Assembly (NCBI GenBank): GCA_963749495.1
Contig: CAVVMW010000021.1
Coordinates: 1-64,000 of the forward strand
Reading direction: 5' to 3'
Source of the DNA: an uncultured bacterium
GTDB lineage: Bacteria > Verrucomicrobiota > Verrucomicrobiia > Limisphaerales > UBA8199
Length of the DNA: 64,000 nucleotides
Positions within the stretch are counted from its first letter, which is position 1. Every line of letters starts with the position of its first letter. The position numbers and the translations under genes are program-made. Positions 1-64,000 of the stretch are shown in pieces. The notes below the pieces were generated by a model, which saw only the letters and a list, made by a program, of their open reading frames with translations, was not told the origin of the DNA and searched no databases.

Positions 1-471
1 ATGTATTGCTGGGTCGGGGCGGCGTTTGCCGCCGAGTTGGGCACTATGCGCGTGACCGAGCAGATCGATGCCTTGCGCACTCTGGCCACCCACCCGGTGG
101 ACTACCTGGTGGTGCCTCGGTTGGTCGCGCTGCACGTGGCCTTGCCCTTGCTCACTTGCGAGGCCATTGTCGTGGGCATCGCCGCCGGTTACATCGTCGG
201 CGTCTATCTGCTGGGCATCAACGCCACCTACCTCTGGGAGAATGCCCGGAAATACACGACCACGGAGGACGTGCTCATCGGCCTGATCAAGGCGGTCATC
301 TTCGGGGGCATCGTGGCGATCATCGGCTGTTACAAAGGCATGTACTGCGGGGAAGGGGCCCAGGGCGTGGGCCGCGCCACGACCGAGGCGGTCGTGTATT
401 CCTCCATTACCATCCTGATAACGAATTTCTTTCTCACTTTGGCGCTGGGCAAAGTATTTCACACGTTATGA
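1..471 (+). CDS. mlaE: MlaE-family ABC permease (5' truncated by window)
   Basis: AELGTMRVTEQIDAL and GAQGVGRATT motifs; followed by MlaF/MlaD. Confidence 0.9.
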   Translation: MYCWVGAAFAAELGTMRVTEQIDALRTLATHPVDYLVVPRLVALHVALPLLTCEAIVVGIAAGYIVGVYLLGINATYLWENARKYTTTEDVLIGLIKAVIFGGIVAIIGCYKGMYCGEGAQGVGRATTEAVVYSSITILITNFFLTLALGKVFHTL

Positions 472-1292
472 TCGAGGTGCGCGATCTCAAGAAGAGTTTC
501 GGCGCCAACTGTGTCCTGGATGGGGTCAGTTTCAACATCGAAAAGGGCGAGTCGGTGGTCATTATTGGCCGCAGCGGCGGCGGCAAGAGCGTCCTGCTCA
601 AACACCTCATCGGGTTGCTCAAGCCGGACGCCGGCGCGGTTCTGGTCGAGGGCGAGGACATCGTCCCCATGAGCGAGCGCACCCTGTTGCGCATCCGCCG
701 CAAGTTCGGCATGCTCTTCCAGGCGGCCGCGCTGTTCGACTCCATGACCGTCGCCGAGAACATCGCCTTTGTTTTCCGCCGGCAGCGGTCGCTCTCGGAG
801 GCCGAGATCGCCCGGCGGGTGGCGGCGGTGCTCGACATGGTGGACCTGCCGGGCATCGAATCGAAGAACCCCTCGGAATTGTCCGGCGGGATGCGCAAAC
901 GCGTGGGCCTGGCCCGGGCCATTGTTTACGAGCCGGAGATCGTCCTCTATGACGAGCCGACCACCGGGCTGGACCCGATCGCGGCCGACAGCATCGACCG
1001 GCTCATCCTGCGCGTGCGGGACCGGCTGGATGTGACCACGGTCGTCGTCACCCACGACATGCGGAGCGCCCGCCGGTTGGGCCAGCGCATCCTGATGCTG
1101 CACGAGCAGAAGATCCATGCCGCCGGCACCGCCCAGGAAATCTTCGGGTCGAACGACCCGATCGTGCGCCGGTTCATTGACGGGGTCTCCGAAATCAAGA
1201 TCGGAGCCTCCGACCTGCCCGGGCTGGAGCCTGCCCGCGCTGGGGCGCCAGGCCTGGCCTTGAACCCGGCTGCGGGACGGTCGCAACCATGA
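468..1292 (+). CDS. mlaF: MlaF-type ABC ATPase
   Basis: ATG 468 overlaps the upstream stop; Walker A GRSGGGKS, LSGGMRKR signature, YDEPT. Confidence 0.9.
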   Translation: MIEVRDLKKSFGANCVLDGVSFNIEKGESVVIIGRSGGGKSVLLKHLIGLLKPDAGAVLVEGEDIVPMSERTLLRIRRKFGMLFQAAALFDSMTVAENIAFVFRRQRSLSEAEIARRVAAVLDMVDLPGIESKNPSELSGGMRKRVGLARAIVYEPEIVLYDEPTTGLDPIAADSIDRLILRVRDRLDVTTVVVTHDMRSARRLGQRILMLHEQKIHAAGTAQEIFGSNDPIVRRFIDGVSEIKIGASDLPGLEPARAGAPGLALNPAAGRSQP

Positions 1293-2305
1293 AGTCAGAC
1301 GCATTGTCTATGACCAGACCACCGTTGGAATGGAAAGTCGGGTTGTTTGTCCTGATCGGTTTGGTGCTCTTGGCGGTGCTGCTCATCGAGTTCAGCAAGG
1401 GCGCCAACGTCTTCAAACCGACCAACACCCTCTACGTGCAGGCCCCAACGGTGGGCGGCCTGACGGTCAGCGCCAGCGTCCTCATGTCCGGCGTCAAAGT
1501 GGGCAACGTCAAGTCCATCATCCTGGCCCCCGATGGCAAGAGCGTCACCATCACCTTGAGCATTTACAAGGAAGCCAAGATTCACGACGATGCCCGTTTC
1601 GTCATCGAGCAGTCCGGATTTCTCGGGGACCAGTATGTGGCCATCCTGCCGACCGCCAACAAAGGGTCCGTGTTCAAAGACGGGGACCACGCCAGCGCCG
1701 AGGCGCCGTTCGACCTCCAGGAGGTCGCCCGCGCCGCCGGCGGTTTCGTCCAGCGCGTGGACGAGACGGTCAAGAAGCTCAACGAAATCATTGACCGCCT
1801 CCAGAAGTACCTGCTCAACGAGCAGACCATGACCAATTTCTCGATGATCGCCGGCAATCTGCGGGCCTCCTCCGAGCGCGCCCTGGCCACGATGGACCAC
1901 CTCAATGGCCTGGTCGTCTCCAACACCCCCGCCCTGAGCCAGTCGTCGAGCAACCTGCTCCTGTTCTCCGGGCGCATCAACGAGGTGGCCCTCAACCTGA
2001 ACGGCGTGGTCCTGAGCAACCGCACCGAAATTGCCGCCACGGTGAAAAACCTCAGAGATTCCAGCGAGACCCTCAAGGGCGTCCTGGGGGATGTCCAGGC
2101 GGGCAAGGGCTTGGCCGGCGCCCTGCTCAAGGACCAGCAATTGGCCAACAACGTCTCGGAGGTGGTCTCCAACCTGGGCGTGACGACCAGCAACTTGAAC
2201 CGGCTGGGGGTCTGGGGCGTGCTATGGCGGCACAAGCCGCCCAAGGCCCCGCCACCCTCGCGCTCGTCCTTGGCCTCGCCTAAAACCCTGAACTTACCTG
2301 ATTGA
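1289..2305 (+). CDS. mlaD: MlaD/MCE-domain protein
   Basis: N-terminal KVGLFV TM helix, SGVKVG and GFLGDQYV MCE motifs. Confidence 0.85.
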   Translation: MKSDALSMTRPPLEWKVGLFVLIGLVLLAVLLIEFSKGANVFKPTNTLYVQAPTVGGLTVSASVLMSGVKVGNVKSIILAPDGKSVTITLSIYKEAKIHDDARFVIEQSGFLGDQYVAILPTANKGSVFKDGDHASAEAPFDLQEVARAAGGFVQRVDETVKKLNEIIDRLQKYLLNEQTMTNFSMIAGNLRASSERALATMDHLNGLVVSNTPALSQSSSNLLLFSGRINEVALNLNGVVLSNRTEIAATVKNLRDSSETLKGVLGDVQAGKGLAGALLKDQQLANNVSEVVSNLGVTTSNLNRLGVWGVLWRHKPPKAPPPSRSSLASPKTLNLPD

Positions 2306-2308
2306 CTT

Positions 2309-3373
2309 ATGGCTCTCTGGTCCATTCGCGTCCTGTTCCTGCTCCTGTGCACCACCGGCGGCTACGCCGTCAGCCAGGTCCGCCCGGAATTCGTCACCCT
2401 TTCCCACAGCGCCTTGCTCGGAATCCTGATCGGGTTCGGCTTTGGCTGGCTCATGATCGCCGTGGACGAAATGCTCAAGGGGTTTTCACTGCGCGCCTTC
2501 TCGGCCACGACCTTCGGCCTGCTCCTGGGCACCGTCGTCGCCCTGCTCATCGACCGCTCCGGTCTGTTCGAAAACGTCGAGGAGAAGCCCACCCGCTGGC
2601 TCATCCGCCTGAGCCTCTTCCTGAGCTTCGGCTACATCGGTATTGTCCTGGCCATGCGCAGCAACAAAGAGGACTTTTCCCTGATCATCCCTTATGTCCG
2701 GTTCGCGCCCCAGAACAAACCCGACAACCTCCTCCTCCTGGACACCAGCGCCATCATCGACGGCCGCATTGCCGACCTCATCGAGGCCAACTTCCTGGAG
2801 GGCATCATCGTCGTGCCCCGCTTCGTCCTCAAAGAACTGCAGCAGGTCGCCGATGCCGCCGACCCCGTCAAACGCGCGCGCGGCCGCCGCGGCCTGGAGG
2901 TCCTCAACCGCATCCAGCGCAACCCGCGGAACGAGGTTAAAATCCATGAAGGCGATTTCCCCGACGAGAAGGACGTTGATGCCAAGCTGGTTCGCCTGGC
3001 TCGCAACCTCGGTGCCAAGCTCTTCACCAATGATTTCAACCTCGGCAAGATCGCTGAACTCCAGTCCGTCAACTACCTCAACATCCACGAGGTCGCCAAG
3101 TCCCTCCGGGTGGTCCTGTTGCCGGGGGAGACGCTCTGCCTGCGCCTGGTCCGCGAAGGCAAGGACAAGGGCCAGGGGGTCGGCTACACCGCCGACGGGA
3201 CCATGGTGGTCGTCAACAACGCGCAGAACCTCGTCGGCCAACAGGCCGAGGTTGTGGTCCAGAGCCTCCTCCAGACCGGCGCAGGCGTCATCGTCTTTGC
3301 CGAATTGCGCCAGCTCCTGCCGGGCGCTCAGACCAACCCGAGAAATCACACCGCAGGAGGGGCACCATCATGA
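2309..3373 (+). CDS. PIN/TRAM-domain membrane protein (YacL-like)
   Basis: TM helices, LDTSAIIDGR PIN motif, QGVGY..DGTMVVV TRAM region. Confidence 0.9.
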   Translation: MALWSIRVLFLLLCTTGGYAVSQVRPEFVTLSHSALLGILIGFGFGWLMIAVDEMLKGFSLRAFSATTFGLLLGTVVALLIDRSGLFENVEEKPTRWLIRLSLFLSFGYIGIVLAMRSNKEDFSLIIPYVRFAPQNKPDNLLLLDTSAIIDGRIADLIEANFLEGIIVVPRFVLKELQQVADAADPVKRARGRRGLEVLNRIQRNPRNEVKIHEGDFPDEKDVDAKLVRLARNLGAKLFTNDFNLGKIAELQSVNYLNIHEVAKSLRVVLLPGETLCLRLVREGKDKGQGVGYTADGTMVVVNNAQNLVGQQAEVVVQSLLQTGAGVIVFAELRQLLPGAQTNPRNHTAGGAPS

Positions 3374-3376
3374 TGT

Positions 3377-3525
3377 GAAATTCGAAATTCGAAACTCGAA
3401 ATCCGAAACAAATCCAAAATTCAAAAAGGAAATGCTCAAAACCAGACTGGCAAACGAGTTTCGAACATTTGAATTTGGAATTTGGAATTTGTTTCGGATT
3501 TCGGATTTCGGATTTCGGATTTCGG
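3377..3525. repeat. AT-rich heptamer-armed inverted repeat (TTCGAAA/ATCCGAA ... TTTCGGA)
   Basis: Tandem 7-mers in opposite orientations, beginning just after the 3373 stop. Confidence 0.85.
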
Positions 3526-3547
3526 TCAGTGGGGGCGGTTTCGCTCC

Positions 3548-4927
3548 ATGAAGGGCGCGAAGATTCAACTTCTGGCACGTTTGCGGCGTGTGCTCCCTCC
3601 CGGTGAGTTGAGCTTTTCGGAGCCGGTCCTGGAGGCGCACGCGGGCGACAAGTGGTTCGCGGCGCACAAACCCGATGCGGTCGCGCTGCCGCGCCGCACC
3701 GCCTCGGTGGCGGCCCTGCTGCGCTTTGCCCACCAGCACAGGATAGCGGTGACCGCCCGCGGCGCCGGCCACGGCTACGTTGGCGGCTGCGTCCCCGTCC
3801 AGGGCGGCATCGCGCTCTGCCTGGCGCGCATGAACCGTATCCTGGAAATCAACCCCGCCGATTTCGTTGCGGTGGCGCAGGCGGGGGTGATCACGGCCGC
3901 CCTCCAGGACGCCGTCCAGAAACAGGGTTTGTATTACCCGCCCGACCCTGCCAGCCGGGCCGAGGCCTCGATCGGGGGAAACATCGCCACCAACGCCGGA
4001 GGGCCGCGCTGCCTCAAGTACGGCGTCACCCGCGACTACGTGTTGGGACTGGAAGCGGTCCTGGCCGACGGCACGGTCCTGCGCCTGGGCGGGCGCACGC
4101 ACAAGAACAAGACCGGCTTCGATTTGGTCCGTCTCCTGGTCGGCTCCGAGGGCCTGCTGGCGGTGGTGACGGAGGCCACCTTGAAACTGCTGCCGCTGCC
4201 CCCGTTCCGCGCGTGTCTGGCCGTGGGCTTCGCGGCCACTCGCGATGCCGTTGGCTCGCTGCACGCCATTTTCAACGCCGGTTTCCTGCCCTCGGCCCTC
4301 GAGGTGGCCGACGCCTTCACGCTCCAGGCCGCCTGGCGCCGCACCGGGAGCAGCCGCCTGCAAGGATGCCAGGCCCACCTGATCGTGGAACTGGACGGAC
4401 AGGAGCGCTCCGTCCGCTCCGAGTTGCGGCAGGTCGAGCGCCTGGTCCGCGGGCATTGCCCCCGCTTCGTCCAGCGCGGCCTGGGCGCCGCCCAGTGCGA
4501 GGAGATCTGGCAGGTCCGGCGCGAGTTCTCTTATGCCCTGCGCGATACCGGCCTGACCAAGCTCAATGAGGACATCGTGGTCCCGCGCGGACGATTGGAA
4601 GACCTCTTCCGTTTCGCGGCCGCCTTGCAGAAAAGGCACGGCCTGCCCGTCGCCTGTTTCGGCCACGCCGGCGACGGCAACATCCATGTGAACGTGATGG
4701 TGGATTCCTGCCAGCCGCAGGCCGGCGCCCGTGCGGAAGCGGCGCTCGATGAACTGTTCCGGCAGGTGCTCGACTGGGGCGGCGCCATCACCGGCGAACA
4801 CGGCATCGGCCTGGCCAAGAAGACCTGGTGGCCCCTGGCCGTCTCACCGCAGGTCCTCCAGCTCCACCGCACCCTCAAACGCGCCCTGGACCCGCGCGGC
4901 ATCCTCAATCCCGGGAAGTTCCTCTGA
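3548..4927 (+). CDS. FAD-linked oxidase, GlcD/D-lactate dehydrogenase family
   Basis: PPDPAS, GGNIATNAGG, GHAGDGNIH, GEHGIG and LNPGK motifs. Confidence 0.9.
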   Translation: MKGAKIQLLARLRRVLPPGELSFSEPVLEAHAGDKWFAAHKPDAVALPRRTASVAALLRFAHQHRIAVTARGAGHGYVGGCVPVQGGIALCLARMNRILEINPADFVAVAQAGVITAALQDAVQKQGLYYPPDPASRAEASIGGNIATNAGGPRCLKYGVTRDYVLGLEAVLADGTVLRLGGRTHKNKTGFDLVRLLVGSEGLLAVVTEATLKLLPLPPFRACLAVGFAATRDAVGSLHAIFNAGFLPSALEVADAFTLQAAWRRTGSSRLQGCQAHLIVELDGQERSVRSELRQVERLVRGHCPRFVQRGLGAAQCEEIWQVRREFSYALRDTGLTKLNEDIVVPRGRLEDLFRFAAALQKRHGLPVACFGHAGDGNIHVNVMVDSCQPQAGARAEAALDELFRQVLDWGGAITGEHGIGLAKKTWWPLAVSPQVLQLHRTLKRALDPRGILNPGKFL

Positions 4928-4931
4928 GCCT

Positions 4932-5420
4932 ATGTCGGAATTGTTATGGTATGTGGCCCATGTGCGGCCGCGCCGGGAAAAGAAGCTGGTGGAATTCTGC
5001 GGGCGCAAGGGGTTTGCGGCGACGCTCCCTTGCTACGATTCGCCGCACAGGTACCGCGGCAAGACGGTCGTGTTTCGGAAACCGCTCTTTCCGGGCTATG
5101 TCTTTCTCGAACTCCTGCCTGCCCAGAAAGAGACAGTCCGCCAGAGCGATCACGTGGCGAACCTGCTGGACGTATTCGACCAGGAGACCTTTCGCAAGCA
5201 GTTGGCGGACATCCTGCTGGCCCTGGAAACGGACCTCGGGGTGCGGTTGGCCCCTTCGATTGGCGAGGGCATGCGCGTCCGCATCAAGTCCGGCCCCTTG
5301 CAGGGCATTGAAGGATGGGTCGAGCAGCGTTACGGCATGAGCACGGTCCTTCTGCGGTTGGACTTCATCAGCCAGGCGGCCGCCGTCAAGCTCGAGGCCG
5401 ACCTGCTGGAACTGATCTGA
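4932..5420 (+). CDS. NusG paralog (RfaH/UpxY-like antiterminator)
   Basis: WYVAHVRPRREKK, PLFPGYVF and KOW motif VRIKSGPLQG. Confidence 0.8.
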   Translation: MSELLWYVAHVRPRREKKLVEFCGRKGFAATLPCYDSPHRYRGKTVVFRKPLFPGYVFLELLPAQKETVRQSDHVANLLDVFDQETFRKQLADILLALETDLGVRLAPSIGEGMRVRIKSGPLQGIEGWVEQRYGMSTVLLRLDFISQAAAVKLEADLLELI

Positions 5421-5437
5421 CAGCCTTCAGCCTTTTC

Positions 5438-5770
5438 TTAAATCCCCAGGTTGGAGAGTGTGTTGCTGATCGCATTGACGATTTGCACCAGGCGGGGATG
5501 GGACTCCTCGAAACCGGCCACCGAAGACCCCAGCCCTTGGAGCGAGAGTTTGAGCAACTGCGGGTTCTGCTCCGCCCGCGTTGCCTCGTGGGTTGAAACG
5601 TCGGCAAAACCGGCAATGCTGGTTGCCTCGTCCCCGTGCGTCCTGGACAAATCGGCCACCTCCGCCTTGAGCGTGGCCAGCAATTGCAGCAACTCGCGGC
5701 GACGGTCCTCCTTGATCGCGTCGGAGTTCTGAATCCTCGCTTCGATCTTTCCAATCGTGTCCTCGATCAT
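5438..5770 (-). CDS. DUF4404-like small protein
   Basis: C-terminal FEESHPRL...SNTLSNLGI typical of the family. Confidence 0.75.
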   Translation of the reverse strand: MIEDTIGKIEARIQNSDAIKEDRRRELLQLLATLKAEVADLSRTHGDEATSIAGFADVSTHEATRAEQNPQLLKLSLQGLGSSVAGFEESHPRLVQIVNAISNTLSNLGI

Positions 5771-5844
5771 GGCCTTCTGCGGTTTCTTGCTCAACATACT
5801 CAAGGTGCCCGCCGAAAACAATCTCCGCGTGTTCTGGACCTTCC

Positions 5845-6495
5845 TCAGGCTCCACGCGCCATGAGGGCCGGCTCGACTGCCCGCCAAACGGCCTGCTGGA
5901 CCTCCTCCACCTTGCCGGTGGCATCGATCAGCTTGACGCGCTGAGGCTCGGCGGCAGCTATGGCCTTGTAACCCCGGGCCACGCGCTCGAAGAAGGACCT
6001 GTCGGCCTCCTCGATCCGGTCGCGCAGGAATGGCATCGTGGCCTGGCGGGCCAGCAACCGCCTGGCGCTGACCTGCGGCGGCACCACCAGCAGCAGCGTC
6101 AAATCCGGACGCGTCTGCCCCACCGCAAACTCGATGGCCGCCTTGACCACCCCCAGGTCCAGCCCTCGCCCATAGCCCTGGTAGGCGACGGTCGAGTCGT
6201 AAAACCGGTCGCACAGGACGATGTCGCCCTCGGCCAGGGCAGGGCGGATCTCTTCCCGGACCAACTGCGCGCGGCTTGCGTTCATCAGCAGCAACTCCGC
6301 TTCCGCCGTCATGGCCTGGTTGGCCGCGCTGTGTTTGAGCGTGTGGCGGATTTCCTCACCGACCGGCGTGCCGCCCGGCTCGCGCATGGTGCGCACCATG
6401 TGCCCGGCCTGCCTCAGGCGCTGGGCCAGATGCGCCAGTTGCGTCGTCTTGCCGCCGCCTTCCGTGCCTTCGAATGTGATGAACAGGCCCTTCAT
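5845..6495 (-). CDS. tmk: Thymidylate kinase
   Basis: FITFEGTEGGGKTT, REPGGT and CDRFYDST motifs. Confidence 0.95.
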   Translation of the reverse strand: MKGLFITFEGTEGGGKTTQLAHLAQRLRQAGHMVRTMREPGGTPVGEEIRHTLKHSAANQAMTAEAELLLMNASRAQLVREEIRPALAEGDIVLCDRFYDSTVAYQGYGRGLDLGVVKAAIEFAVGQTRPDLTLLLVVPPQVSARRLLARQATMPFLRDRIEEADRSFFERVARGYKAIAAAEPQRVKLIDATGKVEEVQQAVWRAVEPALMARGA

Positions 6496-6518
6496 TGGTC
6501 ATTGGTCATTCGTCATTC
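6493..6518. repeat. Short (G/C)AATGAC heptamer run containing the tmk start codon
   Basis: Minus strand reads atgacga atgacca atgacca ATG aag. Confidence 0.6.
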
Positions 6519-6537
6519 CGCAGCCGGAACGCCCCGC

Positions 6538-7954
6538 TCACGCCCTCTTGAGCCTCGCCCCCTTTGGCGTATCCTCGATCACCCATCCTTTGGACTTGAG
6601 CGCCTCGCGCAGGACATCGGCGCGCTTGAAGTCCCCGGCCCTGCGGGCGGCCTGGCGCTCGTCGAGCAGGGCGCGGACCTCATCCGGGGCTTCGATTTCT
6701 GCCGGCGCGCCCACGCCCAGCACCGTGTCCACGCTTTCCCAGGCGGCCAGGGCCGACGCGGCGGCGGCAGCGTCCAGGGTGTTCTGGCTCACCTGCCGGT
6801 TGATCTGCCGCACCCACTCGAAGACCACGCCCCACGCGCCCGAGACGTTGAGGTCGTCGTCCAGGGCGGCGGCAAACGGTTCGACCAGGCCCGGCGCGGC
6901 GGGGGCCTTCCGGTTGGCGGCGGCCTCGCGCAGTTTGGTCAGACATTGGTCCAGGCGCAGCAACGCCGCGCGGGCGGCTTGGAGCCCATCGAGCGTGAAG
7001 TTGAACGTCTCCCGGTAATGCGCCGTGAGCAGCAGGTAACGGACCTCGCGCCCGGTGTATCCCTTGGCCAGGAGATCGCGCAGCGTGAAAAAATTCCCAA
7101 GGCGCTTGGCCATCTTACTGCCCTCGACCATGAGGTGGGCGCCGTGGAGCCAGGTACTTCACGAAGGGCTCTCCGGGGGCTTGCGCCCCCGCCCCCTCGC
7201 TCTGCGCTATTTCGTCCTCGTGGTGTGGGAAGACCAGGTCCTCGCCCCCGAGGTGGACATCGAAGCTGGGGCCCAGCAAGGCCATGCTCATGGCGCTGCA
7301 CTCGATGTGCCAGCCGGGCCGGCCCTCGCCCCACGGGCTGGGCCAGAAGACAGTGCCATCCTCCGGCACCCGCGCCTTCCAGAGGGCGAAATCGGCCACC
7401 GATTCCTTGGCGTATTCATCGCTGCGCACTCGCTCGCCCACGCGCAACTCGTCCAAATTCAAAGGGATCAACTGGCCGTAGCGGCGGCCCGCGGCGCGGT
7501 ATTTCTCGATGCTGAAATAGACCGAACCGTCCGGCGCCCGGTAGGCGAGGCCGCGCTCGATGAGCTTCTGGATCAAGGCGAGGATCTGCGGGATGTGCTC
7601 GGTGGCCCGCGGCGCCTGGTGGGGCGGCAGACAGTTGAGCGTCCGGAGGTCCTCGAAGAAGGCCGCCTCGAACTTGCCGGTGAACTCCCGCAGCGAAAGG
7701 TTCGTCTGGCGCACCCGCTGAATGATCTTGTCGTCCACGTCCGTGATGTTCATGACGTGGCGCACTGACCAGCCCTTGAACTGGAGGTAGCGCCGCACCA
7801 GGTCCCCAAAAAGAAACGTCCGCCAATTCCCGACGTGCGCATAGTCATAAACCGTCGGTCCGCAGCAATAGAGGCCGACGCTCCGCCCGGCCGGGTCACG
7901 TGGAACGAACTCCTGCACCGAGCGCGACAGCGTATTGAACAATCTCAAGGCCAT
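6538..7954 (-). CDS. cysS: Cysteinyl-tRNA synthetase, +1 frameshift near 7153 (probable sequencing error)
   Basis: CGPTVY, HVGN and GRPGWHIECSAM; removing one C restores VKYWLHGAHL and joins the KMAKR-containing C-terminal ORF. Confidence 0.93.
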
Positions 7955-8068
7955 ACACGAGGCGCAAAGGATGCACCGGCCCACTCCCGAAGGAAAGGGG
8001 AAACGCGCCGAGCGGATTTGTTTTCTTCCCTGACTTCGTTTTCGGGGTACGGTGTAATGGCCGCCCGT

Positions 8069-8995
8069 ATGTCCGGTCAGAAGACCAACAACGCGTTGCT
8101 GGGGCTGAGCCTGCTCCTGGCCATATTCTTGTGGGGCGGGACCAACACCGGCACCAAGTACATCCTGGGGACCTGGCCGCCCTTATGGACGGGCGGCTCG
8201 CGCTTCCTGTGCGCGGGGCTCTTGTTGCTGGCGATATTGCGCTGGACGGCCTGGCTGGGCCAGGGCCGCCCGCTGACGCCCGCGCTCCGGCGCGTCCTTT
8301 GGTGGCGGGGCGGGCTGAGCCTGGCGGTGTACATCGTGGTGTTCAACTACGCCGTGCGCTACACCGCGGTTTCGCACATCGCGTTGTACCTGGGCGCGGC
8401 GCCCGTGTGGGCCTTGCTCTGGGAAGGCCGCCCGGCCCGGACCTGGAACAGTTTGCAGCGATACGGTGCTGCCGCCCTTGCATTGACGGGTGTCTTGGTC
8501 CTGTTCTGGCCGGCCTTGAAGGCGGCCACTGGGAGCTGGCGCGGCGAGGTCCTCGGCCTGGCCGCCAGCCTGCTCTGGACCCATTACGGCCGCCAGTGCC
8601 GCGTCCTGGGCGCGGACCTGTCCGGTGCCCAGAGCAGCGCGCACACGATGTGGCGGGCCGGCGTGCTGCTCCTGCCCATGGGCCTGGTCGAGATTTTCCG
8701 CTCGGGCCTCACCTGGAGGGCGGATTTGGCATGGGTCCATGCCTATTGCATCGTGGCCGGCGGCGTCGTCGCCTTCGCGATATGGAACCAGGCCCTGCGG
8801 CACTGGCCCACCAGCCAGGTCATGCTCTTCAACAACTTGATCCCGCTCAGCACCATGAGCTGGGCCCGGCTCTGCCTGGGCGAGACCATCACCCGCACCT
8901 TCTGGCTGGCAATGCTCCTCATCGTCGCCGGCGTTCTCCTGGGCCAGGCCAATTGGCAGAAGCTCCTTGCCCCCCGCGCTGTCCCGCCGGAGTGA
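8069..8995 (+). CDS. DMT/EamA-family transporter
   Basis: About 10 TM helices, LWG motif, LGE near the C-terminus. Confidence 0.85.
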   Translation: MSGQKTNNALLGLSLLLAIFLWGGTNTGTKYILGTWPPLWTGGSRFLCAGLLLLAILRWTAWLGQGRPLTPALRRVLWWRGGLSLAVYIVVFNYAVRYTAVSHIALYLGAAPVWALLWEGRPARTWNSLQRYGAAALALTGVLVLFWPALKAATGSWRGEVLGLAASLLWTHYGRQCRVLGADLSGAQSSAHTMWRAGVLLLPMGLVEIFRSGLTWRADLAWVHAYCIVAGGVVAFAIWNQALRHWPTSQVMLFNNLIPLSTMSWARLCLGETITRTFWLAMLLIVAGVLLGQANWQKLLAPRAVPPE

Positions 8996-9002
8996 CGGCC
9001 GT

Positions 9003-9128
9003 AAATGAATGACGAATGACGAATGACGAATGACGAATGACAAACGAAGGGACCGGCGCCCGCAGCGCCTCCGGCGGACCAACAACCGCGCCCTTCGTCA
9101 TTCGTCATTCGTCATTCGTCATTCATTT
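9003..9128. repeat. Heptamer-armed hairpin element (GAATGAC)x5 - core - (TTCGTCA)x4
   Basis: Inverted tandem arrays with CGAAGGG/CCCTTCG inner stem. Confidence 0.92.
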
Positions 9129-9160
9129 GGATTTGCGGCGGGTACGGCTAAGCTCTCCTC

Positions 9161-9528
9161 ATGGACATCAAAAACATGGACGAGGTCCCCGCCTTCATCA
9201 CGAAGGACGGTTCGGAGATTCGTGAACTGCTGGCCTACCGCAACTCCGTGCTGCGCAACCAGAGCCTGGCCGAGGCCCGCCTGCCGCCGGCGGCAGCACG
9301 CAGGAACATTTCCATGCCACAAGCGAGGAAATCTATCTCATCACCCACGGCGCCGGCCGCATGCGCCTGGGCGAGGAGGTCCGCAACGTGCGCGCCGGGG
9401 ATGCCATTGCCATCCCGCCGGGCCGCAAACACAAGCTGTGGAATACCGGCCCCGAACCGCTGCGCTTCCTCTGCTGCTGCGCCCCCCCGTACGAACATGA
9501 CGATACGACGATAACGGAGGAACCCTGA
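9161..9528 (+). CDS. Cupin-domain protein, frameshift near 9290
   Basis: TKDGSEIRELL in one frame; HFH..SEEIY...IPPGRKHKLWN...CCAPPYEH continues in another frame. Confidence 0.8.
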
Positions 9529-9654
9529 CTGAGTGACGTGGGGAACGTTTTGGCAAGAAAAGCATCGTGACCACCCCCATACGCGAGGCGGTCATGGTTT
9601 TCAGAAGTTTTTGGGGTATTGTCAGTCCGTTGTATATTGTAGTACAATGCAGCC

Positions 9655-9948
9655 ATGGCAACACAGCCCGTAGCAATCAGGTTCGACGCCGAGTTGCTTT
9701 CCCTGCTCAAAGAGGGCAAGCGCCGGACGCCATTGACGATGCAGGAACTGGTCAGACGCACCCTGCGCTTGCACCTCCGCTCCGTGATTGATGAGGAGGC
9801 CAGGACGCCAGCCAAACGCCTGACGAACGTCCAGCCATGGTCCGACCGGGCTCTTGCCGCGGCATACCGCCGCGAAAAGCGTGAAGGATGGGACCAAATC
9901 GAGCTTGCTGCAGTTCGTGGGCAGCCGGCCGCTGGAATGGAGGATTGA
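9655..9948 (+). CDS. Putative RHH-type antitoxin
   Basis: Small ORF with RHH-like N-terminus whose stop overlaps the toxin start. Confidence 0.55.
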   Translation: MATQPVAIRFDAELLSLLKEGKRRTPLTMQELVRRTLRLHLRSVIDEEARTPAKRLTNVQPWSDRALAAAYRREKREGWDQIELAAVRGQPAAGMED

Positions 9949-10275
9949 TGCAACCTTGGGAAATCTGGACCTATGATTTTCCGGGCGTCGGCCCGCACCC
10001 GGCCGTAATCCTGGGCACAGAAAGGCGGGTTCGGCAAAAGCCTGTCGTGAATGTGCTGATGTGCTCGAGTTCAACGGGCCACCCGGAGCGCCGAGGTCCA
10101 CGAGGTCATCTTGGATGAGGCTGATGGCCTGGACTGGGAAACGCTCTGCAAGTGCGACTTCCTTTTCGGCGCTGAGAAATCCAAGCTTACCGACCGCCGC
10201 GGCATTGTGACAACGGAACGCAGGCACGCTATTGGCCAGCGGATCATCGCCGGCCTCGGGCTGGCCGGCCTTTAG
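9948..10275 (+). CDS. PemK/MazF-like toxin, frameshift near 10070
   Basis: MQPWEIW...PHPAVIL...VNVLMCSS, then EVILDEADGLDWETLCKCD in the shifted frame. Confidence 0.7.
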
Positions 10276-10299
10276 CCCTGCAGCCGTCCGCCCCGGTTA

Positions 10300-10328
10300 T
10301 TCGTCATTCGTCATTCGTCATTCGTCAT
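10300..10328. repeat. (TTCGTCA)x4 run supplying the rhaB stop codon
   Basis: The rhaB TGA at 10325-10327 is the first unit on the minus strand. Confidence 0.8.
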
Positions 10329-11818
10329 CCCCTCTGCTTCTGCAGCTCGTCAAACCTCCCCGCCGCCTCCTCCCACGGCGCGGCGGGACCCGGCTGGAAG
10401 GTCTTGACCTCGCTGGATTTGCGGATGACCTCGCGCATCTGGGCCAGGGACGCCAATTCGCCGCTGGCCCGGACCTGGACCAGGAGGTTGCCCATGGCCG
10501 TCGCCTCGATCGGGCCGGCGATGACCGGCCGCTGGCAGGCATCGGCGGTGAATTGGTTGAGGATCTGGCTCTGCGAACCGCCGCCGACGATGTGGATGAC
10601 CTCGATGCGGTTGCCGGTGAGTTCCTCCAACCAGCCCAGCACTTGGCGGTATTTGAGGGCCAGGCTCTCGTAAGCGCAACGGACCAGTTGGCCCTCGGTC
10701 TCGGGGGCCGGCTGGCCGGTTTGGGCGCAGAAATCCCGGATTGCCTGAGGCATGTCGGGCGGGTTGAGGAAACGGGAATCGTCGGGGTTGACCAATGAGC
10801 GCAGGGCAGGGGCCTGGCCCGCCAGCCGCGCCAACTCCCCATATTCGTATTTGCTGCCGCGCGCGTCGAAGGCGCGTTTGCACTGCTGGACCAGCCACAA
10901 GCCCATGATGTTCTTGAGCAAACGGTAGGTGCCGTCCAGGCCGCCTTCATTGGTCATGTTGATGTCCAGCGCACGGGCGGACAGGGCCGCCTGCTTCACC
11001 TCCGCTCCCATCAACGACCAGGTGCCGGAACTCAGGTAGGCCCAGTTGGCCTTGCCGGTGTTGGCGGTGGGCACCCCGGCCACCGCCGAGGCGGTATCAT
11101 GCGTGGGCGGGGCCACGACCTTCACGCCGCCCAGGCCCGTCTGCTCCGCAACGGCAGCCCGGAGCGCCCCCAGGTCCGTCCCCGGCGGAACGACCTCGGG
11201 GAAGATGCGCCTGGGCAACCCGAACTTCTTCAACAAGCCCCCGGCCCAGTTGCGCTTGATCGGGTGCAGGCACTGCGTTGTCGTGCCGTTGGTGAACTCG
11301 ACGACCCGCGAACCGCACAGCGCCCAATGAACGAAGTCGGGCATCAACAGAAGGCATCGAGCCTCCTCGAGCAACTCGGGCGTGTCGCGTTTGACGGCCA
11401 GCAACTGGAAGAGCGTGTTGAACTGCATGAATTGCAATCCGGTCTGCGCGAAGATCTCCGCCCGCGGCACTTTCCGAAACGCCCGTTCCATCATCCCGTT
11501 GGTCCGCGCGTCCCGGTAATGCCGGGGCTGGCCCAGCATCTCGTCGTGCTTGCTCAACAGCACGAAATCCACTCCCCAGGTGTCCGCCCCCACCGACACG
11601 ATGGATTGGCCATGCTTCTTTGCCGCCAGCCCCAGGCCGTTCTGGATCTCGGCCCAAAGCCGCAGCACGTCCCACCGCATCGTGCCGGCCACGTGTACCG
11701 GGCCGTTGGGGAACCGATGGATTTCCTCGAGCCCTATCGTCTTGCCGTCCCACAAACCGGCCATCACGCGCCCGCTCTCGGCGCCCAGGTCAATTGCCAG
11801 ATATACACGTTGTGACAT
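10325..11818 (-). CDS. rhaB: Rhamnulokinase
   Basis: [28 protein letters not shown] and NEGG motifs; next to rhaA/rhaT. Confidence 0.92.
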
Positions 11819-11842
11819 AAGAGAAACCACGGATTACACGGA

Positions 11843-13156
11843 TTACAGGGAAAGAAAAGGCCCAGGAAACCATACGTGCGCTTGGAGGCGCAGCCCGGCA
11901 CTGCCCCCGGAGTGCGCCCGTCCTCGGGCGCAGCAGCGACGGAGCGGGCAGGCGCGCCGCAGTACTTGACCGCTGCCCTGACTAGGGACGTCGCTGCGCC
12001 CGAGGACGGGCGCACTCCCATCTGGCCGCAGCCCGTGGGGGCGGTGTCGGGATACGCCCTGCGCTTGCGCTGCCGCCGGGACGGCGGCGCGGGCCGCGGT
12101 CTTGGGCTCGGCGGCCTTGAGTTTGTTTCCGTAGCCGATGATGAGCAACGAAGCCACCAGCACGGCCAGGCTGGCGCTCAGCAGCGCCTTGGTCCGGCTG
12201 CTCACGCCTCGCCACTCGCCCAAGCCGATCCCCAACAGCGTGCTGAAGATGATCATGCTGGACATGAACACAGTCCAACCCGCGAAACCGAACTCGCCGA
12301 TCTTCGAGTCGGCGACTTTGTAGGTGATGAACTGGAGGCACCAGATGAGGCCGGCCAGGCCGGCGAAGATTGCGTTGGCCGCGCGCGGCGCGTCCCGGCG
12401 GGTGTAATCGCCCGTGGTCTTGTTCTTGAAATTCAGGTAAAGACACCAGGCGATGTTGACCGTGAAGCCGCCCAGCAGGACGACCACCAGGACCGGGATG
12501 CCCTTCCAGGTGGGCGAGGTGCCGGCTTGGACGGCGGCGCTCTCCAGGGCCCCGCCGCTCCCCAGGCCAAAGGCCATGCCCGCGCTCATGACCCCCGAGA
12601 AGATCGCGACCAACATGCCCTTCTTGAAGTCAAATTCGGCCACCGCCTTCTTCTTCTCCGCCTCCGGCAGTTCCTTCTCCTTGGACATGCCGGCCATGCC
12701 GACCATGATGATGCCCAGCAAGGCTATCGCGACGCCCAGCAAGATCGCCTGGCCGGAGGCGACCCGCAGGAACCCGCCCAGTTCGCCCCTGAAGAGCGGC
12801 GGAATCAGCGTCCCCGCCGAGGCGCAAAGCCCGCACCCGACCGCCAGGCCCAGGCCGACGCCCAGGTAACGAATCATCAGGCCCCAGGTCAATCCGCCCA
12901 CGCCCCACATCGCCCCAAAGACAAAACACAGGGCCAGCATCTTGAGGTCCGCGTTGGAGAGCAAACCGCAGACCTTGGGTGACACAATGAACGCCAGCAC
13001 CCAGGGCACTATGATCAGGCCGGCCACGGCATAAACCAGCCAGTAGCTTTCCCAGGCCCAATTCTTGACCTTCTTGAACGGGAGATAAAAGACCGCGCCG
13101 GCAAAGCCGCCCAGGATGTAGAGCAGGATGGCCGCGATGGGGTTGGGTTCGTTCAT
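11843..13156 (-). CDS. rhaT: L-rhamnose/H+ symporter with repeat-derived C-terminal extension
   Basis: FYLPFKKVKNWAWESYW motif, multiple TM helices. Confidence 0.88.
   Translation of the reverse strand: MNEPNPIAAILLYILGGFAGAVFYLPFKKVKNWAWESYWLVYAVAGLIIVPWVLAFIVSPKVCGLLSNADLKMLALCFVFGAMWGVGGLTWGLMIRYLGVGLGLAVGCGLCASAGTLIPPLFRGELGGFLRVASGQAILLGVAIALLGIIMVGMAGMSKEKELPEAEKKKAVAEFDFKKGMLVAIFSGVMSAGMAFGLGSGGALESAAVQAGTSPTWKGIPVLVVVLLGGFTVNIAWCLYLNFKNKTTGDYTRRDAPRAANAIFAGLAGLIWCLQFITYKVADSKIGEFGFAGWTVFMSSMIIFSTLLGIGLGEWRGVSSRTKALLSASLAVLVASLLIIGYGNKLKAAEPKTAARAAVPAAAQAQGVSRHRPHGLRPDGSAPVLGRSDVPSQGSGQVLRRACPLRRCCARGRAHSGGSAGLRLQAHVWFPGPFLSL
11909..12018. repeat. 110-bp palindromic REP-like element, family A (GGAGTGCGCCCGTCC...GGACGGGCGCACTCC)
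   Basis: Near-identical copies at 18184-18293 and 40862-40971. Confidence 0.92.
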
Positions 13157-13199
13157 AAGCCAGGGGGGTCAATTAAGCGGTCGGTACGGTTGGAGTTCC

Positions 13200-13303
13200 C
13201 GACCTTTGTCGCGACCTTCGTCGCATCCTTTGTCGGATCGGGCGCTTTTCGACAAAGGTCTCGAGGAAGTTTTCATCCCGGCAGGGTTCTGGGACGGGCT
13301 GCA
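13200..13303. repeat. 12-mer (ACCTTTGTCG..) / (CGACAAAGG) inverted array, family B
   Basis: Same motif at about 14908, 37955, 47406 and 56458. Confidence 0.8.
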
Positions 13304-13305
13304 CT

Positions 13306-14574
13306 CTATTGGCGTTTGGAGAGCACCTCTTTCTCGTATTGCTTGACCTCGGCCAGCCAGGCCTCGCCCGGCGGCTTGCCGGCCTTCTGGCAGTAGTGCT
13401 CCCAGACGGGGCCGAAGGGCAGGGCCTTGGCGTCTTCCATGAGCGCCAGGCGCGAGGTGTAATCGCCCTGGGTCTCGGACTGCTTGAGTTGCTGGATGGG
13501 CGCCAGCAGGGCCAGGAGCAGGGCCTTGAGCATGTTGCGCGTGCCGATGGTCCACGCGGCCACCCGGTTGATGCTCGCGTCGAAATAATCCAGGCCGATG
13601 TGGATGCGCCGGGTGTAGTCGCCCCAGACAATCTCCTGGGCGATGGCCTGCAGGTCGTCGGTCAGCGTGACCACGTGGTCGCTGTCCCACCTCACGCCCC
13701 GGCTCACGTGCAGTCCGATCTCCGGCAGGAAACAGAGCGCCGAGGAGATCTTGTCGGCGATGCCTTCGGTGGGATGGTAGTGTCCGGCGTCGAGGGTGAG
13801 CAGGGTCTGGCGGCTCACGGCGTAGCCCATGTAGAACTCGTGCGAACCCGGCGTGTAGCTCTCGGCGCCGATGCCGAAGAGCTTGGGCTCGACCGAATCG
13901 ACGTTGTATTTCTTATCGATCTTCTTCTTGAAGATAGCGTCGAGGGCCTCGGCCAGGCGCTCGCGGGGGGCGCGGCGGTCGGCGGGCGTGTCTTTCATGC
14001 CATCGGGGATCCAGAGGTTGGTCATGCAGGTCGTGCCCAGGGCCTTGCCGATCTCGGCGCCGATCTCACGGCAACGGATGCCGTGCTCGATCCAGAATTT
14101 GCGGATGCCCGGGTCCGGGCTGGTGAGGGTGAACCCGCCGACGACCTTGGGGTGGGCGAAATAGGTCTGGTTGAAATCCATGCCGATGTGGATCGACTTG
14201 GCCCAGGCTATCCAGTTCCTGAACTGGTCCGCGCTCAGGGCGTCTCGTTCCACCTTCTTGCCGTTCATCTCGGCGTAGCAGGCATGGAGGTTGAACCGGT
14301 GCGAGCCGGGGATGAGCGAAAGCGCCTTCTCGAAATCGCCGCGCAACTCCTGCGGGGTCCGCGCCTTGCCCGGGTAATTGCCCGTCACCGCCAGCCCGCC
14401 CCCTAACGCTTGCCCGGCATTCTCGAACCCGCCCACGTCGTCTCCCTGCCAGCAATGGATCGAAATCGGAATTGCCGCCAGTTGTTCCAGGGCCCGTTCG
14501 GTGTCCACGCCCAGTTCCGCATAGCGTTCCCGGGCCAGTTGGTAGGATTGTTGGATGTTTTTGGTCTTGCTCAT
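13306..14574 (-). CDS. rhaA: L-rhamnose isomerase
   Basis: HCWQGDDV, TGNYPGKAR, KLFGIGAESY, LHVSRGVRWDSDH and GLDYFDASINR motifs. Confidence 0.96.
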   Translation of the reverse strand: MSKTKNIQQSYQLARERYAELGVDTERALEQLAAIPISIHCWQGDDVGGFENAGQALGGGLAVTGNYPGKARTPQELRGDFEKALSLIPGSHRFNLHACYAEMNGKKVERDALSADQFRNWIAWAKSIHIGMDFNQTYFAHPKVVGGFTLTSPDPGIRKFWIEHGIRCREIGAEIGKALGTTCMTNLWIPDGMKDTPADRRAPRERLAEALDAIFKKKIDKKYNVDSVEPKLFGIGAESYTPGSHEFYMGYAVSRQTLLTLDAGHYHPTEGIADKISSALCFLPEIGLHVSRGVRWDSDHVVTLTDDLQAIAQEIVWGDYTRRIHIGLDYFDASINRVAAWTIGTRNMLKALLLALLAPIQQLKQSETQGDYTSRLALMEDAKALPFGPVWEHYCQKAGKPPGEAWLAEVKQYEKEVLSKRQ

Positions 14575-14648
14575 AACGCTTTTGCGAAAAATAGCCATGA
14601 GGGCGCCAGGGTGTCCAGCCCTGAATCGCCCTTGCACGTCCCTTTTGA

Positions 14649-14849
14649 GGGCCGTTGACAAAGTTGTAGCGCAGGTTTCCAAACCTGCTGTATCGCCGAT
14701 TTCCAATCGGCAGGGCGTCGGCAGGTCGAGCGCCTCCGGTTTGTGGACGGCCTGCGGGTTTGGAAACCCGCGATACAGCAGGTTTGGAAACCTGCGCTAC
14801 GCTGGCGCCCCTGGCGCACAGGCGCGCCGAGCGACTTTGTCAATGGCCC
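14649..14849. mobile_element. About 200-bp MITE-like element, family C (terminal IRs enclosing a REP doublet)
   Basis: TIR GGGCCGTTGACAAAGT/ACTTTGTCAATGGCCC; inverted copy at 26647-26848. Confidence 0.8.
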
Positions 14850-14907
14850 TGCGTCCCTTTTGTCCCTTGGGGCGGCTGGCACAATGCCCTGGAAGCTCCG
14901 ATCCCAG

Positions 14908-14980
14908 ACCTTTGTCGCAACCTTTGTCGCGACCTTTGTCGAGGCATGGCCAACCCGACAAAGGTTTCGACAAAGGTCCG
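14908..14980. repeat. Family B 12-mer inverted array
   Basis: (cctttgtcg)x3 ... (cgacaaagg)x2. Confidence 0.8.
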
Positions 14981-15175
14981 GACTCGCGACATAAGCGAGC
15001 CTCTCGGCAAAAAATGTCCAGAGATGGCCAATTCCGGTGTTGTCTGGAAGTGGTTTTGGTCCGATCTTGTGTGCATGGCAGCTCGGGGGCGTCTTGAGAA
15101 GGTCTTGCCTGTTGTTTGCCGGAGCGAAGATGAGGGGACGCGCTCCGAGCGCCGCCTGACTAACAGCGAACCAAC

Positions 15176-15934
15176 ATGGAAACCAAACGTGATCGTAAGG
15201 CCTGGCTCAGAGGCGGCGCCGCCGTGTGTGAGCCTGCGCCCACCCAATCCCTGGCAGGAGCCCGCCGGCTTGTCCTGCTGGGCGCCCCGGGCGTCGGCAA
15301 GGGCACCCAGGCGGAATTGCTCGCCGCCAAGCTTGGCGCCTGCCAACTCTCGACCGGCGACATCTTCCGCGCCGCCAAGTCCCTGGACCCCGCCGAACGC
15401 TCGCCCGCCTTGACCGCGGCCATCGGCCACATGCAGCGGGGCCAGTTGGTGCCCGATGACACCGTGGTGGACCTGGTCGCCGAGCGCGTGGCCTGCCTGC
15501 GCTGCGAGGGCGGGTTCCTCCTGGATGGTTTTCCCCGCACCGTCGCCCAGGCCGAGGCACTGGCTGAGCTCCTCAAGAGGAACAATCTCAAACTCGACGC
15601 CGTCCTGAGCTACGAGCTTCCGATCCAGAAGGTGGTCGCCCGCATCGCCGGCCGCCGCACCTGCCCTTCCTGCAAGGCCGTCTTCCACGTCGAGGCCCGC
15701 CCGCCGAAGCTCCCGGGCATTTGCGACCATTGCGGCGCCACTCTCTACCAGCGCGAAGATGACCGGCCCGAAGCCATCCGCGTGCGGATGGAGGCCTACC
15801 AAACGAGCACAGCGCCCCTGGCCGCGTATTATCGCAAAAAGGGCCTGCTCGTGCCCGTCCTCGCCGAAGGCGCGCCGGAGGAAATCTTCGAGCGGACGCT
15901 TAAGGCGCTTGCCAGAACCGCGGGCGCGGCTTAG
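15176..15934 (+). CDS. adk: Adenylate kinase (zinc-binding lid)
   Basis: GAPGVGKGTQ, STGDIFR, LDGFPRT and CPSC...CDHC motifs. Confidence 0.93.
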   Translation: METKRDRKAWLRGGAAVCEPAPTQSLAGARRLVLLGAPGVGKGTQAELLAAKLGACQLSTGDIFRAAKSLDPAERSPALTAAIGHMQRGQLVPDDTVVDLVAERVACLRCEGGFLLDGFPRTVAQAEALAELLKRNNLKLDAVLSYELPIQKVVARIAGRRTCPSCKAVFHVEARPPKLPGICDHCGATLYQREDDRPEAIRVRMEAYQTSTAPLAAYYRKKGLLVPVLAEGAPEEIFERTLKALARTAGAA

Positions 15935-15944
15935 GAGATGGTCC

Positions 15945-16490
15945 ATGCAACGCGCGCTCGTGATGACGGTCATCGGCCAGGACCGTCCGGGACTGGTGGA
16001 TTCGGTGGCCGGGTTGATAGCCGGGCATGGCGGCAACTGGCTCGAAAGCCGGATGTCGCGCCTGGGCGGCCAATTCGCCGGCATCCTGCGGGTTGAAGTC
16101 CCCGATCAGCAGGTGGCCCCCTTGACCGCAGCCCTCCGCGCTCTGGAGTCCGAGGGCCTGGCCGTCGTGGTCTATCCCGACCAGCCCCAAGCCGCCCCGC
16201 CCCCGGCCCGGTTGCGCCGGCTCGAAATCGTCGGGCAGGACCGCCCCGGCATCGTCCGCCAAATCTCCCATGCCCTGGCCGGCTACGGCGTCAACGTCGA
16301 GGAACTCCACACCGAATGCTCCAGCGCCGCCATGTCCGGCGAAACCCTCTTCAAGGCCAGCGCCAAACTCAGCCTGCCCCCCAACTGCGATGTCTCCGAG
16401 GTCCGACGCCGCCTGGAGAAAATCGCCGAGGACCTGATCGTGGACATTACTTTCCAGGAGTTGCCCGCGGAGGATGCTTCAGGCACCTGA
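15945..16490 (+). CDS. GcvR-like tandem ACT-domain protein
   Basis: Two GQDRPG ACT motifs. Confidence 0.85.
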   Translation: MQRALVMTVIGQDRPGLVDSVAGLIAGHGGNWLESRMSRLGGQFAGILRVEVPDQQVAPLTAALRALESEGLAVVVYPDQPQAAPPPARLRRLEIVGQDRPGIVRQISHALAGYGVNVEELHTECSSAAMSGETLFKASAKLSLPPNCDVSEVRRRLEKIAEDLIVDITFQELPAEDASGT

Positions 16491-16512
16491 AGGGCACATT
16501 CAGCCTTTTCCC

Positions 16513-18081
16513 CTACACCTCTTTCTTGGGAAAGAGCGGCGACGGCGAACCGATCTTGTGCCCGGGCTGCAGGCCTGCCCAGCGCGCGGCGGCAAACTGG
16601 TCTGGCGCCCCGGCAAGACCGAGCTGAGCATAGATCTTCGACGCCGTTTCCGGCAGGAACGGCCAGAGCAGGACGGCCAGGATGCGGCAGACCTCCGCCA
16701 GGTTGTAGAGGACCTCGTCCAGCCGCCGGGCCTTGGCCGGGTCTTTGGCCAGCTTGAACGGCGCGGTGTGGTCCACATATTGGTTGGCCCGCGCGACCAG
16801 CGACCAGATGGACAGCAGGGCGCCCTGGAGGCGGTTGCCTTGGAGCAGGGCGCGGAAATCCGCCGCGACCTTTTCGGCCTCCGGCGCCAGTTCGTTGGCG
16901 ACCGGGGGCACGGCGCCGTCGCGATACCGCTTGAGCATGGAGAGCGAGCGATTGACCAGGTTGCCCAGGCCGTTGGCCAATTCCCCGGAATACCGCGCCT
17001 GGAAACCAGCGTCCGTCCAGTTCCCGTCCGGCCCGATGTCCAGTTCCCGCAGGAGGTAAAACCGGCAGGCGTCCACGCCCCATTCATCGATCACTGCCGC
17101 CGGGTCCACGACGTTGCCGGTGGACTTGCTCATCCGCTGGCCGTCCTTCTGCCACCAACCATGCACCAGGACCTGCCGCGGCAGGGCCGCCCCCATCGCC
17201 TTGAGCATGATCGGCCAATACACCGCGTGGAACTTGACAATGTCCTTGCCGATGAGATGGATGTCCGCAGGCCACAAAACAGACCCGGACTGGGCGCTGG
17301 CAGTCGCGGCGGGCGGCTGCGCGCGCAGATACTCCGGCACGCCGGCATCGCCGGCGGCGGCGGGCACGCTGATGTAGTTGCACAGCGCGTCCAACCACAC
17401 GTAGGTCACGTAATTGGGGTCGAAGGGCAGGGGAATGCCCCAATTGAGCCGCGCCGCCGGGCGGCTGATGCACAGGTCCTCGAGCACGTTGTTCTTCAGA
17501 AAACCGAGCACCTCGTTGCGCCGGTGGTCCGGCGCCACGAACGACGGGTTGCGCTCGATGTGCTGGATCAGCCATTGCTGATGGTCCTTGAGCCGGAAGT
17601 AGTAGTTCTCCTCCTGCAACCGCACGACCTCGCCCCACGACGGGTCGAACGTCCCGTCCGGCCGGCGGTCTTTGTCCGTTAGAAACGTCTCCTCGCGCGT
17701 CGAGTAAAAGCCTTCGTAGATCGCCTTGTAGAGGTGGCCCTCGGCATGGAACCGGGCGAGGATGGCCTGCACGGCCTGCTGGTGCCGCGGTTGGGTGGTC
17801 CGGACGAAATCGTCGTTGCTCAGCCCGAGCTTGCCCGCAAGGCCCTGCCACACGCGCGCCATGTCGTCGCAATACCCGCCCGGCGTTTTGCCCTCCGCCA
17901 GGGCCGCCTGCTGGACCTTCTGCCCGTGCTCATCCAGCCCGGTCAGGAACCACGTCTGCTGCCCCAGGCTGCGCCGCGCCCGCGCCAGCACGTCCCCCAG
18001 GACCATCTCGTAGGCATTCCCAAGGTGCGGCCGCCCATTCACGTAGAAGATCGCCGTTGTAATGTAGAACCGCTTGCTCAT
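16513..18081 (-). CDS. metG: Methionyl-tRNA synthetase (short form)
   Basis: YVNGRPHLGN, GLDEHGQK, YVWLDAL, IGKDIVKFH and RMSKS motifs. Confidence 0.95.
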   Translation of the reverse strand: MSKRFYITTAIFYVNGRPHLGNAYEMVLGDVLARARRSLGQQTWFLTGLDEHGQKVQQAALAEGKTPGGYCDDMARVWQGLAGKLGLSNDDFVRTTQPRHQQAVQAILARFHAEGHLYKAIYEGFYSTREETFLTDKDRRPDGTFDPSWGEVVRLQEENYYFRLKDHQQWLIQHIERNPSFVAPDHRRNEVLGFLKNNVLEDLCISRPAARLNWGIPLPFDPNYVTYVWLDALCNYISVPAAAGDAGVPEYLRAQPPAATASAQSGSVLWPADIHLIGKDIVKFHAVYWPIMLKAMGAALPRQVLVHGWWQKDGQRMSKSTGNVVDPAAVIDEWGVDACRFYLLRELDIGPDGNWTDAGFQARYSGELANGLGNLVNRSLSMLKRYRDGAVPPVANELAPEAEKVAADFRALLQGNRLQGALLSIWSLVARANQYVDHTAPFKLAKDPAKARRLDEVLYNLAEVCRILAVLLWPFLPETASKIYAQLGLAGAPDQFAAARWAGLQPGHKIGSPSPLFPKKEV

Positions 18082-18183
18082 GTCCCCCTTACTTTGGCCA
18101 ACCCAATCCCGCTTGGCAACCAAATCGTTGAAGGGTGCAGGGCACTGCATCCCGGCAGCGCCCCCACCACCAGGGACCGGACC

Positions 18184-18293
18184 GGAGTGCGCCCGTCCCC
18201 GGGCGCAGCAGCGACGGAGAGGGCAGGCGCGCCGGAGTACTTGACCACTGCCCTGACTGCGGACGTCCCTGCGCCCGAGGACGGGCGCACTCC
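18184..18293. repeat. Family A palindrome nested in an outer inverted repeat
   Basis: Matches 11909-12018; outer arms TCCCGGCAGCGCCCCCACC / GGTGGGGGCGGTGTCGGGA. Confidence 0.9.
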
Positions 18294-18386
18294 CATCTCG
18301 CGCGACCGGTGGGGGCGGTGTCGGGAACCCCCCCTTTCCCTCTCAACGGGCTTGCGGAACAGGGGTCCTTTTGGCAGGGTTTGGAT

Positions 18387-19016
18387 ATGGTACACGCATC
18401 ATTGCTCGAACAACCGGTGGTTGTTCACACGCGGCCGGCCATCAACATGGATGACGAGCAGTTCTTCCAGTTCTGCCAGGTCAATCGCGATCTGCAAATC
18501 GAACGTACCCCCGAAGGAGACATCCTCATTATGGCACCCGAAGGCTTAAGCAGCGGACACGGCAGTGCCGAGTTGGTTGCCCTATTCAATCAATGGGCCA
18601 AACGCGATGGTACTGGGCAAGTGTTTGGTCCTTCCACCGGGTTCATACTGCCCAACGGCGCCATTCGCGCGCCGGATGTGGCCTGGGTGCGCAACCAGCG
18701 GCTCGAGGCCTTGACGGAAGCCCAATGGCACAGATTCGCACCCTTGTGCCCGGACTTCGTGCTGGAGTTGCGCTCGCCTTCTGACACCTTGCGCCGGCTG
18801 CAGCAGAAGATGGTCGAGTATCGTGATAATGGCGCACAACTGGGATGGCTCCTCGACCCGGTGAGCAAGCAGGTCCACGTGTACCGGCCCGGAGCCGCCA
18901 TTGAGGTTTTGGACAACCCGGCGAGCTTGTCTGGAGAACCGCTCTTGCCAGGTTTTGTGTTGGATGTGTCGCAAATCTGGGCGGCGATGGAGCGATTGCG
19001 GCCGAATACGAGATGA
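18387..19016 (+). CDS. Uma2-family (DUF820) endonuclease-fold protein
   Basis: PDVAWV, CPDFVLELRSPSD and GAQLGWLLDP motifs. Confidence 0.92.
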   Translation: MVHASLLEQPVVVHTRPAINMDDEQFFQFCQVNRDLQIERTPEGDILIMAPEGLSSGHGSAELVALFNQWAKRDGTGQVFGPSTGFILPNGAIRAPDVAWVRNQRLEALTEAQWHRFAPLCPDFVLELRSPSDTLRRLQQKMVEYRDNGAQLGWLLDPVSKQVHVYRPGAAIEVLDNPASLSGEPLLPGFVLDVSQIWAAMERLRPNTR

Positions 19017-19032
19017 GTTTTGCTCCTTACCA

Positions 19033-20451
19033 TCACGGCGCGACGCGCTTGGGCAGCCAATCACGGCGCCCCTGCCAAACCGGCGCCTTCCACTCCCGGT
19101 GAAAGGGACTGGTCGTGGCCGAGGGCGAACGCATGAAAATGTCAGGGATGTCAGGGTGCTGGTAGAACGCAATGGTGCCACTGAGCGTATTGCTGGCGGC
19201 GATTGCTTCACCGACCACCCAACCAACTTCCGGACCCACCTGGCGACCCCCGCCCCCTATGCTGGGGTCCTGCCCCACAAGCAATGTGAAATAGAAGCCC
19301 CCGCCACAGTCGTAAACGTCGGTCACTGCCTCCCCCAGTCCCACCGACGAAATACGAGACACCTTCCTGCTCCTGTCGAGATACGTCGCAGTCAGCCGCC
19401 CTTCGCGCCGGCTGAGTTCCAGTTGCACTGGGGAGTCGAATGGCCCAGACCACTCCCATGTGCCCGCAAAATCAACCCGGTCCCGGCGGCCAACCCACTC
19501 AGACCGGCGGGTCCCATCGCGCTGCGGCACCCATATCGAGCCGGTCATCATGTCGCCTTTAGCCTGGCCTTCGAACCACATCGCAGACACGCCCCCGGAC
19601 GCTCCACGCAGCCAGGAGTGGAGGCGCAAGTGGCCGCCCCAAAGGTCCGCTTCGATCGGGCTCTGGAGGCAGGTCAAGCCTGCAAGCTGACACGAACCGG
19701 TGACTGCGGACAGGCGCTGGTGCAGGTTGAGCGTGAGTTCTCTCGCCTCGTCTCCTGCCTGCACCTTTCCGCGCCAAACCCCCGCCACTGGCGCGGGGAC
19801 AATCCACTCGAACAACGCGTCGTGGGTGGGTGGTCCGGTCACGCTGCCGAAGTCGGGCACGTCGCTATTGGTGGTGAATGGATTGGCCATCTGGCTGAAC
19901 ATGCCAAAGAAGGGCGTCCGCCCGTTCAATGCCTTGTCCGGCGTCCATTCCCCCATGCCGAACTGGTGGGATACGATACGCGACCCCGGCTTCAGGCTCC
20001 CGACGAGCCGGGCGCGCAAATCCAGGTTTGCCTTGTGGCCAAGATAGAGTACGACCACGCTCGCCTGGCTGAAATCGCTCGTGAACAGGTCGCCCTGGAT
20101 GAATTCGACCCGGCCCTTCACGCCTGCGTTGGCGGCCTTCTCGCGACTCTCGTCAACAAGTTCCGGCTTAACCTCGATTCCAACAGCCTTGCGCACGTGA
20201 AAATCGCGGACCGCCGCAATGACAACCCTCCCGTCGCCGGAGCCGAGGTCATAAACCACGTCATCGGTTCCGGCTTCGGCCATCCAGAGCAGGTCCCTGA
20301 CGGTGTTGTGTCGAGTTGGCACATAGGGAATCGTGGATTCGCCCGCAGGCGCATTTGTGTTCTCCGTGGCACTTTGCGAGGGCAGCATGCCCGCGATGAT
20401 TGCGCACGCTGCCACACCACCGGCCATGAACTTTCCCACCTTTGGTTTCAT
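19033..20451 (-). CDS. Class I SAM methyltransferase with signal-peptide-like N-terminus and long C-terminal extension
   Basis: PYVPT, YDLGSGDGR, GDLF..DFS.A and LKPGSRIVSH motifs; start codon uncertain. Confidence 0.75.
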   Translation of the reverse strand: MKPKVGKFMAGGVAACAIIAGMLPSQSATENTNAPAGESTIPYVPTRHNTVRDLLWMAEAGTDDVVYDLGSGDGRVVIAAVRDFHVRKAVGIEVKPELVDESREKAANAGVKGRVEFIQGDLFTSDFSQASVVVLYLGHKANLDLRARLVGSLKPGSRIVSHQFGMGEWTPDKALNGRTPFFGMFSQMANPFTTNSDVPDFGSVTGPPTHDALFEWIVPAPVAGVWRGKVQAGDEARELTLNLHQRLSAVTGSCQLAGLTCLQSPIEADLWGGHLRLHSWLRGASGGVSAMWFEGQAKGDMMTGSIWVPQRDGTRRSEWVGRRDRVDFAGTWEWSGPFDSPVQLELSRREGRLTATYLDRSRKVSRISSVGLGEAVTDVYDCGGGFYFTLLVGQDPSIGGGGRQVGPEVGWVVGEAIAASNTLSGTIAFYQHPDIPDIFMRSPSATTSPFHREWKAPVWQGRRDWLPKRVAP

Positions 20452-20654
20452 ATTGTTCAATGACATAAAGAGCGCAAACGCGCGGCGCAAGCCCTTCAGT
20501 GTAAAAGATTTGTAAAAGACTCCTGCGCTTCCATGGCCAGCTTCCCGCACCGTGTGAAAGTGGGCACTGGGCGAGGAGGCGATTGACTCGACCGACTGGA
20601 CCTGGCGGTTCGCGCTCGACCACGCCAACTTCGGAATCTCCGTCGCCAAAAGGA

Positions 20655-20755
20655 TCTCGGCCTCATTGCGGCTCAGGCCGGCCCATAGCGCTTCCATGGC
20701 GCGCAGCTTTTCCTCCAGCGTCATTTGCCCAATCTGAAGCACGATGGAAATACCA
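20655..20755 (-). pseudogene. Addiction-module component fragment
   Basis: QMTLEEKLRAMEALW..LSRNEAE resembles the N-terminus of addiction-module proteins, then similarity stops. Confidence 0.5.
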
Positions 20756-20824
20756 CCAGCATACCTATCTCGGCGAATCCCGCTATCCCGTTCTCCCCTG
20801 GGGCGAATGCCGGGGGCGCACGAG

Positions 20825-21396
20825 AGAATTCTTTGGGGTGCGTGATGGAACCGCCGGTGCGTGCTCTGGACGCCAAAGGCGTCCCTCATATCAGCCCAGG
20901 GCCTCGCCCTGGGTACAGCCGCCAATAATCATCTGGAGCGCTGAAAGCGCGATTCATCCTTGGTCCTGGCCTGTAACACGACAGGAGCGATTCCCCTCAA
21001 TCCCAAACATACATCTCCTCGAACTCCACATGGTATTTTCGCAGGAGGTCCCGATACTCCTCCTGGAACGTCTGCGTGCGATGACGCTGCTCCTGGCGGT
21101 CTATGTAGCGGACCAACTCCTGCAACTGGCTCCAGCCTATCTGTGGAGGAGGACTTGGCTCAGGGATTGCGGCATAAGGGAACCTATTTGATTGGATTTG
21201 GCTCGACAAACTCCGGGGAGTTTATGAATCAGGCCAAAGGCCTGCGTCATAAAGCTCCCGGAGGATGAATCGCGCTTTCAGCGCTCCAGATGATCATTGG
21301 CGGCTGTTCCCAGGGCGTTGCCCTGGGCTGGTATGAATGACGCCTTTGGCGTCCAGCGCACGCACCGCCGGTTCCATCCTGCACCCGAACAATTCT
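20825..21396. mobile_element. IS200-like/RAYT-type remnant with about 135-bp inverted arms
   Basis: Arms 20825-20960 and 21262-21396 are reverse complements. Confidence 0.85.
20997..21175 (-). pseudogene. Internally deleted Y1 tyrosine transposase (TnpA)
   Basis: N-terminal MPQSLSQVLLH joined to C-terminal YIDRQEQRHR..FQEEYR.LL.KYHVEFEE.YVWD; HUH core absent. Confidence 0.8.
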
Positions 21397-21429
21397 GTCG
21401 TGCGGCCGATCCCGCGCGGTTCGATTTGG

Positions 21430-23924
<2,495 letters not shown>

Positions 23925-23946
23925 ACTCTCTCTCAAAAAAATGCAA

Positions 23947-25059
23947 TCACTTTTCCGGTCTGTCCAACCCGGCCCCGCTCGCCCCGGCCGGCTTGGCGAT
24001 GGGGCGGCTGACGCCCCGGAGCCGCTCGCGCACCATGTCGGCCCGGTGCAAATCGCGCTCCTCGGCCGAGAGCTTCTCGGAGTGCTGCTTCTGCAAATGC
24101 GCCGGCTGGGTCAGGATGAACAATTCGTCCACCAGGGATCGATCCACGCCCGGAAACAGCCCAACGTCCACGCCCAGTCGCATTAAAGATAGCAGATTCA
24201 TCGTCTCTTTCGAGGAAATACTGTGGGCATTGGCCAAAATCCCGTAAGCGCGTCCGATGTGGTTGAACATCATCTTGGTCTTCTTCTCCAGGAGGCTGGC
24301 GCGGGCGTTTTCCTCGTGCTCGATGATCTGGGCCAGGACCTTCTCGAGGCGCTCGACGATGGCGCTCTCGGATTCGCCAAGGGTCATCTGGTTGGAGACC
24401 TGGAAGACATTGCCCAGGGCCTCGGTGCCTTCGCCGTAGAGGCCGCGCACGGCCAGGCCCAGCTTGTTGACCGATTGGATGATGGGATTGATCTGCTCGG
24501 CCAGGACCAGCCCGGGCAAGTGCAGCATGGCGCTGACGCGGATGCCGGTGCCCAAGTTGGTGGGGCAGGCGGTCAGGTAGCCCAGTTCCGGGCTGAAGGC
24601 GTAGTCGAGCCGCTTCTCCAGGGCGGAGTCGGCCTGGTCGATGGCGGTCCAGGCCTGGCGCAATTGGAGGCCGGGGCGCAGGGCCTGCATGCGGAGGTGG
24701 TCTTCCTCGTTGATCATGAAGCAGAGGGTCTCTTCCCGGTTGAAGACCAGGCCGCTGCCCGCGCTCTTGGCGGCGTGCTCGCGGCTGATGAGATGACGTT
24801 CCACCAGGATCTGCTTGTCCAGGCTGGAGAGGGTGTCCATGGCCTCGGAGAATACATCCTTCATCTCGGGCAGCGCCGCTATGACCGGGCGGAGAAGTTC
24901 GAAGACCCGAACGCGCTCCGGCTTCTTGGCCCAGCCCGGGAACGGGGCATCTCGCAGATTTCGGGCCAGCCGGACGCGGCTCGAGGTGACAATGCGGTCG
25001 TAAGGTCCCTTGCGGCGGGCCGTCTCGGCGGGTGGGGTCAGGAATGCGTGCAGGTCCAT
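23947..25059 (-). CDS. mcsB: Protein arginine kinase
   Basis: SSRVRLARN, NEEDHLR and GYLTACPTNLGTG motifs. Confidence 0.95.
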   Translation of the reverse strand: MDLHAFLTPPAETARRKGPYDRIVTSSRVRLARNLRDAPFPGWAKKPERVRVFELLRPVIAALPEMKDVFSEAMDTLSSLDKQILVERHLISREHAAKSAGSGLVFNREETLCFMINEEDHLRMQALRPGLQLRQAWTAIDQADSALEKRLDYAFSPELGYLTACPTNLGTGIRVSAMLHLPGLVLAEQINPIIQSVNKLGLAVRGLYGEGTEALGNVFQVSNQMTLGESESAIVERLEKVLAQIIEHEENARASLLEKKTKMMFNHIGRAYGILANAHSISSKETMNLLSLMRLGVDVGLFPGVDRSLVDELFILTQPAHLQKQHSEKLSAEERDLHRADMVRERLRGVSRPIAKPAGASGAGLDRPEK

Positions 25060-25090
25060 GGTAGTTCTTTCAAACGGCGCCCCCACACCG

Positions 25091-25600
25091 TCACGTTGGC
25101 GCCGGGGTTCCCAGCCGGGCGGTGGTTTGTTTGATTTCGTCGCGCAGCGTGGCGGCCTGCTCGAAGTCTTCGGACTCGATGGCCTTGGCCAGTTTTTTCT
25201 GAAGGGCCTTGAGGCGGTCGGTGAGGTCGCGGCTTTGGCGGAGGGATTCGGGGACCTTGCCCACATGGCGGATGCCCTTGTGCATGGTCTTGAGGAGGCC
25301 ATCGAGTGCCTCGGAAAATGTCTTGTAGCAGTCGGGACACCCCAGGCGCCCGGCTTTCTTGAAGTCGGCCTGAGTGAACCCGCACCGCGGGCACTTGACC
25401 TCCGCGCCGCCGCCGGCCTGCTCAATCTCCTGCGAGGCGCCCAGCCCCAGCAACAGGTCGGCCAGGGAGAACCCGGTCGGGTCGTTGACCCCCTTGGTCT
25501 TGGCGCAATCTTCGCAAAGGTCCACCTTCTGCATTTTGTTCCCGTCGATCTGGGTCAAATGGACGGTGGCTTCCTTTTCCTTGCAGATGCAGCACAACAT
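25091..25600 (-). CDS. mcsA: McsA (CxxC motifs plus UVR domain)
   Basis: Four CxxC motifs, GRLGC, EDFEQAATLRDEIK. Confidence 0.93.
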   Translation of the reverse strand: MLCCICKEKEATVHLTQIDGNKMQKVDLCEDCAKTKGVNDPTGFSLADLLLGLGASQEIEQAGGGAEVKCPRCGFTQADFKKAGRLGCPDCYKTFSEALDGLLKTMHKGIRHVGKVPESLRQSRDLTDRLKALQKKLAKAIESEDFEQAATLRDEIKQTTARLGTPAPT

Positions 25601-25607
25601 AAATTCT

Positions 25608-26480
25608 CTATTCGTATATCGGCTCGCCGGATACTTTAGTCAAGGCGCGGTATTGCGCCACCAGCCGGCTGGTGACCCGGCCAGGCTTGCCGGTGCCGAT
25701 CACGCGCCCGTCAATCTTGACTATCGGCACCAGTTCGGCCCCGGTGCCGGTGAGGAAACACTCGTCCGCGTTGAACAGGTCGTGCCGGGTCAGGTTGGGC
25801 TCGCCCACACCCAGGCCCGATTCGGCGGCCATGTCCAACACCACCTGGCGCGTGATCCCGTAGAGCGCCCCGGCCGAGAGCGGCGGGGTCAGACAATGCC
25901 CGTCTTTGACGATGAACAGGTTGTCGCCGGTACACTCGGCCACGAAACCCTCGGCGTTGAGCATCACGGCCTCCTCGCAACCGGCGTTGTTGGCCTCGAT
26001 CTTGGCCAGGATATTGTTCAGGTAATTGAGCGACTTTATGGCGGGATTGAGCGCGCTGTGCAGGTTGCGCACGGTGGGGACCGTGATGATCTCCATTCCG
26101 CGCTCGTAGAGTTCGGGCGGGTAAAGCTGGATCTTCCCGGCGATGATGATGACGGTGGGAGACTTGCACCGGTTGGGATTTATGCCGAGCGTGCCGATGC
26201 CGCGCGTGACCACCAGGCGGATATAGCCGTCCCGCACCTTGTTGCGCCGGCAGGTCTCCAGCACCGCCGCCACGAGCTCGGCCTGGGCCATCGGCATCTC
26301 CAGCAGAATCGATTTGGCCGAGCAGAACAACCGGTCGATGTGTTCCCGCAGCTTGAACACCCGGCCGTTGTAGGCGCGAATCCCCTCGAAGATGCCGTCC
26401 CCGTAGAGAAGGCCGTGGTCGAACACTGAGATCCTCGCCACCCGTTCGTCGTAGAATTTTCCGCCGATATAGACTTTCAT
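25608..26480 (-). CDS. ilvE: Branched-chain amino acid aminotransferase
   Basis: DHGLLYGDGIFEG, KSLNY, GITR and TGTGAE motifs. Confidence 0.93.
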   Translation of the reverse strand: MKVYIGGKFYDERVARISVFDHGLLYGDGIFEGIRAYNGRVFKLREHIDRLFCSAKSILLEMPMAQAELVAAVLETCRRNKVRDGYIRLVVTRGIGTLGINPNRCKSPTVIIIAGKIQLYPPELYERGMEIITVPTVRNLHSALNPAIKSLNYLNNILAKIEANNAGCEEAVMLNAEGFVAECTGDNLFIVKDGHCLTPPLSAGALYGITRQVVLDMAAESGLGVGEPNLTRHDLFNADECFLTGTGAELVPIVKIDGRVIGTGKPGRVTSRLVAQYRALTKVSGEPIYE

Positions 26481-26646
26481 GTCGTCAGTGGACCCACAGT
26501 AGGGAAACCAATCGGGCGTGGCAACACAGAAAGGCCGGGGATCGCGGAGAATCCAAGAAACAAGAGCGACCAAAGGGACGGAAGGGACGCAGGGGACACT
26601 GAACGACGGCCAGCACGGGGGAGGGCGCCCGTGCTCAGGCCGGTCT

Positions 26647-26848
26647 GGGCCATTGGCAAAGTCGCTCGGTGCGCCTGTGCGCCAGGGGCGCCAGCGTAGC
26701 GCAGACTTCCAAGTCTGCTGTGTCGCGGGTTTCCAAACCCGCAGGCCTTCCGCAAACCGGGGGCGCTCTATATGTCAACGCCCTGCCGATTTGGAAATCG
26801 GCGATACGGCAGGTTTGGAAACCTGCGCTACAACTTTGTCAACGGTCC
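26647..26848. mobile_element. Family C MITE-like element (inverted copy)
   Basis: Reverse complement of 14649-14849. Confidence 0.8.
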
Positions 26849-26927
26849 TGTCAGGCCGGTCTCCCGGCTCCGATTGGGGCTGGACAAGTCAACGAGCGCC
26901 AGTATATTGCCGGCACTCGCTCGTGCC

Positions 26928-27002
26928 GACCCTATGGTCTAGCGGTTAGGACACCACCCTTTCACGGTGGTAGCCCGGGTTCGATTCCCGGTAGGGTCGC
27001 CA
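26928..27002 (+). tRNA. tRNA-Glu (TTC)
   Basis: Acceptor GACCCTA/TAGGGTC, anticodon arm CCACC-CT-TTC-AC-GGTGG, GGTTCGATT T-loop, encoded CCA. Confidence 0.96.
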
Positions 27003-27270
27003 CCCTCCGGTCCCCGCGCCGGGCTAATGCCTTCGGGTGCGCTTGTGGCGCCGTTTATGGCGCCAGGCATCAACCACCAGAAAAATGAACACCATCATAC
27101 CCAGCGCCAGAAGCACCACCGCGCCCGGTCGGCGCTCCCAGAGCAACCTGAGGCTCCTGGCAATTTCGGCCACATCCATGCCAGTGCAATCTACACCAGC
27201 CCGCGCCGCACAGGCAAACCAAAGCCCGGACGTAACCGGTCACTGAAGGCGGAGAGAGAGTCCGCAGGGC

Positions 27271-27415
27271 ACCCCTCACCCCGGCCCTCTCCCCTTCCAG
27301 GGGAGAGGGAGAAACGTCGGCAGTCGCGGGGACTTCCGGGCGTGTCCGCTTCCTCATGCCGCTACCGAGGATTCCCCCTCTCCCCTTCGGAAGGGGAGAG
27401 GGCCGGGGTGAGGGG
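27271..27415. repeat. REP-like doublet CCCTCACCCCGGCCCTCTCCCC...GGGGAGAGGGCCGGGGTGAGGG
   Basis: Nested inverted repeats. Confidence 0.85.
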
Positions 27416-27519
27416 TCTATCCCCGAGACACTCCCATCATCACTGATGCCTTACGCCCGGACAAAGCCCCTACTGCGCGAGAGGCCGCGCGCGGAGGGGC
27501 TCCGGGTCCGGTTCCTGGC

Positions 27520-27909
27520 TCAACTCTTCCAGTCGAAGGCCCGTTTCTTGAGGGCGTAGATATAGCCGACCAACAGGACGACGAGGAACAAAATCATGGA
27601 GCCAAGGATCAGCCCGGGGTTCTCTTTGAGCATGGTCCGGTAAACGACCGCCCAAGGATAGAGAAAGACAACCTGGATGTCGAAGAGGATGAAGAGCATG
27701 GCTACGAGGTAGAACTTGACGGAGAGCCGCGCGCAGCCGTCGCCGATGGGCAGCATGCCGCATTCCCAAGGGGTGTCCTTGACGGGGGGGCGGCGGCCTT
27801 TCTTGCCGAGAATGACCGAGCCGACGATCATGCCGGCGTTGAACAGCACCGCAAAGATGCCCAGCATCAAGACCGGCACATACTCCACCAGTTGCTCGGA
27901 CTGTTCCAT
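27520..27909 (-). CDS. nuoA: NADH-quinone oxidoreductase subunit A
   Basis: ECG loop, SVKFYLVAMLFILFD..VVFLYPW, three TM helices. Confidence 0.9.
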   Translation of the reverse strand: MEQSEQLVEYVPVLMLGIFAVLFNAGMIVGSVILGKKGRRPPVKDTPWECGMLPIGDGCARLSVKFYLVAMLFILFDIQVVFLYPWAVVYRTMLKENPGLILGSMILFLVVLLVGYIYALKKRAFDWKS

Positions 27910-27942
27910 GCAGCGACTTTAAGACCGGTTCGGTGTTTGGTA

Positions 27943-28090
27943 AAGGCTAGAATAAAGGCTAAAGGCTAAAGGCTAAAGGCTAAAGTGGCGAAAGGGACGA
28001 TTGAGAACACCCCTTTGATGTCCGCCCTCCCTTCGCTACTTTAGCCTTTAGCCTTCAGCCTTCAGCCTTTCCCCTCAGCCTTCAGCCTTT
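27943..28090. repeat. (AAAGGCT)n - 55-bp core - (TAGCCTT/CAGCCTT)n hairpin element
   Basis: Core 27985-28039 matches 42372-42426 in reverse orientation. Confidence 0.9.
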
Positions 28091-28435
28091 GAAAACGCAC
28101 CTGGCGGTGCAGGTTTCGGCGACGGCGACCTCGATGAGCGCGGGCAGCCGTCGCTTGAGTTTCTTCCAGATCCAGAGGGCGATTTGCTCGCTCGTGGGGT
28201 TTTCGAGGCCCGGAATCTCGTTGAGATAGCGGTGGTCAAGCCGGTGCCAGATCGGGTCGAACGCGGTCGTGATTGCGGCGTAGTCCATCACCCAGCCCAG
28301 CCTCGGGTCGCACTGGCCCGCCACGGCGATTTCGACTTTGAAGCTGTGGCCGTGCAGGCGGCGGCATTTGTGTGTCTTGGGCAGGTGTGGCAACCGGTGG
28401 GCGGCCTCGAATTGAAATGTCTTGCGCAGCTCCAT
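28082..28435 (-). CDS. queD: 6-carboxy-5,6,7,8-tetrahydropterin synthase
   Basis: FEAAHRL, CRRLHGHS, LDHRYLN, NPTSE and ET motifs. Confidence 0.93.
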   Translation of the reverse strand: MELRKTFQFEAAHRLPHLPKTHKCRRLHGHSFKVEIAVAGQCDPRLGWVMDYAAITTAFDPIWHRLDHRYLNEIPGLENPTSEQIALWIWKKLKRRLPALIEVAVAETCTARCVFKG

Positions 28436-28499
28436 ATGAGAACCCGTGTTCATCCGTGTCGATCTGTGGTTGAATTGCAGCCTGCCCGGCCGGCCGATC

Positions 28500-29868
28500 T
28501 CAGCCGCCCAGCTCGAAGTCGGTCCAGGCGAGCAGGTCGGCCAGGGCAGGGCGGCCGTCGTGGCGCCAGGCCAGGGGCGGCTGTTGCATGCGGCCAAGCG
28601 GGCAGACGCGGGGCACACCGCGGCGCGCCAGGTCCGTGGCCAGATTCTGGGCCTGGTCCTCCGGCACGGCCAGGCCCACCGTCGAGAGGCTCTCGCGCAC
28701 CGGCTCGGCGTTGTCGAGGGCCTCGGCCAGATCGCGGACCGGCTTCACGTAGATGAACCGGTGCAGGCACGAGGCCTGGAAGCGGGGGTCGGCCTCATAG
28801 ACAACCGTCCAGGCGGTCGAGCCCGGGCTGCACCACAGGCGGGTTTCGGGCGAGTGGGCCGCGCGCACTTCATAAAACGCGCGGCGCGAGGCGATGGACG
28901 CGGCGACCTCGACGGGCAAATGGCCCCTGGGCTCGGCCTCCTCCAAGCGCGCCAGTTCTTCGGCCAGCATCTCGGCGAACTGCTCGGCGCTGAGCCCGCC
29001 GCGTTCCTGGACGTAAATGGCGTGCGGGGAGAGGCATCCCAGTTGGTCCCAGGCCGCCACGTCCGCCGCCGCGCGCGCGGCGGTTCTCCTGGCGTGCAAG
29101 CCCGACAAAGAGCCGGAAGCGACATAAGCGAAGCTGACGCGGTGGCCATAACCCAGGAAGCGGGTGCGGTGCGGCAGCCGCCCGCGAATCGCGGACAAGG
29201 TTCTCGTGTGAGCCGGTGGCCGTCACGCAATCGGCGTGGTCAAAGAGCACCGCCTCCAGCCCGGCGTTGCCGCCGCGCCACTGGGCGATTTCCAGGCAGG
29301 CGCCCAGCTTGGGTTCCTCCTCATAAACCGAATGGGCGAAGAGCCGCGGGAGCAGCGCGGTCCCGTGCGCGCACTTGACGAACTGGGCGGAGCGGACCAG
29401 GAGGCCAAAGGTGATGCTCAACAGCGCGGGGTTGGGGAGGTTGCCGGCGGCGAAATGCGCCTGCAACTCGGGTGCAACCGCCATGGCGGCGCGGCCCAAG
29501 ACCTGTTCCGGCTCGGCCGCGGTCAAGGCGTCGAGGCGATTGGCTCTGCCCAACTCCTGTTCCAGGAGGGCCTGGAAATTGCGCGGGGTGAATTCTCTGA
29601 AGAGCGAGTCCAGGCCGGCGGCCAAGGTGGCGCGGGAAAAGCCCAGCGCCGCCGGCCCGCGCTCCAGGGCGAGCTTGCGCAGCGGGTAATCGTGGTCCAA
29701 CCAGTTGCTGGCCACGCTGCACAAGACGCCGACCAGACTCTGAGTCGAGCGGTGGGCCAGGAACCGGGCGCGGTTGCGCTTGAGGGTCTGGCAGGCCTCT
29801 CCGAGCAGCGCCGGGCTGAGCGCGGCCTCGCCGGGCAGGTCCGCCAGGAAATAATTCGGCAGGTTCAT
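28500..29868 (-). CDS. LuxC-like acyl-CoA reductase, frameshift near 29202
   Basis: AGNLP, ATGS, GYGHRVS, DQLGCLSP and WRHDG motifs across two frames. Confidence 0.82.
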
Positions 29869-31176
29869 GCTCGGGCCGCCATCCACGAACAGCCGCGCGG
29901 TTCCGCCAGGGCGGCGCGCCCCAGCAACTCAAAGCCATCCCCGCGCCGGATGGCCAGGTCCTCTGTCTGAATGGCCAGCACGGAATAGATATTGGCCAAA
30001 TCAAAGACTCGGATCAAACCCGTTTCGCCCTCGGGCACCTCCAGCCCGGTCTCCGGGGAGACGACCTGAGCGCGCGCCCAGCAGGGGAAGCGGAAGATGC
30101 GCTCCCGGCTTGGCGGCGGTTCCTGGAGGGCGTCCACGATCTTGAGATCGTGCATTGGGGCCACGAACGGGACGGGCGGCGCCTGCCGCGAAGCGTTTTG
30201 GACTGCGGCAGTCCTCTGCCGCTTTTTGGAGCGTGGGAGCCTGAAAGCGGCAGAGGACTGCCGCAGTCCAAAACCTGGCGGGCTGGGGGGCGGCCCCTGG
30301 AGAGGGCGGTCGTAGGCCTGTGAGTCTGAGTTCGCTCATGCCGTATTCGCGGATGATGGCGGCGGCAGGAATTGCGAGGCGGCGGGTCATTAGCGCGTGC
30401 AGTTGGCTTGCCGGCAGCGTGCGCGAGCGGCCCTTGTATCCCCCGGTCTCCATTGCGCGCGAACCGGGCGGCAGCACGAATTGGCTTCCGTGCCCCCCCA
30501 GGCCATCCAGGAGATGCACGAACATGAAGGCGGTGCCCAACGCGAGCAGGGGCTGCCCCGTCCGGACTGACTCGCGCAAGGCCGCGGTGGCCGCCTCGAC
30601 GTCAAGGGTCCATGCGCCTTCTTCGGTCGTTCTTGCCACGAACGCTCGCTCCGGCGCCCCGGCCCTGCGCCAAACTGTGTCGAACATCCGGACCAGCGAC
30701 GAGTGCGGGGCCTGGCAGAGAGGCGGAGCCAGGATCGCCCATCGCCACCTGGCGCCGCTGCCGCGGCCCTCCAGGACGTTCTCCTCGAACCATGGCGCCA
30801 GCGAGGCCTCATAGAGGGCCAGCGATTGGGCGTGGTGAAAGTGGCGGCTGGGCGCCTGCCCGGTCGTGCCGCTGGAATAAAAGACGGTCGTGCGCTCCTC
30901 CGGCCTCAGGCACGAAATCTCCAGTTCCTTGAACGCGCTCGTTGGCACACACGGTATCTGCTTCCAACTCGTGATAGCTTCAGGGCGCGCGCCCCGCGCC
31001 CGGCAAAGCCGCCCGTAAGCTCCGTTGCGCTCGGCCTGAATCCGGAACAACTCGAGCGCCAACTCGCCAAATCCCGCCTCCGAGAGGCAGGCGGCGCGCG
31101 CCAAGACAGGGCGAAGCCGGCGCTGGAGCGCCGGCAAATCCGGGCAGCGGCTTGTCGAGAGCGGAGCAGAGGTCAT
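29865..31176 (-). CDS. LuxE-like acyl-protein synthetase, frameshift near 30326, with an in-frame palindrome insert
   Basis: FYSSGTT, METGGYKG, EYGMSEL-SQAY, DLAN, IQTEDL and LGRA..AEPRGCS motifs. Confidence 0.82.
30188..30274. repeat. Family D palindrome (GTTTTGGACTGCG..AGTCC...CAGTCCAAAAC) inside luxE
   Basis: Intergenic copies at about 36163, 38594 and 57372. Confidence 0.9.
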
Positions 31177-31307
31177 GCGGTTTTGTTTTCGCCAGGCTGG
31201 TTTTCCGCCACAGCCCGCAAGATTATGTAGCGCCCCAGCCGCCCCGGCGCAAGAAGGAAGCGGCGGGAGGGTGCGATTGAAAGCGTCGGGCATGAGCCTG
31301 GGGAGTT

Positions 31308-31495
31308 GTGTCCCGGAGGGACATCCGACAATAGCCCGGCGTTTCAACGCCGGGGAGGCCGCAAAAGGGACCCTCGTCCCGAAGGGACGACTGAGAACAC
31401 TCCTTGTTTTCAACCGTCCCTTCGGGACGGACCTGCTCCTTGGGTGCGCTCACCCGGCGTTGAAACGCCGGGCTATTGTCGCAAGCCCCTTCGGG
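31308..31495. repeat. REP-like nested palindromes (AATAGCCCGGCGTTTCAACGCCGGG; CGTCCCGAAGGGACG)
   Basis: Inverted arms with internal hairpins. Confidence 0.85.
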
Positions 31496-31575
31496 GCAAA
31501 AAGGCGCCATGGGCTGACCGACGGGTTTAATCGCAGGCCCGGTGGATGGCGGCCTTGCGGCGCCACGGTGCTGGG

Positions 31576-34500
31576 TCACCGGCTTGCGTCAGGCACGCAT
31601 TTCAAAACGAAGGGTTCGGAGAGGCCGTAGCCGACGGTCGAGTATTGGTCACCGGGAGGCGGGCCGGGGTTTGGGCCGCGCTGGAAGCTGCCCGGCCAGG
31701 CTGCGCCGAGCGGGGGGTTGCCGTGGTGCGGGCCGAGCGTGTTTTTCAAAGTGCCGATGACGGTGACTTCGATCTCGTTTTGGCCGCGCTGGATCCAGCG
31801 GCTGACGTTGCACTCCCAGGGCGGAGCATCGATATAACCGGCGGCATGCCCGCGGATGCTGACCTTGGCGACACTGCCGCGCCAGCCGCGCAGGGCGACC
31901 GAATAGCGGCCGGCGGCCCGGTCTATGTTAAACCGCTGGCGATAGGCAACCCCGCCCGCGTAAAAAGGATAGCCTTGGGCGTTCCAATCCATCCCCAGTT
32001 TGAGGGCGTGGTCCGGGACGACCAGGAAGCCGTGTCCGGCCGGTTTGAGCGCAAAGTCACCCACCAGGTAGGCCGGTTCCAACTCATGGAACATCGTGAA
32101 GGGCGCGGCCTTGATGGTGAGGACGTTTTCGCCGGCGCGCGCCACAGAGGCCAGGTCGAGCTTGCCGAACGATTTGTCGAGCCACCAGGCGCCGGGTTTG
32201 GCCGTCACGGGCCGGCCGTTGCAGGCGATGGTGTAGAGGTCCGGGCGCTCGACGATGATGGCCAGGCCGAGGGGCGGCGCGTCCTGGAGTTGGAACCGGT
32301 AGCTGGCCTCGAAACCGCTGCCTGGGGGGAAGGTCTTCGAAATCAGGCTCGTCTTTGAACTGGACGGCGCTGTCCCAGGGATCACGTTCCATTCCGTTTT
32401 TCTGCCAGGCGAACTGGTTGGCTTGGTAGAAGTAGAGGTTGCTCCGGGTCTCACCGCCGGCGGTGACGTCCACGTAATCCAGCGTGAGGACGTTGTTGGC
32501 GAGGCGGCGGATTTCGGGCGCGCCCGCAGCCTCGATGACCGCGGCGATTTGCGCTGTTGGCCGGGCGCGGGGCAGCGGTTTGCGTGAGAGGAAGAGCAAC
32601 AGGCTGCCGGAGGGGGGCAGGTTGAAGCCGGCCTGGAGGCCGGGAGCGCCCGCTGTGACGGGGTATGGCTGGGCCTCGCCGGTGTAAAGGTTCCAGGCCT
32701 GGACGCCCTTGAGGCCGGAGTGGATCGTTCCGGTCGAGGGCGATTCGATGCTCGAGTTCACCAGGAACAGGATCTCGCCGTCCTCGATCCGGCGGCGGTG
32801 ATGGAAGAGGATGCCGCGGTCGCCGGGTGCGCGGTCGATAGCGAAGCCGGGCGTGCTGAGTTCGTTGGGCAAGGCGGCGGCCTGGATTCTCCGCCAGCGG
32901 GCCGACTTTGCCAGTGCGGGGCCTGCCGGTGAGGGGCCGCCATCGAGCCTGTCCGGCGGCTCTCCGCAGCAGAGCACGGCGCCGCCCGCTTGCTCGAACC
33001 CGGCCAACAGTTGGGCGGTCTTCGAATCCAGATTCTCGGTCCCGGCCGGCAGGACCACTGTCCGGTAATGGCGCTGGCCGACTTTCAACCCGGCAGCGTC
33101 CACCGAGCCATTGCGGGCCAGCACGTCCTCGCAGCCGATGTCGTACTCGACCTGCGCGGCCTCCAGGGCCATGACCAATTTGAAGAAGCCCTGGCCCAGT
33201 TCGTCGAGCTTGGCTCCCGCGCCCTGGTACATCCAGGCGGTGGTGGTGGGCTCCAGGACCAGGACCTCGTTGACCTGCTCGCCCTGGGAAAGGGCCGCCG
33301 AGAGCCGCGCCAAATACTGGGCCGAGACATGATAGGCCTCCCACCAGGGCTCGTGATACGAGAAGGACTGCGGGTGGTCCCGCTTGCGGGCGCCGCGAAT
33401 GGTGACGTAGGAAAGATGCTGGTTGAGGGTGTTGACGCCCAGCACCTCCAGCCAGTCGCCAATGCGTTTCATGTCCTCGAAGCGCAGGTCCCAGCCCCCG
33501 GCGCCATAGACCTCGCACAAGGTCCGCTCCCGGCCCAGTTGGTTGGCGATGCTGGACAGTTCGCGGACCATCCGGGCATTGCCGAATTGGGCGTGGGTGT
33601 TCTCGGCGTATTGGTTCATGAGGCAATCGATGGCCGGGCGTTGGTGCCAGGCATACATGGACATGTTGTCGGGCACCGCCCCGCAGTTGGGCCATTCGTG
33701 GTCCCAGTAATGGCCCGTCCAGGCCAGGTGGTTGGTCGCGCAGTAATCGTGGTAGGGCTTGGACCAATGCGCGATGAACTGCTCGTTGAGGACCGCGTAG
33801 TAGTTGTGGCGGACCTTCCGCCAGTCGCCCACGGGATGGGCCAGGCTGGGCAGGTGCTCGATAAGGCTGTAGCCCCACCGCTTCTGGAACTCAGCGGCCA
33901 GGACCTCGCTCCAGGCAAAACTGCCCGCCGGCCTGATGTTCGGCTCATCGGTGAAGACCCCCGGGATGCGGCGTCCGAACTGGGCTCCGACTTCGCGCCG
34001 ATAGGCCTCCAGGGTCACCTCAAGGAATTTCTCCGTGACGCCGGGCGAGAGCAGGTTCACGTAGCACCGGTTGCCGTGCCAGGGCGAGTTGCCGGCGCGG
34101 ACCTCCGTGGCGGCCAGGTAGCGTCCGTCGGGCAGGGCTTCCCCCGCCTTGACCTTGCCGCTCACGTCCTCAGACCGGTCCCCCTCCAACAGATAAACGC
34201 CAACCAGGTTGTCGGACCAGGCGGGGGCCTTCTTGGCCTCGCGGAAGACCAGGCCGCGCCCGCGCGATTCCGGCATTTGCTCCGGCACCCAGCCGCCGGC
34301 GAATCCCGAGGGGTACGAGTTCTCATCGTAAATCCAAACGTTCATGTCCAACCGCTCCGCCTCGTCCAGCGCCGCTTTCCATAGCCGGAACCAATCTGCC
34401 GACAGATACGGCGTCATCAACCCGGGCCGCGGGTGTACCCACACCTGCTTGACCTTCTGGCCCGCCAGGTCCCGCAGCGTCTGGCGCACCTGCTCCTCCG

Positions 34501-34699
34501 TCAGCAGGTCGTTCCACACCCAGAGCGGCCCAGTGCTGTATTGGCGCGGCGGGTCCCGGAAGAGGGCCTTGACCTTGGTGGAATCAATCGCGCCGCAGTG
34601 CCGCGCCGCGCCCAAAGCCCCGGCGACAACCACAACGGTGAGGAGGCGGTTAAACCACCGATTCGCAACGCACAATCCGAACGTAGGGCGAGATTTCAT
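31576..34699 (-). CDS. Secreted GH106-like glycoside hydrolase (possible alpha-L-rhamnosidase), frameshift near 32347
   Basis: Signal peptide, YLSADW, WIYDENSYPSG, FTDEP and SSIANQLG motifs; C-terminal beta-sandwich in second frame. Confidence 0.75.
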
Positions 34700-34787
34700 T
34701 GCTGTATGACTTGGGGCGATTCTGCCAGAGGAACCTTGTGGTGATCAAGCCGGTTCCGTCACCGCGTAGCGGGCTGGGCGTACGACA

Positions 34788-35143
34788 CAATTCTTCGGGG
34801 ACACGATGGAACCGGCGGTGCCTGCTCTGGACGCCAACCGCGTCGCTCATACCAGCCCAGGGCATACGCCCTGGGTAGAACCGCCAATAATCATCTGGAG
34901 CGCTGAAAGCGCGATTCATCCTTGGTCCGGCCCTGCGCCACAACAGGAGCAATCCGCCTCGATCCCATACATAAGGGAACCTATTCGATTGGATTTGGCC
35001 GAACGAACTCCGGGAACTCTATGAGGCAGGCCGTTGGTCTGCAACAGAATGGAGCATGTGCGGTGGACCCAGGGCGGCGGCCCGCCTGCGCTGCGCTCCG
35101 GCGGGCCTTGCCCTGGGCTGGTGTGATTCAGGCCTTCGGCCTG
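34788..35143. mobile_element. Further-deleted copy of the 20825-21396 element
   Basis: Left arm and tnpA-upstream region conserved; tnpA collapsed to TCCCATAC|ATAAGGG. Confidence 0.8.
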
Positions 35144-35246
35144 AGCGCCAGTGTGCCAACCCCGGGCCTGGCATCAGGGGGAGGACCAAGCGGTGGATAT
35201 CCAGCCCCGGCATCGCTCCGGTCACGTCCCGGTGCTGCCGGCCTCT

Positions 35247-36062
35247 TCACCACGGTCCGGGGCCCAGTTCGGCAGGGCGGTAATAGACCGTCCAGGCCTC
35301 GTCGGCGGAGCCAATATTGATGAAGGATTTGAGCTTGGCAAAGTTGAAGCGGCGCCACTCGACATGGGCGTCTTCGTAAAGAAAATTGGCGCCAATGGGG
35401 ACGTTGCCGATGCCGTGGTGGTTTGAGGTGGGGACGGTAATGTTGGCGCCGTTAACCGTGTCGCTGTCGAGCCAAGTGCCGCTCAGGGATTGCATCTTGT
35501 CAATGACGATGGGCGCCCGGCGGTAGCCCTCGCCGAGCCGTTTGCGGCTGTGCCAGCCCTCCAAGCCGTTGGAGTTGTAAGTCCACCCGGACTTGACGTT
35601 CCGGAACGGCAGATAGACGTAGCCGATCAAGTTGGAATTGACCACGCTCGAACTTTCGAACAACCGGTGCCATTCGTCAGTGGGGCAATAGATGACATCG
35701 TTGATCGTGCGCTGGCCGGTGGTGGCGGCGTTGCCGGGACGGTTGCGGTAAAGATAAACCGGGTAGAAAACGTTATTGAAACTATCAGCCATCCAGGACA
35801 AATCCTGGGCGCCCGTCCCCGTGTTGTCCGGAAAGGAATTCCCGTTATCGTTGGAATAGAGCGAGATGGCCACACCCCATTGCTTGAGGTTGCTGGCGCA
35901 CTGGGCGCGGACGGCCTTCTCCTTGGCCTTGCTCAAGGCAGGCAGCAGCATCGCCGCCAGGATGGCGATGATGGCGATGACCACCAACAGTTCGATGAGT
36001 GTAAAGCCGGCTGCCTTGGCGAAGGGGCGCCGCACAGAGATGCTCCTCTCCAGGTTCTTCAT
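35247..36062 (-). CDS. Prepilin-type N-methylation domain protein (PVC H-x-x-G family)
   Basis: [38 protein letters not shown]...[13 protein letters not shown]. Confidence 0.9.
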
Positions 36063-36162
36063 GATGCGAGGCACCATAACGGATCGCCCGGCCGATGGCA
36101 ACCGTTATGTGATGCCTCAGTGAAGGCGGAGAGCGGAACCGGAAGGGCATCGCCCGACGCAA

Positions 36163-36245
36163 CGCGTTTTGGACTGCGGCAGTCCTCTGCCGCTTTTTGG
36201 ACCCTGGCGACACAAAAGCGCCAGAGGACTGGCGCAGTCCAAAAC
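36163..36245. repeat. Family D palindrome
   Basis: Matches 30188-30274. Confidence 0.88.
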
Positions 36246-36391
36246 CTCCGGGCTTGGGTTCATGGCGAAGAATGTGCTTGCCCTGTCGCTCCCGCCTCCA
36301 CTGAGGCCGTACTGCGCCCCGCAAAAAGAGGTTGAATCGGGCTGCGCTTTGGCCTAAAACACGACAAAGCAATGCAGCACATCAGGAAGTT

Positions 36392-37903
36392 ATGAAAAAC
36401 CTCACACGCCGAGACTTTCTCAAGACGGCCGCCCTTGGCGCCGCCGCCATTAGCATGGACGCCCTGACCTGGAGCCGGGCGGCCGGGGCCAACAGCGATA
36501 TCCGTGTCGCCCAGATCGGCTTTCACGGCCAGGGGGAGAGCCATATCAGCAGCTTGACCAAGCTCAAAGGGGTGCGCCTGGTGGCCCTGTGCAACGTGGA
36601 CCGGCACGTGCTCCAGAACAAGGCCCAGAGGCTGGGAGGCGGCATTGCGACCTACACGGACCTGCGCCAGTTGCTCGACAGCAAAGAGGTGGATGCCGTT
36701 TCGATAGCGGTGCCCAATCACTGGCATGCCTTGGCTACGGTGTGGGCCTGCCAGGCCGGCAAGGATGTGTATGTCGAGAAGCCTGCCTGCCACAACCTCT
36801 TCGAGGGCCGCAAGATGGTCGAGGCGGCCCGCAAATACAAACGCATCGTCCAGTGCGGCACCCAGTGCCGCTCCTCGGCCGGGCTGCGCGAGGCGGTGCA
36901 ATACGTCCAGCAGGGCCGCCTGGGCAAGGTGGTCCTGGCGCGCGGCTTCTGCTACAAGACGCGCAAGAGTATCGGCCTGGTGGACGGCCCCCAGCCAGTG
37001 CCCGATTACATCGATTATGAATTGTGGTGCGGCCCAGCCCCGCACGAACCGCCCCGGCGCAAGACCGGTTTCGGCACCGTCCACTATGACTGGCACTGGT
37101 TCTGGAATTACGGCAACGGCGACTACGGCAACCAGGGACCGCACCAGGTGGACATCTGCCGCTGGTTCCTGGGCGAGCAGGCCATCGCCCCGTTCGCCAT
37201 GGCCGTGGGCGGGCGCCTGGGCTACAAGGATTCGGCCGAGACCCCCAACACGCTGGTCGTCTATCAGGGCTACAAGACGCCCATGATCTTCGAGGTGCGC
37301 GGCCTGCCGCAGAACAAAGAGTCCCAGGAAAAGGGCTGGAAGATGGACCAGTTCAAGGGCGTGTCCGTGGGCAACGTCATCGAGTGCGAGCACGGCTACG
37401 TGGTCATCCCGAGCTATACCGAAGCGATCATTTACGGCCTGGACGGCAAGGAGATCACACGCTTCAGCGGCAGGAGGAAGAAGGACGCCGCCCAGGAGGG
37501 GAGCACGCCCACGGGCCTCTCGGCGGAGTCCGGGGGCCACCACGGCAACTGGGTCTCCGCGATTCGCACCCGCAGGAGCAAGGACCTCCACGCCGAAATC
37601 CTCGAAGGCCACCTCTCGGCCGGCCTGGTCCATACGGGCAATATCTCTTACCGGCTCGGGGCCAGGAAGCAACCGGCGGAGATTAAGGAGGCCTTGCAGG
37701 CCGACAAGCCTTTGGCGGAGGCCTTCGACCGGATGGCAGGCCATCTCGAGGCCAACGGCGTGGACATCACCCAGGACAACGTCCAATTGGGCCTGCCGCT
37801 CAAGTTCGACCCCAAGCGCGAACGGTTCGTGGACAACGCCCAGGCCAGCCAACTCGTCTCGCGGCAATACTGCAAGCCCTTCGTGGTGCCGGAGAAAGTG
37901 TAG
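36392..37903 (+). CDS. Tat-exported Gfo/Idh/MocA oxidoreductase
   Basis: TRRDFLK Tat motif, AVPNHWH and GKDVYVEKP. Confidence 0.92.
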   Translation: MKNLTRRDFLKTAALGAAAISMDALTWSRAAGANSDIRVAQIGFHGQGESHISSLTKLKGVRLVALCNVDRHVLQNKAQRLGGGIATYTDLRQLLDSKEVDAVSIAVPNHWHALATVWACQAGKDVYVEKPACHNLFEGRKMVEAARKYKRIVQCGTQCRSSAGLREAVQYVQQGRLGKVVLARGFCYKTRKSIGLVDGPQPVPDYIDYELWCGPAPHEPPRRKTGFGTVHYDWHWFWNYGNGDYGNQGPHQVDICRWFLGEQAIAPFAMAVGGRLGYKDSAETPNTLVVYQGYKTPMIFEVRGLPQNKESQEKGWKMDQFKGVSVGNVIECEHGYVVIPSYTEAIIYGLDGKEITRFSGRRKKDAAQEGSTPTGLSAESGGHHGNWVSAIRTRRSKDLHAEILEGHLSAGLVHTGNISYRLGARKQPAEIKEALQADKPLAEAFDRMAGHLEANGVDITQDNVQLGLPLKFDPKRERFVDNAQASQLVSRQYCKPFVVPEKV

Positions 37904-37925
37904 TGTTGGGGTGAGGGGCGGCCGT

Positions 37926-38066
37926 ACTGCACCGGACTTTGAGTGACTTCGGTATCTTTGTCGCAGCCTTTGTCGGAGCCTTTGTCGAGTTCAGCCGGAT
38001 TTCGACAAAGGTTTCGACAAAGGCTGCGACAAAGGTCGTGAAAGTCATTCAAAGTCCGGTGCAGTA
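37926..38066. repeat. Family B 12-mer array inside TIR TACTGCACCGGACTTTGA...TCAAAGTCCGGTGCAGTA
   Basis: Perfect 18-bp terminal inverted repeats around the array. Confidence 0.85.
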
Positions 38067-38102
38067 GGGCTCTGCCGGGGACTCCGTCTCTGCCTTCACC
38101 GG

Positions 38103-38420
38103 TTACGGCAGGGGAGCCGGGGCGGGGGCTTGCCTGAGTTGGACCCAAAAGCGGCTGCCTTTGCCAGGTTCAGACTCCACGCCGACACTGCCGCCCATGC
38201 GTTCGGCAGCCCTCTTGGTGATGGCCAGGCCCATGCCGGTGCCGGGATAGGCCTCGATGGGATGGAGCCGCTGGAACAGGCCGAAGAGCTTGCCCAAGTG
38301 ACGGTGCTCGATGCCGATGCCGTTGTCTTCGACCCAGAGGCGGACAAAGCCCTCGTGCTGCTCCGTCCGCAGGCGGATTCGGGGCTCAGTCCCTGAGCGG
38401 ACGAACTTGCAGGCGTTAGT
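38103..38420 (-). pseudogene. Orphan HATPase_c fragment of a sensor histidine kinase
   Basis: TNACKF, VEDNGIGI, LFQRLH, GTGMGL and GKGSRF boxes; no H-box or sensor part upstream. Confidence 0.75.
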
Positions 38421-38593
38421 CCGGAATGTTGTGTCTTGCAGCGACCAGCCACAGGCTGCGGTACGGTTAAGCCATGGTGGCCGGTCTTTCCATGGGGTGA
38501 TTGACCCAAAAACGCGCCTGCCGACACTGCGCCCGGGAGTGCGCCCATCCCCGGGCTAGCGCGAAATGTGCGCGGTGCCGCGAGGCCCGCAAG

Positions 38594-38680
38594 GTTTTGG
38601 ACTGCGCCAGTCCTCGGGCGCTTTTTGGACCCTGCGGACGCGAAAGCGCCAGAGGACTGGCGCAGTCCAAAACGCTTCGC
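38594..38680. repeat. Family D palindrome
   Basis: GTTTTGGACTGCGCCAGTCC...GGACTGGCGCAGTCCAAAAC. Confidence 0.88.
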
Positions 38681-38817
38681 GAGTTCGGACGCGCGCTCCT
38701 ATCGCTCGGTTCGGTCGCGCTCGACAAAGATGAGATGCGCCCTGGGGCGCCCGCCGCCAGCGGCGGCTTGCGCCGGAGCGGCGGAAGGTCCAAGCTCAGG
38801 CAGAAAGGCCAACCAGA

Positions 38818-40017
38818 GTGAAGACTCTCATAGCGGACAAGTTTCCGGAAGCCCATCTGGACCGTCTGGCCAGGCTGGGTTGTGAAGTGACCTATAATCC
38901 CGGGGTCAAAGCGGAGGAGTTGCCCAGGCTCATAGGGCCGCACAAGATCCTGCTGGTGCGCAGCAAAGAGGTCAGGGCCGAAACGCTCCGGGCCTCCGAG
39001 CAACTGGCGCTGGTGCTGCGGGCCGGGGCGGGGGTGAACACGATCGATGTGAAGGCGGCCAGCGCGCGGGGGATCTTTGTCAGCAATTGCCCGGGAAAGA
39101 ACTCGGTGGCGGTGGCAGAACTGGTGTTCGGGCTGTTGCTGGCCCTGGACCGGCGCATCCCGGACAACGTCGCGGCCCTGCGCGCCGGCAAGTGGAACAA
39201 GAAGGAGTTTTCAAAGGCGGACGGCCTGTTGGGCAAGACGCTCGGGGTGGTGGGGGTCGGGCAGATTGGGCGCGAGGTGCTCCACCGCGCGCGGGCGTTC
39301 GGGCTGCACACGCTGGCGTGGTCGCGCTCGCTGACCCCGGAGCGGGCGCAGGAGCTCGGCGTGGAGCGGTGCGGGGAGGTGGACGAGGTCTTCCGGCGGG
39401 CGGACATCGTGTCCCTGCACCTGGCGCTCAAGCCGGAGACGCGCAAACTGGTCGATGCGCGCCTCCTGGCCCTCATGAAGCCCAGGGCGATCCTCATCAA
39501 CACTTCTCGGGGCGAAGTGGTGGACCAGGCGGCCTTGGGTGAGGCGCTCCGGGCGGGCAAGCTCCGCGCCGGTTTGGACGTGTTCGACCCGGAGCCGGCC
39601 GAGGGGACGGGTGATTTCAAGGAGCCGATCCTGGCGCTGCCCAATCTCTATGGCACACACCACATCGGGGCCTCGACCGAGCAGGCGCAGGAGGCCATCG
39701 CGGAGGAGGCCCTGCGCGTCATCCAGGCCTTCGTCAAGACCGGCGTGGTCCTCAACTGCGTGAACCTGGCCTCGCGCACGCCCGCTCGCTGTCAGCTCGT
39801 CATCCGTCACTATGACCGCGTCGGGGTGCTCGCGTTCGTCATGGACCAGGTCCGGCGCGCCGGGATCAATATCGAGGAGGTGCAGAACGTCATCTTCGAG
39901 GGCGCCGCTGCTGCCAGTTGCCGCATCCAGTTGGGCGCCGAGCCGGGGCCTGAGTTGCTCGATGCTATCCGGACCGGCAGCGCGGACATCCTGGGAGTGG
40001 AATTGCTGAGGATTTGA
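38818..40017 (+). CDS. serA: D-3-phosphoglycerate dehydrogenase-like protein with ACT domain
   Basis: RAGAGVN, GVGQIG, INTSRG and HIGAST motifs, C-terminal ACT. Confidence 0.8.
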   Translation: MKTLIADKFPEAHLDRLARLGCEVTYNPGVKAEELPRLIGPHKILLVRSKEVRAETLRASEQLALVLRAGAGVNTIDVKAASARGIFVSNCPGKNSVAVAELVFGLLLALDRRIPDNVAALRAGKWNKKEFSKADGLLGKTLGVVGVGQIGREVLHRARAFGLHTLAWSRSLTPERAQELGVERCGEVDEVFRRADIVSLHLALKPETRKLVDARLLALMKPRAILINTSRGEVVDQAALGEALRAGKLRAGLDVFDPEPAEGTGDFKEPILALPNLYGTHHIGASTEQAQEAIAEEALRVIQAFVKTGVVLNCVNLASRTPARCQLVIRHYDRVGVLAFVMDQVRRAGINIEEVQNVIFEGAAAASCRIQLGAEPGPELLDAIRTGSADILGVELLRI

Positions 40018-40024
40018 ATCAGGC

Positions 40025-40552
40025 ATGAGACGCAAAGTCACTCTGGAGACGCTCCGGCAGTTCATGCGGGAGCTGGCCGAGGCGGCGCGCAGTCCGGGCA
40101 AGATCTATCTGACGGGCGGCGCCACCGCCTTGCTGCTGGGCTTTCGCGACCAGACCATTGACATCGATCTCAAGCTGGACCCCGAGCCCGAGGGCGCCTT
40201 CGAGGCCATTGCCGTGCTCAAACAACGCCTCCACCTCAACGTGGAGCTGGCCTCGCCGGATGATTTCATACCTTGTCCCGGCGACTGGCGGGAGCGCAGC
40301 CGGCACATCGCTTCCTTTGGGCGCGTGCAGTTCTTCCATTACGATTTTTCCCTCCAGGCGCTGGCCAAATTGGAACGGGGCCATGCCCAGGACCTGGAAG
40401 ATGTGGCCAGCCTGGTGCGCGGCGGCTATGTCAGCCCCGAGGAGCTGAGGCGCCGGTTCGCCCAGATCGAGCCCGGCCTGCTGCGCTACCCCGCCATCGA
40501 CCCCCAACAGTTCAGGCACAGGGTGGAGGATTTCCTGACCCACTGCTCATGA
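40025..40552 (+). CDS. DUF6036-like nucleotidyltransferase
   Basis: YLTGG...TIDID NTase motif, AKLERG..QDLED. Confidence 0.75.
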   Translation: MRRKVTLETLRQFMRELAEAARSPGKIYLTGGATALLLGFRDQTIDIDLKLDPEPEGAFEAIAVLKQRLHLNVELASPDDFIPCPGDWRERSRHIASFGRVQFFHYDFSLQALAKLERGHAQDLEDVASLVRGGYVSPEELRRRFAQIEPGLLRYPAIDPQQFRHRVEDFLTHCS

Positions 40553-40854
40553 CCACAGGGCCTCGTGAAAACTCGTTGCCCGGCCAGGACCTGGTCCGGC
40601 GCGGCATCGCCGACCTCCGGGCGGGTCGGCAGACCGATCTCTCGCTGCTCGTGCTCATTGCCGCCCCGCGGCTCCGTCGCCTGGGTATCCACGTCCCGGA
40701 GCGGCCCTTCACTCGGCCATACGAGCACCAGCTCTACGCCCGCCTGGACCGGCGCCTCGGCCCGGCGGCGCACTCCTATTACAACAGCCTCATCCGGCGC
40801 GTCGTCAGTTACGCCCGCGCCCTCGAGCGGGAACAAGCCCAAGCGCGGCATTGA
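40549..40854 (+). CDS. Hypothetical partner protein, coupled to the NTase gene
   Basis: ATGA overlap; LPGQDLV..G..DL...AHSYYNSLIRR. Confidence 0.7.
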   Translation: MTTGPRENSLPGQDLVRRGIADLRAGRQTDLSLLVLIAAPRLRRLGIHVPERPFTRPYEHQLYARLDRRLGPAAHSYYNSLIRRVVSYARALEREQAQARH

Positions 40855-40861
40855 CTCAGGC

Positions 40862-40971
40862 GGAGTGCGCCCGTCCTCGGGCGCAGCGACGTGCGCAGCC
40901 AGGGCAGCGGTCAAATACTCCGGCGCGCCTGCCCGCTCCGTCGCTGCTGCGCCCGGGGACGGGCGCACTCC
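40862..40971. repeat. Family A palindrome flanked by a 35-bp direct repeat
   Basis: Direct repeats at 40825-40859 and 40975-41009. Confidence 0.9.
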
Positions 40972-41076
40972 GGGGAGCGGGAACAACCCCCAGCGCGGCA
41001 TTGACTCAGCCGGGCGGAGGATGTAACAACGGGGCCGACGCGCGCGCCGGCGATGGCGCGCAGGCCGATGGCAATC

Positions 41077-42363
41077 ATGAGCACTTCACATTGGACCAGC
41101 CGCAGCCGAGTTCAGGCCGCGCTCAACCATCAACAGCCCGACTGTGTCCCGATGGATTTCAGCGGCACGGCGGTGACGGGCATCCATGTCTCGGCGGTGA
41201 CGCGGTTGCGGCGCCGGTTGCTGGGCGAGCCGGACTACCGGGTGCGGGTGATCGAGCCTTACCAGATGCTGGGCGAACTGGATGACCGGCTGCGCGCCGC
41301 GCTGGGCATCGATGTGATTGGGGTAACCCCGCGCAAGTCCATGTTCGGCACCGAGTCCAAGGACTGGAAGCCCTTCACGCTCTTCGACGGCACCGAGTGC
41401 TTGGTGCCGGGCCAATTCAACGTCACCCGCGCCGAGGACGGCGGCTGGCTCATCTACCCGGAGGGCGACACCAGCGCGCCGCCCCGGGGCCACATGCCGC
41501 AGGGCGGTTATTTCTGCGACACGATCGTTTACCAGGAACCGATCGACGAGGCAAAGCTCGACCCGCAGGACAACCTCGAGGAGTTCGGCCTGCTGAGCGA
41601 GGCCGACCTGGCCTACTTCCGCGACAAAAAGCAGTGGGTGCAGGCCCGCCCCGATTACGGCTGCATCCTGACCATCCCCGGCGCAGGTTTCGGCGACATT
41701 GCCCAGGTCCCTGCCCCCTGGCTCAAGCGTCCCAAGGGCATCCGCGACATCTCGGAGTGGTATGTCTCGACCAAGACGCGCCGCGATTATGTGTACGCCG
41801 TCTTCGAGCGCCAGTGCGCCATTGCCCTCGAAAACACCAAGACCCTCATCGACCTGTTCGGCGGCCTCGTCCAAGCGGCCTGGATTACCGGCACCGATTT
41901 CGGCACGCAGCGCGGGCCGTTCATCTCCTGCCAGGCCTACCGCGACCTGTTCAAGCCGTTTCACAAGCAGATGGCCCAGCTCATCCATCGCCGCTCCAAC
42001 TGGAAGGTCTTCATTCATTCCTGCGGCTCGGTCTTCGCGCTCATCCCCGACTTCATCGAGGCCGGCTTCGACATCCTCAACCCGGTCCAATGCTCCGCCG
42101 CCGAGATGGACGCCGCCCGGCTCAAGCGCGAGTTCGGCAAGGACATCGTGTTTTGGGGCGGGGGCGTGGACACGCAGCAGACGATGCCCTTCGGCACGCC
42201 GGAGCAGGTTTATCGCCAGGTGCGCGAGCGAATCGGGCTCTTCAATGCAGGCGGCGGTTTTGTTTTCAACTCCGTCCACAATCTCCAGGGCAACACCCCG
42301 CTGGAGAACCTCGAGGCACTCTTCCGGGCGGTGCGGGAGGAAAAGCTAAAGGCTAAAGGCTAA
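41077..42363 (+). CDS. Uroporphyrinogen decarboxylase-like / MtaA-type methyltransferase family protein
   Basis: DFGTQ, FIHSCG, LNPVQ, FWGGGVDTQ and HNLQ motifs. Confidence 0.88.
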   Translation: MSTSHWTSRSRVQAALNHQQPDCVPMDFSGTAVTGIHVSAVTRLRRRLLGEPDYRVRVIEPYQMLGELDDRLRAALGIDVIGVTPRKSMFGTESKDWKPFTLFDGTECLVPGQFNVTRAEDGGWLIYPEGDTSAPPRGHMPQGGYFCDTIVYQEPIDEAKLDPQDNLEEFGLLSEADLAYFRDKKQWVQARPDYGCILTIPGAGFGDIAQVPAPWLKRPKGIRDISEWYVSTKTRRDYVYAVFERQCAIALENTKTLIDLFGGLVQAAWITGTDFGTQRGPFISCQAYRDLFKPFHKQMAQLIHRRSNWKVFIHSCGSVFALIPDFIEAGFDILNPVQCSAAEMDAARLKREFGKDIVFWGGGVDTQQTMPFGTPEQVYRQVRERIGLFNAGGGFVFNSVHNLQGNTPLENLEALFRAVREEKLKAKG

Positions 42364-42443
42364 AGGCTAAAGTGCGGAAGGGAGGGCGGACCTCAAAGGG
42401 GTATTCTCAATCGTCCCTTTCCGCACTCTAGCCTTTAGCCTTT
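42344..42443. repeat. (AAAGGCT)n - core - (TAGCCTT)n hairpin supplying both convergent stop codons
   Basis: Stops at 42361-63 and 42428-30 both lie in repeat units. Confidence 0.9.
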
Positions 42444-42784
42444 TTGTCAATTGTTGTGAAAATGGCGATCAACTGGTGGGTCTCGTCGAGGAGATCGGCC
42501 ATCCTGGGTGCGGGGACGCAACCGCTATCAACGAGCAGTTCGAGCCAATACTCGGTTTCATCGATTTCCTTGAGGCAGTGGCCGATCTTGGAAATGAATT
42601 CGCTCTTGGATCGGGCGCGCGCTGCCTCGCGATAGTTGGCGCCTACCGAAGTTGCGGAGCGCAGGACCTGTTTACCGAGCACCTGCGCCACCGTATCATT
42701 CTTTGGCAGCTTTGAATACATCCGAATGACTCGGAGCGCGAAGGCCTTCGTTCTCGGTTTCAGTTCCTGTGGTTGGTCATTCAT
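42428..42784 (-). CDS. Four-helix-bundle protein (23S rRNA IVS protein / Avd-like family)
   Basis: RTKAFAL..., QVLRSATSVGANYREA, FISK..., KE..ET.YWLELL motifs. Confidence 0.92.
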   Translation of the reverse strand: MNDQPQELKPRTKAFALRVIRMYSKLPKNDTVAQVLGKQVLRSATSVGANYREAARARSKSEFISKIGHCLKEIDETEYWLELLVDSGCVPAPRMADLLDETHQLIAIFTTIDKKAKG

Positions 42785-42881
42785 AGGCAGGAATGCTAAG
42801 GGTAGGAGGCGAGAAAGCCAACTCCGGAGGCTGACAGCTAAAGGCCCGCGTGCCTGTCAGGTGCCGCACCGCGCTCCGCCA

Positions 42882-42907
42882 CTTTAGCCTTTAGCCTTTA
42901 GCCTTTT
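42882..42907. repeat. (TTAGCCT)x3 run upstream of the four-helix gene, supplying the stop of the next gene
   Basis: ctttagcctttagcctttagcctttt. Confidence 0.8.
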
Positions 42908-44265
42908 CCCCAGACGCCTTCCGGGCCGAAGAGATGGTCCAGGGCCGTTTCGAGGGTGCCGGTGCGCATGGCGAGGTCCAGGGCGGTGAAGCGGCGGCGC
43001 AGGAAGCAGGCCTGCCAATAGGTCCGGCGCAGCCGCGGGCGGGTGATGCCGATCTGCTCCGGTTGGACGGGCGCGCCGGCGGCCTCGAGCATGGCCCTCA
43101 GCTCGGCCAGGGGCAGCAGTTGCTCGCGCAGGCGCCGGCTCAGTTGGGGCCAGGCGCCGCGCAGCGTTTCCAGTTGCTGGCGCAGCCCGGCGCGGTCCAC
43201 GGCCTTGGCACGGGTCTCAACAAGGGCGACCTCCCTGGCCTCGCCCGGTTCGAAGGCTTGAATGACCTGTTTTTCGAGGGCGGGCGGGTCGGGCCATTGG
43301 GCGCAGCAACGGTCCACGTCCAGGCGTTCCAGCGGCAGGGCCAGGAGGTATTCATAGAGGGCGGTGACGGCGAGTGTGCCGATGCCGACCTTGAACCCGT
43401 GCCAGGGGATCTTGCCCTGGTGGGTATGATGCTCCATGTCCCATTGATGGCTGAACTGGTGTTCGGCGCCCGAGGCAACGCGGCTCGATCGAGCCCAGAC
43501 CATGGCCAGCCCGCCCAGCATCAGGCCCTCGGTCAGACGCCGAAGCGCCTCCAGGTCGCCGGTGCGCACGCCCGCCGGGTCGGCCAGGACCTCGCGCAGG
43601 CGGCCCTGGATGATGTCCCAGGCGCCCTGGTTGATGGGCTCGGTCCCCACGGCATCGGCCAGCATCCAATCGGCCCCGGCAGGGACCTTGGCGATGAGAT
43701 CGGCGTAGCCCGCCGCATTCAACTCCGCAGGCGCACCAGCGATCACATCCAGGTCGGCCACGACCGCCACCGGGGCAGGGCAGGGGAAGGTCTGCTTCGA
43801 GCCGTTGTGAGTGATCGAAGCCCCGTAGGCGGTATAGCCATCCATGGAAGCCGCGGTCCCCACGACCATGTAGCGTCGGCCCAGGCGATGCGACGCCAGC
43901 TTGGTCAGGTCGTTAATGGTGCCGGAGCCGACAGCCACCGGGCCGGCCCCTGGATGGGCGCGCAAGACCTCCTCGACCGCGACCACGAACCGATCCTCGG
44001 CATAGAGGTGCGGGTCCTTGAAGATGAACGGCGGCTCCACGGCATGCCCTACGCTCGAAAATGCCTCGACCACCGCGCGGCCCGCCGCCGCAAACGTCTG
44101 CTCGTCCGCAATCACCAGCGCCGGTTTGTTCCCAAACGCAAGGACGAAGAGAACCGGCGTCTGCCCCAACACGCCGCGGTCCAGCTCCAGCCAAAGGGTC
44201 TCCTGGGTCGCCCGGAGGGCGCGGTGCATGTGTGCTCTCAAATCGTCTTGCACGGTATCGCTCAT
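42898..44265 (-). CDS. sn-glycerol-1-phosphate dehydrogenase (AraM/EgsA-like)
   Basis: GSGTINDLTK, TAASMDGY, SGAEHQFSH and HGFKVG motifs. Confidence 0.88.
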   Translation of the reverse strand: MSDTVQDDLRAHMHRALRATQETLWLELDRGVLGQTPVLFVLAFGNKPALVIADEQTFAAAGRAVVEAFSSVGHAVEPPFIFKDPHLYAEDRFVVAVEEVLRAHPGAGPVAVGSGTINDLTKLASHRLGRRYMVVGTAASMDGYTAYGASITHNGSKQTFPCPAPVAVVADLDVIAGAPAELNAAGYADLIAKVPAGADWMLADAVGTEPINQGAWDIIQGRLREVLADPAGVRTGDLEALRRLTEGLMLGGLAMVWARSSRVASGAEHQFSHQWDMEHHTHQGKIPWHGFKVGIGTLAVTALYEYLLALPLERLDVDRCCAQWPDPPALEKQVIQAFEPGEAREVALVETRAKAVDRAGLRQQLETLRGAWPQLSRRLREQLLPLAELRAMLEAAGAPVQPEQIGITRPRLRRTYWQACFLRRRFTALDLAMRTGTLETALDHLFGPEGVWGKG

Positions 44266-44442
44266 CGCCCTGAAGTTACGAGACAAAGCGCCGCCTTGCA
44301 ATGGAACAAAGGACACCGGGATGAGGGAAGGCGCATTTCCCGGCGCAAATGGTTCGGCGTCTATCCGGCCAACAAGATCGCATTTGGCGGACTTGCCTGG
44401 CGTGGCGGGAACGATTCAGGATATCCGCAGAGTTGTATGCCG

Positions 44443-44694
44443 ATGAGCGCGATTCAGACACCTGACGCTGCCAGCGCATTGGCGCGCTTCGTTGAGCGTG
44501 ACCCATTACGATTGGGGGGCGTCCCCGTGTTCCGGGGAACGCGAGTGCCGGTCAAGAGCCTGTTTGATCACCTGCGCGCTGGCGATTCCTTGGAGGCCTT
44601 TCTTGACGACTTCCCCGGCGTAACGCGCGAGCAGGCCCAGGCTGTGATTGACTTGGCCGGCCACCAACTGCTCGGAGAGGCCCCTGGGCAGTGA
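44443..44694 (+). CDS. DUF433 antitoxin-like protein
   Basis: GGVPVFRGTRVPV...FLDDFPGV. Confidence 0.88.
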   Translation: MSAIQTPDAASALARFVERDPLRLGGVPVFRGTRVPVKSLFDHLRAGDSLEAFLDDFPGVTREQAQAVIDLAGHQLLGEAPGQ

Positions 44695-45053
44695 GGGTGC
44701 TGCTGGATCACTGCATGCCCCGGCGCTTTCGGCGCCTACTCGGGGGCCACGATGTGCGGACAGCATACGAGATGGGGTGGGCCTCGCTGAGCAACGGCGC
44801 ACTGCTTGCCCAAGCCCGGGGACCTTTTGACGTTTTCGTCACGGTCGATCAGAACGTCCAGTTTCAGCAGAATCTTCTAGCGCTGCCGCTGCCAGTGGTG
44901 GTCATCGTTGCGCCAGACAACCGTTTTGAAACCCTGGCACCATACGCCCCGAGCCTTCTCCGCACCTTGGCGGAACCCTTGGCGCGTGAGTTGATTCGCA
45001 TCGAGTCGCCTGGGCGGGTCGTCCGGCTGCCACCTCGGCCTCCTGGACCCTGA
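44691..45053 (+). CDS. DUF5615 PIN-like toxin
   Basis: VLLDHCMP, GW..L.NG.LL and FVTVDQN; overlaps the DUF433 stop. Confidence 0.85.
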   Translation: MRVLLDHCMPRRFRRLLGGHDVRTAYEMGWASLSNGALLAQARGPFDVFVTVDQNVQFQQNLLALPLPVVVIVAPDNRFETLAPYAPSLLRTLAEPLARELIRIESPGRVVRLPPRPPGP

Positions 45054-45104
45054 ACTTCAACCTGCGCTCTGTTCACTCAATTCCCCCTGCCCGTGACGTG
45101 GGGG

Positions 45105-47599
45105 TTACTGCCCCGGCGCGACGACTTCGAAGGGGATGGCGGGCAGGGTGCCGATGGGGAAACGGCGGCGGTTGGCGGGGGCCTTTTTGCCGGCTGCGGG
45201 CTGGGCATTCTCGGCAAAGGCATTGACGATGAGATTGCCGGCCAGGCCGGGTTTGGCCTTGGCTGCGTCGCAGGCCAGGACCAGTTCCGAGTCCTGATCT
45301 GCGGAGACCACGTCACGGAGGACAATCCCGTCCGGAGGTTGGCTCAGCTCGAACTGGGCCTTGCCAAAGAAGGCCGCGAGAGCGCGGGAAAGCGGGACAC
45401 GCACGCTGCCGCCGGCGGGGAGTCGGACCAGGTCGGGTCTTTGGAATGTGGCCCTGGGCCGTGGGCGGCCAATGACCGCGGCCTGGAGTTCCTGGGCCGG
45501 GACCAGGTGGTGGTAGGCGAAGGCCTGCATCATATCGTCTGCGGGCACGGCCGGGCGGATGACCCTGCGGCCAGCGATGGTGGCCCGCCCTTGGATGGAG
45601 AGGGTGAACGGTTCATCGCTGGGCATTGGCGGGGCGGTGAGCGTGAGGCGGATCTGGTCCTGGCCGGCGGGCACACGGGCGCCACTCAGGGCGAACCCGG
45701 CGGGGGCGTCCTTGAGGGCGAGGGTGATTTCGTTGGTAAACCCGTCTTTGCGCAGCGCATAGACTGTGATCGGGATAGTCGCGCCGGCGCGGAGCGTCAG
45801 GCTGGAGGGGACGACCCGCAGCGCGAAATCGGGCTGGGGATCGCTCAGGCGCAGGCGATACGTGTAGTCCGGGCCGCCTTTGTGCTGGGCGTCGCCCAGA
45901 TGGAGGAAGTAGGTCCCGTCGGCCGGCAGAACGGCCGTTAGATACGAATCGGCGTGGTGCGTGCTGAGGCCCGAACCTTTGTCCTCGAAATCGTCATTGA
46001 AGGCAAGCTGGCGCCCGGTGGCATCGGTCAGCTTGAGCACTGAATCGAGCGGCGAGTCGAGCCGCCGCGCGCAGACTTCGGCCACGACCTGCTCACCGGC
46101 GTGTCCATCGAAGTGGAACAGGTCCCAGTCGCCCGGCGGGTCGATGCGCCCATTGACGATGATGGGGAGGGTGAGCGGTTGGGCGCTCTGCGGGGTGTTG
46201 TTGGGCTCGAGTTCCCGGGTCTCGGGCAAGGTGTCTGCCGCGAACGGAACGAGATTGGAAACCCACTCGCCGTTGCGCACCGAGAGCCAGTGAGTCCCCG
46301 GCTCGTTGAATGAGACGCTGAGCTTGCCGGCAGGCAAGTTCCATCCGGTGACTTCGATGCTGGTCTGGGCGCCGGCCGGGCCACCGAGCGGGAAGATGCC
46401 CGTCACAAAGGGCAACTCGCCGATGGCGATGCGATAGACAAAATCCTCGCGTCCGCGGTAGAGGGCGTCCTTGATGGCGATGGCATACTCGCCGTCCTTG
46501 GGGACTTTGTAGAACAGGACCGGGTCGGGGTGGAAGCGATAGTTATCTTCGTAGGCCAACTCCTTGCCGTGGGAATCGTAGAGCGTCAAGGCGGCCTGGA
46601 ACCACCCGGGCACGGCGTCGGCCAGGTAAGGGATCAACTCCCGCGCGCTGACGGCGATGACCAACTGCTGGCCTGCACGAGCGTGAAAGCGGTAGCGGTC
46701 GACTTGGCCCGGCAGGATTTGGCCGTTGATGACCGCCGGGAGGGTCACGGGCATATCGACCGGCGGTGTGTCGGGGCGTCCGTTGTTGCCTCGGGCCGGC
46801 CTCGGCAAGGGCGGCTGGGCGGGCTCAGGCCGTTTCTGCCGCAACTCGGGGAGCAGGCCCACGCGGAAGAGCAGGGGATTGGAGAGCCCGGTTGCGGTGC
46901 GCAGGCGCAACTCCCGAGTGCCCGGCTCAGCCTCCGCCGCAACGGCAACTTCGAGGCTGACTGTCTCAGCGATCGCGGGATTAGCCGAGCGCCGCTGGAA
47001 GGCAGCCAGTTTCTTGAGGATCTCCTGCACCATTTGCCGGTCCTCGGCGGTCCAGGTGACGTTGGTCGAGCCTGGCTTCTCGGCGGCGTCGGGGCGCTTG
47101 TTGTCCAAAGCGCGCGCGCGCTTGTCCCGCAGTTCTTTGAGTTTCTCTCGCAGGTCGTTGGCCTGTTTGGGGGTCAGCGGCTTCTCCTGCCGGAGGAGGG
47201 TGGCGCGCAGGCTGGCCCGGAGAAATTGGCGTTGGTTGCCCCGTCGAGGAACTGGCCGCCGACGGTCACTTGGAAGGTGGCGCCCTGGCGTCCGCCGGCG
47301 GGATAGACATAGCCGATGTGGGGCGGTGCCGGCTGGCCGTGGGCGGCAAGGCACAGAGCGAGGCAACAGAGAGCGGCGCCAAGGCCGCGCAAGACCACAA
47401 ACGGAGGACCTTTGTCGAAACCTTTGTCGAAACCTTTGTCGAAACCTTTGTCGAAACCTTTGTCGCAGCCTTTGTCGAAACCTTTGTCGGATCGGCCATT
47501 TTTCGACAAAGGCTGCGACAAAGGTGCCGACAAAGGTCCGGACTTGGACCCCCGGCGGCCATCTTTCAACCCTCCGCGCTGAGGCGGATGGGCCCTCAT
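45105..47599 (-). CDS. Secreted PPC-domain (pre-peptidase-like) protein, frameshift near 47222
   Basis: PHIGYVYPAGGRQG in one frame; EPNNT, NGRID...DLF and DSVLKL PPC repeats in the other; ATGA-coupled to DUF1501. Confidence 0.78.
47406..47540. repeat. Family B 12-mer array (seven plus three units) within the PPC gene 5' end
   Basis: (ACCTTTGTCGAA)n ... (CGACAAAGG)n. Confidence 0.9.
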
Positions 47600-48939
47600 G
47601 TAATCTCAGCCAATGCCCCGCCGCTGGGCAGGCCCTCGCCGGGAGCGGGGATGGCAGTAACGGCAAGGCCCTGCGGATGGGGCAGCCTGGCTGTGGCGCT
47701 GATGCCCAGCAGTTCGTAGATGCTGTGGATCAGATCGCAGGGATAAACCGGGCGGTCTTTGACTTCTTCGCCTCGAGCGTCGGAGGCCCCGACGAGCTGT
47801 CCGCCCTTGAAACCGCCGCCGGCGACGACGGCGCTGAAGACCTGGCCATAATGACCGCGGCCGCCGTTCCAGGGCTCCTCCCATTGAATCCGTGGGGTGC
47901 GGCCGAACTCGCCGATGACCCAGACGATGGTGCTGTCGAGCAGGCCGCGCTCGGCCAGGTCCTGGAGCAGGGTTGCCAGGCCCTTGTCCAGCTCGGGCAG
48001 TTTGCGGCGCATGGCCGGGAAATTCTGTTTGTGGGTGTCCCAGCCGCCGTTGTTGATAGTCACGCAGGGGACGCCACGTTCGACCAATCGGCGAGCAACC
48101 AGGCAGGATTGGCCGAAGGTGGTCCGGCCGTACTGGTCGCGGAGGGTGTCTTTTTCCTGGGATAGCTCGAACACCTTGCCGGCATCGCCGAGGATGAGGT
48201 CATAGGCCTCGTTCTCGCACTGGGCCAGGGCGTTGAGCCGGGGGTCGCCTTTCATGGCGTGTTCGAGGGTGTTGAGGTTGTGCAGGAGTTGGCGGCGGTT
48301 GCGCTGGCGCTCATCGGAGATGCCCGGCGCCGCGACGCCCTCGACCATGAAGCGGCTCTGGGCAGGGTCGCCGCCCGTGGCAAACGGCTTGTAGCGCGTC
48401 CCCAGGAAACCGGCCTCGGAAAACCGCCCCTGCGGCTGGGTCAGGACGACATAGGGCGGGATCAGGCCCCGATAGCCGGCGTCATAGCCCTTGAACAGCG
48501 AGACCACGGCGCCTACCGAGGGAAAGACGTCGCGCCCGCCGGACATCCGGCCAGTCTGGACGGTATAGGAGGCGGTCTCATGGGCGTTCACACCGTGGGT
48601 CATGCTGCGGATGATGGAGAATTTGTCGGCCTGTTTGGCCAGCAACGGCAGCAACTCGCAAATTCGTGTGCCGGCCACGGTGGCAGCAATCGGCTTATTG
48701 AGCGGGCCGCAGTAATCGTAGCCGGCCTCGGGTTTTGGATCAAAGGTGTCCAGGTGGGGAGGGCCGCCCCCCAACCAGAGCTGGATGACGGCCTTGGCCT
48801 TGGCCGGAGTGGCTGCCAGGACGCGCAGGCCCAGCTTGTCCCACAGCACCGCCCCTGCCACCCCCAAAAACCCAAGCCGCAGGGCCTCCCGCCTCGAGAT
48901 GTCAGGCAAAACCATCCTTGAACTCAACTCGATGCGCAT
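47596..48939 (-). CDS. DUF1501-domain protein
   Basis: SRREAL, GGPPHLDTFDPKP, GWDTH, GEFGRTP and GRGH motifs. Confidence 0.92.
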   Translation of the reverse strand: MRIELSSRMVLPDISRREALRLGFLGVAGAVLWDKLGLRVLAATPAKAKAVIQLWLGGGPPHLDTFDPKPEAGYDYCGPLNKPIAATVAGTRICELLPLLAKQADKFSIIRSMTHGVNAHETASYTVQTGRMSGGRDVFPSVGAVVSLFKGYDAGYRGLIPPYVVLTQPQGRFSEAGFLGTRYKPFATGGDPAQSRFMVEGVAAPGISDERQRNRRQLLHNLNTLEHAMKGDPRLNALAQCENEAYDLILGDAGKVFELSQEKDTLRDQYGRTTFGQSCLVARRLVERGVPCVTINNGGWDTHKQNFPAMRRKLPELDKGLATLLQDLAERGLLDSTIVWVIGEFGRTPRIQWEEPWNGGRGHYGQVFSAVVAGGGFKGGQLVGASDARGEEVKDRPVYPCDLIHSIYELLGISATARLPHPQGLAVTAIPAPGEGLPSGGALAEIT

Positions 48940-48999
48940 ATCAGGACACTGCTAATTGCAGTTATTCAGACGCTTGCCCAAGAGCGAATGTTACAGCAG

Positions 49000-49421
49000 G
49001 ATCATGGAAGAAAGAATCATCAGAAACAGAATCATTTTTGGCAGAACAGAGAGATGCATTGGGCCTGGGATTCATGATGGGTTTGCTTTTCCGAGGTCTT
49101 GCTCCTTACCGTGAAAATGTCCGGAATTCAATTCGCGCATGGTTCAGATTCACCCACTGGAGAAACGGGAGCCTGGTGTGCGCCAGGAACCGGCGTTGGT
49201 GTTGCGCCGCACGATCATGGAAGAAAGAATCATCAGAAACAGAATCATTTTTGGCAGAACGGAGAGATGCATCGGGCCTGGGATTCATGATGGGTTTGCT
49301 TTTCCGAGGTCTTGCTCCTTACCGTGAAAGTGTCCGGAATTCAATTCGCGCATGGTTCAGATTCACCCACTGGAGAAACGGGAGCCTGGTGTGCGCCAGG
49401 AACCGGCGTTGGTGTTGCGCC
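49000..49421. repeat. 209-bp tandem duplication (period 213) of the GxxExxY gene 3' end
   Basis: 49000-49208 versus 49213-49421, three substitutions seen. Confidence 0.9.
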
Positions 49422-50122
49422 ATCTGCTCGATGCTCTTGGTAACTGCTGTGAGCCTGAACGCCGTGTCCCCAATTACCAGCCCAATCTTCTGCCTGCCGA
49501 GCAAACGAACCCCGTCCCATAGTTCCACTTCACCGGGCTCTGCATTCGGACCATTGAGCAAATGGTTCATCGCCTCGCGGTAGGGGCTTATCTCGAGGAA
49601 TGCCCCCCAGTCCTCCAATAGCTCGATGAGCTTCCTCCTGAACGTGCCGCTTGCCACGTCGAGCTCACGCCATTCATCGTCCACAATGCAAAACCTCCTC
49701 CTCTGGGCCGCGTCCAGGGTAGTCGATACAAACTCCCATTCGACGCTCGGTGGGCGAAGATTGAGCAGTTTTCCATGCCTCAAACCGGCCATCAGGAGGT
49801 AATTGAGCGCCTGTGCGCGGTGGGCTGGGCTGATGGCCTCCGCTGTCTTCACCTCAACCATCATCCCATGCGCGAAGACAAGGTCCATGTAGTAGTCCTT
49901 TCGAAAGGACTCATGCGTAAGACGAATCCGGACCTCCTTCTCAATTGGTGCAATGCCTGATTCGGTGCATCGCCCTGCGATAGCCCCCTTGTACAACTCC
50001 TCATCCAAGAGCCTGCCAAATTCGTTGTGGACCGCGAAAACGGCCCCCATGACTCGCTTGTCCATTGCATGGAACTCCTCCTGGCCAAAGGCCCGTATTT
50101 CCGTGGCAACTTCGATCGGCAT
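49319..50122 (-). CDS. GxxExxY-family protein (PD-(D/E)XK-like), long form
   Basis: VHNEFGRLLDEELY, MDLV...VEVK, H.AQ.LNYL motifs. Confidence 0.85.
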   Translation of the reverse strand: MPIEVATEIRAFGQEEFHAMDKRVMGAVFAVHNEFGRLLDEELYKGAIAGRCTESGIAPIEKEVRIRLTHESFRKDYYMDLVFAHGMMVEVKTAEAISPAHRAQALNYLLMAGLRHGKLLNLRPPSVEWEFVSTTLDAAQRRRFCIVDDEWRELDVASGTFRRKLIELLEDWGAFLEISPYREAMNHLLNGPNAEPGEVELWDGVRLLGRQKIGLVIGDTAFRLTAVTKSIEQMAQHQRRFLAHTRLPFLQWVNLNHARIEFRTLSR

Positions 50123-50226
50123 GAGTGGCAGAATGATGGAAGATGTCAGCAGAATCCAGCCTTCATGGTTCTGCCAATAATGATTCTGTTTTGTCAGGAA
50201 CCTCTCATCAATGATTCTGCCCGGGG

Positions 50227-51810
50227 TCAGTGGCGGTAGAGGAACTCGGGGGTGTTGATCAGGGCCCAGGCCAGGTCAATGGCGCCCTCGCGGCCTGTGG
50301 CGCCGCTGGACTGGGCGTATTGGGTCGCGGCGTCCAGTTCCTGGCCGGTCGGCAGGCGCGAGAGGATGAGCAGGTAAAGGCGGTTGACGACCTGGCGGGG
50401 GTTCTCGGCGGATTGGAGGAAGGCGCGCAGTTTTGGGCCCTGTTCAAGTTTGCGCTGGAGGTGGCTGGAGTTGAGCAGGTGCAGGCATTGGGCGGCGGTG
50501 GCGCGGTTGTTGCGCTCCGATTCCAGGCCGGTGTCGCGCGCCGGGCGGCCGAACAGTTCGAGGAAGGAGCTGGTGATGCTGGCGTCGGCCAAGGCGATCG
50601 AGCGCTGGTCCTCGGGAACGAAGGTGAAAGGCTCGGGAATGGGGCTGGAGTAATCTTCAGTGGTGCCCGTAATCTGGTCCAGGGCATCGATGAGGACTTC
50701 GGCTTCGAGGCGGCGCAGGGGGTAGCAGGCGAAGTTGGCCTCGGCTTCCGGCTGCCTGGCCTGGGGTATGGAGGAGAGTTGGTAGGTCGTTGAGTTGAGG
50801 ATGAGCCGGAAGAGGCGCTTGAGGTCGTAATGGGCGGCGATGAGTTCGCGCTCGAGCAGGGCGAGCAATTCCGGGTTGCTGGGGGGATTGTCGGGCCGGA
50901 AGTCGTCCGGCTCATGGACGATACCCCGGCCCAGCAGCCAGGACCAGACCCGGTTGGCGATGTTGGCGGTGAACCAGGGATTGGCGGGATGGATGAGCCA
51001 GTCTGCAAAGACCTCGCGCGGGTCTCGCCCGGGCGTCAAGGCAGCCGGCAGGCCGTCGGGAAACACGGCAGCCGGGGGCGGATTGGTCGAGGTCTTTTGC
51101 GGATCGAAGATGACGATTTCTTCTTTCCACTCGGCGGTGCATTTGTAGCCGACCTGGGAAAAGAAGGCGGCCATGCCGGTCCAGCGCGCGTTGGACCAGG
51201 CGGCGGGCCGCACGCCCATGAAGGTGAGCGCCACGGCCTGGGCGATGGCCGGGGGCTCCTTGCTTTGGAGGGCGCGGTAGAAATTGACCTGGGGCGCGCG
51301 GAAGTTGCTGCCGCTGGCGGTGAGCAGTTCGCGCGCGAATTGGTCGTAGGGCAGGTTCTGCCGCAGGCCCTCGCGAATCCAGCGGTGATAGGCCTGGACG
51401 GCGTTGGGCCAGAGGTTGATGGGGAACTCCGACTTAACCCGGAGCAGGTCGCTCCATTTCATGGCCCAGTAGTCCGCAAATTCATCCCGCGCCAGGAGCC
51501 GTTCGATCAGGGCGCTGCGTTTGTTGGGGCTCGAGTCCGCCAGGAAGGTCCGTGCCTCCTGCGGCGTCGGCAGCGTCCCGATCACGTCCAGCCAGGCGCG
51601 CCGCGCGAAGACCGCATCCGAGCAGACATGGGCGGGCTTGAGGCCCAGTTGCTCGAGCCGCCGGAAGACCAGTTCATCAACCTGGTTCCGGGGCGTTGGC
51701 GGTCCGGGCTGCTCAAACGGGCCCACTGCAGGCGCGGGCGCGGCCCCCTGGGCCGCCGCGTTCAGCAAGGCCAGCGCCCAGATTAAGGCAAATGTCGGAG
51801 ATGGGTTCAT
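50227..51810 (-). CDS. DUF1549/DUF1553-domain protein
   Basis: LDVIGTLPT, NRVW..LLGRGIV, PPSNPELL, RRLEAEVL and EFLYRH motifs. Confidence 0.92.
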   Translation of the reverse strand: MNPSPTFALIWALALLNAAAQGAAPAPAVGPFEQPGPPTPRNQVDELVFRRLEQLGLKPAHVCSDAVFARRAWLDVIGTLPTPQEARTFLADSSPNKRSALIERLLARDEFADYWAMKWSDLLRVKSEFPINLWPNAVQAYHRWIREGLRQNLPYDQFARELLTASGSNFRAPQVNFYRALQSKEPPAIAQAVALTFMGVRPAAWSNARWTGMAAFFSQVGYKCTAEWKEEIVIFDPQKTSTNPPPAAVFPDGLPAALTPGRDPREVFADWLIHPANPWFTANIANRVWSWLLGRGIVHEPDDFRPDNPPSNPELLALLERELIAAHYDLKRLFRLILNSTTYQLSSIPQARQPEAEANFACYPLRRLEAEVLIDALDQITGTTEDYSSPIPEPFTFVPEDQRSIALADASITSSFLELFGRPARDTGLESERNNRATAAQCLHLLNSSHLQRKLEQGPKLRAFLQSAENPRQVVNRLYLLILSRLPTGQELDAATQYAQSSGATGREGAIDLAWALINTPEFLYRH

Positions 51811-51885
51811 GGAGTCGGACGGGCCGGACACGTGAGACAACCGCGAATGAATGACGCCTTCGGCGTCGTGGCAATGACGCGCGGG

Positions 51886-52146
51886 CTACTGTTTCCCGGG
51901 CAATTCCTGCGGCTCGGCCTGCGGCTCGGCGGCGCCCGGCGGGCCGGCCCTGCGGCCGCGCCAGGCCATGATGAGCATCGCCACCCCGAAGACCAGCAGC
52001 ACCCCTCCCCACCGCAGGTTGACATTGATGTCGAGCGAGCGTTTGTAGAGCTCGGTGTCCGAGCCGCTCACCAGGCCGAAGATGAAGAGCATCGCGCCGA
52101 TGAGCGTAAACATGAGGCCGATTGGCCAGCGAATATCCAGACCCAT
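51886..52146 (-). CDS. Small 2-TM partner of the sodium:solute symporter
   Basis: DIRWPIG...NVNLRWG motif directly downstream of the SSS gene. Confidence 0.75.
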   Translation of the reverse strand: MGLDIRWPIGLMFTLIGAMLFIFGLVSGSDTELYKRSLDINVNLRWGGVLLVFGVAMLIMAWRGRRAGPPGAAEPQAEPQELPGKQ

Positions 52147-52168
52147 ATAGTTGGTTCTTTCTGTAGCT

Positions 52169-54187
52169 CTAGCGGAAAATGATGTTGAGCACCAGGCACG
52201 CGGCCAGAAGGGCCACGCCCAGCGTCGCCGGGCGCAGGTACCAGGCCCGCTCTTCGTCCCTGAGCTTGGGCGTGAGCGAATAGACCAGGCCCTTGAGTTC
52301 CTCGTTGCTCTTGGTCCGCCGGGTCACGAGCGAGATGACCACGGTCAGGCCAAAGCAAACGATGAATGCGAAGCTGGCCAGCCAGAAATTCTGGGCCATC
52401 TCGCTCGGGAAGGTCTGGAGCAGGCCGACGTAACCGCCCTTGACGCCCGGCGTATTGCCGGCGGCCAGAGTCAGCGAGTGGAAGATGGCCGAGGCGCTGA
52501 TGCCGCCAAACAGGCCGAGGAAGGCCCCGGTCCCGGTGCAGCGTGCCCAGAACATGCCCAAAAGGAACGTGGCGAAGAGGGGCGCGTTCACGAAGCCGAA
52601 AACGAGCTGGATGATGTCCATGGCATTGTTGTACTGCTTGGCGAAATAGGCGCAGGCAATGCTCAGCAAAATTCCCACGACCGTGACCGCCTGGCCCATC
52701 CAGAAGTAGTGCTGGTCGCTCTTGTTCCGGCCAATGTAGGCCTGGTACAAATCGTAGGTCCACACGGTGTTGAAGGCGGTGACGTTGCCCGCCATGCCGG
52801 ACATGAACGAGGCCAGCAGCGCCGTCAAGGCCAGGCCCAGCAGGCCCGTCGGGCAGTATTTCTTGACCAGGGAATAGATGACGCTGTCATAGTCATGATC
52901 GGTAATCGTGCTGCTGAAGGCGGCCAGGAACTCCGAGCGCAGGGCATTGTCTTGACCGGTCTGGGTCTTGTCGATCGGCTTGTCGGCGTAGGTCTGGACC
53001 ACTTCCGCCAGCCTGGCCTGGTCGAAGCCCAGGAGCTTCTTGGGCTTGCCGGTCTTTGCGTTGATCCCATTTTGGGCGGCGCTGACTTGCTCGATGATCT
53101 GCGGCAGGGCGGCCCGGACATCGCCCTTGGGCGCGGCCTTGATGGCCATCACGGCCGCCGTTACGGCTTTGGCCTCCAGCGCCGGCGGCGGGATGCGGTA
53201 ATGTTTGGAGGGGATGGCGGTCAGCGCCACGGCGATCATGCCCGGCAGGATGACCAGGGCCGGGAAGAGCATCTTGGGCACCGCGGCGATCAGGGGCGTC
53301 TGGCGGGCGGCGCGCATGTTCCGGGCGGCCATGGCCCGCTGGACCACCAGGAAGTTCGTGCACCAGTAGCCGAACGAAAGCACAAAGCCCAGCCCGAAGA
53401 CCATCGCAAAAATATCCACGCCCATCGGGTTGGCCGTGGGCCCGCCCAGCAGCGGCTGCCAGGCGCTGGTCCAACCGTTGGGCCCGTAGGAGGTGCCGGC
53501 ATCCTTGAGGTGCAGCGCCGCCGGGTCCACCGACACCCCGCTCAACACCTTGGTCATCGCGTCCCAGCCCCCGATGTCCTGCAACCCCAGATAGACCACC
53601 GGCGCGAAGCCGAGCACGATCATGAAAAATTGCAGCACCTCGGTGTAAATCGCCGAGGTCAGCCCCCCCTTGAGCACATAGACCAGCACCACCGCCGAGC
53701 AGATCCAGAGCGCCACGTGGTAGTTCCAGCCCAGGAGCTGGTTCAGGAGCTTGGCCAGCGCGTTCATCGAGATGCCCGAGGCGAAAACCGTCATCACGGC
53801 AAAGGCAATCGAGTTGAGCGCCCGCACCCGCTCGTCGAACCGCATCTTCAAATACTCCGGCACCGACCGCGCCCGCGACCCATAGTAAAACGGCATCATG
53901 AAGATCGCCAGGAACACCATCGCCGGGATGGCGCCGACCCAGTAGAAATGGCAGGTGGCGATCCCGTACTTGGCGCCGCTGGCCGCCATGCCCACCAACT
54001 CGAGCGCCCCCAGATTGGCCGAGATGAACGCCAGCCCCGTCACCCACGCCGGAATGGACCGCCCGGACGTCAGAAAGTCCGAAGAACTCTTCAGATAGCG
54101 TCTCAGGGCAAACCCGATGCCGATAACGAAGATTACGTAAATGGCGAGGATAGCGTAATCCAGGAAGCCGAGTTGGGCGTTTTGCAT
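52169..54187 (-). CDS. Sodium:solute symporter family protein
   Basis: SGRSIPAWVTGLAF, SVPEYL, YWCTNFLVVQR and ASFMS motifs. Confidence 0.93.
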   Translation of the reverse strand: MQNAQLGFLDYAILAIYVIFVIGIGFALRRYLKSSSDFLTSGRSIPAWVTGLAFISANLGALELVGMAASGAKYGIATCHFYWVGAIPAMVFLAIFMMPFYYGSRARSVPEYLKMRFDERVRALNSIAFAVMTVFASGISMNALAKLLNQLLGWNYHVALWICSAVVLVYVLKGGLTSAIYTEVLQFFMIVLGFAPVVYLGLQDIGGWDAMTKVLSGVSVDPAALHLKDAGTSYGPNGWTSAWQPLLGGPTANPMGVDIFAMVFGLGFVLSFGYWCTNFLVVQRAMAARNMRAARQTPLIAAVPKMLFPALVILPGMIAVALTAIPSKHYRIPPPALEAKAVTAAVMAIKAAPKGDVRAALPQIIEQVSAAQNGINAKTGKPKKLLGFDQARLAEVVQTYADKPIDKTQTGQDNALRSEFLAAFSSTITDHDYDSVIYSLVKKYCPTGLLGLALTALLASFMSGMAGNVTAFNTVWTYDLYQAYIGRNKSDQHYFWMGQAVTVVGILLSIACAYFAKQYNNAMDIIQLVFGFVNAPLFATFLLGMFWARCTGTGAFLGLFGGISASAIFHSLTLAAGNTPGVKGGYVGLLQTFPSEMAQNFWLASFAFIVCFGLTVVISLVTRRTKSNEELKGLVYSLTPKLRDEERAWYLRPATLGVALLAACLVLNIIFR

Positions 54188-54261
54188 AAGTTCTGGTATG
54201 CGAATTGCAAGTGGTTTAGAGATTTTTAAGAAGTATGTCAACGCGACAAAAGGGCAGACTG

Positions 54262-54494
54262 CGAATGACGAATGACGAATGACGAATGACGAATGCGTCG
54301 GCTATCGGCTATTGTCTATCGGCTATCTGGCGCGAATGACGAATGACGAATGACGAATGCGTCGGCTATCGGCTATTGTCTATCGGCTATCTGGCGCGAA
54401 TGACGAATGACGAATGACGAATGACGAATGACGAACGCAGAGGGCCTTCTTCCCATGATTTTGCCACCCATGATTTTGCCTTCCCTGATTTTGC
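54262..54494. repeat. Higher-order array of GAATGAC and GCTATCG heptamers plus a 15-mer (CCATGATTTTGCC) x3
   Basis: Composite unit duplicated in tandem. Confidence 0.9.
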
Positions 54495-54515
54495 GCCGGG
54501 GGCTAATTTCAGCGG

Positions 54516-56297
54516 ATGCGAACACTCGCTTCACTGCTGCTGGTTTGCCTGGCCGCCGGTTGTGCCAGGATGTCTCCCTCGACCGGCCGGGACGCGGCCG
54601 GCGCCGACGCCGCCTTCACACAGTTGGCCGAGGAGTATCTCTCCGGCTACCTCGCCTGGCGTCCGCAGACCGGCACGGCGCTCGGGTTTCACCAGTATGA
54701 TGGGAAGCTCACCGATTACAGCCCCATCTCGCTCCAGACCGAATTGGCCCGGCTCAAATCGTTCGACTCGAGGCTGGCGGGGCTGAACACCAGCCGGCTG
54801 GGCCCGCGCGCCTTTCACGATTACCGCATCCTGCGCGCGGCCATCCAGCGGGAAATCTTCAGCTTCGACCGGATGCGGGTCTTTTGGCAAAACCCGATGA
54901 CCTACGCCGGCGCCCTGGACGTGAGCGTCTATATCAAGCGCGACTTTGCGCCGCTCCAGGAGCGGGTCGGCTCGATCCTGGGCCTTCTGGACCAGGCGCC
55001 GGCGCTCTTCGGGGCGGCGCGGGCCAACTTGGCCGACTCGCTGCCGCGCCCGCAAATCGAGACCGCCATCGAACAGGCGGAGGGCGCCGCGGAGTTCCTG
55101 GCCAAAGACCTGGTCCAGGCACTCAAGGACGTGAAAAACCCCGGGCTCATGGAGCAATTCAACGCGTCCAACCAGCGCGCCATCCAGGCCCTGCGCGACT
55201 ACGCCGCCTGGCTCAAGGAGCAGAAGCTGCCCAAGGCCAACGACCGCTACGCCCTGGGCCGCGAGAAATACATGGAACTGCTCCAATACGGCGAGTTAGT
55301 GAGTGCCTCGCCGGAGCGATTGCTGGAGATCGGCCTGCGCGAGTTGCGCCGCCAGCAGGAGGTCTTTGCCAGCGCCGCCCGGCAGATCGATCCGGCCCGC
55401 AAGCCCACGGAGGTGTTCCAGGCCATCCAACGCGACCATCCCACCGAGCAGAGCCTCATTGCCGACACGGCGCGAGACCTCGAGAGCATCCGCCGGTTCC
55501 TGGTCCAGCGCCGCCTGATCACCCTGCCTTCACAAGTCCGCCCGCAAGTGGCCGAGACCCCGCAGTTCCTGCGCGCCACCAGCTTCGCCTCGATGGACAC
55601 GCCCGGCCCGTTCGAGACCCGGGCCACCGAGGCCTACTATTACGTCACGCCCGTGGAACCCGATTGGACGCCTGCCCAGAAAGACGAATGGCTCACTGCC
55701 TTCAACTACTACACCACCAACGTGGTCTCCATCCACGAGGTCTATCCGGGCCACTATGTCCAGTTCCTCTGCCTGAAGGCCTCGCCGGCCGGCAAGGTCG
55801 AGAAGATCTTCTCCAGCTATGCCTTTGTCGAGGGCTGGGCCCATTACGCCGAGCAAATGATGCTCGATGAAGGCTTCGGCCGGGGCGGCGCCGCAATCGC
55901 CCAACGCGAGGACTTGGTCCGCGCGGCCAAATACCGCATGGCCCAGGCCGACGAAGCCCTCCTGCGCGTCTGCCGGCTCTGCGTCTCCATCCAAATGCAC
56001 TGCCAGGGCATGACCGTGGACCAGGCCGCCCAATTCTTCCAGGACAATTGCTATTACCAGCCAAAACCCTCGCGCGCCGAGGCCGTGCGCGGCACCTTCG
56101 ACCCCGAATACCTCTATTACACGCTGGGCAAGATGGAACTGCTCAAGCTGCGCGACGACTGCCGCAAACAGGAGGGCGCGGGCTTCACGCTCCAAAAATT
56201 CCACGACGAACTCCTGCGCCACGGCGCGCCCCCGGTCCGCTTGCTGAGGGAAATCATGCTCAAAGACAGAGCCGCGTGGGACCAGGCCATCGAATAG
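54516..56297 (+). CDS. DUF885-family lipoprotein
   Basis: Lipobox LAAGC, HEVYPGH, EGWAHYAE and YYTLGK motifs. Confidence 0.9.
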   Translation: MRTLASLLLVCLAAGCARMSPSTGRDAAGADAAFTQLAEEYLSGYLAWRPQTGTALGFHQYDGKLTDYSPISLQTELARLKSFDSRLAGLNTSRLGPRAFHDYRILRAAIQREIFSFDRMRVFWQNPMTYAGALDVSVYIKRDFAPLQERVGSILGLLDQAPALFGAARANLADSLPRPQIETAIEQAEGAAEFLAKDLVQALKDVKNPGLMEQFNASNQRAIQALRDYAAWLKEQKLPKANDRYALGREKYMELLQYGELVSASPERLLEIGLRELRRQQEVFASAARQIDPARKPTEVFQAIQRDHPTEQSLIADTARDLESIRRFLVQRRLITLPSQVRPQVAETPQFLRATSFASMDTPGPFETRATEAYYYVTPVEPDWTPAQKDEWLTAFNYYTTNVVSIHEVYPGHYVQFLCLKASPAGKVEKIFSSYAFVEGWAHYAEQMMLDEGFGRGGAAIAQREDLVRAAKYRMAQADEALLRVCRLCVSIQMHCQGMTVDQAAQFFQDNCYYQPKPSRAEAVRGTFDPEYLYYTLGKMELLKLRDDCRKQEGAGFTLQKFHDELLRHGAPPVRLLREIMLKDRAAWDQAIE

Positions 56298-56400
56298 TGC
56301 GGAGTGCGGAGTGCGGAATGCGGAATCCTTCGGAGGAAGGGAGACGGAGGGTGGAGGGCGGAATGACGAATGACGAATGACGAATGACGAATGACGAATG
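56298..56400. repeat. Composite heptamer element, family E: (GTGCGGA)n - core - (GAATGAC)n
   Basis: Same modules at 62347-62526 and inverted inside the polymerase gene. Confidence 0.9.
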
Positions 56401-56426
56401 AGCCCGCAGTCAGTAGTCAGTAGCTA

Positions 56427-56567
56427 GAGCCTGTCCCCAAAGCCCCGCGAGTGGGGGACCTTTGTCGCAGCCTTTGTCGAAACCTTTGTCGGATTGGCCC
56501 TTTTTCGACAAAGGCGCCGACAAAGGCTGCGACAAAGGTTCGGAACCAGGGCTTTTGGGACAGGCTC
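56427..56567. mobile_element. MITE-like element: TIR GAGCCTGTCCC.AAAGCCC enclosing a family B array
   Basis: About 19-bp terminal inverted repeats. Confidence 0.75.
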
Positions 56568-56619
56568 CAGCCACTGACTCCCTCGGTTTTTTTATTGTTG
56601 ACAAGCGCGGCCTTCATAT

Positions 56620-56633
56620 TGGACACTTGTTCA
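56620..56633. promoter_or_regulatory. Candidate LexA operator (TGGACA-CT-TGTTCA)
   Basis: Imperfect palindrome 2 nt before the lexA ATG; TTGACA at 56598-56603. Confidence 0.45.
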
Positions 56634-56635
56634 GT

Positions 56636-57268
56636 ATGAAGGAACTGACGAAGAGACAACGCCAGGTCCTGGAGTTCATCCAGGACCGCCAGGATGCAGC
56701 GGGCCTCGTTCCGACCTACCGCGAGATAGCCGCGCATTTCGGTTTCAACAGTCCGAACGCAGTGCTGGCGCACGTCAAGGCCCTGCAGAGCAAGGGGTTT
56801 TTGAAAAACCAGCCGGGCCGCGCCCGGACTTTCCAGGTGATGAATCCCAGCGCGCCGAGGCACCGGTTGCGGCCGCGCATCCTCTCGGTGCCCATCTACG
56901 GCACCATCCCTGCCGGTGTCCCGATCGAGGCCGTCCAGGAAGACGAGGGGTGCGTGCTGATCGACGTGGAGACGCTGGGGATTCGGCCGAGCGCCCGCAC
57001 CTTTGGCTTGAAGGTCCGGGGCGATTCCATGCTCGGCAAGAACATCGTGGACGGCGACATCGCCATCATCGAGCATGGCCTGGCGCCGCGTCCCGGCGAC
57101 GTGGTGGCCGCGCTCATCAACGGGCAGGTCACGCTCAAGACTTTTGTCGTGCAGCGGGGCAAGGCATTTTTGCGCGCGGAAAATCCCCGCTATTCGAACC
57201 TGGTCCCCCAGGAAGAACTGCAAGTCCAGGGCGTTATGGTGGCCCTGGTGCGCAGGCGGAAAGGCTAA
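56636..57268 (+). CDS. lexA: LexA repressor
   Basis: LTKRQ..VL.FI wHTH, PTYREIA, Ala-Gly cleavage site IPAG, catalytic GDSM and TLK. Confidence 0.93.
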   Translation: MKELTKRQRQVLEFIQDRQDAAGLVPTYREIAAHFGFNSPNAVLAHVKALQSKGFLKNQPGRARTFQVMNPSAPRHRLRPRILSVPIYGTIPAGVPIEAVQEDEGCVLIDVETLGIRPSARTFGLKVRGDSMLGKNIVDGDIAIIEHGLAPRPGDVVAALINGQVTLKTFVVQRGKAFLRAENPRYSNLVPQEELQVQGVMVALVRRRKG

Positions 57269-57510
57269 AGGCTGAAGGCTAAAGGCTAAAGGTGAGGGAC
57301 GAATGACAAATGACAAATGACAAATGACGAATGACGAATGACGAAGGGGGGCCGAGCAGGGAAGGGCGCGAAGCGTTTTGGACTGGCGCAGTCCAAAACC
57401 TGGCGGCCTGGATACCGAGTGCCGACGGGCGCCGCCTCGTCTCCGCTTCGTCATTCGTCATTTGTCATTCGTCATTCGTCATTCGACCCTCGTCTCTCGA
57501 CCCTCGGCCC
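57260..57510. repeat. Stacked repeats between lexA and the polymerase gene
   Basis: (AAGGCT)x4, (RAATGAC)x6, short family D palindrome, (TTCGTCA)x5, (TCGACCC-like)x4. Confidence 0.88.
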
Positions 57511-57518
57511 TCTTCGCC

Positions 57519-60500
57519 ATGACGGAATCTCGACAGCGGGCCAGAGCGATCGTGCATCTGGATGCGGATGCGTTTTTCGCCTCGGTAGAGCAGGCGGCGG
57601 ACGCGCGGCTGCGCGGCAGGCCCGTGGCTGTGGGGGGCGACAAGCGCGGCATCATTGCCTCGGCCTCCTACGAGGCGCGCAAGTTTGGCATTTACACGCC
57701 CATGCCCACCGCCCTGGCGCGCCGGCTCTGCCCCAGGCTGGTGCTCCTGCCGGGCGACTTCGACAAGTATGAGCTCTTTTCGCGGCTGATGTTTTCGTAT
57801 GCCTACGATTTCACGCCGGACGTGGAGATCGGCTCGATTGACGAGGGATATTTCGATTTGACGGGGTCGCGGCGGCCGGCGCTGAGCATTGCCGAGACGA
57901 TCCGGCAGGCGATCCGGCAGGCGCTCCGGCTGTCGGTCAGCGAGGGCATCGCTGCCAACAAACTGGTCAGCCAGATCGCCTCGAAGCTGAACAAACCCGC
58001 GGCGTTTCAATTCGTGCCGGGCGGGCAGGAGGGGCAATTTTTGGCGCCGCTGGCCAACCAATGGCTGCCGGGAATCGGCCCCCGGACGGCGGCGCAGTTG
58101 AATGCGGCCGGCCTGGCGCGCATCGGCCAGGTCGCCTGCACGCCGCTGGACCTGCTGGGGTTGCTGGTGGGCAACCAGGCGCCGCAGTTGCACCGCTTTG
58201 CCTTGGGCCAGGATGAGCGGCCGGTCATCCCGGCGCGCGCCCCGGCCAAGTCCTACGGCCAACAGGAGACCTTTGCGGCGGACACCACCGACCAAGAGTT
58301 CCTGGAGGCGGCCTTGCAGCGGATGGCGGACCACCTCATGGCCAAAGTGCGCGCGGACGGCAAGAGCATCCGCACCCTCACGGTCAAGGTCCGCTACAAC
58401 GACATGGACGAGGAGCAGGCGAGCGAGAGCCTGGCCGAGCCCACGGACCTGGAAACCGAAATCTATACCCGCGTCATCCTGCTCCTGCGCCGGGCCTGGA
58501 AACGCCGGGTCAGCCTCCGCCTGGTCTCGCTCAAGCTGGACAATGTCTATGACGGCCCTTTCCGGAGCGGGCTGGCCCTGGACACCGCCGCCCGCCGCCA
58601 CGACGCCCAGCAGCGCCTGGCCGGCGCAGTCGATCAGTTACGCGAAAAATATGGCCGCAGCGCCCTCCTCCGGGGACACGACTTCGTCTTAGCCGAGTCA
58701 GTCCACAGTCCAGAGTCCACAGTCCACAGTCCACAGTCCGGAAGCCGGAACGCGGAGGACGGAAGACGGAGGACGGAAGACGGAGGGCGGAAGACGGAAT
58801 GCGGACTCCGGACTCGGGAATTTGAGATCTCGGATCTGAAATCTGATATCCGGACTGTGGACTGTGGACTGTGGACTGTGGACCGTGGACTGACTCTGGA
58901 CTGTGGACTACCCCTGAACGTCCACAGTTATTATTCGTTTCTGGATTCCACGCTTTCGATCCGGGCGGTGGTGGATTGGGCCAAACGGCACGAGCTGCCG
59001 GCCATTGCGCTGACCGACCGCAACAACCTGCACGGGGCGGTGGAGTTTGCCCAGGCAGCCGCCGAGGCGGGGATTAAGGCGATTATCGGGGCTGAACTCG
59101 CCTGGCAGGGGCGGCGCGTCTGCCTCTACGTCCAGGACCAGACGGGCTACCGCAATCTCTGCGGCATCTTGAGCGCCAAGACAGCGCGAGGTGGCGAAGA
59201 GGACTCGCCGGGAACGATTGGAGGCCAATACAAGAGACAAAAAGGACAACAGGGACGCCAGGATGCCGACTCAGCGGCAGCCCGGGAGATGAAGATGGAT
59301 TTTCAGGGCAATGTCCGCGCTCCGTTGCGGGCTCCCGCAATTTTCGATTCGCCGGAGCACACCGCCGGTCTGCTGGCGGTGAGCCCCTGTGCCGAACTGG
59401 CCCGGTTTTTTCCCGGCCGGTTCTACCTGGCGGTCGAGAATCCCGATGCCCTGGGCGGGAGGACCGTTCCCCTGCCTTGCGTGCCCTGGTTGCCGGTCCA
59501 TTACGAGCAGCCTGCCGACCGCTGGAAGTACGACGTGGTGCAAAGCATCCGCACGCTGACCCTGCTCCGGCAGCAGCATCCCCAAAAGCGGCTGGGAGGC
59601 GAATATCATTTCCGGTCCGGCGCGGAGCTGCAGCGGCTCTTCGGCGCCCGGCCGGAATGGCTCCAACACAGCCATGAGATTGCCGACCGCTGCCAGTTCG
59701 CCTTCCGCCTGGGCAAACCGCAGTTCCCCGCCTACGCCCCGGCGGACGGCTCGACACCGGCCGCCTTTCTGCGCCGGTTGGCGCTGGAAGGGCTGCAACG
59801 CCGTTACCCCACCGAGCACGCCCGCCTCAAACCCCAGCTCGAAGAGGAGCTGCTCATCATCACCGAGGTCGGCTACGAGGAATACTTCCTGGTCATGTGG
59901 GACATCCTGCAGGAATGCCTGCGGCGCGCCATCCACTGGATCACGCGCGGCAGCGCCGCCGATTCCCTCGTCTGCTATTGCCTGGGCATCAGCGACGTTT
60001 GCCCCATCCGCTTCGATCTCTACTTCCGCCGTTTCCTCAACAAAGAGCGCATGGCGCTCAGCAAGCTGCCCGACATCGATGTGGATTTCGCGCACGACCG
60101 CAAGGACGACGTGCTCGATCTGATCTTCGAAAAATACGGTCCGGCGCACGCGGCCATTGTGGGCGGCTTCTCCACGTTTCAATCGCGCAGCGCCTTTGCC
60201 GAAGCGGCCAAAGTGCTGGGGGTCTCCGAATTCCAGGTCCGCCGCATCACCGAGCGGCTGCCGCATTTCTCGCGCGCCTCCGAGCTGGCCCAAGCCGCCG
60301 CCGCCACCCTCGAGTGCCGCGATTTGCCGCTGGACCAGGAGCCCTACGCCAGCGCGCTGCGGATGGCGCGATTTCTCGACGGCTTTCCCCGCTACCCCAA
60401 GATGCACCCGTGCGGGCTGGTGCTCTCGCGCCAGGCCATGTCCGAAATCACCCCCTGCTTCGTCTCCGCCAAGGGCTATCCCACCACGCACTTCGACATG

Positions 60501-62423
60501 GACTCGGTCGAGGCCGTGGGGTTGATCAAGATGGACATCCTCGCCCAGGGCGGCCTGGCGGTCATGCGCGATGTGTTGGCCGAAGTTAGTCCAGAGTCCA
60601 GAGTCCAGAGTCCACAGTCCGGATATCAGATTTCAGATCCGAGATCTCAAATTCCAGAGTCCGGAGTCCGCACTCCGCATTCGCCATTCGTCATTCGTCA
60701 TTCGTCATTCCCCCCTCCGCCATCCGTCTCCCTTCCTCCGAAGGACTCCGCATTCCGCACTCCGCACTCCGCATTGGCGGACCCGGAGGTCTGGGAGATG
60801 ATCGCCGGGGGCCACGCCCGCGCGGTGCATCACATCGAGAGCCCGGCCATGGTATCGCTCTGCAAAATGTGCGGCGTGCGGGACATTGACACGCTCATCG
60901 CCATCGTCTCGGTGATTCGCCCCGGCGCGGCCAACGAGAGCAAGAAGATGGAATTTGCGCGGCGCTACCAGGGCCTGACCCCGGTGCGCTATGCGCATCC
61001 GTCGCTGGAGCCGTGCCTGCGCAGCACTTACGGCCTGGTGGTCTATGAAGAGCATATCCTGCAGATCTGCGAGGCCTTCGCCGGCCTGCCGCCGGGCCGG
61101 GCGGACGTCCTGCGCCGGGCGCTGGGCAAAGAGAAGGAGGGCCTGATTGCGCAGATCCAGGGTGAGTTCGCCCAGTGCGCCCGGCGGCGCGGCCGCACCG
61201 AGGCCCAGATTACGGAGGTGTGGGGGCTGGTGGCCGGTTTTCGAGGCTATGCCTTCTGCAAGGCGCACAGCACCGCTTACGGCGTCGAGGCCTATCAATC
61301 GGCCTGGCTCAAGCGGTATTACCCGGCCCAGTTCATGGCCGCGGTCCTCACCAACGGCAAAGGCTTTTATGACCCGCTGGTCTATGTGCTCGAATGCCAT
61401 CGGCTGGGCATTTCGCTGCTGCCGCCCTCGGTCAACGACCCCGGCCCGCAATTCAGGGTGCGCGAGGGCAAGATCCGCGTGCCGCTCCTGCGGGTCAAAG
61501 GGCTGACCGGCCGCACTTCTGAAACCATCCTGGCCGAGCGCGACCGCGACCGGTTTTCGTCGCTGCCCGATTTCCTGCTCCGCGTCCAGCCGCTCCCGCA
61601 AGAGATGGAGGCGCTCATCCGGGTGGGGGCCTTCGATGAGTTCGGCAAATCCCGCACGACGCAGGTACCTGGGAATTCAAATCGCTCTGTGCGCAGTCCA
61701 GAGTCAGTCCACAGTCCACAGTCCACAGTCCAGAGTCCACAGTCCACAGTCCAGAGTCCACAGTCCACAGTCCAGAGTCCACAGTCCGGATATCAGATTT
61801 CAGATCCGAGATCTCAAATTCCAGAGTCCGGAGTCCGCACTCTGCATTCGTCATTCGTCATTCGTCATTCGTCATTCCGCCCTCCACCCCCCGCCAGCCT
61901 CTGGCTGTTCCCACCGGGAAACCTCGACCATTTGCCTTCCGTCCCGCTGTCGGAACCCAATCGGCTGCAACGGCTGCGCTGGGAGGAAGAGTTGCTGGGC
62001 TTCCCCGCGAGCGGCCATCCGCTGGAGTTGTTTCCCGATGTGGCCTGGGACACCTATTGTCCCGTCTGCCGGCTCGGCCAGCACGTGGGCCAGCAGGTGG
62101 TCACTTGCGGCCTGGTCATCGAGCAGCGCCTCTTTCACCAGACCACCGGCGAGCCGATGAAGTTCCTGACCCTGGCCGATTGGACCGGCATGGTGGAGAC
62201 CGAACTCTTCGCCCGCACCTACCGCTCCTACGGCCTGAACACGATCCGCTACCGCGTCCTGGAAATCTCGGCCACAGTCGAGCCGTTTGAAAACGGGCGC
62301 GGCTATACCCTGCGCGTGCTCCGGGCGGGCAAGGCGAGGGGGAGGGAATGCGGAGTGCGGAGTGCGGAGTGCGGAGTGCGGAATCCTTCGGAAGGAGGGA
62401 GACGGGGAACGAATGACGAATGA
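57519..62423 (+). CDS. DinB (Y-family) - DnaE2-like (C-family, PHP/Pol/OB) fusion polymerase with in-frame repeat inserts
   Basis: HLDADAFFASVE, ASYEAR, SIDEGY and NKLVSQIAS; then HSYYSFLDS, RGSAA, PDIDVDF, KMDIL, GYAFCKAH and OB-fold MKFLTLADWTG, all in one ORF. Confidence 0.88.
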   Translation: MTESRQRARAIVHLDADAFFASVEQAADARLRGRPVAVGGDKRGIIASASYEARKFGIYTPMPTALARRLCPRLVLLPGDFDKYELFSRLMFSYAYDFTPDVEIGSIDEGYFDLTGSRRPALSIAETIRQAIRQALRLSVSEGIAANKLVSQIASKLNKPAAFQFVPGGQEGQFLAPLANQWLPGIGPRTAAQLNAAGLARIGQVACTPLDLLGLLVGNQAPQLHRFALGQDERPVIPARAPAKSYGQQETFAADTTDQEFLEAALQRMADHLMAKVRADGKSIRTLTVKVRYNDMDEEQASESLAEPTDLETEIYTRVILLLRRAWKRRVSLRLVSLKLDNVYDGPFRSGLALDTAARRHDAQQRLAGAVDQLREKYGRSALLRGHDFVLAESVHSPESTVHSPQSGSRNAEDGRRRTEDGGRKTECGLRTREFEISDLKSDIRTVDCGLWTVDRGLTLDCGLPLNVHSYYSFLDSTLSIRAVVDWAKRHELPAIALTDRNNLHGAVEFAQAAAEAGIKAIIGAELAWQGRRVCLYVQDQTGYRNLCGILSAKTARGGEEDSPGTIGGQYKRQKGQQGRQDADSAAAREMKMDFQGNVRAPLRAPAIFDSPEHTAGLLAVSPCAELARFFPGRFYLAVENPDALGGRTVPLPCVPWLPVHYEQPADRWKYDVVQSIRTLTLLRQQHPQKRLGGEYHFRSGAELQRLFGARPEWLQHSHEIADRCQFAFRLGKPQFPAYAPADGSTPAAFLRRLALEGLQRRYPTEHARLKPQLEEELLIITEVGYEEYFLVMWDILQECLRRAIHWITRGSAADSLVCYCLGISDVCPIRFDLYFRRFLNKERMALSKLPDIDVDFAHDRKDDVLDLIFEKYGPAHAAIVGGFSTFQSRSAFAEAAKVLGVSEFQVRRITERLPHFSRASELAQAAAATLECRDLPLDQEPYASALRMARFLDGFPRYPKMHPCGLVLSRQAMSEITPCFVSAKGYPTTHFDMDSVEAVGLIKMDILAQGGLAVMRDVLAEVSPESRVQSPQSGYQISDPRSQIPESGVRTPHSPFVIRHSSFPPPPSVSLPPKDSAFRTPHSALADPEVWEMIAGGHARAVHHIESPAMVSLCKMCGVRDIDTLIAIVSVIRPGAANESKKMEFARRYQGLTPVRYAHPSLEPCLRSTYGLVVYEEHILQICEAFAGLPPGRADVLRRALGKEKEGLIAQIQGEFAQCARRRGRTEAQITEVWGLVAGFRGYAFCKAHSTAYGVEAYQSAWLKRYYPAQFMAAVLTNGKGFYDPLVYVLECHRLGISLLPPSVNDPGPQFRVREGKIRVPLLRVKGLTGRTSETILAERDRDRFSSLPDFLLRVQPLPQEMEALIRVGAFDEFGKSRTTQVPGNSNRSVRSPESVHSPQSTVQSPQSTVQSPQSTVQSPQSGYQISDPRSQIPESGVRTLHSSFVIRHSSFRPPPPASLWLFPPGNLDHLPSVPLSEPNRLQRLRWEEELLGFPASGHPLELFPDVAWDTYCPVCRLGQHVGQQVVTCGLVIEQRLFHQTTGEPMKFLTLADWTGMVETELFARTYRSYGLNTIRYRVLEISATVEPFENGRGYTLRVLRAGKARGRECGVRSAECGVRNPSEGGRRGTNDE
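58695..58909. repeat. Family E element forming the DinB-PHP linker
   Basis: (TCCACAG)n ... (GGAAGAC)n ... (CTGTGGA)n. Confidence 0.9.
60588..60775. repeat. Family E element inside the polymerase core
   Basis: Reverse complement of 62347-62526. Confidence 0.92.
61695..61890. repeat. Family E element before the OB fold
   Basis: (TCCACAG/TCCAGAG)n-GATATCAGATTTCAG...-(TTCGTCA)n. Confidence 0.92.
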
Positions 62424-62526
62424 CGAATGACGAATGCGGGGTGCAGACTCCGGACTCTGGAATTTGAGATCCGGGATCTGAAATCTGATATCCGGACTGT
62501 GGACTGTGGACTGTGGACTGTGGACC
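62347..62526. repeat. Family E element spanning the polymerase stop codon
   Basis: The ORF runs into the element and ends at a GAATGA unit. Confidence 0.92.
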
Positions 62527-62599
62527 GCCCCGCCGTCCGACTTTCGGCTTGCGCAGCGCCGGATTAACGGCTTTGCTATCGCGCCATCAGGCACAACTT

Positions 62600-63742
62600 A
62601 TGAAACAGCTCAACGTCGGACTCATCGGCTGCGGCTTCATGGGCCGCACGCACTCCAACGCCTATCGCAAAGTCAATAACTTCTTCGACCTCGAATACCA
62701 TCCCGTCCTCAAAGCGGTCTGCGATATCGAGGAGCCCAAGGTCAAGGCCTTTGCGGCCCGGTGGGGCTACGAATCCCACGAAACCGATTGGCGCAAGCTG
62801 GTCACACGCCCGGACATCAACCTGGTGGACATCCCGGCCCCGAACGACCTGCACAAGGACATCGCGATCGCGGCGGCCAAGGCCGGCAAGATGATCCTGT
62901 GCGAGAAACCGCTGGCCAGGAACGGCCCCGAGGCCCTGAAAATGGTCGAGGCGGTCGAAAAGGCCGGCGTGCCCAACTTCGTCTCGTTCAATTACAGGCG
63001 CATCCCCGCCGTGACGCTGGCCAAGCAACTTATCGATGAGGGCCGGCTGGGGCGCATCTTCCATTACCGGGCGAAGTTCCTGCAGGACTGGACGATCTCG
63101 AAAGACCTCCCACAGGGAGGCACGGCGCTTTGGCGGCTGGATGTCAAGGTGGCCGGGAGCGGCGTGACGGGCGATTTGCTGGCGCATTGCATCGATACGG
63201 CCCTGTGGCTCAACGGCCCCATCGAGAAGGTCAACGCGATGACCGAGACCTTCATCAAGGAACGGATGCACACGCTGACAGGCAAGGTGGAGAAGGTGGG
63301 CATCGATGATGCCTGCGCGTTCCTGGCCCGGTTCAAGAACGGCTCGCTCGCCACCTTCGAAGCCACCCGCTACGCCCGAGGCCACAAGGCCCTCTACACC
63401 TTCGAGATCAACGGCGAGCACGCCTCCATCTTCTGGGACCTCCACGACCTCCACCGCCTCCAGTATTTCGACCACCGCGACGAGGGCCGCGTCCGGGGCT
63501 GGCGCAACATTCATGTCACCGATGGCGACCATCCCTACATGGGCAAGTGGTGGGTGCCCGGGCTGCAAATCGGCTACGAGCACAGTTTCGTACACCAGGT
63601 CGCCGACTTCCTCGAGGGCCTAGCCACGGGCAAACCCGCCAGCCCCACCTTCCGCGAGGCGCTCCAAACTCAATACGTCTGCGACGCCGTCCTCAAGTCC
63701 GCCAAGACCGCCCGGTGGGAGAAGGTCAAAAGCAGTCAATAG
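62600..63742 (+). CDS. Gfo/Idh/MocA oxidoreductase
   Basis: GCGFMG, CEKPLA, FNYR and GDLLAH motifs. Confidence 0.92.
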
Positions 63743-63848
63743 TTCAATAGTTCGATATTTCGATGTTTTGAGTAGCCAAAACCGGCCGTATCGGTTATCC
63801 TCGTGCGGTTCACGAGTCTGAGTCTGACTCGATTCGATTGCAGGATGC

Positions 63849-64000
<152 letters not shown>

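Follow-up and report, generated by a model that had tools for sequence, protein, structure and literature searches.

A gene for a four-helix-bundle protein and the inverted arrays of a 7-base repeat that bracket it probably form a self-spreading, protein-dependent selfish cassette, of which gene-less hairpins and single arms carrying the same repeat would be the non-autonomous offspring (we put the probability of this reading at roughly 55%). The cassette lies in the window, i.e., the whole stretch of 64,000 nucleotides that was analysed, on contig C21 of a bacterial genome (G000) of 11.4 Mb that is 88% complete. The reading joins two old puzzles, the role of the S23p or four-helix-bundle proteins and the excess of 7-base repeats at bacterial gene ends.

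The cassette (42341-42906) and its two host flanks consist of the following parts.

41053-42363, plus strand: host flank, URO-D / MtaA-like gene, whose natural stop is replaced by the arm (C-termini compared with congeners)
42341-42372, plus strand: outer 3' arm, (AAAGGCT)x4.6, which holds the stop of the URO-D-like gene (42361-42363) and can pair with the inner run and the 5' arm
42373-42427, no strand assigned: hairpin core of 55 bases, present with arms at three places in the genome; similar over half its length to a REP-like family without arms
42429-42443, minus strand: inner run of two AAAGGCT units (TAGCCTT x2.1 on the plus strand), which covers the last codons and stop of the gene and serves as an arm of the 3' hairpin
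42428-42784, minus strand: four-helix-bundle gene, 118 amino acids, intact, TIGR02436 / PF05635, with its stop codon within the inner heptamer run
42785-42881, minus strand: leader from the 5' arm to the ATG; elsewhere in the genome only a 17-base match
42882-42906, minus strand: 5' arm, (AAAGGCT)x3.6 on the gene strand (CTTTAGC x3.6 on the plus strand), which holds the stop of the upstream host gene (42898-42900)
42898-44316, minus strand: host flank, glycerol-1-phosphate-dehydrogenase-like gene (Fe-ADH_2), whose natural stop is replaced by the arm

Both the gene and its leader are single-copy in the genome. The original prediction described a hairpin of the form (AAAGGCT)n-core-(TAGCCTT)n at the 3' end of the gene and a heptamer run upstream of it; both are real, but the inner hairpin arm has just two units. 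The 3' hairpin gave fold z-scores of -7.1 (plus strand) and -7.7 (minus strand), with 0 of 200 shuffles as stable. The whole cassette scored -6.0 (0 of 100 shuffles as stable), with the outer arms forming a predicted stem that encloses the gene, and the upstream stretch alone showed no unusual fold (z -0.1). The outer arms are complementary over about 30 bases, yet they are variable tandem arrays. Searches for terminator-like sites gave none and those for promoter-like sites one, which is weak; locus L001 had no Rfam match. The expectation that no transposase or reverse transcriptase (RT) lies next to the gene was borne out across the 15 window ORFs scanned, target included, and profile searches detected no transposase in the cassette or the scanned neighbours. 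G000 has six RVT_1 matches, all of them on contigs other than C21, which carries the cassette.

The identity of the gene was confirmed by HMM searches, in which its product scored 87.4 bits against TIGR02436 (cut-off 24) and 66.7 bits against PF05635 (cut-off 33.8). It is also more AT-rich than its surroundings, as had been noted from the DNA, with a GC content of 54% compared with 64% and 68% for its two neighbours. The predicted structure (pLDDT 95) has four helices, formed by residues 9-24, 31-55, 60-86 and 92-117. Its nearest folds are 2RLD (TM 0.84) and the chains of 2GSC (TM 0.74-0.84); 2RLD, which has five chains, was also the sole match when structures were searched by phmmer. Xcc0516 is a solved pentamer of the same family (PMC4990558, accessible text), and by analogy with these solved relatives (2RLD, Xcc0516) the protein probably forms a homopentameric ring. 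HMM and fold searches detected no catalytic domain. The closest homologs are mostly from Verrucomicrobiota, to which the host probably belongs too, and the accessible text of PMC5524665 only lists genes of this kind.

The AAAGGCT repeat occurs at two further places in the window.

27943-28090, no strand assigned: gene-less AAAGGCT hairpin, flanked by the nuoA start (27909) and by an ORF that has its stop (28082-28084) inside the arm
57260-57292, plus strand: AAAGGCT arm with no nearby partner, outside GAATGAC arrays

The first of these had been proposed as a gene-less copy of the cassette hairpin, and so it is: its core (27990-28034) matches the cassette core at 43 of 45 bases and its fold has a z-score of -10.1. 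The ORF that ends in its arm is presumably queD. The third armed copy of the core lies outside the window (G000:C21:281244-281357, core at C21:281279). A core specific to the four-helix gene was nevertheless rejected, since the core is partly REP-like and most AAAGGCT cores differ; of 59 such cores, 29 match repeats that lack arms and 25 are without a homolog elsewhere. Many arms stand alone, with no partner within 700 bases for 62 of 177 AAAGGCT arrays and single arms making up 201 of 396 in a second set. The ends of the arrays are regular: 112 of the 177 begin exactly at RAAGGCT, and in 143 the last complete unit is followed by 4-6 bases of another; end phases fit n x 7 plus about 4 bases. 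These phases are fixed in single arms although the cores differ.

Heptamer arrays are abundant in the genome. G000 contains 1038 perfect arrays of at least three copies, and each other period from 5 to 14 gives between 2 and 58; array clusters number 691. Arms have their purine-rich strand directed into the spacer, and complementary pairs within 200 bases follow one orientation over the other by 132 to 11. Array lengths (n=844) peak at 4-5 units with no steady fall-off: 61 have three units, 213 four, 287 five and 110 six. A microsatellite origin, with replication slippage producing the arrays and the gene lying among them by chance, might be expected in a genome so rich in repeats, and copy number does vary between duplicated segments. 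We give this explanation scarcely any probability; it is refuted by the abundance of period 7 alone, the length peak, the polarity, the fixed phases and a control in which 0 of 250 random genes had matched arms.

The arrays are placed preferentially at gene ends. Using stop positions from a self-trained model with 7644 genes, of which 5518 are confident, we found 258 of 888 outermost purine-strand arrays at a same-strand stop (128 contain it and 130 follow within 30 bases). The other strand gave 59 of 1038 (8 contain a stop, 51 follow within 30 bases), and 92 of 5000 random intergenic points fell within 30 bases after a stop. For AAAGGCT, 91 of 163 arrays are at a stop and 51 of the 163 supply it, from unit 1, 2 or 3 in the ratio 25:17:9. 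Three units of a stop-containing 7-mer would provide a stop in every frame, and insertions would therefore be tolerated. Some arms extend far beyond five units and some units have no stop codon, which counts against the reading as a self-spreading cassette.

Target duplication was at or below shifted controls in 34 AAAGGCT hairpins, 71 GAATGAC hairpins and 13 cassettes, the last being those of 17 clade loci for which arms could be called (four gave no arm call). Among 151 elements tested, eight of which had paralogous flanks, no clean empty heptamer site was found within G000. Where units are nested, AAAGGCT was the outer unit in two cases and the inner in none, and GGACTGT was the inner unit in 16 cases and the outer in none.

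The genome also allowed a comparison of paralogs. Ten TIGR02436 matches form eight loci, one of them frameshifted and one truncated. Six loci have heptamer arrays, each of a different unit, among them the paralogs at C6:611082 (GAATGAC) and C21:707908 (GGAGTGC); the repeat at the remaining two is a 12-mer in one case and an imperfect 9-mer in the other. A strict matched-arm test was passed by four of the eight paralogs, by 59 of 103 homologs (110 loci, from which seven were dropped for a short match or a stop) and by 0 of 250 random genes; it was failed by the other four paralogs and 44 homologs. The original prediction expected each paralog to pair with its own heptamer and its own core. The heptamer part is supported, with arrays at six of eight loci, and the check for paralogs lacking any association with heptamer arrays did not refute it; the core part is not supported, as cores are mostly unrelated. 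Some abundant units have no four-helix partner among the eight loci found, namely GGACTGT (94 arrays), GAGGGGC (54) and GAGGGTC (42). Among the 45 of 127 ORFs between long-spaced arms that were scanned, there were no further four-helix genes; the families hit were antitoxin, PIN, FHA and a few others.

Heptamer identity follows the protein phylogeny. On a quick tree, in which 52 of 100 forks are open, the heptamer labels require 40 changes, compared with 48.9 when shuffled (0 of 200 shuffles as low). The protein alignment excluded L065 for a stop codon. The target belongs to a 19-member clade (SH-aLRT 97) that contains all ten loci called RAAGGCT, a unit seen at 0 of 46 labelled loci outside it; the other three labelled members carry AAAGGAT or AAGGCAG. 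By itself, such clustering of labels could reflect shared descent. In this clade, median pS is 0.67 and dN/dS 0.08 (112 finite values of 153 pairs), and only three flank pairs, none involving the target, are held in common among the 19 loci. The four-helix protein is under strong purifying selection, and the persistence of the unit despite near-saturated synonymous sites and mostly unrelated flanks argues for a constraint on the unit. The protein tracks the heptamer and not the core, and each clade keeps its own heptamer.

The junction that holds the cassette was compared with related genomes. A dehydrogenase homolog is present in 24 of 45 family genomes, at 27 loci in all; G000 and three congeners (G001, G002 and G003) alone retain the URO-D neighbour, and G000 alone has the four-helix gene there. 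The gene is thus absent from the same junction in three of three congeners and present at 1 of 27 dehydrogenase loci, which is not the stable synteny that would have counted against mobility. The cassette appears to have been inserted where two host genes meet, and in relatives it stands in unrelated contexts.

None of the congener junctions is pristine, each holding a heptamer of its own. In G003, a gene-less ATGAAGT hairpin supplies both host stops, and ATGAAGT is the unit of this genome's own truncated cassette (L173). At the G001 junction the natural stops are intact and separated by a spacer of 13 bases. This spacer can be read as about 1.7 units of GAAATCC, which is the prevailing heptamer in G001 and forms the arm of cassette L187 there; G001 also holds a truncated cassette of the AAAGGCT clade (L172). 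In G002, the junction is occupied by some 215 bases that can be aligned to both leader and tail of the three gene-bearing cassettes of that genome; this element retains the first codons of the four-helix gene. For this congener, the gene-deleted cassette copy directly demonstrates what had been suggested for gene-less hairpins, namely that they are derivatives. Of 40 candidates scored in G002, 39 are near-full-length gene-less copies, the junction copy included, with 81-100% identity. Across the four related genomes, one junction thus carries four different heptamers, and in every case the unit is that of a cassette resident in the same genome.

The G002 cassette arms lie within a larger element with its own ends. 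This family is compound, and another transposase may have amplified it. A second four-helix subfamily of G002 is enclosed by inverted ends; two of the three copies scored have direct repeats, of 8 and 14 bases.

These G002 families bring up an explanation in which unrelated transposases, REP-associated or of IS type, move armed hairpins, and the four-helix gene travels along as cargo, retaining the arms it had from the outset, its protein being conserved for another reason such as a role in addiction or defence. Both the nesting of the first family and the inverted ends and direct repeats of the second would suit it, as would the arms that bracket antitoxin genes, PIN genes and REP-like repeats and the label clustering expected from shared descent alone. 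We nevertheless regard it as unlikely. The unit survives at near-saturated synonymous divergence while spacers differ, the hairpin and cassette sets described above lack target duplications, single arms are common and keep their phases with differing cores, and random genes do not have matched arms.

A second alternative places the role of the arms in RNA. They would form an RNase III stem that excises the gene from mRNA, or stop-codon hairpins that tune translation or mRNA decay, with the protein a regulator that binds such RNAs and the arrays retained by host selection. The predicted pairing of the outer arms around the gene is consistent with this, as is the Coxiella intervening sequence (IVS), in which tandem heptamers precede an S23p ORF and which is cut by RNase III (PMC4990558, accessible text). 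Arrays also abut stop and start codons, here and, according to the accessible texts, in Xanthomonas (PMC4692102) and Beggiatoaceae (PMC4679880). On the other hand, the unit differs in all four congeners at one junction, although a signal that regulates the host should be better conserved, the search for terminator-like sites gave none, and the origin of the arrays is left unexplained. An RNA-level role as the primary one is in our view quite unlikely; as a secondary one, it is compatible with a self-spreading cassette and does not exclude it.

If cassettes give rise to the dispersed arrays, these should accompany them across genomes. We counted three-unit matches in 41 genomes; matches overlap, related genomes are not independent, and in cassette-bearing genomes part of the matches are the cassette arms themselves (e.g., 4 of 12 in G027). 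AAGGCTR x3 was present in six of six relatives that have a homolog of at least 72% (2-188 matches) and in 11 of 34 others (1-11 matches). GAATGAC x3 occurred in 5 of 40 relatives. Three of the five hold the three homologs closest to the GAATGAC-armed paralog, the exceptions being G020 and G035. G023 has 188 AAGGCTR matches and no GAATGAC match, and G038 has 31 GAATGAC matches and no AAGGCTR match. Two further distributions were predicted beforehand. ATTTATG x3 was found only in G024 (68 matches) and G020 (one match), both with an ATTTATG cassette, and in 0 of 39 others. GAAATCC x3 was found in all four predicted genomes, yet also in 12 of 37 others, with high counts in G024 (94), G028 (36) and G027 (23). 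Dispersed arrays of a heptamer thus occur mainly where the matching cassette resides, with three units fitting well and the fourth loosely.

To account for these observations, we propose a mechanism in which each subunit of the pentameric ring would read roughly one heptamer of a single-stranded nucleic acid, possibly RNA by analogy with Avd. The bound arm would be passed to a putative host or co-resident enzyme, which would write it into gene ends and replace the old stop codon and spacer, with no cut-and-paste step. A five-membered ring with one heptamer for each member would fit the peak at 4-5 units and the clade-specific unit. Fixed phases, single arms, lost stops and the lack of duplication fit writing onto gene ends better than cut-and-paste.

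The putative enzyme could be an RT. In that case, the four-helix protein would be a retro-element accessory, an Avd-like pentamer that recruits an RT in trans, and this RT, much as telomerase does, would use cassette RNA to copy the arm onto DNA ends. The model of the protein shares its fold with Avd (4DWL, TM 0.69, 10% identity), and Avd is described as a pentamer that binds RNA bases between its protomers (bioRxiv 10.1101/2023.10.23.563531; PMC10053308; accessible texts) and is needed by its RT (bioRxiv 10.1101/2023.10.23.563531). Templated addition would be in keeping with end phases that follow n x 7 plus about 4 bases, as well as with the lack of target duplication, and G000 has five RT loci. 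Four of these five score best as group II intron enzymes, none is near the cassette, and RVT_1 was not found in two of the five array-rich genomes tested, G001 (254 GAAATCC matches, 94% complete) and G038 (31 GAATGAC matches, 96% complete). We therefore consider an RT-dependent route improbable. Of the relationship to Avd that had been suggested for the gene, only the fold is upheld.

A wider proposal is that PF05635 proteins in general drive transposase-free mobile elements, in which a pentamer reads its own 7-base code and 4-5 units are written at gene ends, replacing stops. We advance it tentatively, at somewhat less than even odds. If true, the excess of heptamers seen in many bacterial genomes would be explained and the S23p family would gain a function; the 23S IVS would be one of the places where a general element lands, and there would be a hint at the origin of Avd. 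Six natural pairs of protein and heptamer are available in G000 alone. Provided that the link is causal, genomes would be changed by an element that contains no transposase and rewrites the C-termini of proteins, and the rings would make up a natural family of repeat readers with differing codes.

In the literature searched, mainly open-access papers, we found no link of the PF05635/TIGR02436 family to dispersed heptamers, and the association of four-helix proteins with such repeats appears undescribed there, pointing to a candidate undescribed kind of self-spreading element behind bacterial 7-base repeats.

Several known systems resemble the cassette in part. MITEs and REP/REPIN elements are mobilized by a transposase in trans, have gene-bearing and gene-deleted forms, form hairpins and lie in intergenic positions near stops in many non-autonomous copies. 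The cassette shares with them the two forms, the hairpin shape, the position near stops and the many gene-less copies, and its complementary outer arms correspond to the terminal inverted repeats of a MITE or IS. In contrast to these elements, the protein encoded is not a transposase, the arms consist of tandem arrays that vary, single arms are frequent, and host stops and spacer are replaced with no target duplication. An assignment as MITE or IS was rejected on the missing target-site duplication and the lack of a transposase in the cassette and the scanned neighbours. Similarly, a diversity-generating retroelement (DGR) was rejected because no DGR RT is adjacent among the scanned neighbours. 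The protein is like the pentameric Avd in its four-helix fold and unlike it in sequence, with no match to an Avd model (TIGR02436 only) and no adjacent RT.

Intergenic 7-mer arrays with the same polarity at gene ends occur in Xanthomonas and Nostoc (PMC4692102), and in Beggiatoaceae TAACTGA arrays lie just before start codons with no mechanism evident (PMC4679880). Judging from the accessible texts, these repeats and the cassette arrays have in common that the purine-rich strand follows stops, the other strand precedes starts and inverted pairs are frequent. No source of the arrays is named in the accessible parts of either paper, and the terms four helix, S23 and pentamer each have 0 occurrences in that of PMC4679880. 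One Xanthomonas array, of the unit GGGAATC, is located 6 bases past the bccP stop and extends over the XCC0516 start (PMC4692102, supplement 2); in the accessible part of the supplement, the gene is named only 'conserved' and the array has no inverted partner. This overlap lends independent support to the pairing of four-helix genes with heptamers.

A further parallel is the S23p IVS of Coxiella burnetii 23S rRNA, which is cut by RNase III and has a PF05635 ORF, complementary ends and tandem heptamers upstream (PMC4990558, accessible text). The cassette itself is no 23S rRNA IVS, being in the wrong location with protein genes as flanks. Unlike the Coxiella element, it has heptamer arrays as both arms, which supply host stops, and more than 100 gene-less arrays of AAAGGCT are spread through the genome. 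It agrees with that element in its PF05635 protein, its complementary ends, predicted to form a long stem that encloses the ORF, tandem heptamers immediately before the reading frame and a GC content below that of the host. By this analogy, the cassette may work like an IVS that has moved out of rRNA.

The copies of a four-helix (TIGR02436/PF05635) subfamily at loci L255-L259 of the congener G002, which share 85-95% identity, are well suited to fixing the true ends of an element. Their hexamer arrays are enclosed by inverted ends about 28 bases long, and of the three scored copies, two lie between 14- and 8-base direct repeats.

Further observations concern these sites in the window's own genome, G000, and in its relatives.
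G000:C21:707908 (L164), four-helix paralog with GGAGTGC arms; related loci L017 and L019
G000:C4:860255 and C4:862305, duplicated segments

The GGAGTGC-armed paralog is an older, stable insertion, since tRNA genes adjoin it (three Rfam tRNA matches) and flanks like its own are found again in relatives. A cassette of the window's protein clade, L069, lies after the 3' end of a gene that we take to be tRNA-Sec. At two further clade cassettes, L003 and L060, the gene downstream is presumably hsdM-like, and its opening codons occur a second time upstream. Across the whole genome Shine-Dalgarno-like words are scarce, being present in 159 of the 1457 strong ATG genes on rough start calls, and this scarcity may account for arms being tolerated directly ahead of start codons. 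What distinguishes the duplicated segments from each other is a stretch of about 190 bases with a 9-mer hairpin in it. A 7-base direct repeat, located where a GAATGAC arm has its outer edge, bounds this stretch.

Heptamer arms likewise enclose antitoxin, CopG-type, PIN-domain and FHA genes (L146, L154, L161 and L163). Arrays of further heptamer families (GAATGAC, GGACTGT, GAAATCC, GGAGTGC and TCGGCTA) occur in the window between 3377 and 62525, together with 12-mer arrays. Two other features of the window overlap each other.
48996-49421, 213-base tandem duplication, overlapping the end of the GxxExxY gene
49319-50122, GxxExxY (PD-(D/E)XK) gene, one of 18 GxxExxY matches in the genome

An RT-like ORF elsewhere in the genome (L142, G000:C23:740706) has Drt3a as its top match, with a score far below the cut-off, and is apparently divided between two frames. 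We take its neighbours to be a sigma-factor-like ORF on one side and a nuclease-like ORF on the other.

Near-full-length copies of the G002 cassette with the gene deleted form a gene-less family.
L220-L249 (G002), gene-less copies
L221 (G003, a second congener), gene-less copy

The family starts directly behind a TAG/TAA-like word, and most copies shown end about 50 bases past the arm with a small hairpin and TAA/TAG. It resembles a larger MITE into which a heptamer cassette has been incorporated.

Follow-up and report, generated by a model that had tools for sequence, protein, structure and literature searches.

Locus and Gene Structure

The DNA analyzed here, called the window, is a stretch of 64,000 bp (positions 1-64,000 of contig CAVVMW010000021.1, GCA_963749495.1) from an uncultured member of the Verrucomicrobiota (UBA8199), whose draft assembly of 11.37 Mb in 31 contigs is 88% complete with 5.8% contamination. 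It contains a complete lexA gene followed by a single open frame encoding a Y-family DNA polymerase joined to a C-family polymerase, an arrangement claimed in a preliminary description of the locus and borne out by the frame list, Pfam, and TIGR00498. The features are as follows.

56617-56636, + strand: candidate SOS (LexA) box TATTGGACACTTGTTCAGTA, which ends on the first base of the lexA ATG; it agrees with the consensus at 11 of 16 positions
56636-57268, + strand: lexA, complete, 210 aa; LexA_DNA_bind aa 1-65, Peptidase_S24 aa 86-202 (Pfam)
57260-57512, + strand: heptamer-array hairpin, (GACGAAT)n facing (ATTCGTC)n, in the gap that separates lexA from the polymerase gene (TRF)
57519-62423, + strand: fused polymerase gene, 1634 aa plus stop, starting 250 nt downstream of lexA
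57558-58547, + strand: Y-family polymerase core and little finger; IMS aa 14-156 (1.9e-42), IMS_C aa 244-343 (Pfam)
58599-58685, + strand: RecA-NT-like motif, aa 361-389, kept in 30 of 30 homologs
58695-58910, + strand: linker joining the two polymerases, aa about 393-464, formed by a composite heptamer-array element that is in frame and has inverted arms (TRF)
58914-59213, + strand: PHP domain, aa 466-565 (Pfam), with a degenerate metal site
59766-60545, + strand: C-family palm; DNA_pol3_alpha aa 750-1009, 1.7e-64 (Pfam)
60588-60773, + strand: second in-frame heptamer-repeat insert, in the palm-to-fingers loop (TRF)
60774-61661, + strand: fingers and HhH; finger aa 1086-1224, HHH_6 aa 1297-1381 (Pfam)
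61694-61877, + strand: third in-frame heptamer-repeat insert, in the HhH-to-OB linker (TRF), replacing a conserved Q-Y/F-W-E motif
61896-61916, + strand: candidate beta-clamp-binding motif SLWLFPP (homolog alignment)
62097-62330, + strand: C-terminal OB-like region; PF01336 E 0.035, 14.5 bits against a cut-off of 27
62345-62436, + strand: heptamer arrays over the 3' end (TRF), making the protein ~20 aa longer than its relatives

The lexA product scores 153.4 bits against TIGR00498 (cut-off 110.95), and its gene is the sole S24 peptidase gene found in the assembly (a single PF00717 match in 11.37 Mb, 88% complete). The repeat array that follows folds as RNA at -135.9 kcal/mol (z = -9.17), and none of 200 shuffles folded as well. 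A scan of 56250-57650 found neither a T-run terminator after lexA nor a sigma-70-like promoter on the gene strand. Many relatives have lexA and the polymerase frame abutting or overlapping, unlike the hairpin-filled gap of the window.

The longest reading of the polymerase frame (57378-62423, +, 1681 aa) begins at an upstream TTG, whereas the ATG at 57519 gives 1634 aa. The 47 codons between the two are translated heptamer array, and homolog alignments begin at residue 4-9; the database copy of the protein (P0003), at 1623 aa, is 11 residues shorter than the product from the ATG at 57519. The open frame across the repeat-made linker is known from one assembly, and a search of sequencing runs for the window stretch returned a best share of 0.07, with no RNA run listed.

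Probable SOS Control

A de novo palindrome search of 50 lexA-upstream regions yielded the consensus TACTGTTC-N4-GAACAGTA. Across 66 loci the box matches all 16 positions in 11 and at least 14 of 16 in 29, with many sites at -19. The window's box shares its place and its inner-base variant with those of the closest relatives (six loci), and loci lacking lexA carry an SOS box directly before the fusion gene. A gene for an S24 protein lies immediately upstream of the fusion in 70 of 80 loci; in 17 Verrucomicrobiaceae-type loci this upstream gene is S24-only and UmuD-like, of about 150-173 aa. The link to LexA proposed from the window alone thus holds among relatives, in which both the linkage and the SOS box recur.

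When the whole genome was scanned for the operator with a looser pattern of 12 positions, 9 matches turned up against about 14 expected by chance, so the window's operator draws its support from position and kin rather than from enrichment, and we draw no regulon. The shorter pattern TGTTC-N4-GAACA, which we take to be the Verrucomicrobia operator (a LexA motif of this phylum was reportedly described by Erill and colleagues in 2016), had no site near lexA and 6 matches in the window with at most 2 mismatches, against 16.7 expected; the de novo search later recovered it inside the longer palindrome of the relatives. From these sites we infer that the fusion gene would be transcribed behind lexA from an SOS-box promoter and induced by DNA damage.

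The Y-Family Half and Its RecA-NT Motif

The HMM scan confirmed the Y-family, PHP, and C-family palm domains. The four motifs first read from the translation are also in place: HLDADAFF (aa 13-20) and SIDE (aa 106-109) in the Y-family half, and PDIDVD (aa 851-856) and KMDIL (aa 1004-1008) in the palm. The catalytic residues D15, D108, and E109 and the steric gate F19/F20 are invariant in 30 fused homologs, whereas the ImuB proteins of R. etli and B. glumae lack DADAFF, SIDE, the catalytic Asp/Asp/Glu, and the steric-gate Phe. The suggestion that this half is intact, unlike ImuB, is therefore upheld by its residues. It passes the DinB equivalog PRK02406 only marginally (257.4 bits, cut-off 256) and falls below the cut-offs of the other DinB models; its best solved relative is 7yll_A, annotated as 'DNA polymerase IV' (1.3e-54). 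DinB (Pol IV) is a stand-alone protein of about 350-400 aa, whereas the window's Y-family half is fused; the remaining IMS matches in the genome are DinB-size genes or fragments.

Behind the little finger, the RecA-NT-like motif is similar to the N-terminus of the genome's own RecA. A complex model placed residues 360-393 on RecA 125-176 with an ipSAE of 0.77 (best of three controls, 0.00), at least 94% of contacts common between runs, and partner pLDDT of at least 82. Among solved complexes, 116 of 157 attain the mark applied, and among mismatched pairs 2 of 215 do; the RecA model may pass it through resemblance to solved RecA filament or Pol V structures. As modelled, the Y-family tail would mimic the N-terminal helix of RecA and dock on RecA.

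The Linker and the C-Family Half

The linker is unconserved in the 30 homologs and varies from about 28 to 148 aa; in the window, its element is an inverted repeat able to form an RNA hairpin. Conserved residues resume straight after it in the homolog alignment, at [IV]PLNVHS. With the criterion for an active PHP site taken from PMC12926913, the metal site is degenerate, its HxH replaced by NVH and its TDH by TDRN, and the first His position varies among homologs. The palm aspartates D852, D854, and D1006 are invariant in the 30 homologs. Of the domains originally listed, only the OB domain is weakly detected, below its Pfam cut-off; the region is highly conserved among homologs, which stop 10-25 aa past LRVLRAGKPR, and the fusion protein lacks the tau-binding C-terminal domain beyond it. 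Our reading of SLWLFPP as a candidate clamp motif depends on QLxLF, which we take to be the beta-clamp consensus; the first column of the motif is Gln in at least 90% of sequences and Ser in the window, and most homologs read QLWL[LF]P or QGWL[LF].

The C-family half passes neither the DnaE equivalog NF004226 (608 bits, cut-off 1002) nor the DnaE2 model NF004225 (478.5 bits, cut-off 939). In a tree from a quick search (LG+G4, SH-aLRT support only, DnaE1 root assumed), it falls in a 42-row clade (SH-aLRT 100) that is sister to the canonical DnaE2 clade and separate from DnaE1. None of 40 representatives passed the DnaE2 NCBIfam model, so canonical DnaE2 references were drawn from plasmid records (R. 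etli, B. glumae). By its sequence, the C-family half is thus not a DnaE1, nor is it canonical ImuC; it belongs with short DnaE2-like enzymes that form the sister clade of the latter. The label DnaE2-like given in the preliminary description stands insofar as the protein is not a DnaE1 and lies near DnaE2, but not insofar as it would make the protein ImuC itself.

Two further candidates were rejected. A replicative DnaE1 role is ruled out by the separate DnaE1 in the genome (one of only two PF07733 genes, on contig C12, the other being the fusion gene), by the failed model, and by the missing C-terminal domain. A canonical ImuB-ImuC fusion is likewise ruled out, the Y-family half being apparently active by its residues and the C-family half belonging to a different clade.

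Heptamer-Repeat Elements

Four heptamer-repeat elements fall within the gene or across its end, none of them common to same-genus genomes, which have unrelated sequence at the linker and different inserts in the palm-to-fingers loop. The three internal inserts keep the frame and introduce no stops across 4.9 kb, and they are confined to three loops that vary in every homolog; the palm-to-fingers loop, for instance, is unconserved and ranges from 45 to 163 aa. At the third insert the conserved motif is gone and the Gln of the candidate clamp motif has become Ser. At strongly conserved columns the window copy departs at 8 of 679, tied for sixth-lowest among 30, and so shows no sign of decay. That such hairpin elements can be inserted in frame with the conserved core intact marks the tether and loops as tolerant spacers.

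Conservation and Distribution

Database homologs, whose existence had been left open, are abundant, and they are not always two separate genes: PolY and DnaE occupy one frame in 67 of 80 related loci, and 119 of the best 120 database proteins contain both IMS and DNA_pol3_alpha. Among the genomes of 40 relatives, 24 have one open frame of 1389-1797 aa, 7 have it cut by contig ends, and 9 lack an ortholog. Cultured carriers, found among the 67 loci, are Limisphaera sp. VF-2 and Prosthecobacter fluviatilis KACC 12649. Both catalytic centers are invariant across the 30 homologs at 56% mean column identity. A PolY-sized frame with no DnaE occurs in 8 of 80 loci, and stand-alone PolY orthologs of about 400 aa form a family represented in 34 of 35 genomes.

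Two genomes carry split polY-dnaE2 pairs: G045, with frames of 507 and 1049 codons (58% identity for PolY, 47% for DnaE), and G044, with 407 and 1106 codons (51% and 40%, respectively). Their halves are orthologous to those of the fusion, adjacent, and in the same order, but they form two frames, the first of which stops after the RecA-NT tail. On the tree, G045 is nested among fused forms and G044 lies outside; the fused state needs 2 changes, and the sequences leave room for a single origin. Judged from this sequence comparison, the fusion is genuine and conserved, and no artefact. We found no paper describing it, and the main texts of PMC6511836 and PMC12926913 are silent on a fusion and on Verrucomicrobiota carriers; given the abundance of database homologs, the gene is undescribed rather than unseen.

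Proposed Mechanism and Alternatives

Starting from the observed architecture, conservation, synteny, and operator motif, we think it probable that the gene is real and conserved and encodes a single-chain translesion or mutagenic polymerase, made under SOS control and working as a two-site machine docked on RecA. From N- to C-terminus, a Y-family polymerase of DinB-like type with intact catalytic residues would be followed by the RecA-NT motif, then by a tether that is disordered, and last by a short, non-replicative DnaE2-type polymerase with an intact palm. DNA damage would activate the SOS-box promoter behind lexA, and the fusion protein would be made; RecA on single-stranded DNA would then dock, as in the model, at the RecA-NT motif, filling the place that ImuA has in classical cassettes, and the clamp-binding peptide may carry the enzyme to the primer end. 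We infer that both sites are active and that the Y-family site would insert opposite the lesion and hand over to the tethered C-family site for extension. The fusion would be the joined form of a two-gene PolY-DnaE2 module, with heptamer-repeat elements presumably tolerated in frame at the tether and at three further sites in the window's genome.

A more specific proposal, which we advance tentatively and consider somewhat less than an even bet, is an obligate in-cis two-polymerase machine in which Y-family insertion and C-family extension follow each other on the same primer end, RecA activates, and the upstream S24 protein (UmuD-like or LexA) is perhaps a fourth, Pol V-style subunit. If true, the protein would be the first translesion polymerase in nature to combine inserter and extender on a single chain, and the fusion would count as direct evidence for PolY and DnaE2 acting as one unit in unfused systems too.

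It is unlikely, in our judgment, that only one polymerase site works, with the Y-family half an ImuB-like recruiter of RecA and the clamp or the C-family half a non-catalytic platform. Both the RecA-NT motif and the candidate clamp motif are features expected of a scaffold, and PMC12926913 and PMC6511836 assign the Y-family member of the classical ImuA-ImuB-DnaE2 system a scaffolding role alone. Real ImuBs, however, have lost the Y-family residues, whereas the Asp/Asp/Glu and steric gate of the fusion, together with the three palm aspartates, have stayed invariant at the divergence noted above, and the keeping of both catalytic sets is hard to explain without catalysis.

We give still less weight to one frame yielding two cellular proteins, through an internal start, mRNA cleavage at the linker hairpin, or proteolysis of the linker. 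The linker is disordered as well as unconserved in sequence and length, the window's repeat could form the hairpin, and G045 and G044 have two-gene forms; yet the frame stays open through unrelated linkers in 67 of 80 loci, as expected only with read-through translation, and the homologs share no start codon or ribosome-binding context ahead of the PHP domain. That the window gene arose in assembly or is a copy in decay, left open by accident after four repeat insertions, strikes us as very improbable. The draft state and contamination of the assembly, the absence of the four elements from same-genus genomes, the lost motif, and the altered clamp motif fit such a view; against it, the three internal inserts are in frame and stop-free and occur only in variable loops, and the conserved columns have held up as well as those of other members. 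We therefore retain the two-site, RecA-docked polymerase as the preferred reading.

For systems with two active polymerases, the evidence consists entirely of genome context and models, and the classical partner ImuB is dead. A natural fusion kept across orders of Verrucomicrobiota with both centers invariant argues that the enzymes act as one unit. As a single protein, it lends itself to expression and to mutation of each site in turn, and the cultured carriers allow direct tests of induction, mutagenesis, and biochemistry.

Comparison with Known Systems

The preliminary description had noted the lack of imuA, and the search agrees: none was found in the window or in the 88%-complete genome, where NF033429 matches only recA (42.4 bits, cut-off 150). 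The fusion resembles the imuA-imuB-dnaE2 cassette, exemplified by R. etli p42f and a B. glumae plasmid, in its SOS linkage, in a Y-family fold with a RecA-NT-like tail, and in a second, non-essential Pol III alpha homolog with a degenerate PHP site. It differs in that no ImuA was found in its genome and its Y-family residues are intact. The shortest fusion linkers (about 28 aa) leave no room for the beta-barrel domain of ImuB-C, and the C-family part, unlike ImuC, fails NF004225, lies outside the canonical DnaE2 clade, and is covalently joined to PolY.

E. coli Pol V (UmuD'2C-RecA-ATP) offers a second parallel, as a Y-family polymerase that binds RecA via a RecA-NT-type tail, and the UmuD-like genes of the 17 Verrucomicrobiaceae-type loci extend the likeness. 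The upstream S24 protein of the window, however, is a full LexA with a DNA-binding domain, and Pol V has no second polymerase.

Closest is the PolY-DnaE2-RecA module, the Bacteroidetes PolY2 and DnaE2 pair of the Cellulophaga algicola type in PMC6511836, named DnaE2B-PolY-RecA in PMC12926913 and, in both accounts, predicted from genomes and AlphaFold with no bench test. As presented there, module and fusion each pair an apparently active Y-family polymerase that bears a RecA-NT motif with a polymerase of DnaE2 type from outside the ImuA/ImuB-linked group; both come from genomes without imuA or imuB, RecA being the presumed third partner. They differ in that the module, so described, consists of separate genes in one operon, whereas the fusion is one polypeptide with a disordered tether. 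The window's gene is best fitted by a single-chain form of the predicted PolY-DnaE2-RecA mutasome.

Structure of the Fused Gene

A single open frame spans 57378..62423 on the forward strand and, read from the ATG at 57519, encodes 1634 aa. The 47 codons from the TTG at 57378 to this ATG are translated heptamer array; since relatives align from residue 4–9 of the fusion, the ATG at 57519 is its likely start. The database copy of the protein (P0003), at 1623 aa, is 11 residues shorter. The main features of the locus are:

56617-56636, candidate SOS box
56636-57268, complete lexA
57519-62423, forward strand, fused gene

The preliminary description, made from the sequence alone, had proposed that an intact Y-family polymerase (PolY) is fused to a DnaE2-like, C-family polymerase downstream of a complete lexA, and lexA is indeed present upstream. 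The catalytic motifs that it named lie at residues 13–20 (HLDADAFF), 106–109 (SIDE), 851–856 (PDIDVD), and 1004–1008 (KMDIL). Pfam matches over the cut-off comprise IMS (14–156), IMS_C (244–343), PHP (466–565), DNA_pol3_alpha (750–1009), the finger domain (1086–1224), and HHH_6 (1297–1381). The four domains expected from the preliminary description (IMS, IMS_C, PHP, and DNA_pol3_alpha) were recovered, and its OB fold was matched weakly (E 0.035; 14.5 bits against 27). The genes on either side of lexA and the fusion are unrelated; one encodes a DUF885 protein, the other a GFO/IDH/MocA oxidoreductase.

Conservation of the Fusion

The reality of the fusion was tested by comparison with homologous genomes, loci, and proteins. 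One open frame of 1389–1797 aa spans both halves in 24 of 40 relatives' genomes, and the gene is interrupted by contig ends in seven; in the other nine no ortholog was seen, the best matches (E ~1e-38 to 1e-54) being DinB or DnaE1 paralogs. The doubt, raised in the preliminary description, that homologs might always be two separate genes is answered by the best 80 of 434 confirmed loci in genome_contigs, 67 of which have their best PolY and DnaE matches in one open frame. Of the other 13, two (L028, L066) encode the halves in separate frames, three (L077, L082, L087) are truncated at contig ends, and eight have a PolY frame alone (387–425 aa); four of the eight have 4 kb of downstream DNA with no DnaE there, and another, L068, reaches a contig end. 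Carriers of the fusion include Limisphaera sp. VF-2, Prosthecobacter fluviatilis KACC 12649, and complete MAG chromosomes.

In a collection of 5.8 billion proteins, 1687 of 8000 scored candidates match the fusion at E <= 1e-10. The best 120 of these are 1385–1826 aa long, carry IMS and DNA_pol3_alpha together in 119 cases, and are named "DNA polymerase IV," "Pol III alpha," or "error-prone DNA polymerase." An even sample of the phylum (401 genomes, with the window's own order thinly represented) yielded a close PolY ortholog (E <= 1e-60) in 48 genomes. Three of the sampled genomes, from other families, have fused frames (G037, G214, G381), and two have split, adjacent polY and dnaE2 genes (G045, G044); in family f22, 34 of 35 genomes have a stand-alone PolY of ~400 aa. 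One genome of the window's family (G005) apparently holds two fused copies, on contigs C181 and C214, with frames of 1765 and 1455 aa.

Catalytic Centers

We aligned 30 fused homologs, 64–81% identical to the window's copy, with a mean column identity of 56%. Invariant throughout are D15, D17, F19, F20, S106, I107, D108, and E109 in the Y-family half and D852, D854, and D1006 in the C-family half. The Y-family catalytic columns are lost in ImuB of the R. etli plasmid p42f and of a B. glumae plasmid, and are retained in R. etli DinB and the split Verrucomicrobiota PolYs. The PHP metal site has NVH instead of HxH and TDRN instead of TDH, its first position varying among homologs; because the site is incomplete, the domain counts as inactive under the rule given in PMC12926913 for judging PHP active sites. 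Of 679 columns under strong conservation, the window's copy deviates at eight, a count that ties for sixth-lowest among the 30, and the gene does not look decayed.

Elsewhere, the window's genome carries truncated Y-family fragments at C24:274798-275115 (IMS span 1–107), C10:671533-671757 (1–74), and C9:3492-3677 (7–66, with a stop), as well as two full DinB-size genes, on contigs C14 and C7.

Phylogeny of the C-Family Half

The C-family half fails both the DnaE model NF004226 (608; cut-off 1002) and the error-prone DnaE2 model NF004225 (478.5; cut-off 939), and the genome has a separate DnaE1 on contig C12. Its closest unfused relatives in a library of 1.84 billion representatives are 974–1161 aa long and 34–55% identical. 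None of 40 representatives scanned passes the DnaE2 model, and ten (1074–1298 aa) pass the DnaE1 model.

A tree of 56 rows (IQ-TREE quick, LG+G4, SH-aLRT support only, DnaE1 assumed as outgroup) sets DnaE1 (10 rows, support 99) apart from 46 short enzymes. Within the latter, canonical DnaE2 from R. etli and B. glumae forms a four-row clade (99), whose sister clade of 42 rows (100) takes in all the fused forms. The 12 fused rows sit in a 15-row clade (100) that also holds split G045/P0127 and P0125. On this tree the fused state requires two changes, with which a single origin would still be compatible; the split pair of G044 falls outside the 15-row clade, as would be expected if the two-gene state is ancestral.

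LexA Linkage and the Candidate SOS Box

Of the best 80 of 434 loci, 70 have an S24 gene as the immediate upstream neighbor, in the same orientation. In the window's genome, lexA is the sole S24 peptidase gene found in the assembly (11.37 Mb, 31 contigs, 88% complete). A palindrome search of 50 lexA-upstream regions gave TACTGTTC-N4-GAACAGTA, matched among 66 loci at 16/16 positions in 11, at least 14/16 in 29, and at least 12/16 in 48; in many of those sites the end of the box coincides with the start codon. In several of the ten loci without lexA the box lies immediately 5' of the fusion, with scores out of 16 of 16 (L052, L061), 15 (L074), 14 (L073), and 12–13 (L037, L083, L043); of the remaining three, L047 and L078 reach 10–11, and L102 has too little upstream DNA. 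The window's candidate box (56617-56636) matches at 11/16, its place and inner-base variant being common to the closest relatives. The sole other site in the genome close to this variant, outside the window at C21:499364-499383, has a TTGACC hexamer just upstream.

At 17 Verrucomicrobiaceae/Prosthecobacter-type loci (L085, L087, L089–L092, L095–L101, L103–L106) the upstream gene encodes an S24-only protein of ~150–173 aa, as checked with Pfam on two; the genes, of ~150–170 codons, end 4 nt before the fusion. As an S24 peptidase that lacks a DNA-binding domain, the product is UmuD-like, which suggests that the fusion may have an accessory subunit of the Pol V type. The 17 loci carry an SOS box upstream.

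Proposed RecA and Clamp Contacts

Between HhH and OB, most homologs have a QLWL[LF]P-type peptide, which we take, by its consensus, to be a candidate clamp-binding motif.

Residues 361–389 of the fusion are kept in all 30 homologs and look like the helix at the N-terminus of RecA from this genome; they are the RecA-NT motif described in PMC6511836. A complex model of RecA with fusion residues 240–400 gave an ipSAE of 0.77 (best of three controls, 0.00), with at least 94% of contacts common to the runs and a partner pLDDT of at least 82; 116 of 157 solved complexes attain this mark, as do 2 of 215 mismatched pairs. The modeled contacts join fusion residues 360–393 to RecA 125–176. The model supports RecA binding, short of showing it; its pass may reflect memory of RecA–RecA or Pol V structures.

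Repeat Arrays and In-Gene Inserts

Heptamer tandem arrays are abundant across the window, as at:

9007-9124, heptamer array
27953-28090, heptamer array
42341-42906, heptamer array
54262-54435, heptamer array
56296-56423, heptamer array
57260-57512, heptamer array
62345-62525, heptamer array

The genome holds 1035 perfect heptamer arrays of at least three copies (91 per Mb), against 16–53 for periods 5, 6, 8, and 9; a single unit family makes up 423 of the total. Complementary arrays lie opposite one another and form long hairpins. No more than 229 of the 1035 are deep within open frames of at least 400 codons, an upper bound, as GC-rich DNA yields many spurious frames. The arrays are reminiscent of cyanobacterial STRR heptamers; a literature search found no report of heptamer arrays in Verrucomicrobiota. 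The 250-nt spacer between lexA and the polymerase has a predicted fold of -135.9 kcal/mol (z -9.17); in many relatives lexA and the polymerase frame adjoin or overlap.

Four heptamer elements lie in the fused gene, in the PolY–PHP linker, the palm–fingers loop, the HhH–OB linker, and the 3' end, and same-genus genomes share none of them. All three internal elements keep the reading frame and are located precisely in the three loops whose length and sequence differ in every homolog; some homologs have repeat-like inserts of their own there. The third (HhH–OB) replaces a conserved Q-Y/F-W-E motif and changes the Gln of the QLWLF peptide to Ser, and may weaken one interaction in the window's organism.

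A peptide of the approximate form V-x-R-Q-R-L-G-x-S ... PPEA ... SPG-x-E-x-R-F occurs in the otherwise unconserved linker of 8/30 homologs (P0020, P0043, P0052, P0086, P0093, P0101, P0105, P0122), and also at locus L028; it is absent from the window and may represent either a linear motif or a mobile element that is translated. A second repeat family, of 12-nt period, sets ACCTTTGTCGAA-like arrays opposite CGACAAAGG-like arrays in inverted pairs, one copy lying immediately 5' of the lexA promoter region. The window also contains a tandem duplication of a 213-bp unit:

13200-13235, 12-nt-period array
14908-14941, 12-nt-period array
37956-38036, 12-nt-period array
47408-47537, 12-nt-period array
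56458-56538, 12-nt-period array
48996-49421, tandem duplication, 2.0 copies, 98% match

Comparison with Known Systems

Literature searches found no description of a Y-family/C-family fusion, and word searches within PMC12926913 (main text), PMC6511836, PMC3919608, and PMC3765255 found no mention of one. On the Desulfosarcina ovata plasmid Do28_1 (locus L110), which is mobilizable, an operon runs lexA, DUF72, Y-family, short DnaE-like gene, the Y-family catalytic motifs being lost; it is an unfused analogue of the fusion in another phylum.

The fusion differs from imuA-imuB-dnaE2 in that no ImuA was found, the Y-family site is intact, the shortest linkers after the RecA-NT motif are too short for an ImuB-C domain, and the C-family part is not canonical DnaE2. 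The closest described system is the PolY-DnaE2-RecA module of Bacteroidetes, a prediction with two apparently active polymerases (PMC6511836) that is named DnaE2B-PolY-RecA in PMC12926913; it has the same parts as the fusion, but in separate genes. We conclude that the fusion, whose mechanism we infer, is genuine and conserved, a fused and hitherto undescribed version of a mutasome of known type.

Follow-up and report, generated by a model that had tools for sequence, protein, structure and literature searches.

By sequence comparison, five cassettes built of 7-base repeats, found in and beside a gene for two fused DNA polymerases in an uncultured bacterium, form a local subfamily of a heptamer family that extends through the whole genome. 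We consider it probable that this subfamily arose by short-range templated copying and that the loops it encodes are translated and tolerated in frame. If so, the locus would be a clear example of heptamer arrays adding 60–70 residues per loop insertion, and the mosaic structure of the five young copies would record the copying. Positions refer to the window, that is, the whole 64,000-nucleotide stretch of DNA that was analyzed, and the features are collected in Table 1.

Table 1. Features of the window in and around the fusion gene.
Feature	Position	Strand	Basis or remark
Copy E, partial: second half of cassette	56296..56401	-	95% identical to B over 96 bases
Imperfect palindrome directly 5′ of the lexA start, candidate LexA operator	56620..56633	.	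Box kept in relatives
lexA	56636..57268	+	TIGR00498 above cut-off; Pfam LexA_DNA_bind, S24
Other heptamer arrays between lexA and the fusion gene	57260-57345, 57447-57506	.	Outside the local subfamily
DinB (Pol IV-like)–DnaE fusion gene, 1634 aa as assembled	57519..62423	+	Open ORF, Pfam domains
Copy A, inverted cassette (about 58740-58909) plus forward arm	58695..58909	-	Alignment of copies
Fourth variable loop, inside PHP	59178..59366	+	63 aa versus 18–19 in closest homologs
Copy B, fullest cassette	60588..60775	+	Alignment of copies
Two single-base insertions at a GTAC site, likely assembly errors	61664, 61668 (61664..61668)	+	Absent from G001, G002 and G003
Copy C, first block plus arrays	61691..61897 (about)	+	96% identical to B over 134 bases
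Surplus single base separating a CAG codon from the conserved TGG; a third assembly error is probable, with less certainty	61898..61901	+
Copy D, inverted cassette	62345..62526	-	Alignment of copies

The host gene is a conserved Verrucomicrobiota DinB–DnaE fusion. Its single open reading frame encodes IMS and IMS_C, which make up the Y-family part, then PHP, Pol III alpha, finger and HhH, which make up the C-family part, and finally a predicted OB-like strand region, after which the domain search found no C-terminal domain. The same six Pfam families were present in 118 of the 119 homologs listed (1,385–1,826 aa), the named ones being mostly Verrucomicrobiota, and the catalytic residues of both parts (D15, D108, E109, D852, D854 and D1006) were all present in the source gene and nearly invariant across the 119. 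Changes private to the source genome gave pN/pS values of 0.03–0.20 in all six gap-free blocks compared, indicating that the gene is under purifying selection. The fusion gene lies behind lexA, and the palindrome preceding lexA, a candidate LexA operator, recurs as an identical box at the same position in the same-genus genomes G001, G002 and G003. A promoter scan of 56250–57560 under a strict rule returned zero sites, and the one terminator-like site detected there was within chance. Protein databases already contain the DinB–DnaE fusion; our literature search, which took in few subscription papers and no supplements and included the accessible parts of PMC12926913 and PMC3919608, did not find it described as a single polypeptide. 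The accessible part of PMC12926913 describes a DnaE2B–PolY–RecA association in which an active Y-family polymerase is linked to a DnaE2-like enzyme; the gene analyzed here likewise pairs a Y-family polymerase with a DnaE2-like enzyme, but does so in one polypeptide.

Alignment of the copies bore out the five positions and the block order that an earlier note on this DNA had reported, as well as its proposal that one copy sits on the polymerase stop: copy D overlaps the last 26 codons of the fusion gene and supplies its TGA (62421–62423). The same note described an ordered composite element. This holds for B and D, the only copies with both blocks, whereas E lacks the first block, C stops after its TTCGTCA block without the second block and tail, and A has an altered middle and an additional arm that creates a long hairpin. 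The separate core module that had been proposed was not found, because copy B keeps one unbroken 7-base register across the 18 units printed and the so-called core consists of degenerate heptamers in that register. On inspection, all copies are tandem arrays, of about 106–215 bases and with differing ends. Three of them are indeed internal, although not to one polymerase as had been thought: the host is two fused polymerases and copy A lies in the linker between them, ahead of PHP (residues about 392–465). Catalytic D1006 is followed by a helix and then by the loop that copy B occupies (residues about 1024–1086); B is free of stops in all three sense frames. Copy C separates HhH from the OB-like region and immediately precedes a motif resembling QxxLF. 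The start of copy E coincides with the stop codon of a DUF885 gene upstream.

In the 11.37-Mb genome a 38-base core had 2 exact matches and 4 with at most 2 mismatches, all within the fusion gene, rising to 5 at up to 4 mismatches and 8 at up to 6. In a whole-genome BLAST of copy B, the top partners were D, C and A, followed by a full-length relative of 77% identity on another contig (C15:477766) and only then by E; 369 loci matched B in part. The earlier inference of local spread is supported, and the ordered cassette is not unique to the fusion locus.

Genome-wide, we counted 1,038 perfect heptamer arrays of at least three units, against 0 in a shuffled sequence and 0–29 for each of the other periods examined (4–6 and 8–12). 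The arrays merge into 732 composites. Coding-like ORFs of at least 200 codons cover 8.39 of the 11.37 Mb, yet only 60 composites lie in frame, inside 55 ORFs, a count that is a lower bound owing to assembly frameshifts. Of these 55 ORFs the fusion gene holds the most in-frame composites, and the hosts also include the replicative dnaE and der, so that in this genome such inserts are not confined to the mutagenesis operon. A tally of stop-free orientations (13/13) was set aside as circular, because being in frame had been defined as being stop-free.

Repair and replication genes made up 11 of the 55 insert-bearing ORFs (E <1e-40) and none of 55 control ORFs matched on length, though not on core-gene status (Fisher p 0.0006, unchanged without the fusion gene). 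The 11 are the fusion, AddB, Mfd, the replicative DnaE, two UvrA pieces that may be one gene, UvrC, MutL, RecG, Ada/Ogt and RdgB; among the controls, we did not class a type I restriction subunit or two transposases as repair. This bias is beyond what mere tolerance explains. It does not cover all repair genes, since mutS, polA and uvrB carried no composite. These three belonged to a panel of 12 housekeeping gene spans (with rpoB, rpoC, valS, an ileS-like gene, two carB pieces, gyrA and two secA), none of which had a composite inside and one of which had a composite at its 3′ edge.

We examined the insertion sites in the 119 homologs. Measured from anchor to anchor, the sites of A, B and C ranged over 28–195, 15–133 and 17–122 aa, with medians of 95, 49 and 32 aa, compared to 76, 67 and 82 aa in the source gene, where each internal copy adds about 60–70 residues. 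Alignment to homologs, which had been suggested as a way to define the inserts, therefore places all three in variable loops of 15–195 residues. The homologs fill these sites with other, unrelated peptides that also derive from repeats: period-7 peptides occurred at the A, B and C sites in 26, 32 and 15 of the 119 homologs, against 5.5, 1.3 and 0.6 after shuffling. In G001 an array of copy B's unit starts at B's junction, and both G001 and G003 carry short heptamer arrays at C's site; because of these arrays, new copies appear to have landed where arrays already existed. The inserts in places replace conserved flanking residues, as with the EPW/GPF motif before D1088, which is absent from the source gene. 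A fourth variable loop, inside PHP, is not a heptamer cassette and is weakly similar to other places in the genome.

In two AlphaFold2 models (residues 240–1120 and 740–1634, 77 sequences each), residues 394–455, 556–605, 1027–1086, 1391–1467 and 1614–1634 were predicted as coil with pLDDT <50, lying between confidently predicted domains. Any insert without aligned counterparts is expected to have a low pLDDT, so that these values are weak evidence of disorder, supporting rather than decisive. Copy C is followed by a motif similar to QxxLF, which the accessible part of PMC3919608 names as a clamp-binding motif; a role of this motif in clamp binding would be putative.

The reading frame at copy C is complicated by the assembly. 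The insertions at 61664 and 61668 are likely assembly errors, because they are absent from all three congeners and match the top error motif of the assembly. When +1 shifts were scored genome-wide by codon bias on both sides of each hexamer, the two most enriched hexamers were GGTACT (36/328) and AGTACC (33/328), against a background of 1.15%, with shifts in the heptamer contexts AGTACCT (13/113) and AGGTACT (14/94); the same double insertion was found in an unrelated gene at C10:414411/414415. The likely cause is a base modification at GTAC that is misread by long-read sequencing. A real compensated frameshift was rejected for these two insertions, since the motif shifts frames genome-wide, and peptides and frames near GTAC sites in the source assembly are accordingly unreliable. 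The remaining gaps between the window and G001–G003 in the aligned coding blocks were one of 3 bases, one of 6 bases, one of 4 bases that a single alignment placed at B's edge, and one where G003 has a base more.

Among the homologs, Q[YF]W precedes the C insert in 114/119, and a Q two residues before a W follows it in 114/119. As assembled, the window's frame through C reads neither of these conserved flanks. Starting at 61673, C can be read without a stop as far as a Q codon, but the conserved W is then offset by one base, which makes a third assembly error at 61898–61901 probable; the context of that extra base showed no significant enrichment in the motif statistics. Copy C is thus probably read in the frame starting at 61673 and not in the frame as assembled, and once the errors are discounted it is very probably in frame. 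The earlier claim that three copies are in frame agrees with the ORF, which is open as assembled, but C appears to use another frame than the assembled one. Translation of copy B, but probably not of copy C, is expected to yield the peptide QISDPRSQIPESGVR that the earlier note had suggested.

It could also be that the gene is truly broken at C by a real extra base, or that the copies are partly assembly artefacts, so that the in-frame reading is accidental. The assembly is indeed prone to indels: rpoB and gyrA are split, and 14 clean frame-changing clusters were counted in 89,589 aligned bases, two sites being counted twice. Moreover, if only the two GTAC insertions were erroneous, the frame from 61673 would stop at 62288 and the conserved tail would be lost. 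However, pN/pS downstream of copy C was 0.13, the conserved flanks on both sides of C share one frame up to the single extra base, and frameshifts in the core blocks of relatives were found in only 0/148 and 1/147 cases. The copies also differ from one another, run in opposite directions within a contig of 969 kb and correspond to arrays present at the homologous junctions of relatives, all of which argues against artefacts. We regard a broken gene or an artefact as improbable.

To follow the frame in relatives, we used 160 loci, taking the 80 with the best scores out of 524 in genomes and likewise 80 out of 543 in metagenomes, a selection that favours intact genes. In this set the frame was kept at 407 of 409 distinct junctions at the A, B and C sites (124/125, 142/142 and 141/142, respectively). 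All 82 heptamer-bearing junctions among them were in frame, where one third would be expected without constraint. Because 407 of 409 homologous junctions keep the frame, the three internal inserts are likely translated as floppy or disordered loops rather than excised, and we infer that they are nearly neutral. The tolerated loop insertions that the earlier note had offered as one of its two readings are thereby favoured, by the hypervariable sites of the 119 homologs and the low-pLDDT coil together with frame conservation.

The other reading, in which the inserts would be cut out of the RNA or the DNA before the gene is expressed or while it is, now appears highly improbable. Copy A does fold into a hairpin of high stability (−132.7 kcal/mol, z −11.95 against shuffles), but it is the only copy that folds strongly: B and C fold no better than shuffles (z −1.69 and −1.61). 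Frame keeping at the junctions would be unneeded if the segments were excised, the copies have no shared ends, the fillers differ between genomes, and in places the inserts take the place of conserved flanking residues.

Constraint on frame also bears on whether the arrays act as a contingency switch, in which 7-base slippage or inversion would turn the polymerase, its DnaE half or the clamp-binding tail on and off. The arithmetic noted earlier is correct, 7 not being a multiple of 3; opposed copies of 95–185 bases are present, and copy C directly precedes the QxxLF-like motif. At the PHP loop, 6 of 137 junctions in the relatives were out of frame, including 4 of the 17 flagged as heptamer-bearing. 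Three of these breaks (L171, L258 and L282) lie inside tracts, while L244 is an N gap and L229 a duplication; L264 breaks the frame in a short tract at C's site. Either uncommon slippage alleles or errors of assembly may account for these out-of-frame relatives. By contrast, none of the 82 heptamer-bearing junctions at the A, B and C sites was out of frame, and the tracts are degenerate and exchanged for unrelated repeats in relatives. Arrays are also in frame in the replicative dnaE and in der, and switching off either gene is expected to be lethal. A switch is therefore an improbable explanation, and translated, tolerated loops remain the preferred reading.

How the copies spread can be judged from their relationships. 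Identities were 96% over 134 bases for B and C, 95% over 117 for C and D, 95% over 96 for E and B, 85% over 185 for B and D, and 86% over 157 for A and C; the copies are thus 85–96% identical among themselves, and the coding blocks are 82–93% identical to those of the congeners. Sharing is mosaic: A and C have an irregular arm end in common, one tail occurs in both C and E, and the second block recurs in B, D and E. It is likely that the five cassettes were copied from one another over a short range. We propose templated copying because mosaic copies occur in both orientations. Judging from these patterns, the process would be template switching or gene conversion between arrays already present, primed by the shared 7-base register. 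Selection would then filter the products, copies being tolerated in loops as long as the frame stays open. Inverted copy A carries stop-free units in place of the block of the sense copies that gives TGA when reversed, and inverted copy D persists at the gene end, where its TGA becomes the stop.

Across the whole genome, 250 composites had a partner sharing rare words, and for 17 of them the best partner lay within 10 kb (12/245 without the fusion locus), compared to 0.35% at random. The near pairs comprised 6 direct and 5 inverted ones, and of the four strongest, three are at the fusion locus and one at mfd. In relatives, an exact non-periodic 24-mer was common to two sites in 5/133 loci, against 0/2,820 cross-genome pairs, and no local cluster like that of the fusion locus was seen in 18 of 20 loci; in relatives without such clusters, dispersal could be genome-wide instead of local. 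Damage-induced repair synthesis, possibly by the LexA-controlled fusion itself, may have copied cassettes by template switching between sites a few kb apart. This would explain why the two strongest local clusters of the genome are at dinB–dnaE and mfd, and if true it would make in-frame repeats in repair genes across bacteria the result of a targeting mechanism and not just of tolerance, but we give this idea only a small chance.

Local clustering might also reflect local hopping of MITE- or REP-like mobile units, moved by a RAYT or a four-helix-bundle protein. Composites lie within 250 bases of TIGR02436 four-helix-bundle loci in 5 of 9 cases, and on both sides in 3 of 9, compared to 9.8% and 0.8% for small ORFs in general (n=1,192). 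In addition, the block order of the cassette is found elsewhere in the genome at 76–77% identity, and in the relatives L204, L312 and L234 two sites of the fusion gene hold palindromic cores that bear heptamer arms. The copies themselves are mosaics with unlike ends. Across the copies, whose ends were set by eye, neither a target duplication nor a terminal inverted repeat was seen consistently: the flanking direct repeats were 2–5 bases long at most and all different, and end-to-end matches amounted to 2–10 of 15. Some 14 kb separate the cassettes from the closest four-helix-bundle gene, which has arrays of another unit. None of the 18 Y1 transposase (RAYT) genes examined, out of 24 found, had a composite within 250 bases, and none of 9 full-length GxxExxY matches examined, out of 18 found, had one nearby, so that both were rejected as partners of the cassettes. 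We therefore consider mobile units unlikely and retain short-range copying between arrays.

In its sequence features the element belongs with heptamer repeats, and not with MITEs, Rickettsia palindromic elements (RPEs) or RAYT-associated REPs. As described in the accessible part of a review (PMC10969869), RPEs are families of about 150 bp that encode a conserved peptide and lie in frame in unrelated genes. The earlier analogy to them is apt for the outcome, since a repeat of 150–200 bases is here too inserted in frame into protein genes, with the caveat noted for copy C, in a manner thought compatible with the protein fold. It does not extend to the kind of element. RPEs are palindromic units of uniform size, whereas the cassettes vary in length (about 106–215 bases), ends, orientation and frame and only A is a strong palindrome; nor do they encode a conserved peptide, A being antisense and B and C probably in different frames. 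The terminal inverted repeats and target-site duplication that characterize MITEs were likewise not found, with the ends set by eye.

The heptameric simple sequence repeats treated in the accessible part of PMC4692102, which cites Mrazek 2007 and includes Xanthomonas GGGAATC repeats and those of Nostoc and Calothrix, are closer. According to that text, 7–11% of heptamer repeats are intragenic. The repeats analyzed here resemble them in the over-representation of period 7, in being dispersed and mostly outside reading frames (60/732 in frame), in often adjoining stop codons and in sometimes forming inverted pairs. They differ in that many units are chained into ordered composites and in not being of the G-quadruplex type, and the part of PMC4692102 available gives no account of local copying or of a repair-gene bias. 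The cassettes reveal neither a new kind of element nor a new enzyme; within the same largely open-access search, heptamer composites in coding loops of Verrucomicrobiota were not found.

A bias toward repair genes has been raised for another class of repeat. In the accessible part of PMC3733652, Di Nocera, De Gregorio and Rocco (2013) report intragenic GTAG/CGTC REPs in uvrA, recBCD-type, dnaE and dnaE2 genes, in frame and sometimes two per gene, which are most abundant in the verrucomicrobium Opitutus terrae; the authors discuss both neutral loops and a mutator effect and, in that text, do not decide between the two. Our cassettes are similar to these in being small repeats in frame inside genes for DNA synthesis and repair. 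Unlike the REPs described there, they are by inspection degenerate heptamer arrays in one register rather than GTAG/CGTC-tagged stem-loops, contribute about 60–70 residues per copy, include a local mosaic subfamily of five, and bracket no RAYT gene (0/18 of the Y1 matches examined, 24 found). The repair-gene bias raised there for REPs is hence extended to a different class of repeat, with a length-matched control.

The heptamer-bearing gene encodes DinB fused to a DnaE part that is without its C-terminal domain; lexA lies upstream, and the fusion is conserved. The DinB half is, as judged from its sequence, catalytically intact. Literature searches, which covered mainly open-access main texts, found no publication on the fusion, which is already present in database entries. 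A fourth insert in this gene, in the PHP loop, is not made of heptamers and shows weak similarity to a few other places in the genome.

In other assemblies, the frame of the fusion gene is broken inside the heptamer tracts (loci L171, L258, L282 and L264), and these out-of-frame alleles may reflect either slippage or assembly error. Indel errors across the whole source assembly (G000) were tied to sequence motifs, GTAC being the strongest, and essential genes appear split in it. Other frameshift findings from this assembly need to be checked for motif-linked indel errors. Over the whole of G000, CAGCTG was extremely depleted (observed/expected, 0.08), followed by GTATAC (0.18) and GTCGAC (0.22), consistent with either restriction-site avoidance or systematic miscalling.

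The mfd ORF of G000 (L063) carries in-frame composites (merged runs of heptamer arrays), and two composites there, 1.5 kb apart, are mutual closest partners; they form a second local composite cluster within a repair gene. AAAGGCT-type heptamer arrays flank a four-helix-bundle gene on both sides, and arrays were found near five of the nine such genes of G000. Separately, a long in-frame insertion in valS separates two matched parts within a single 1,144-aa frame.

An exact 14-mer resembling the candidate LexA box occurs at 17 places in G000, several of them at contig ends, as if it were a piece of a mobile-element end. A looser version of the box lies ~60 bases outside the start side of a mutL ORF. 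A second repeat family, with 12-base units containing CTTTGTCG arranged as inverted pairs, has one site directly upstream of lexA. The window also holds a tandem duplication of 213 bases whose copies are 98% identical.

Locations of the features discussed (window coordinates, or contig:position in G000)
Feature	Location	Strand	Remark
DinB-DnaE fusion gene	57519-62423	+	
PHP-loop insert	59178-59366		~44 extra residues
mfd (L063)	C6:1044003-1048343		
Four-helix-bundle gene	42437-42754	minus	region with arrays, 42341-42906
valS insertion	C12:212100-213000		
LexA-box-like 14-mer	C1:41418; C6:780078		examples
Looser LexA-box version	C24:188189		mutL
12-base-unit repeats	56458-56538; 47408-47537; 37956-38036; 13200-13235; 14908-14941		
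Tandem duplication	48996-49421 and 49319-50122		overlaps GxxExxY-family gene end
Motif-linked indels	C14:205104; C15:154695; C10:414411		examples; first in rpoB, second in gyrA
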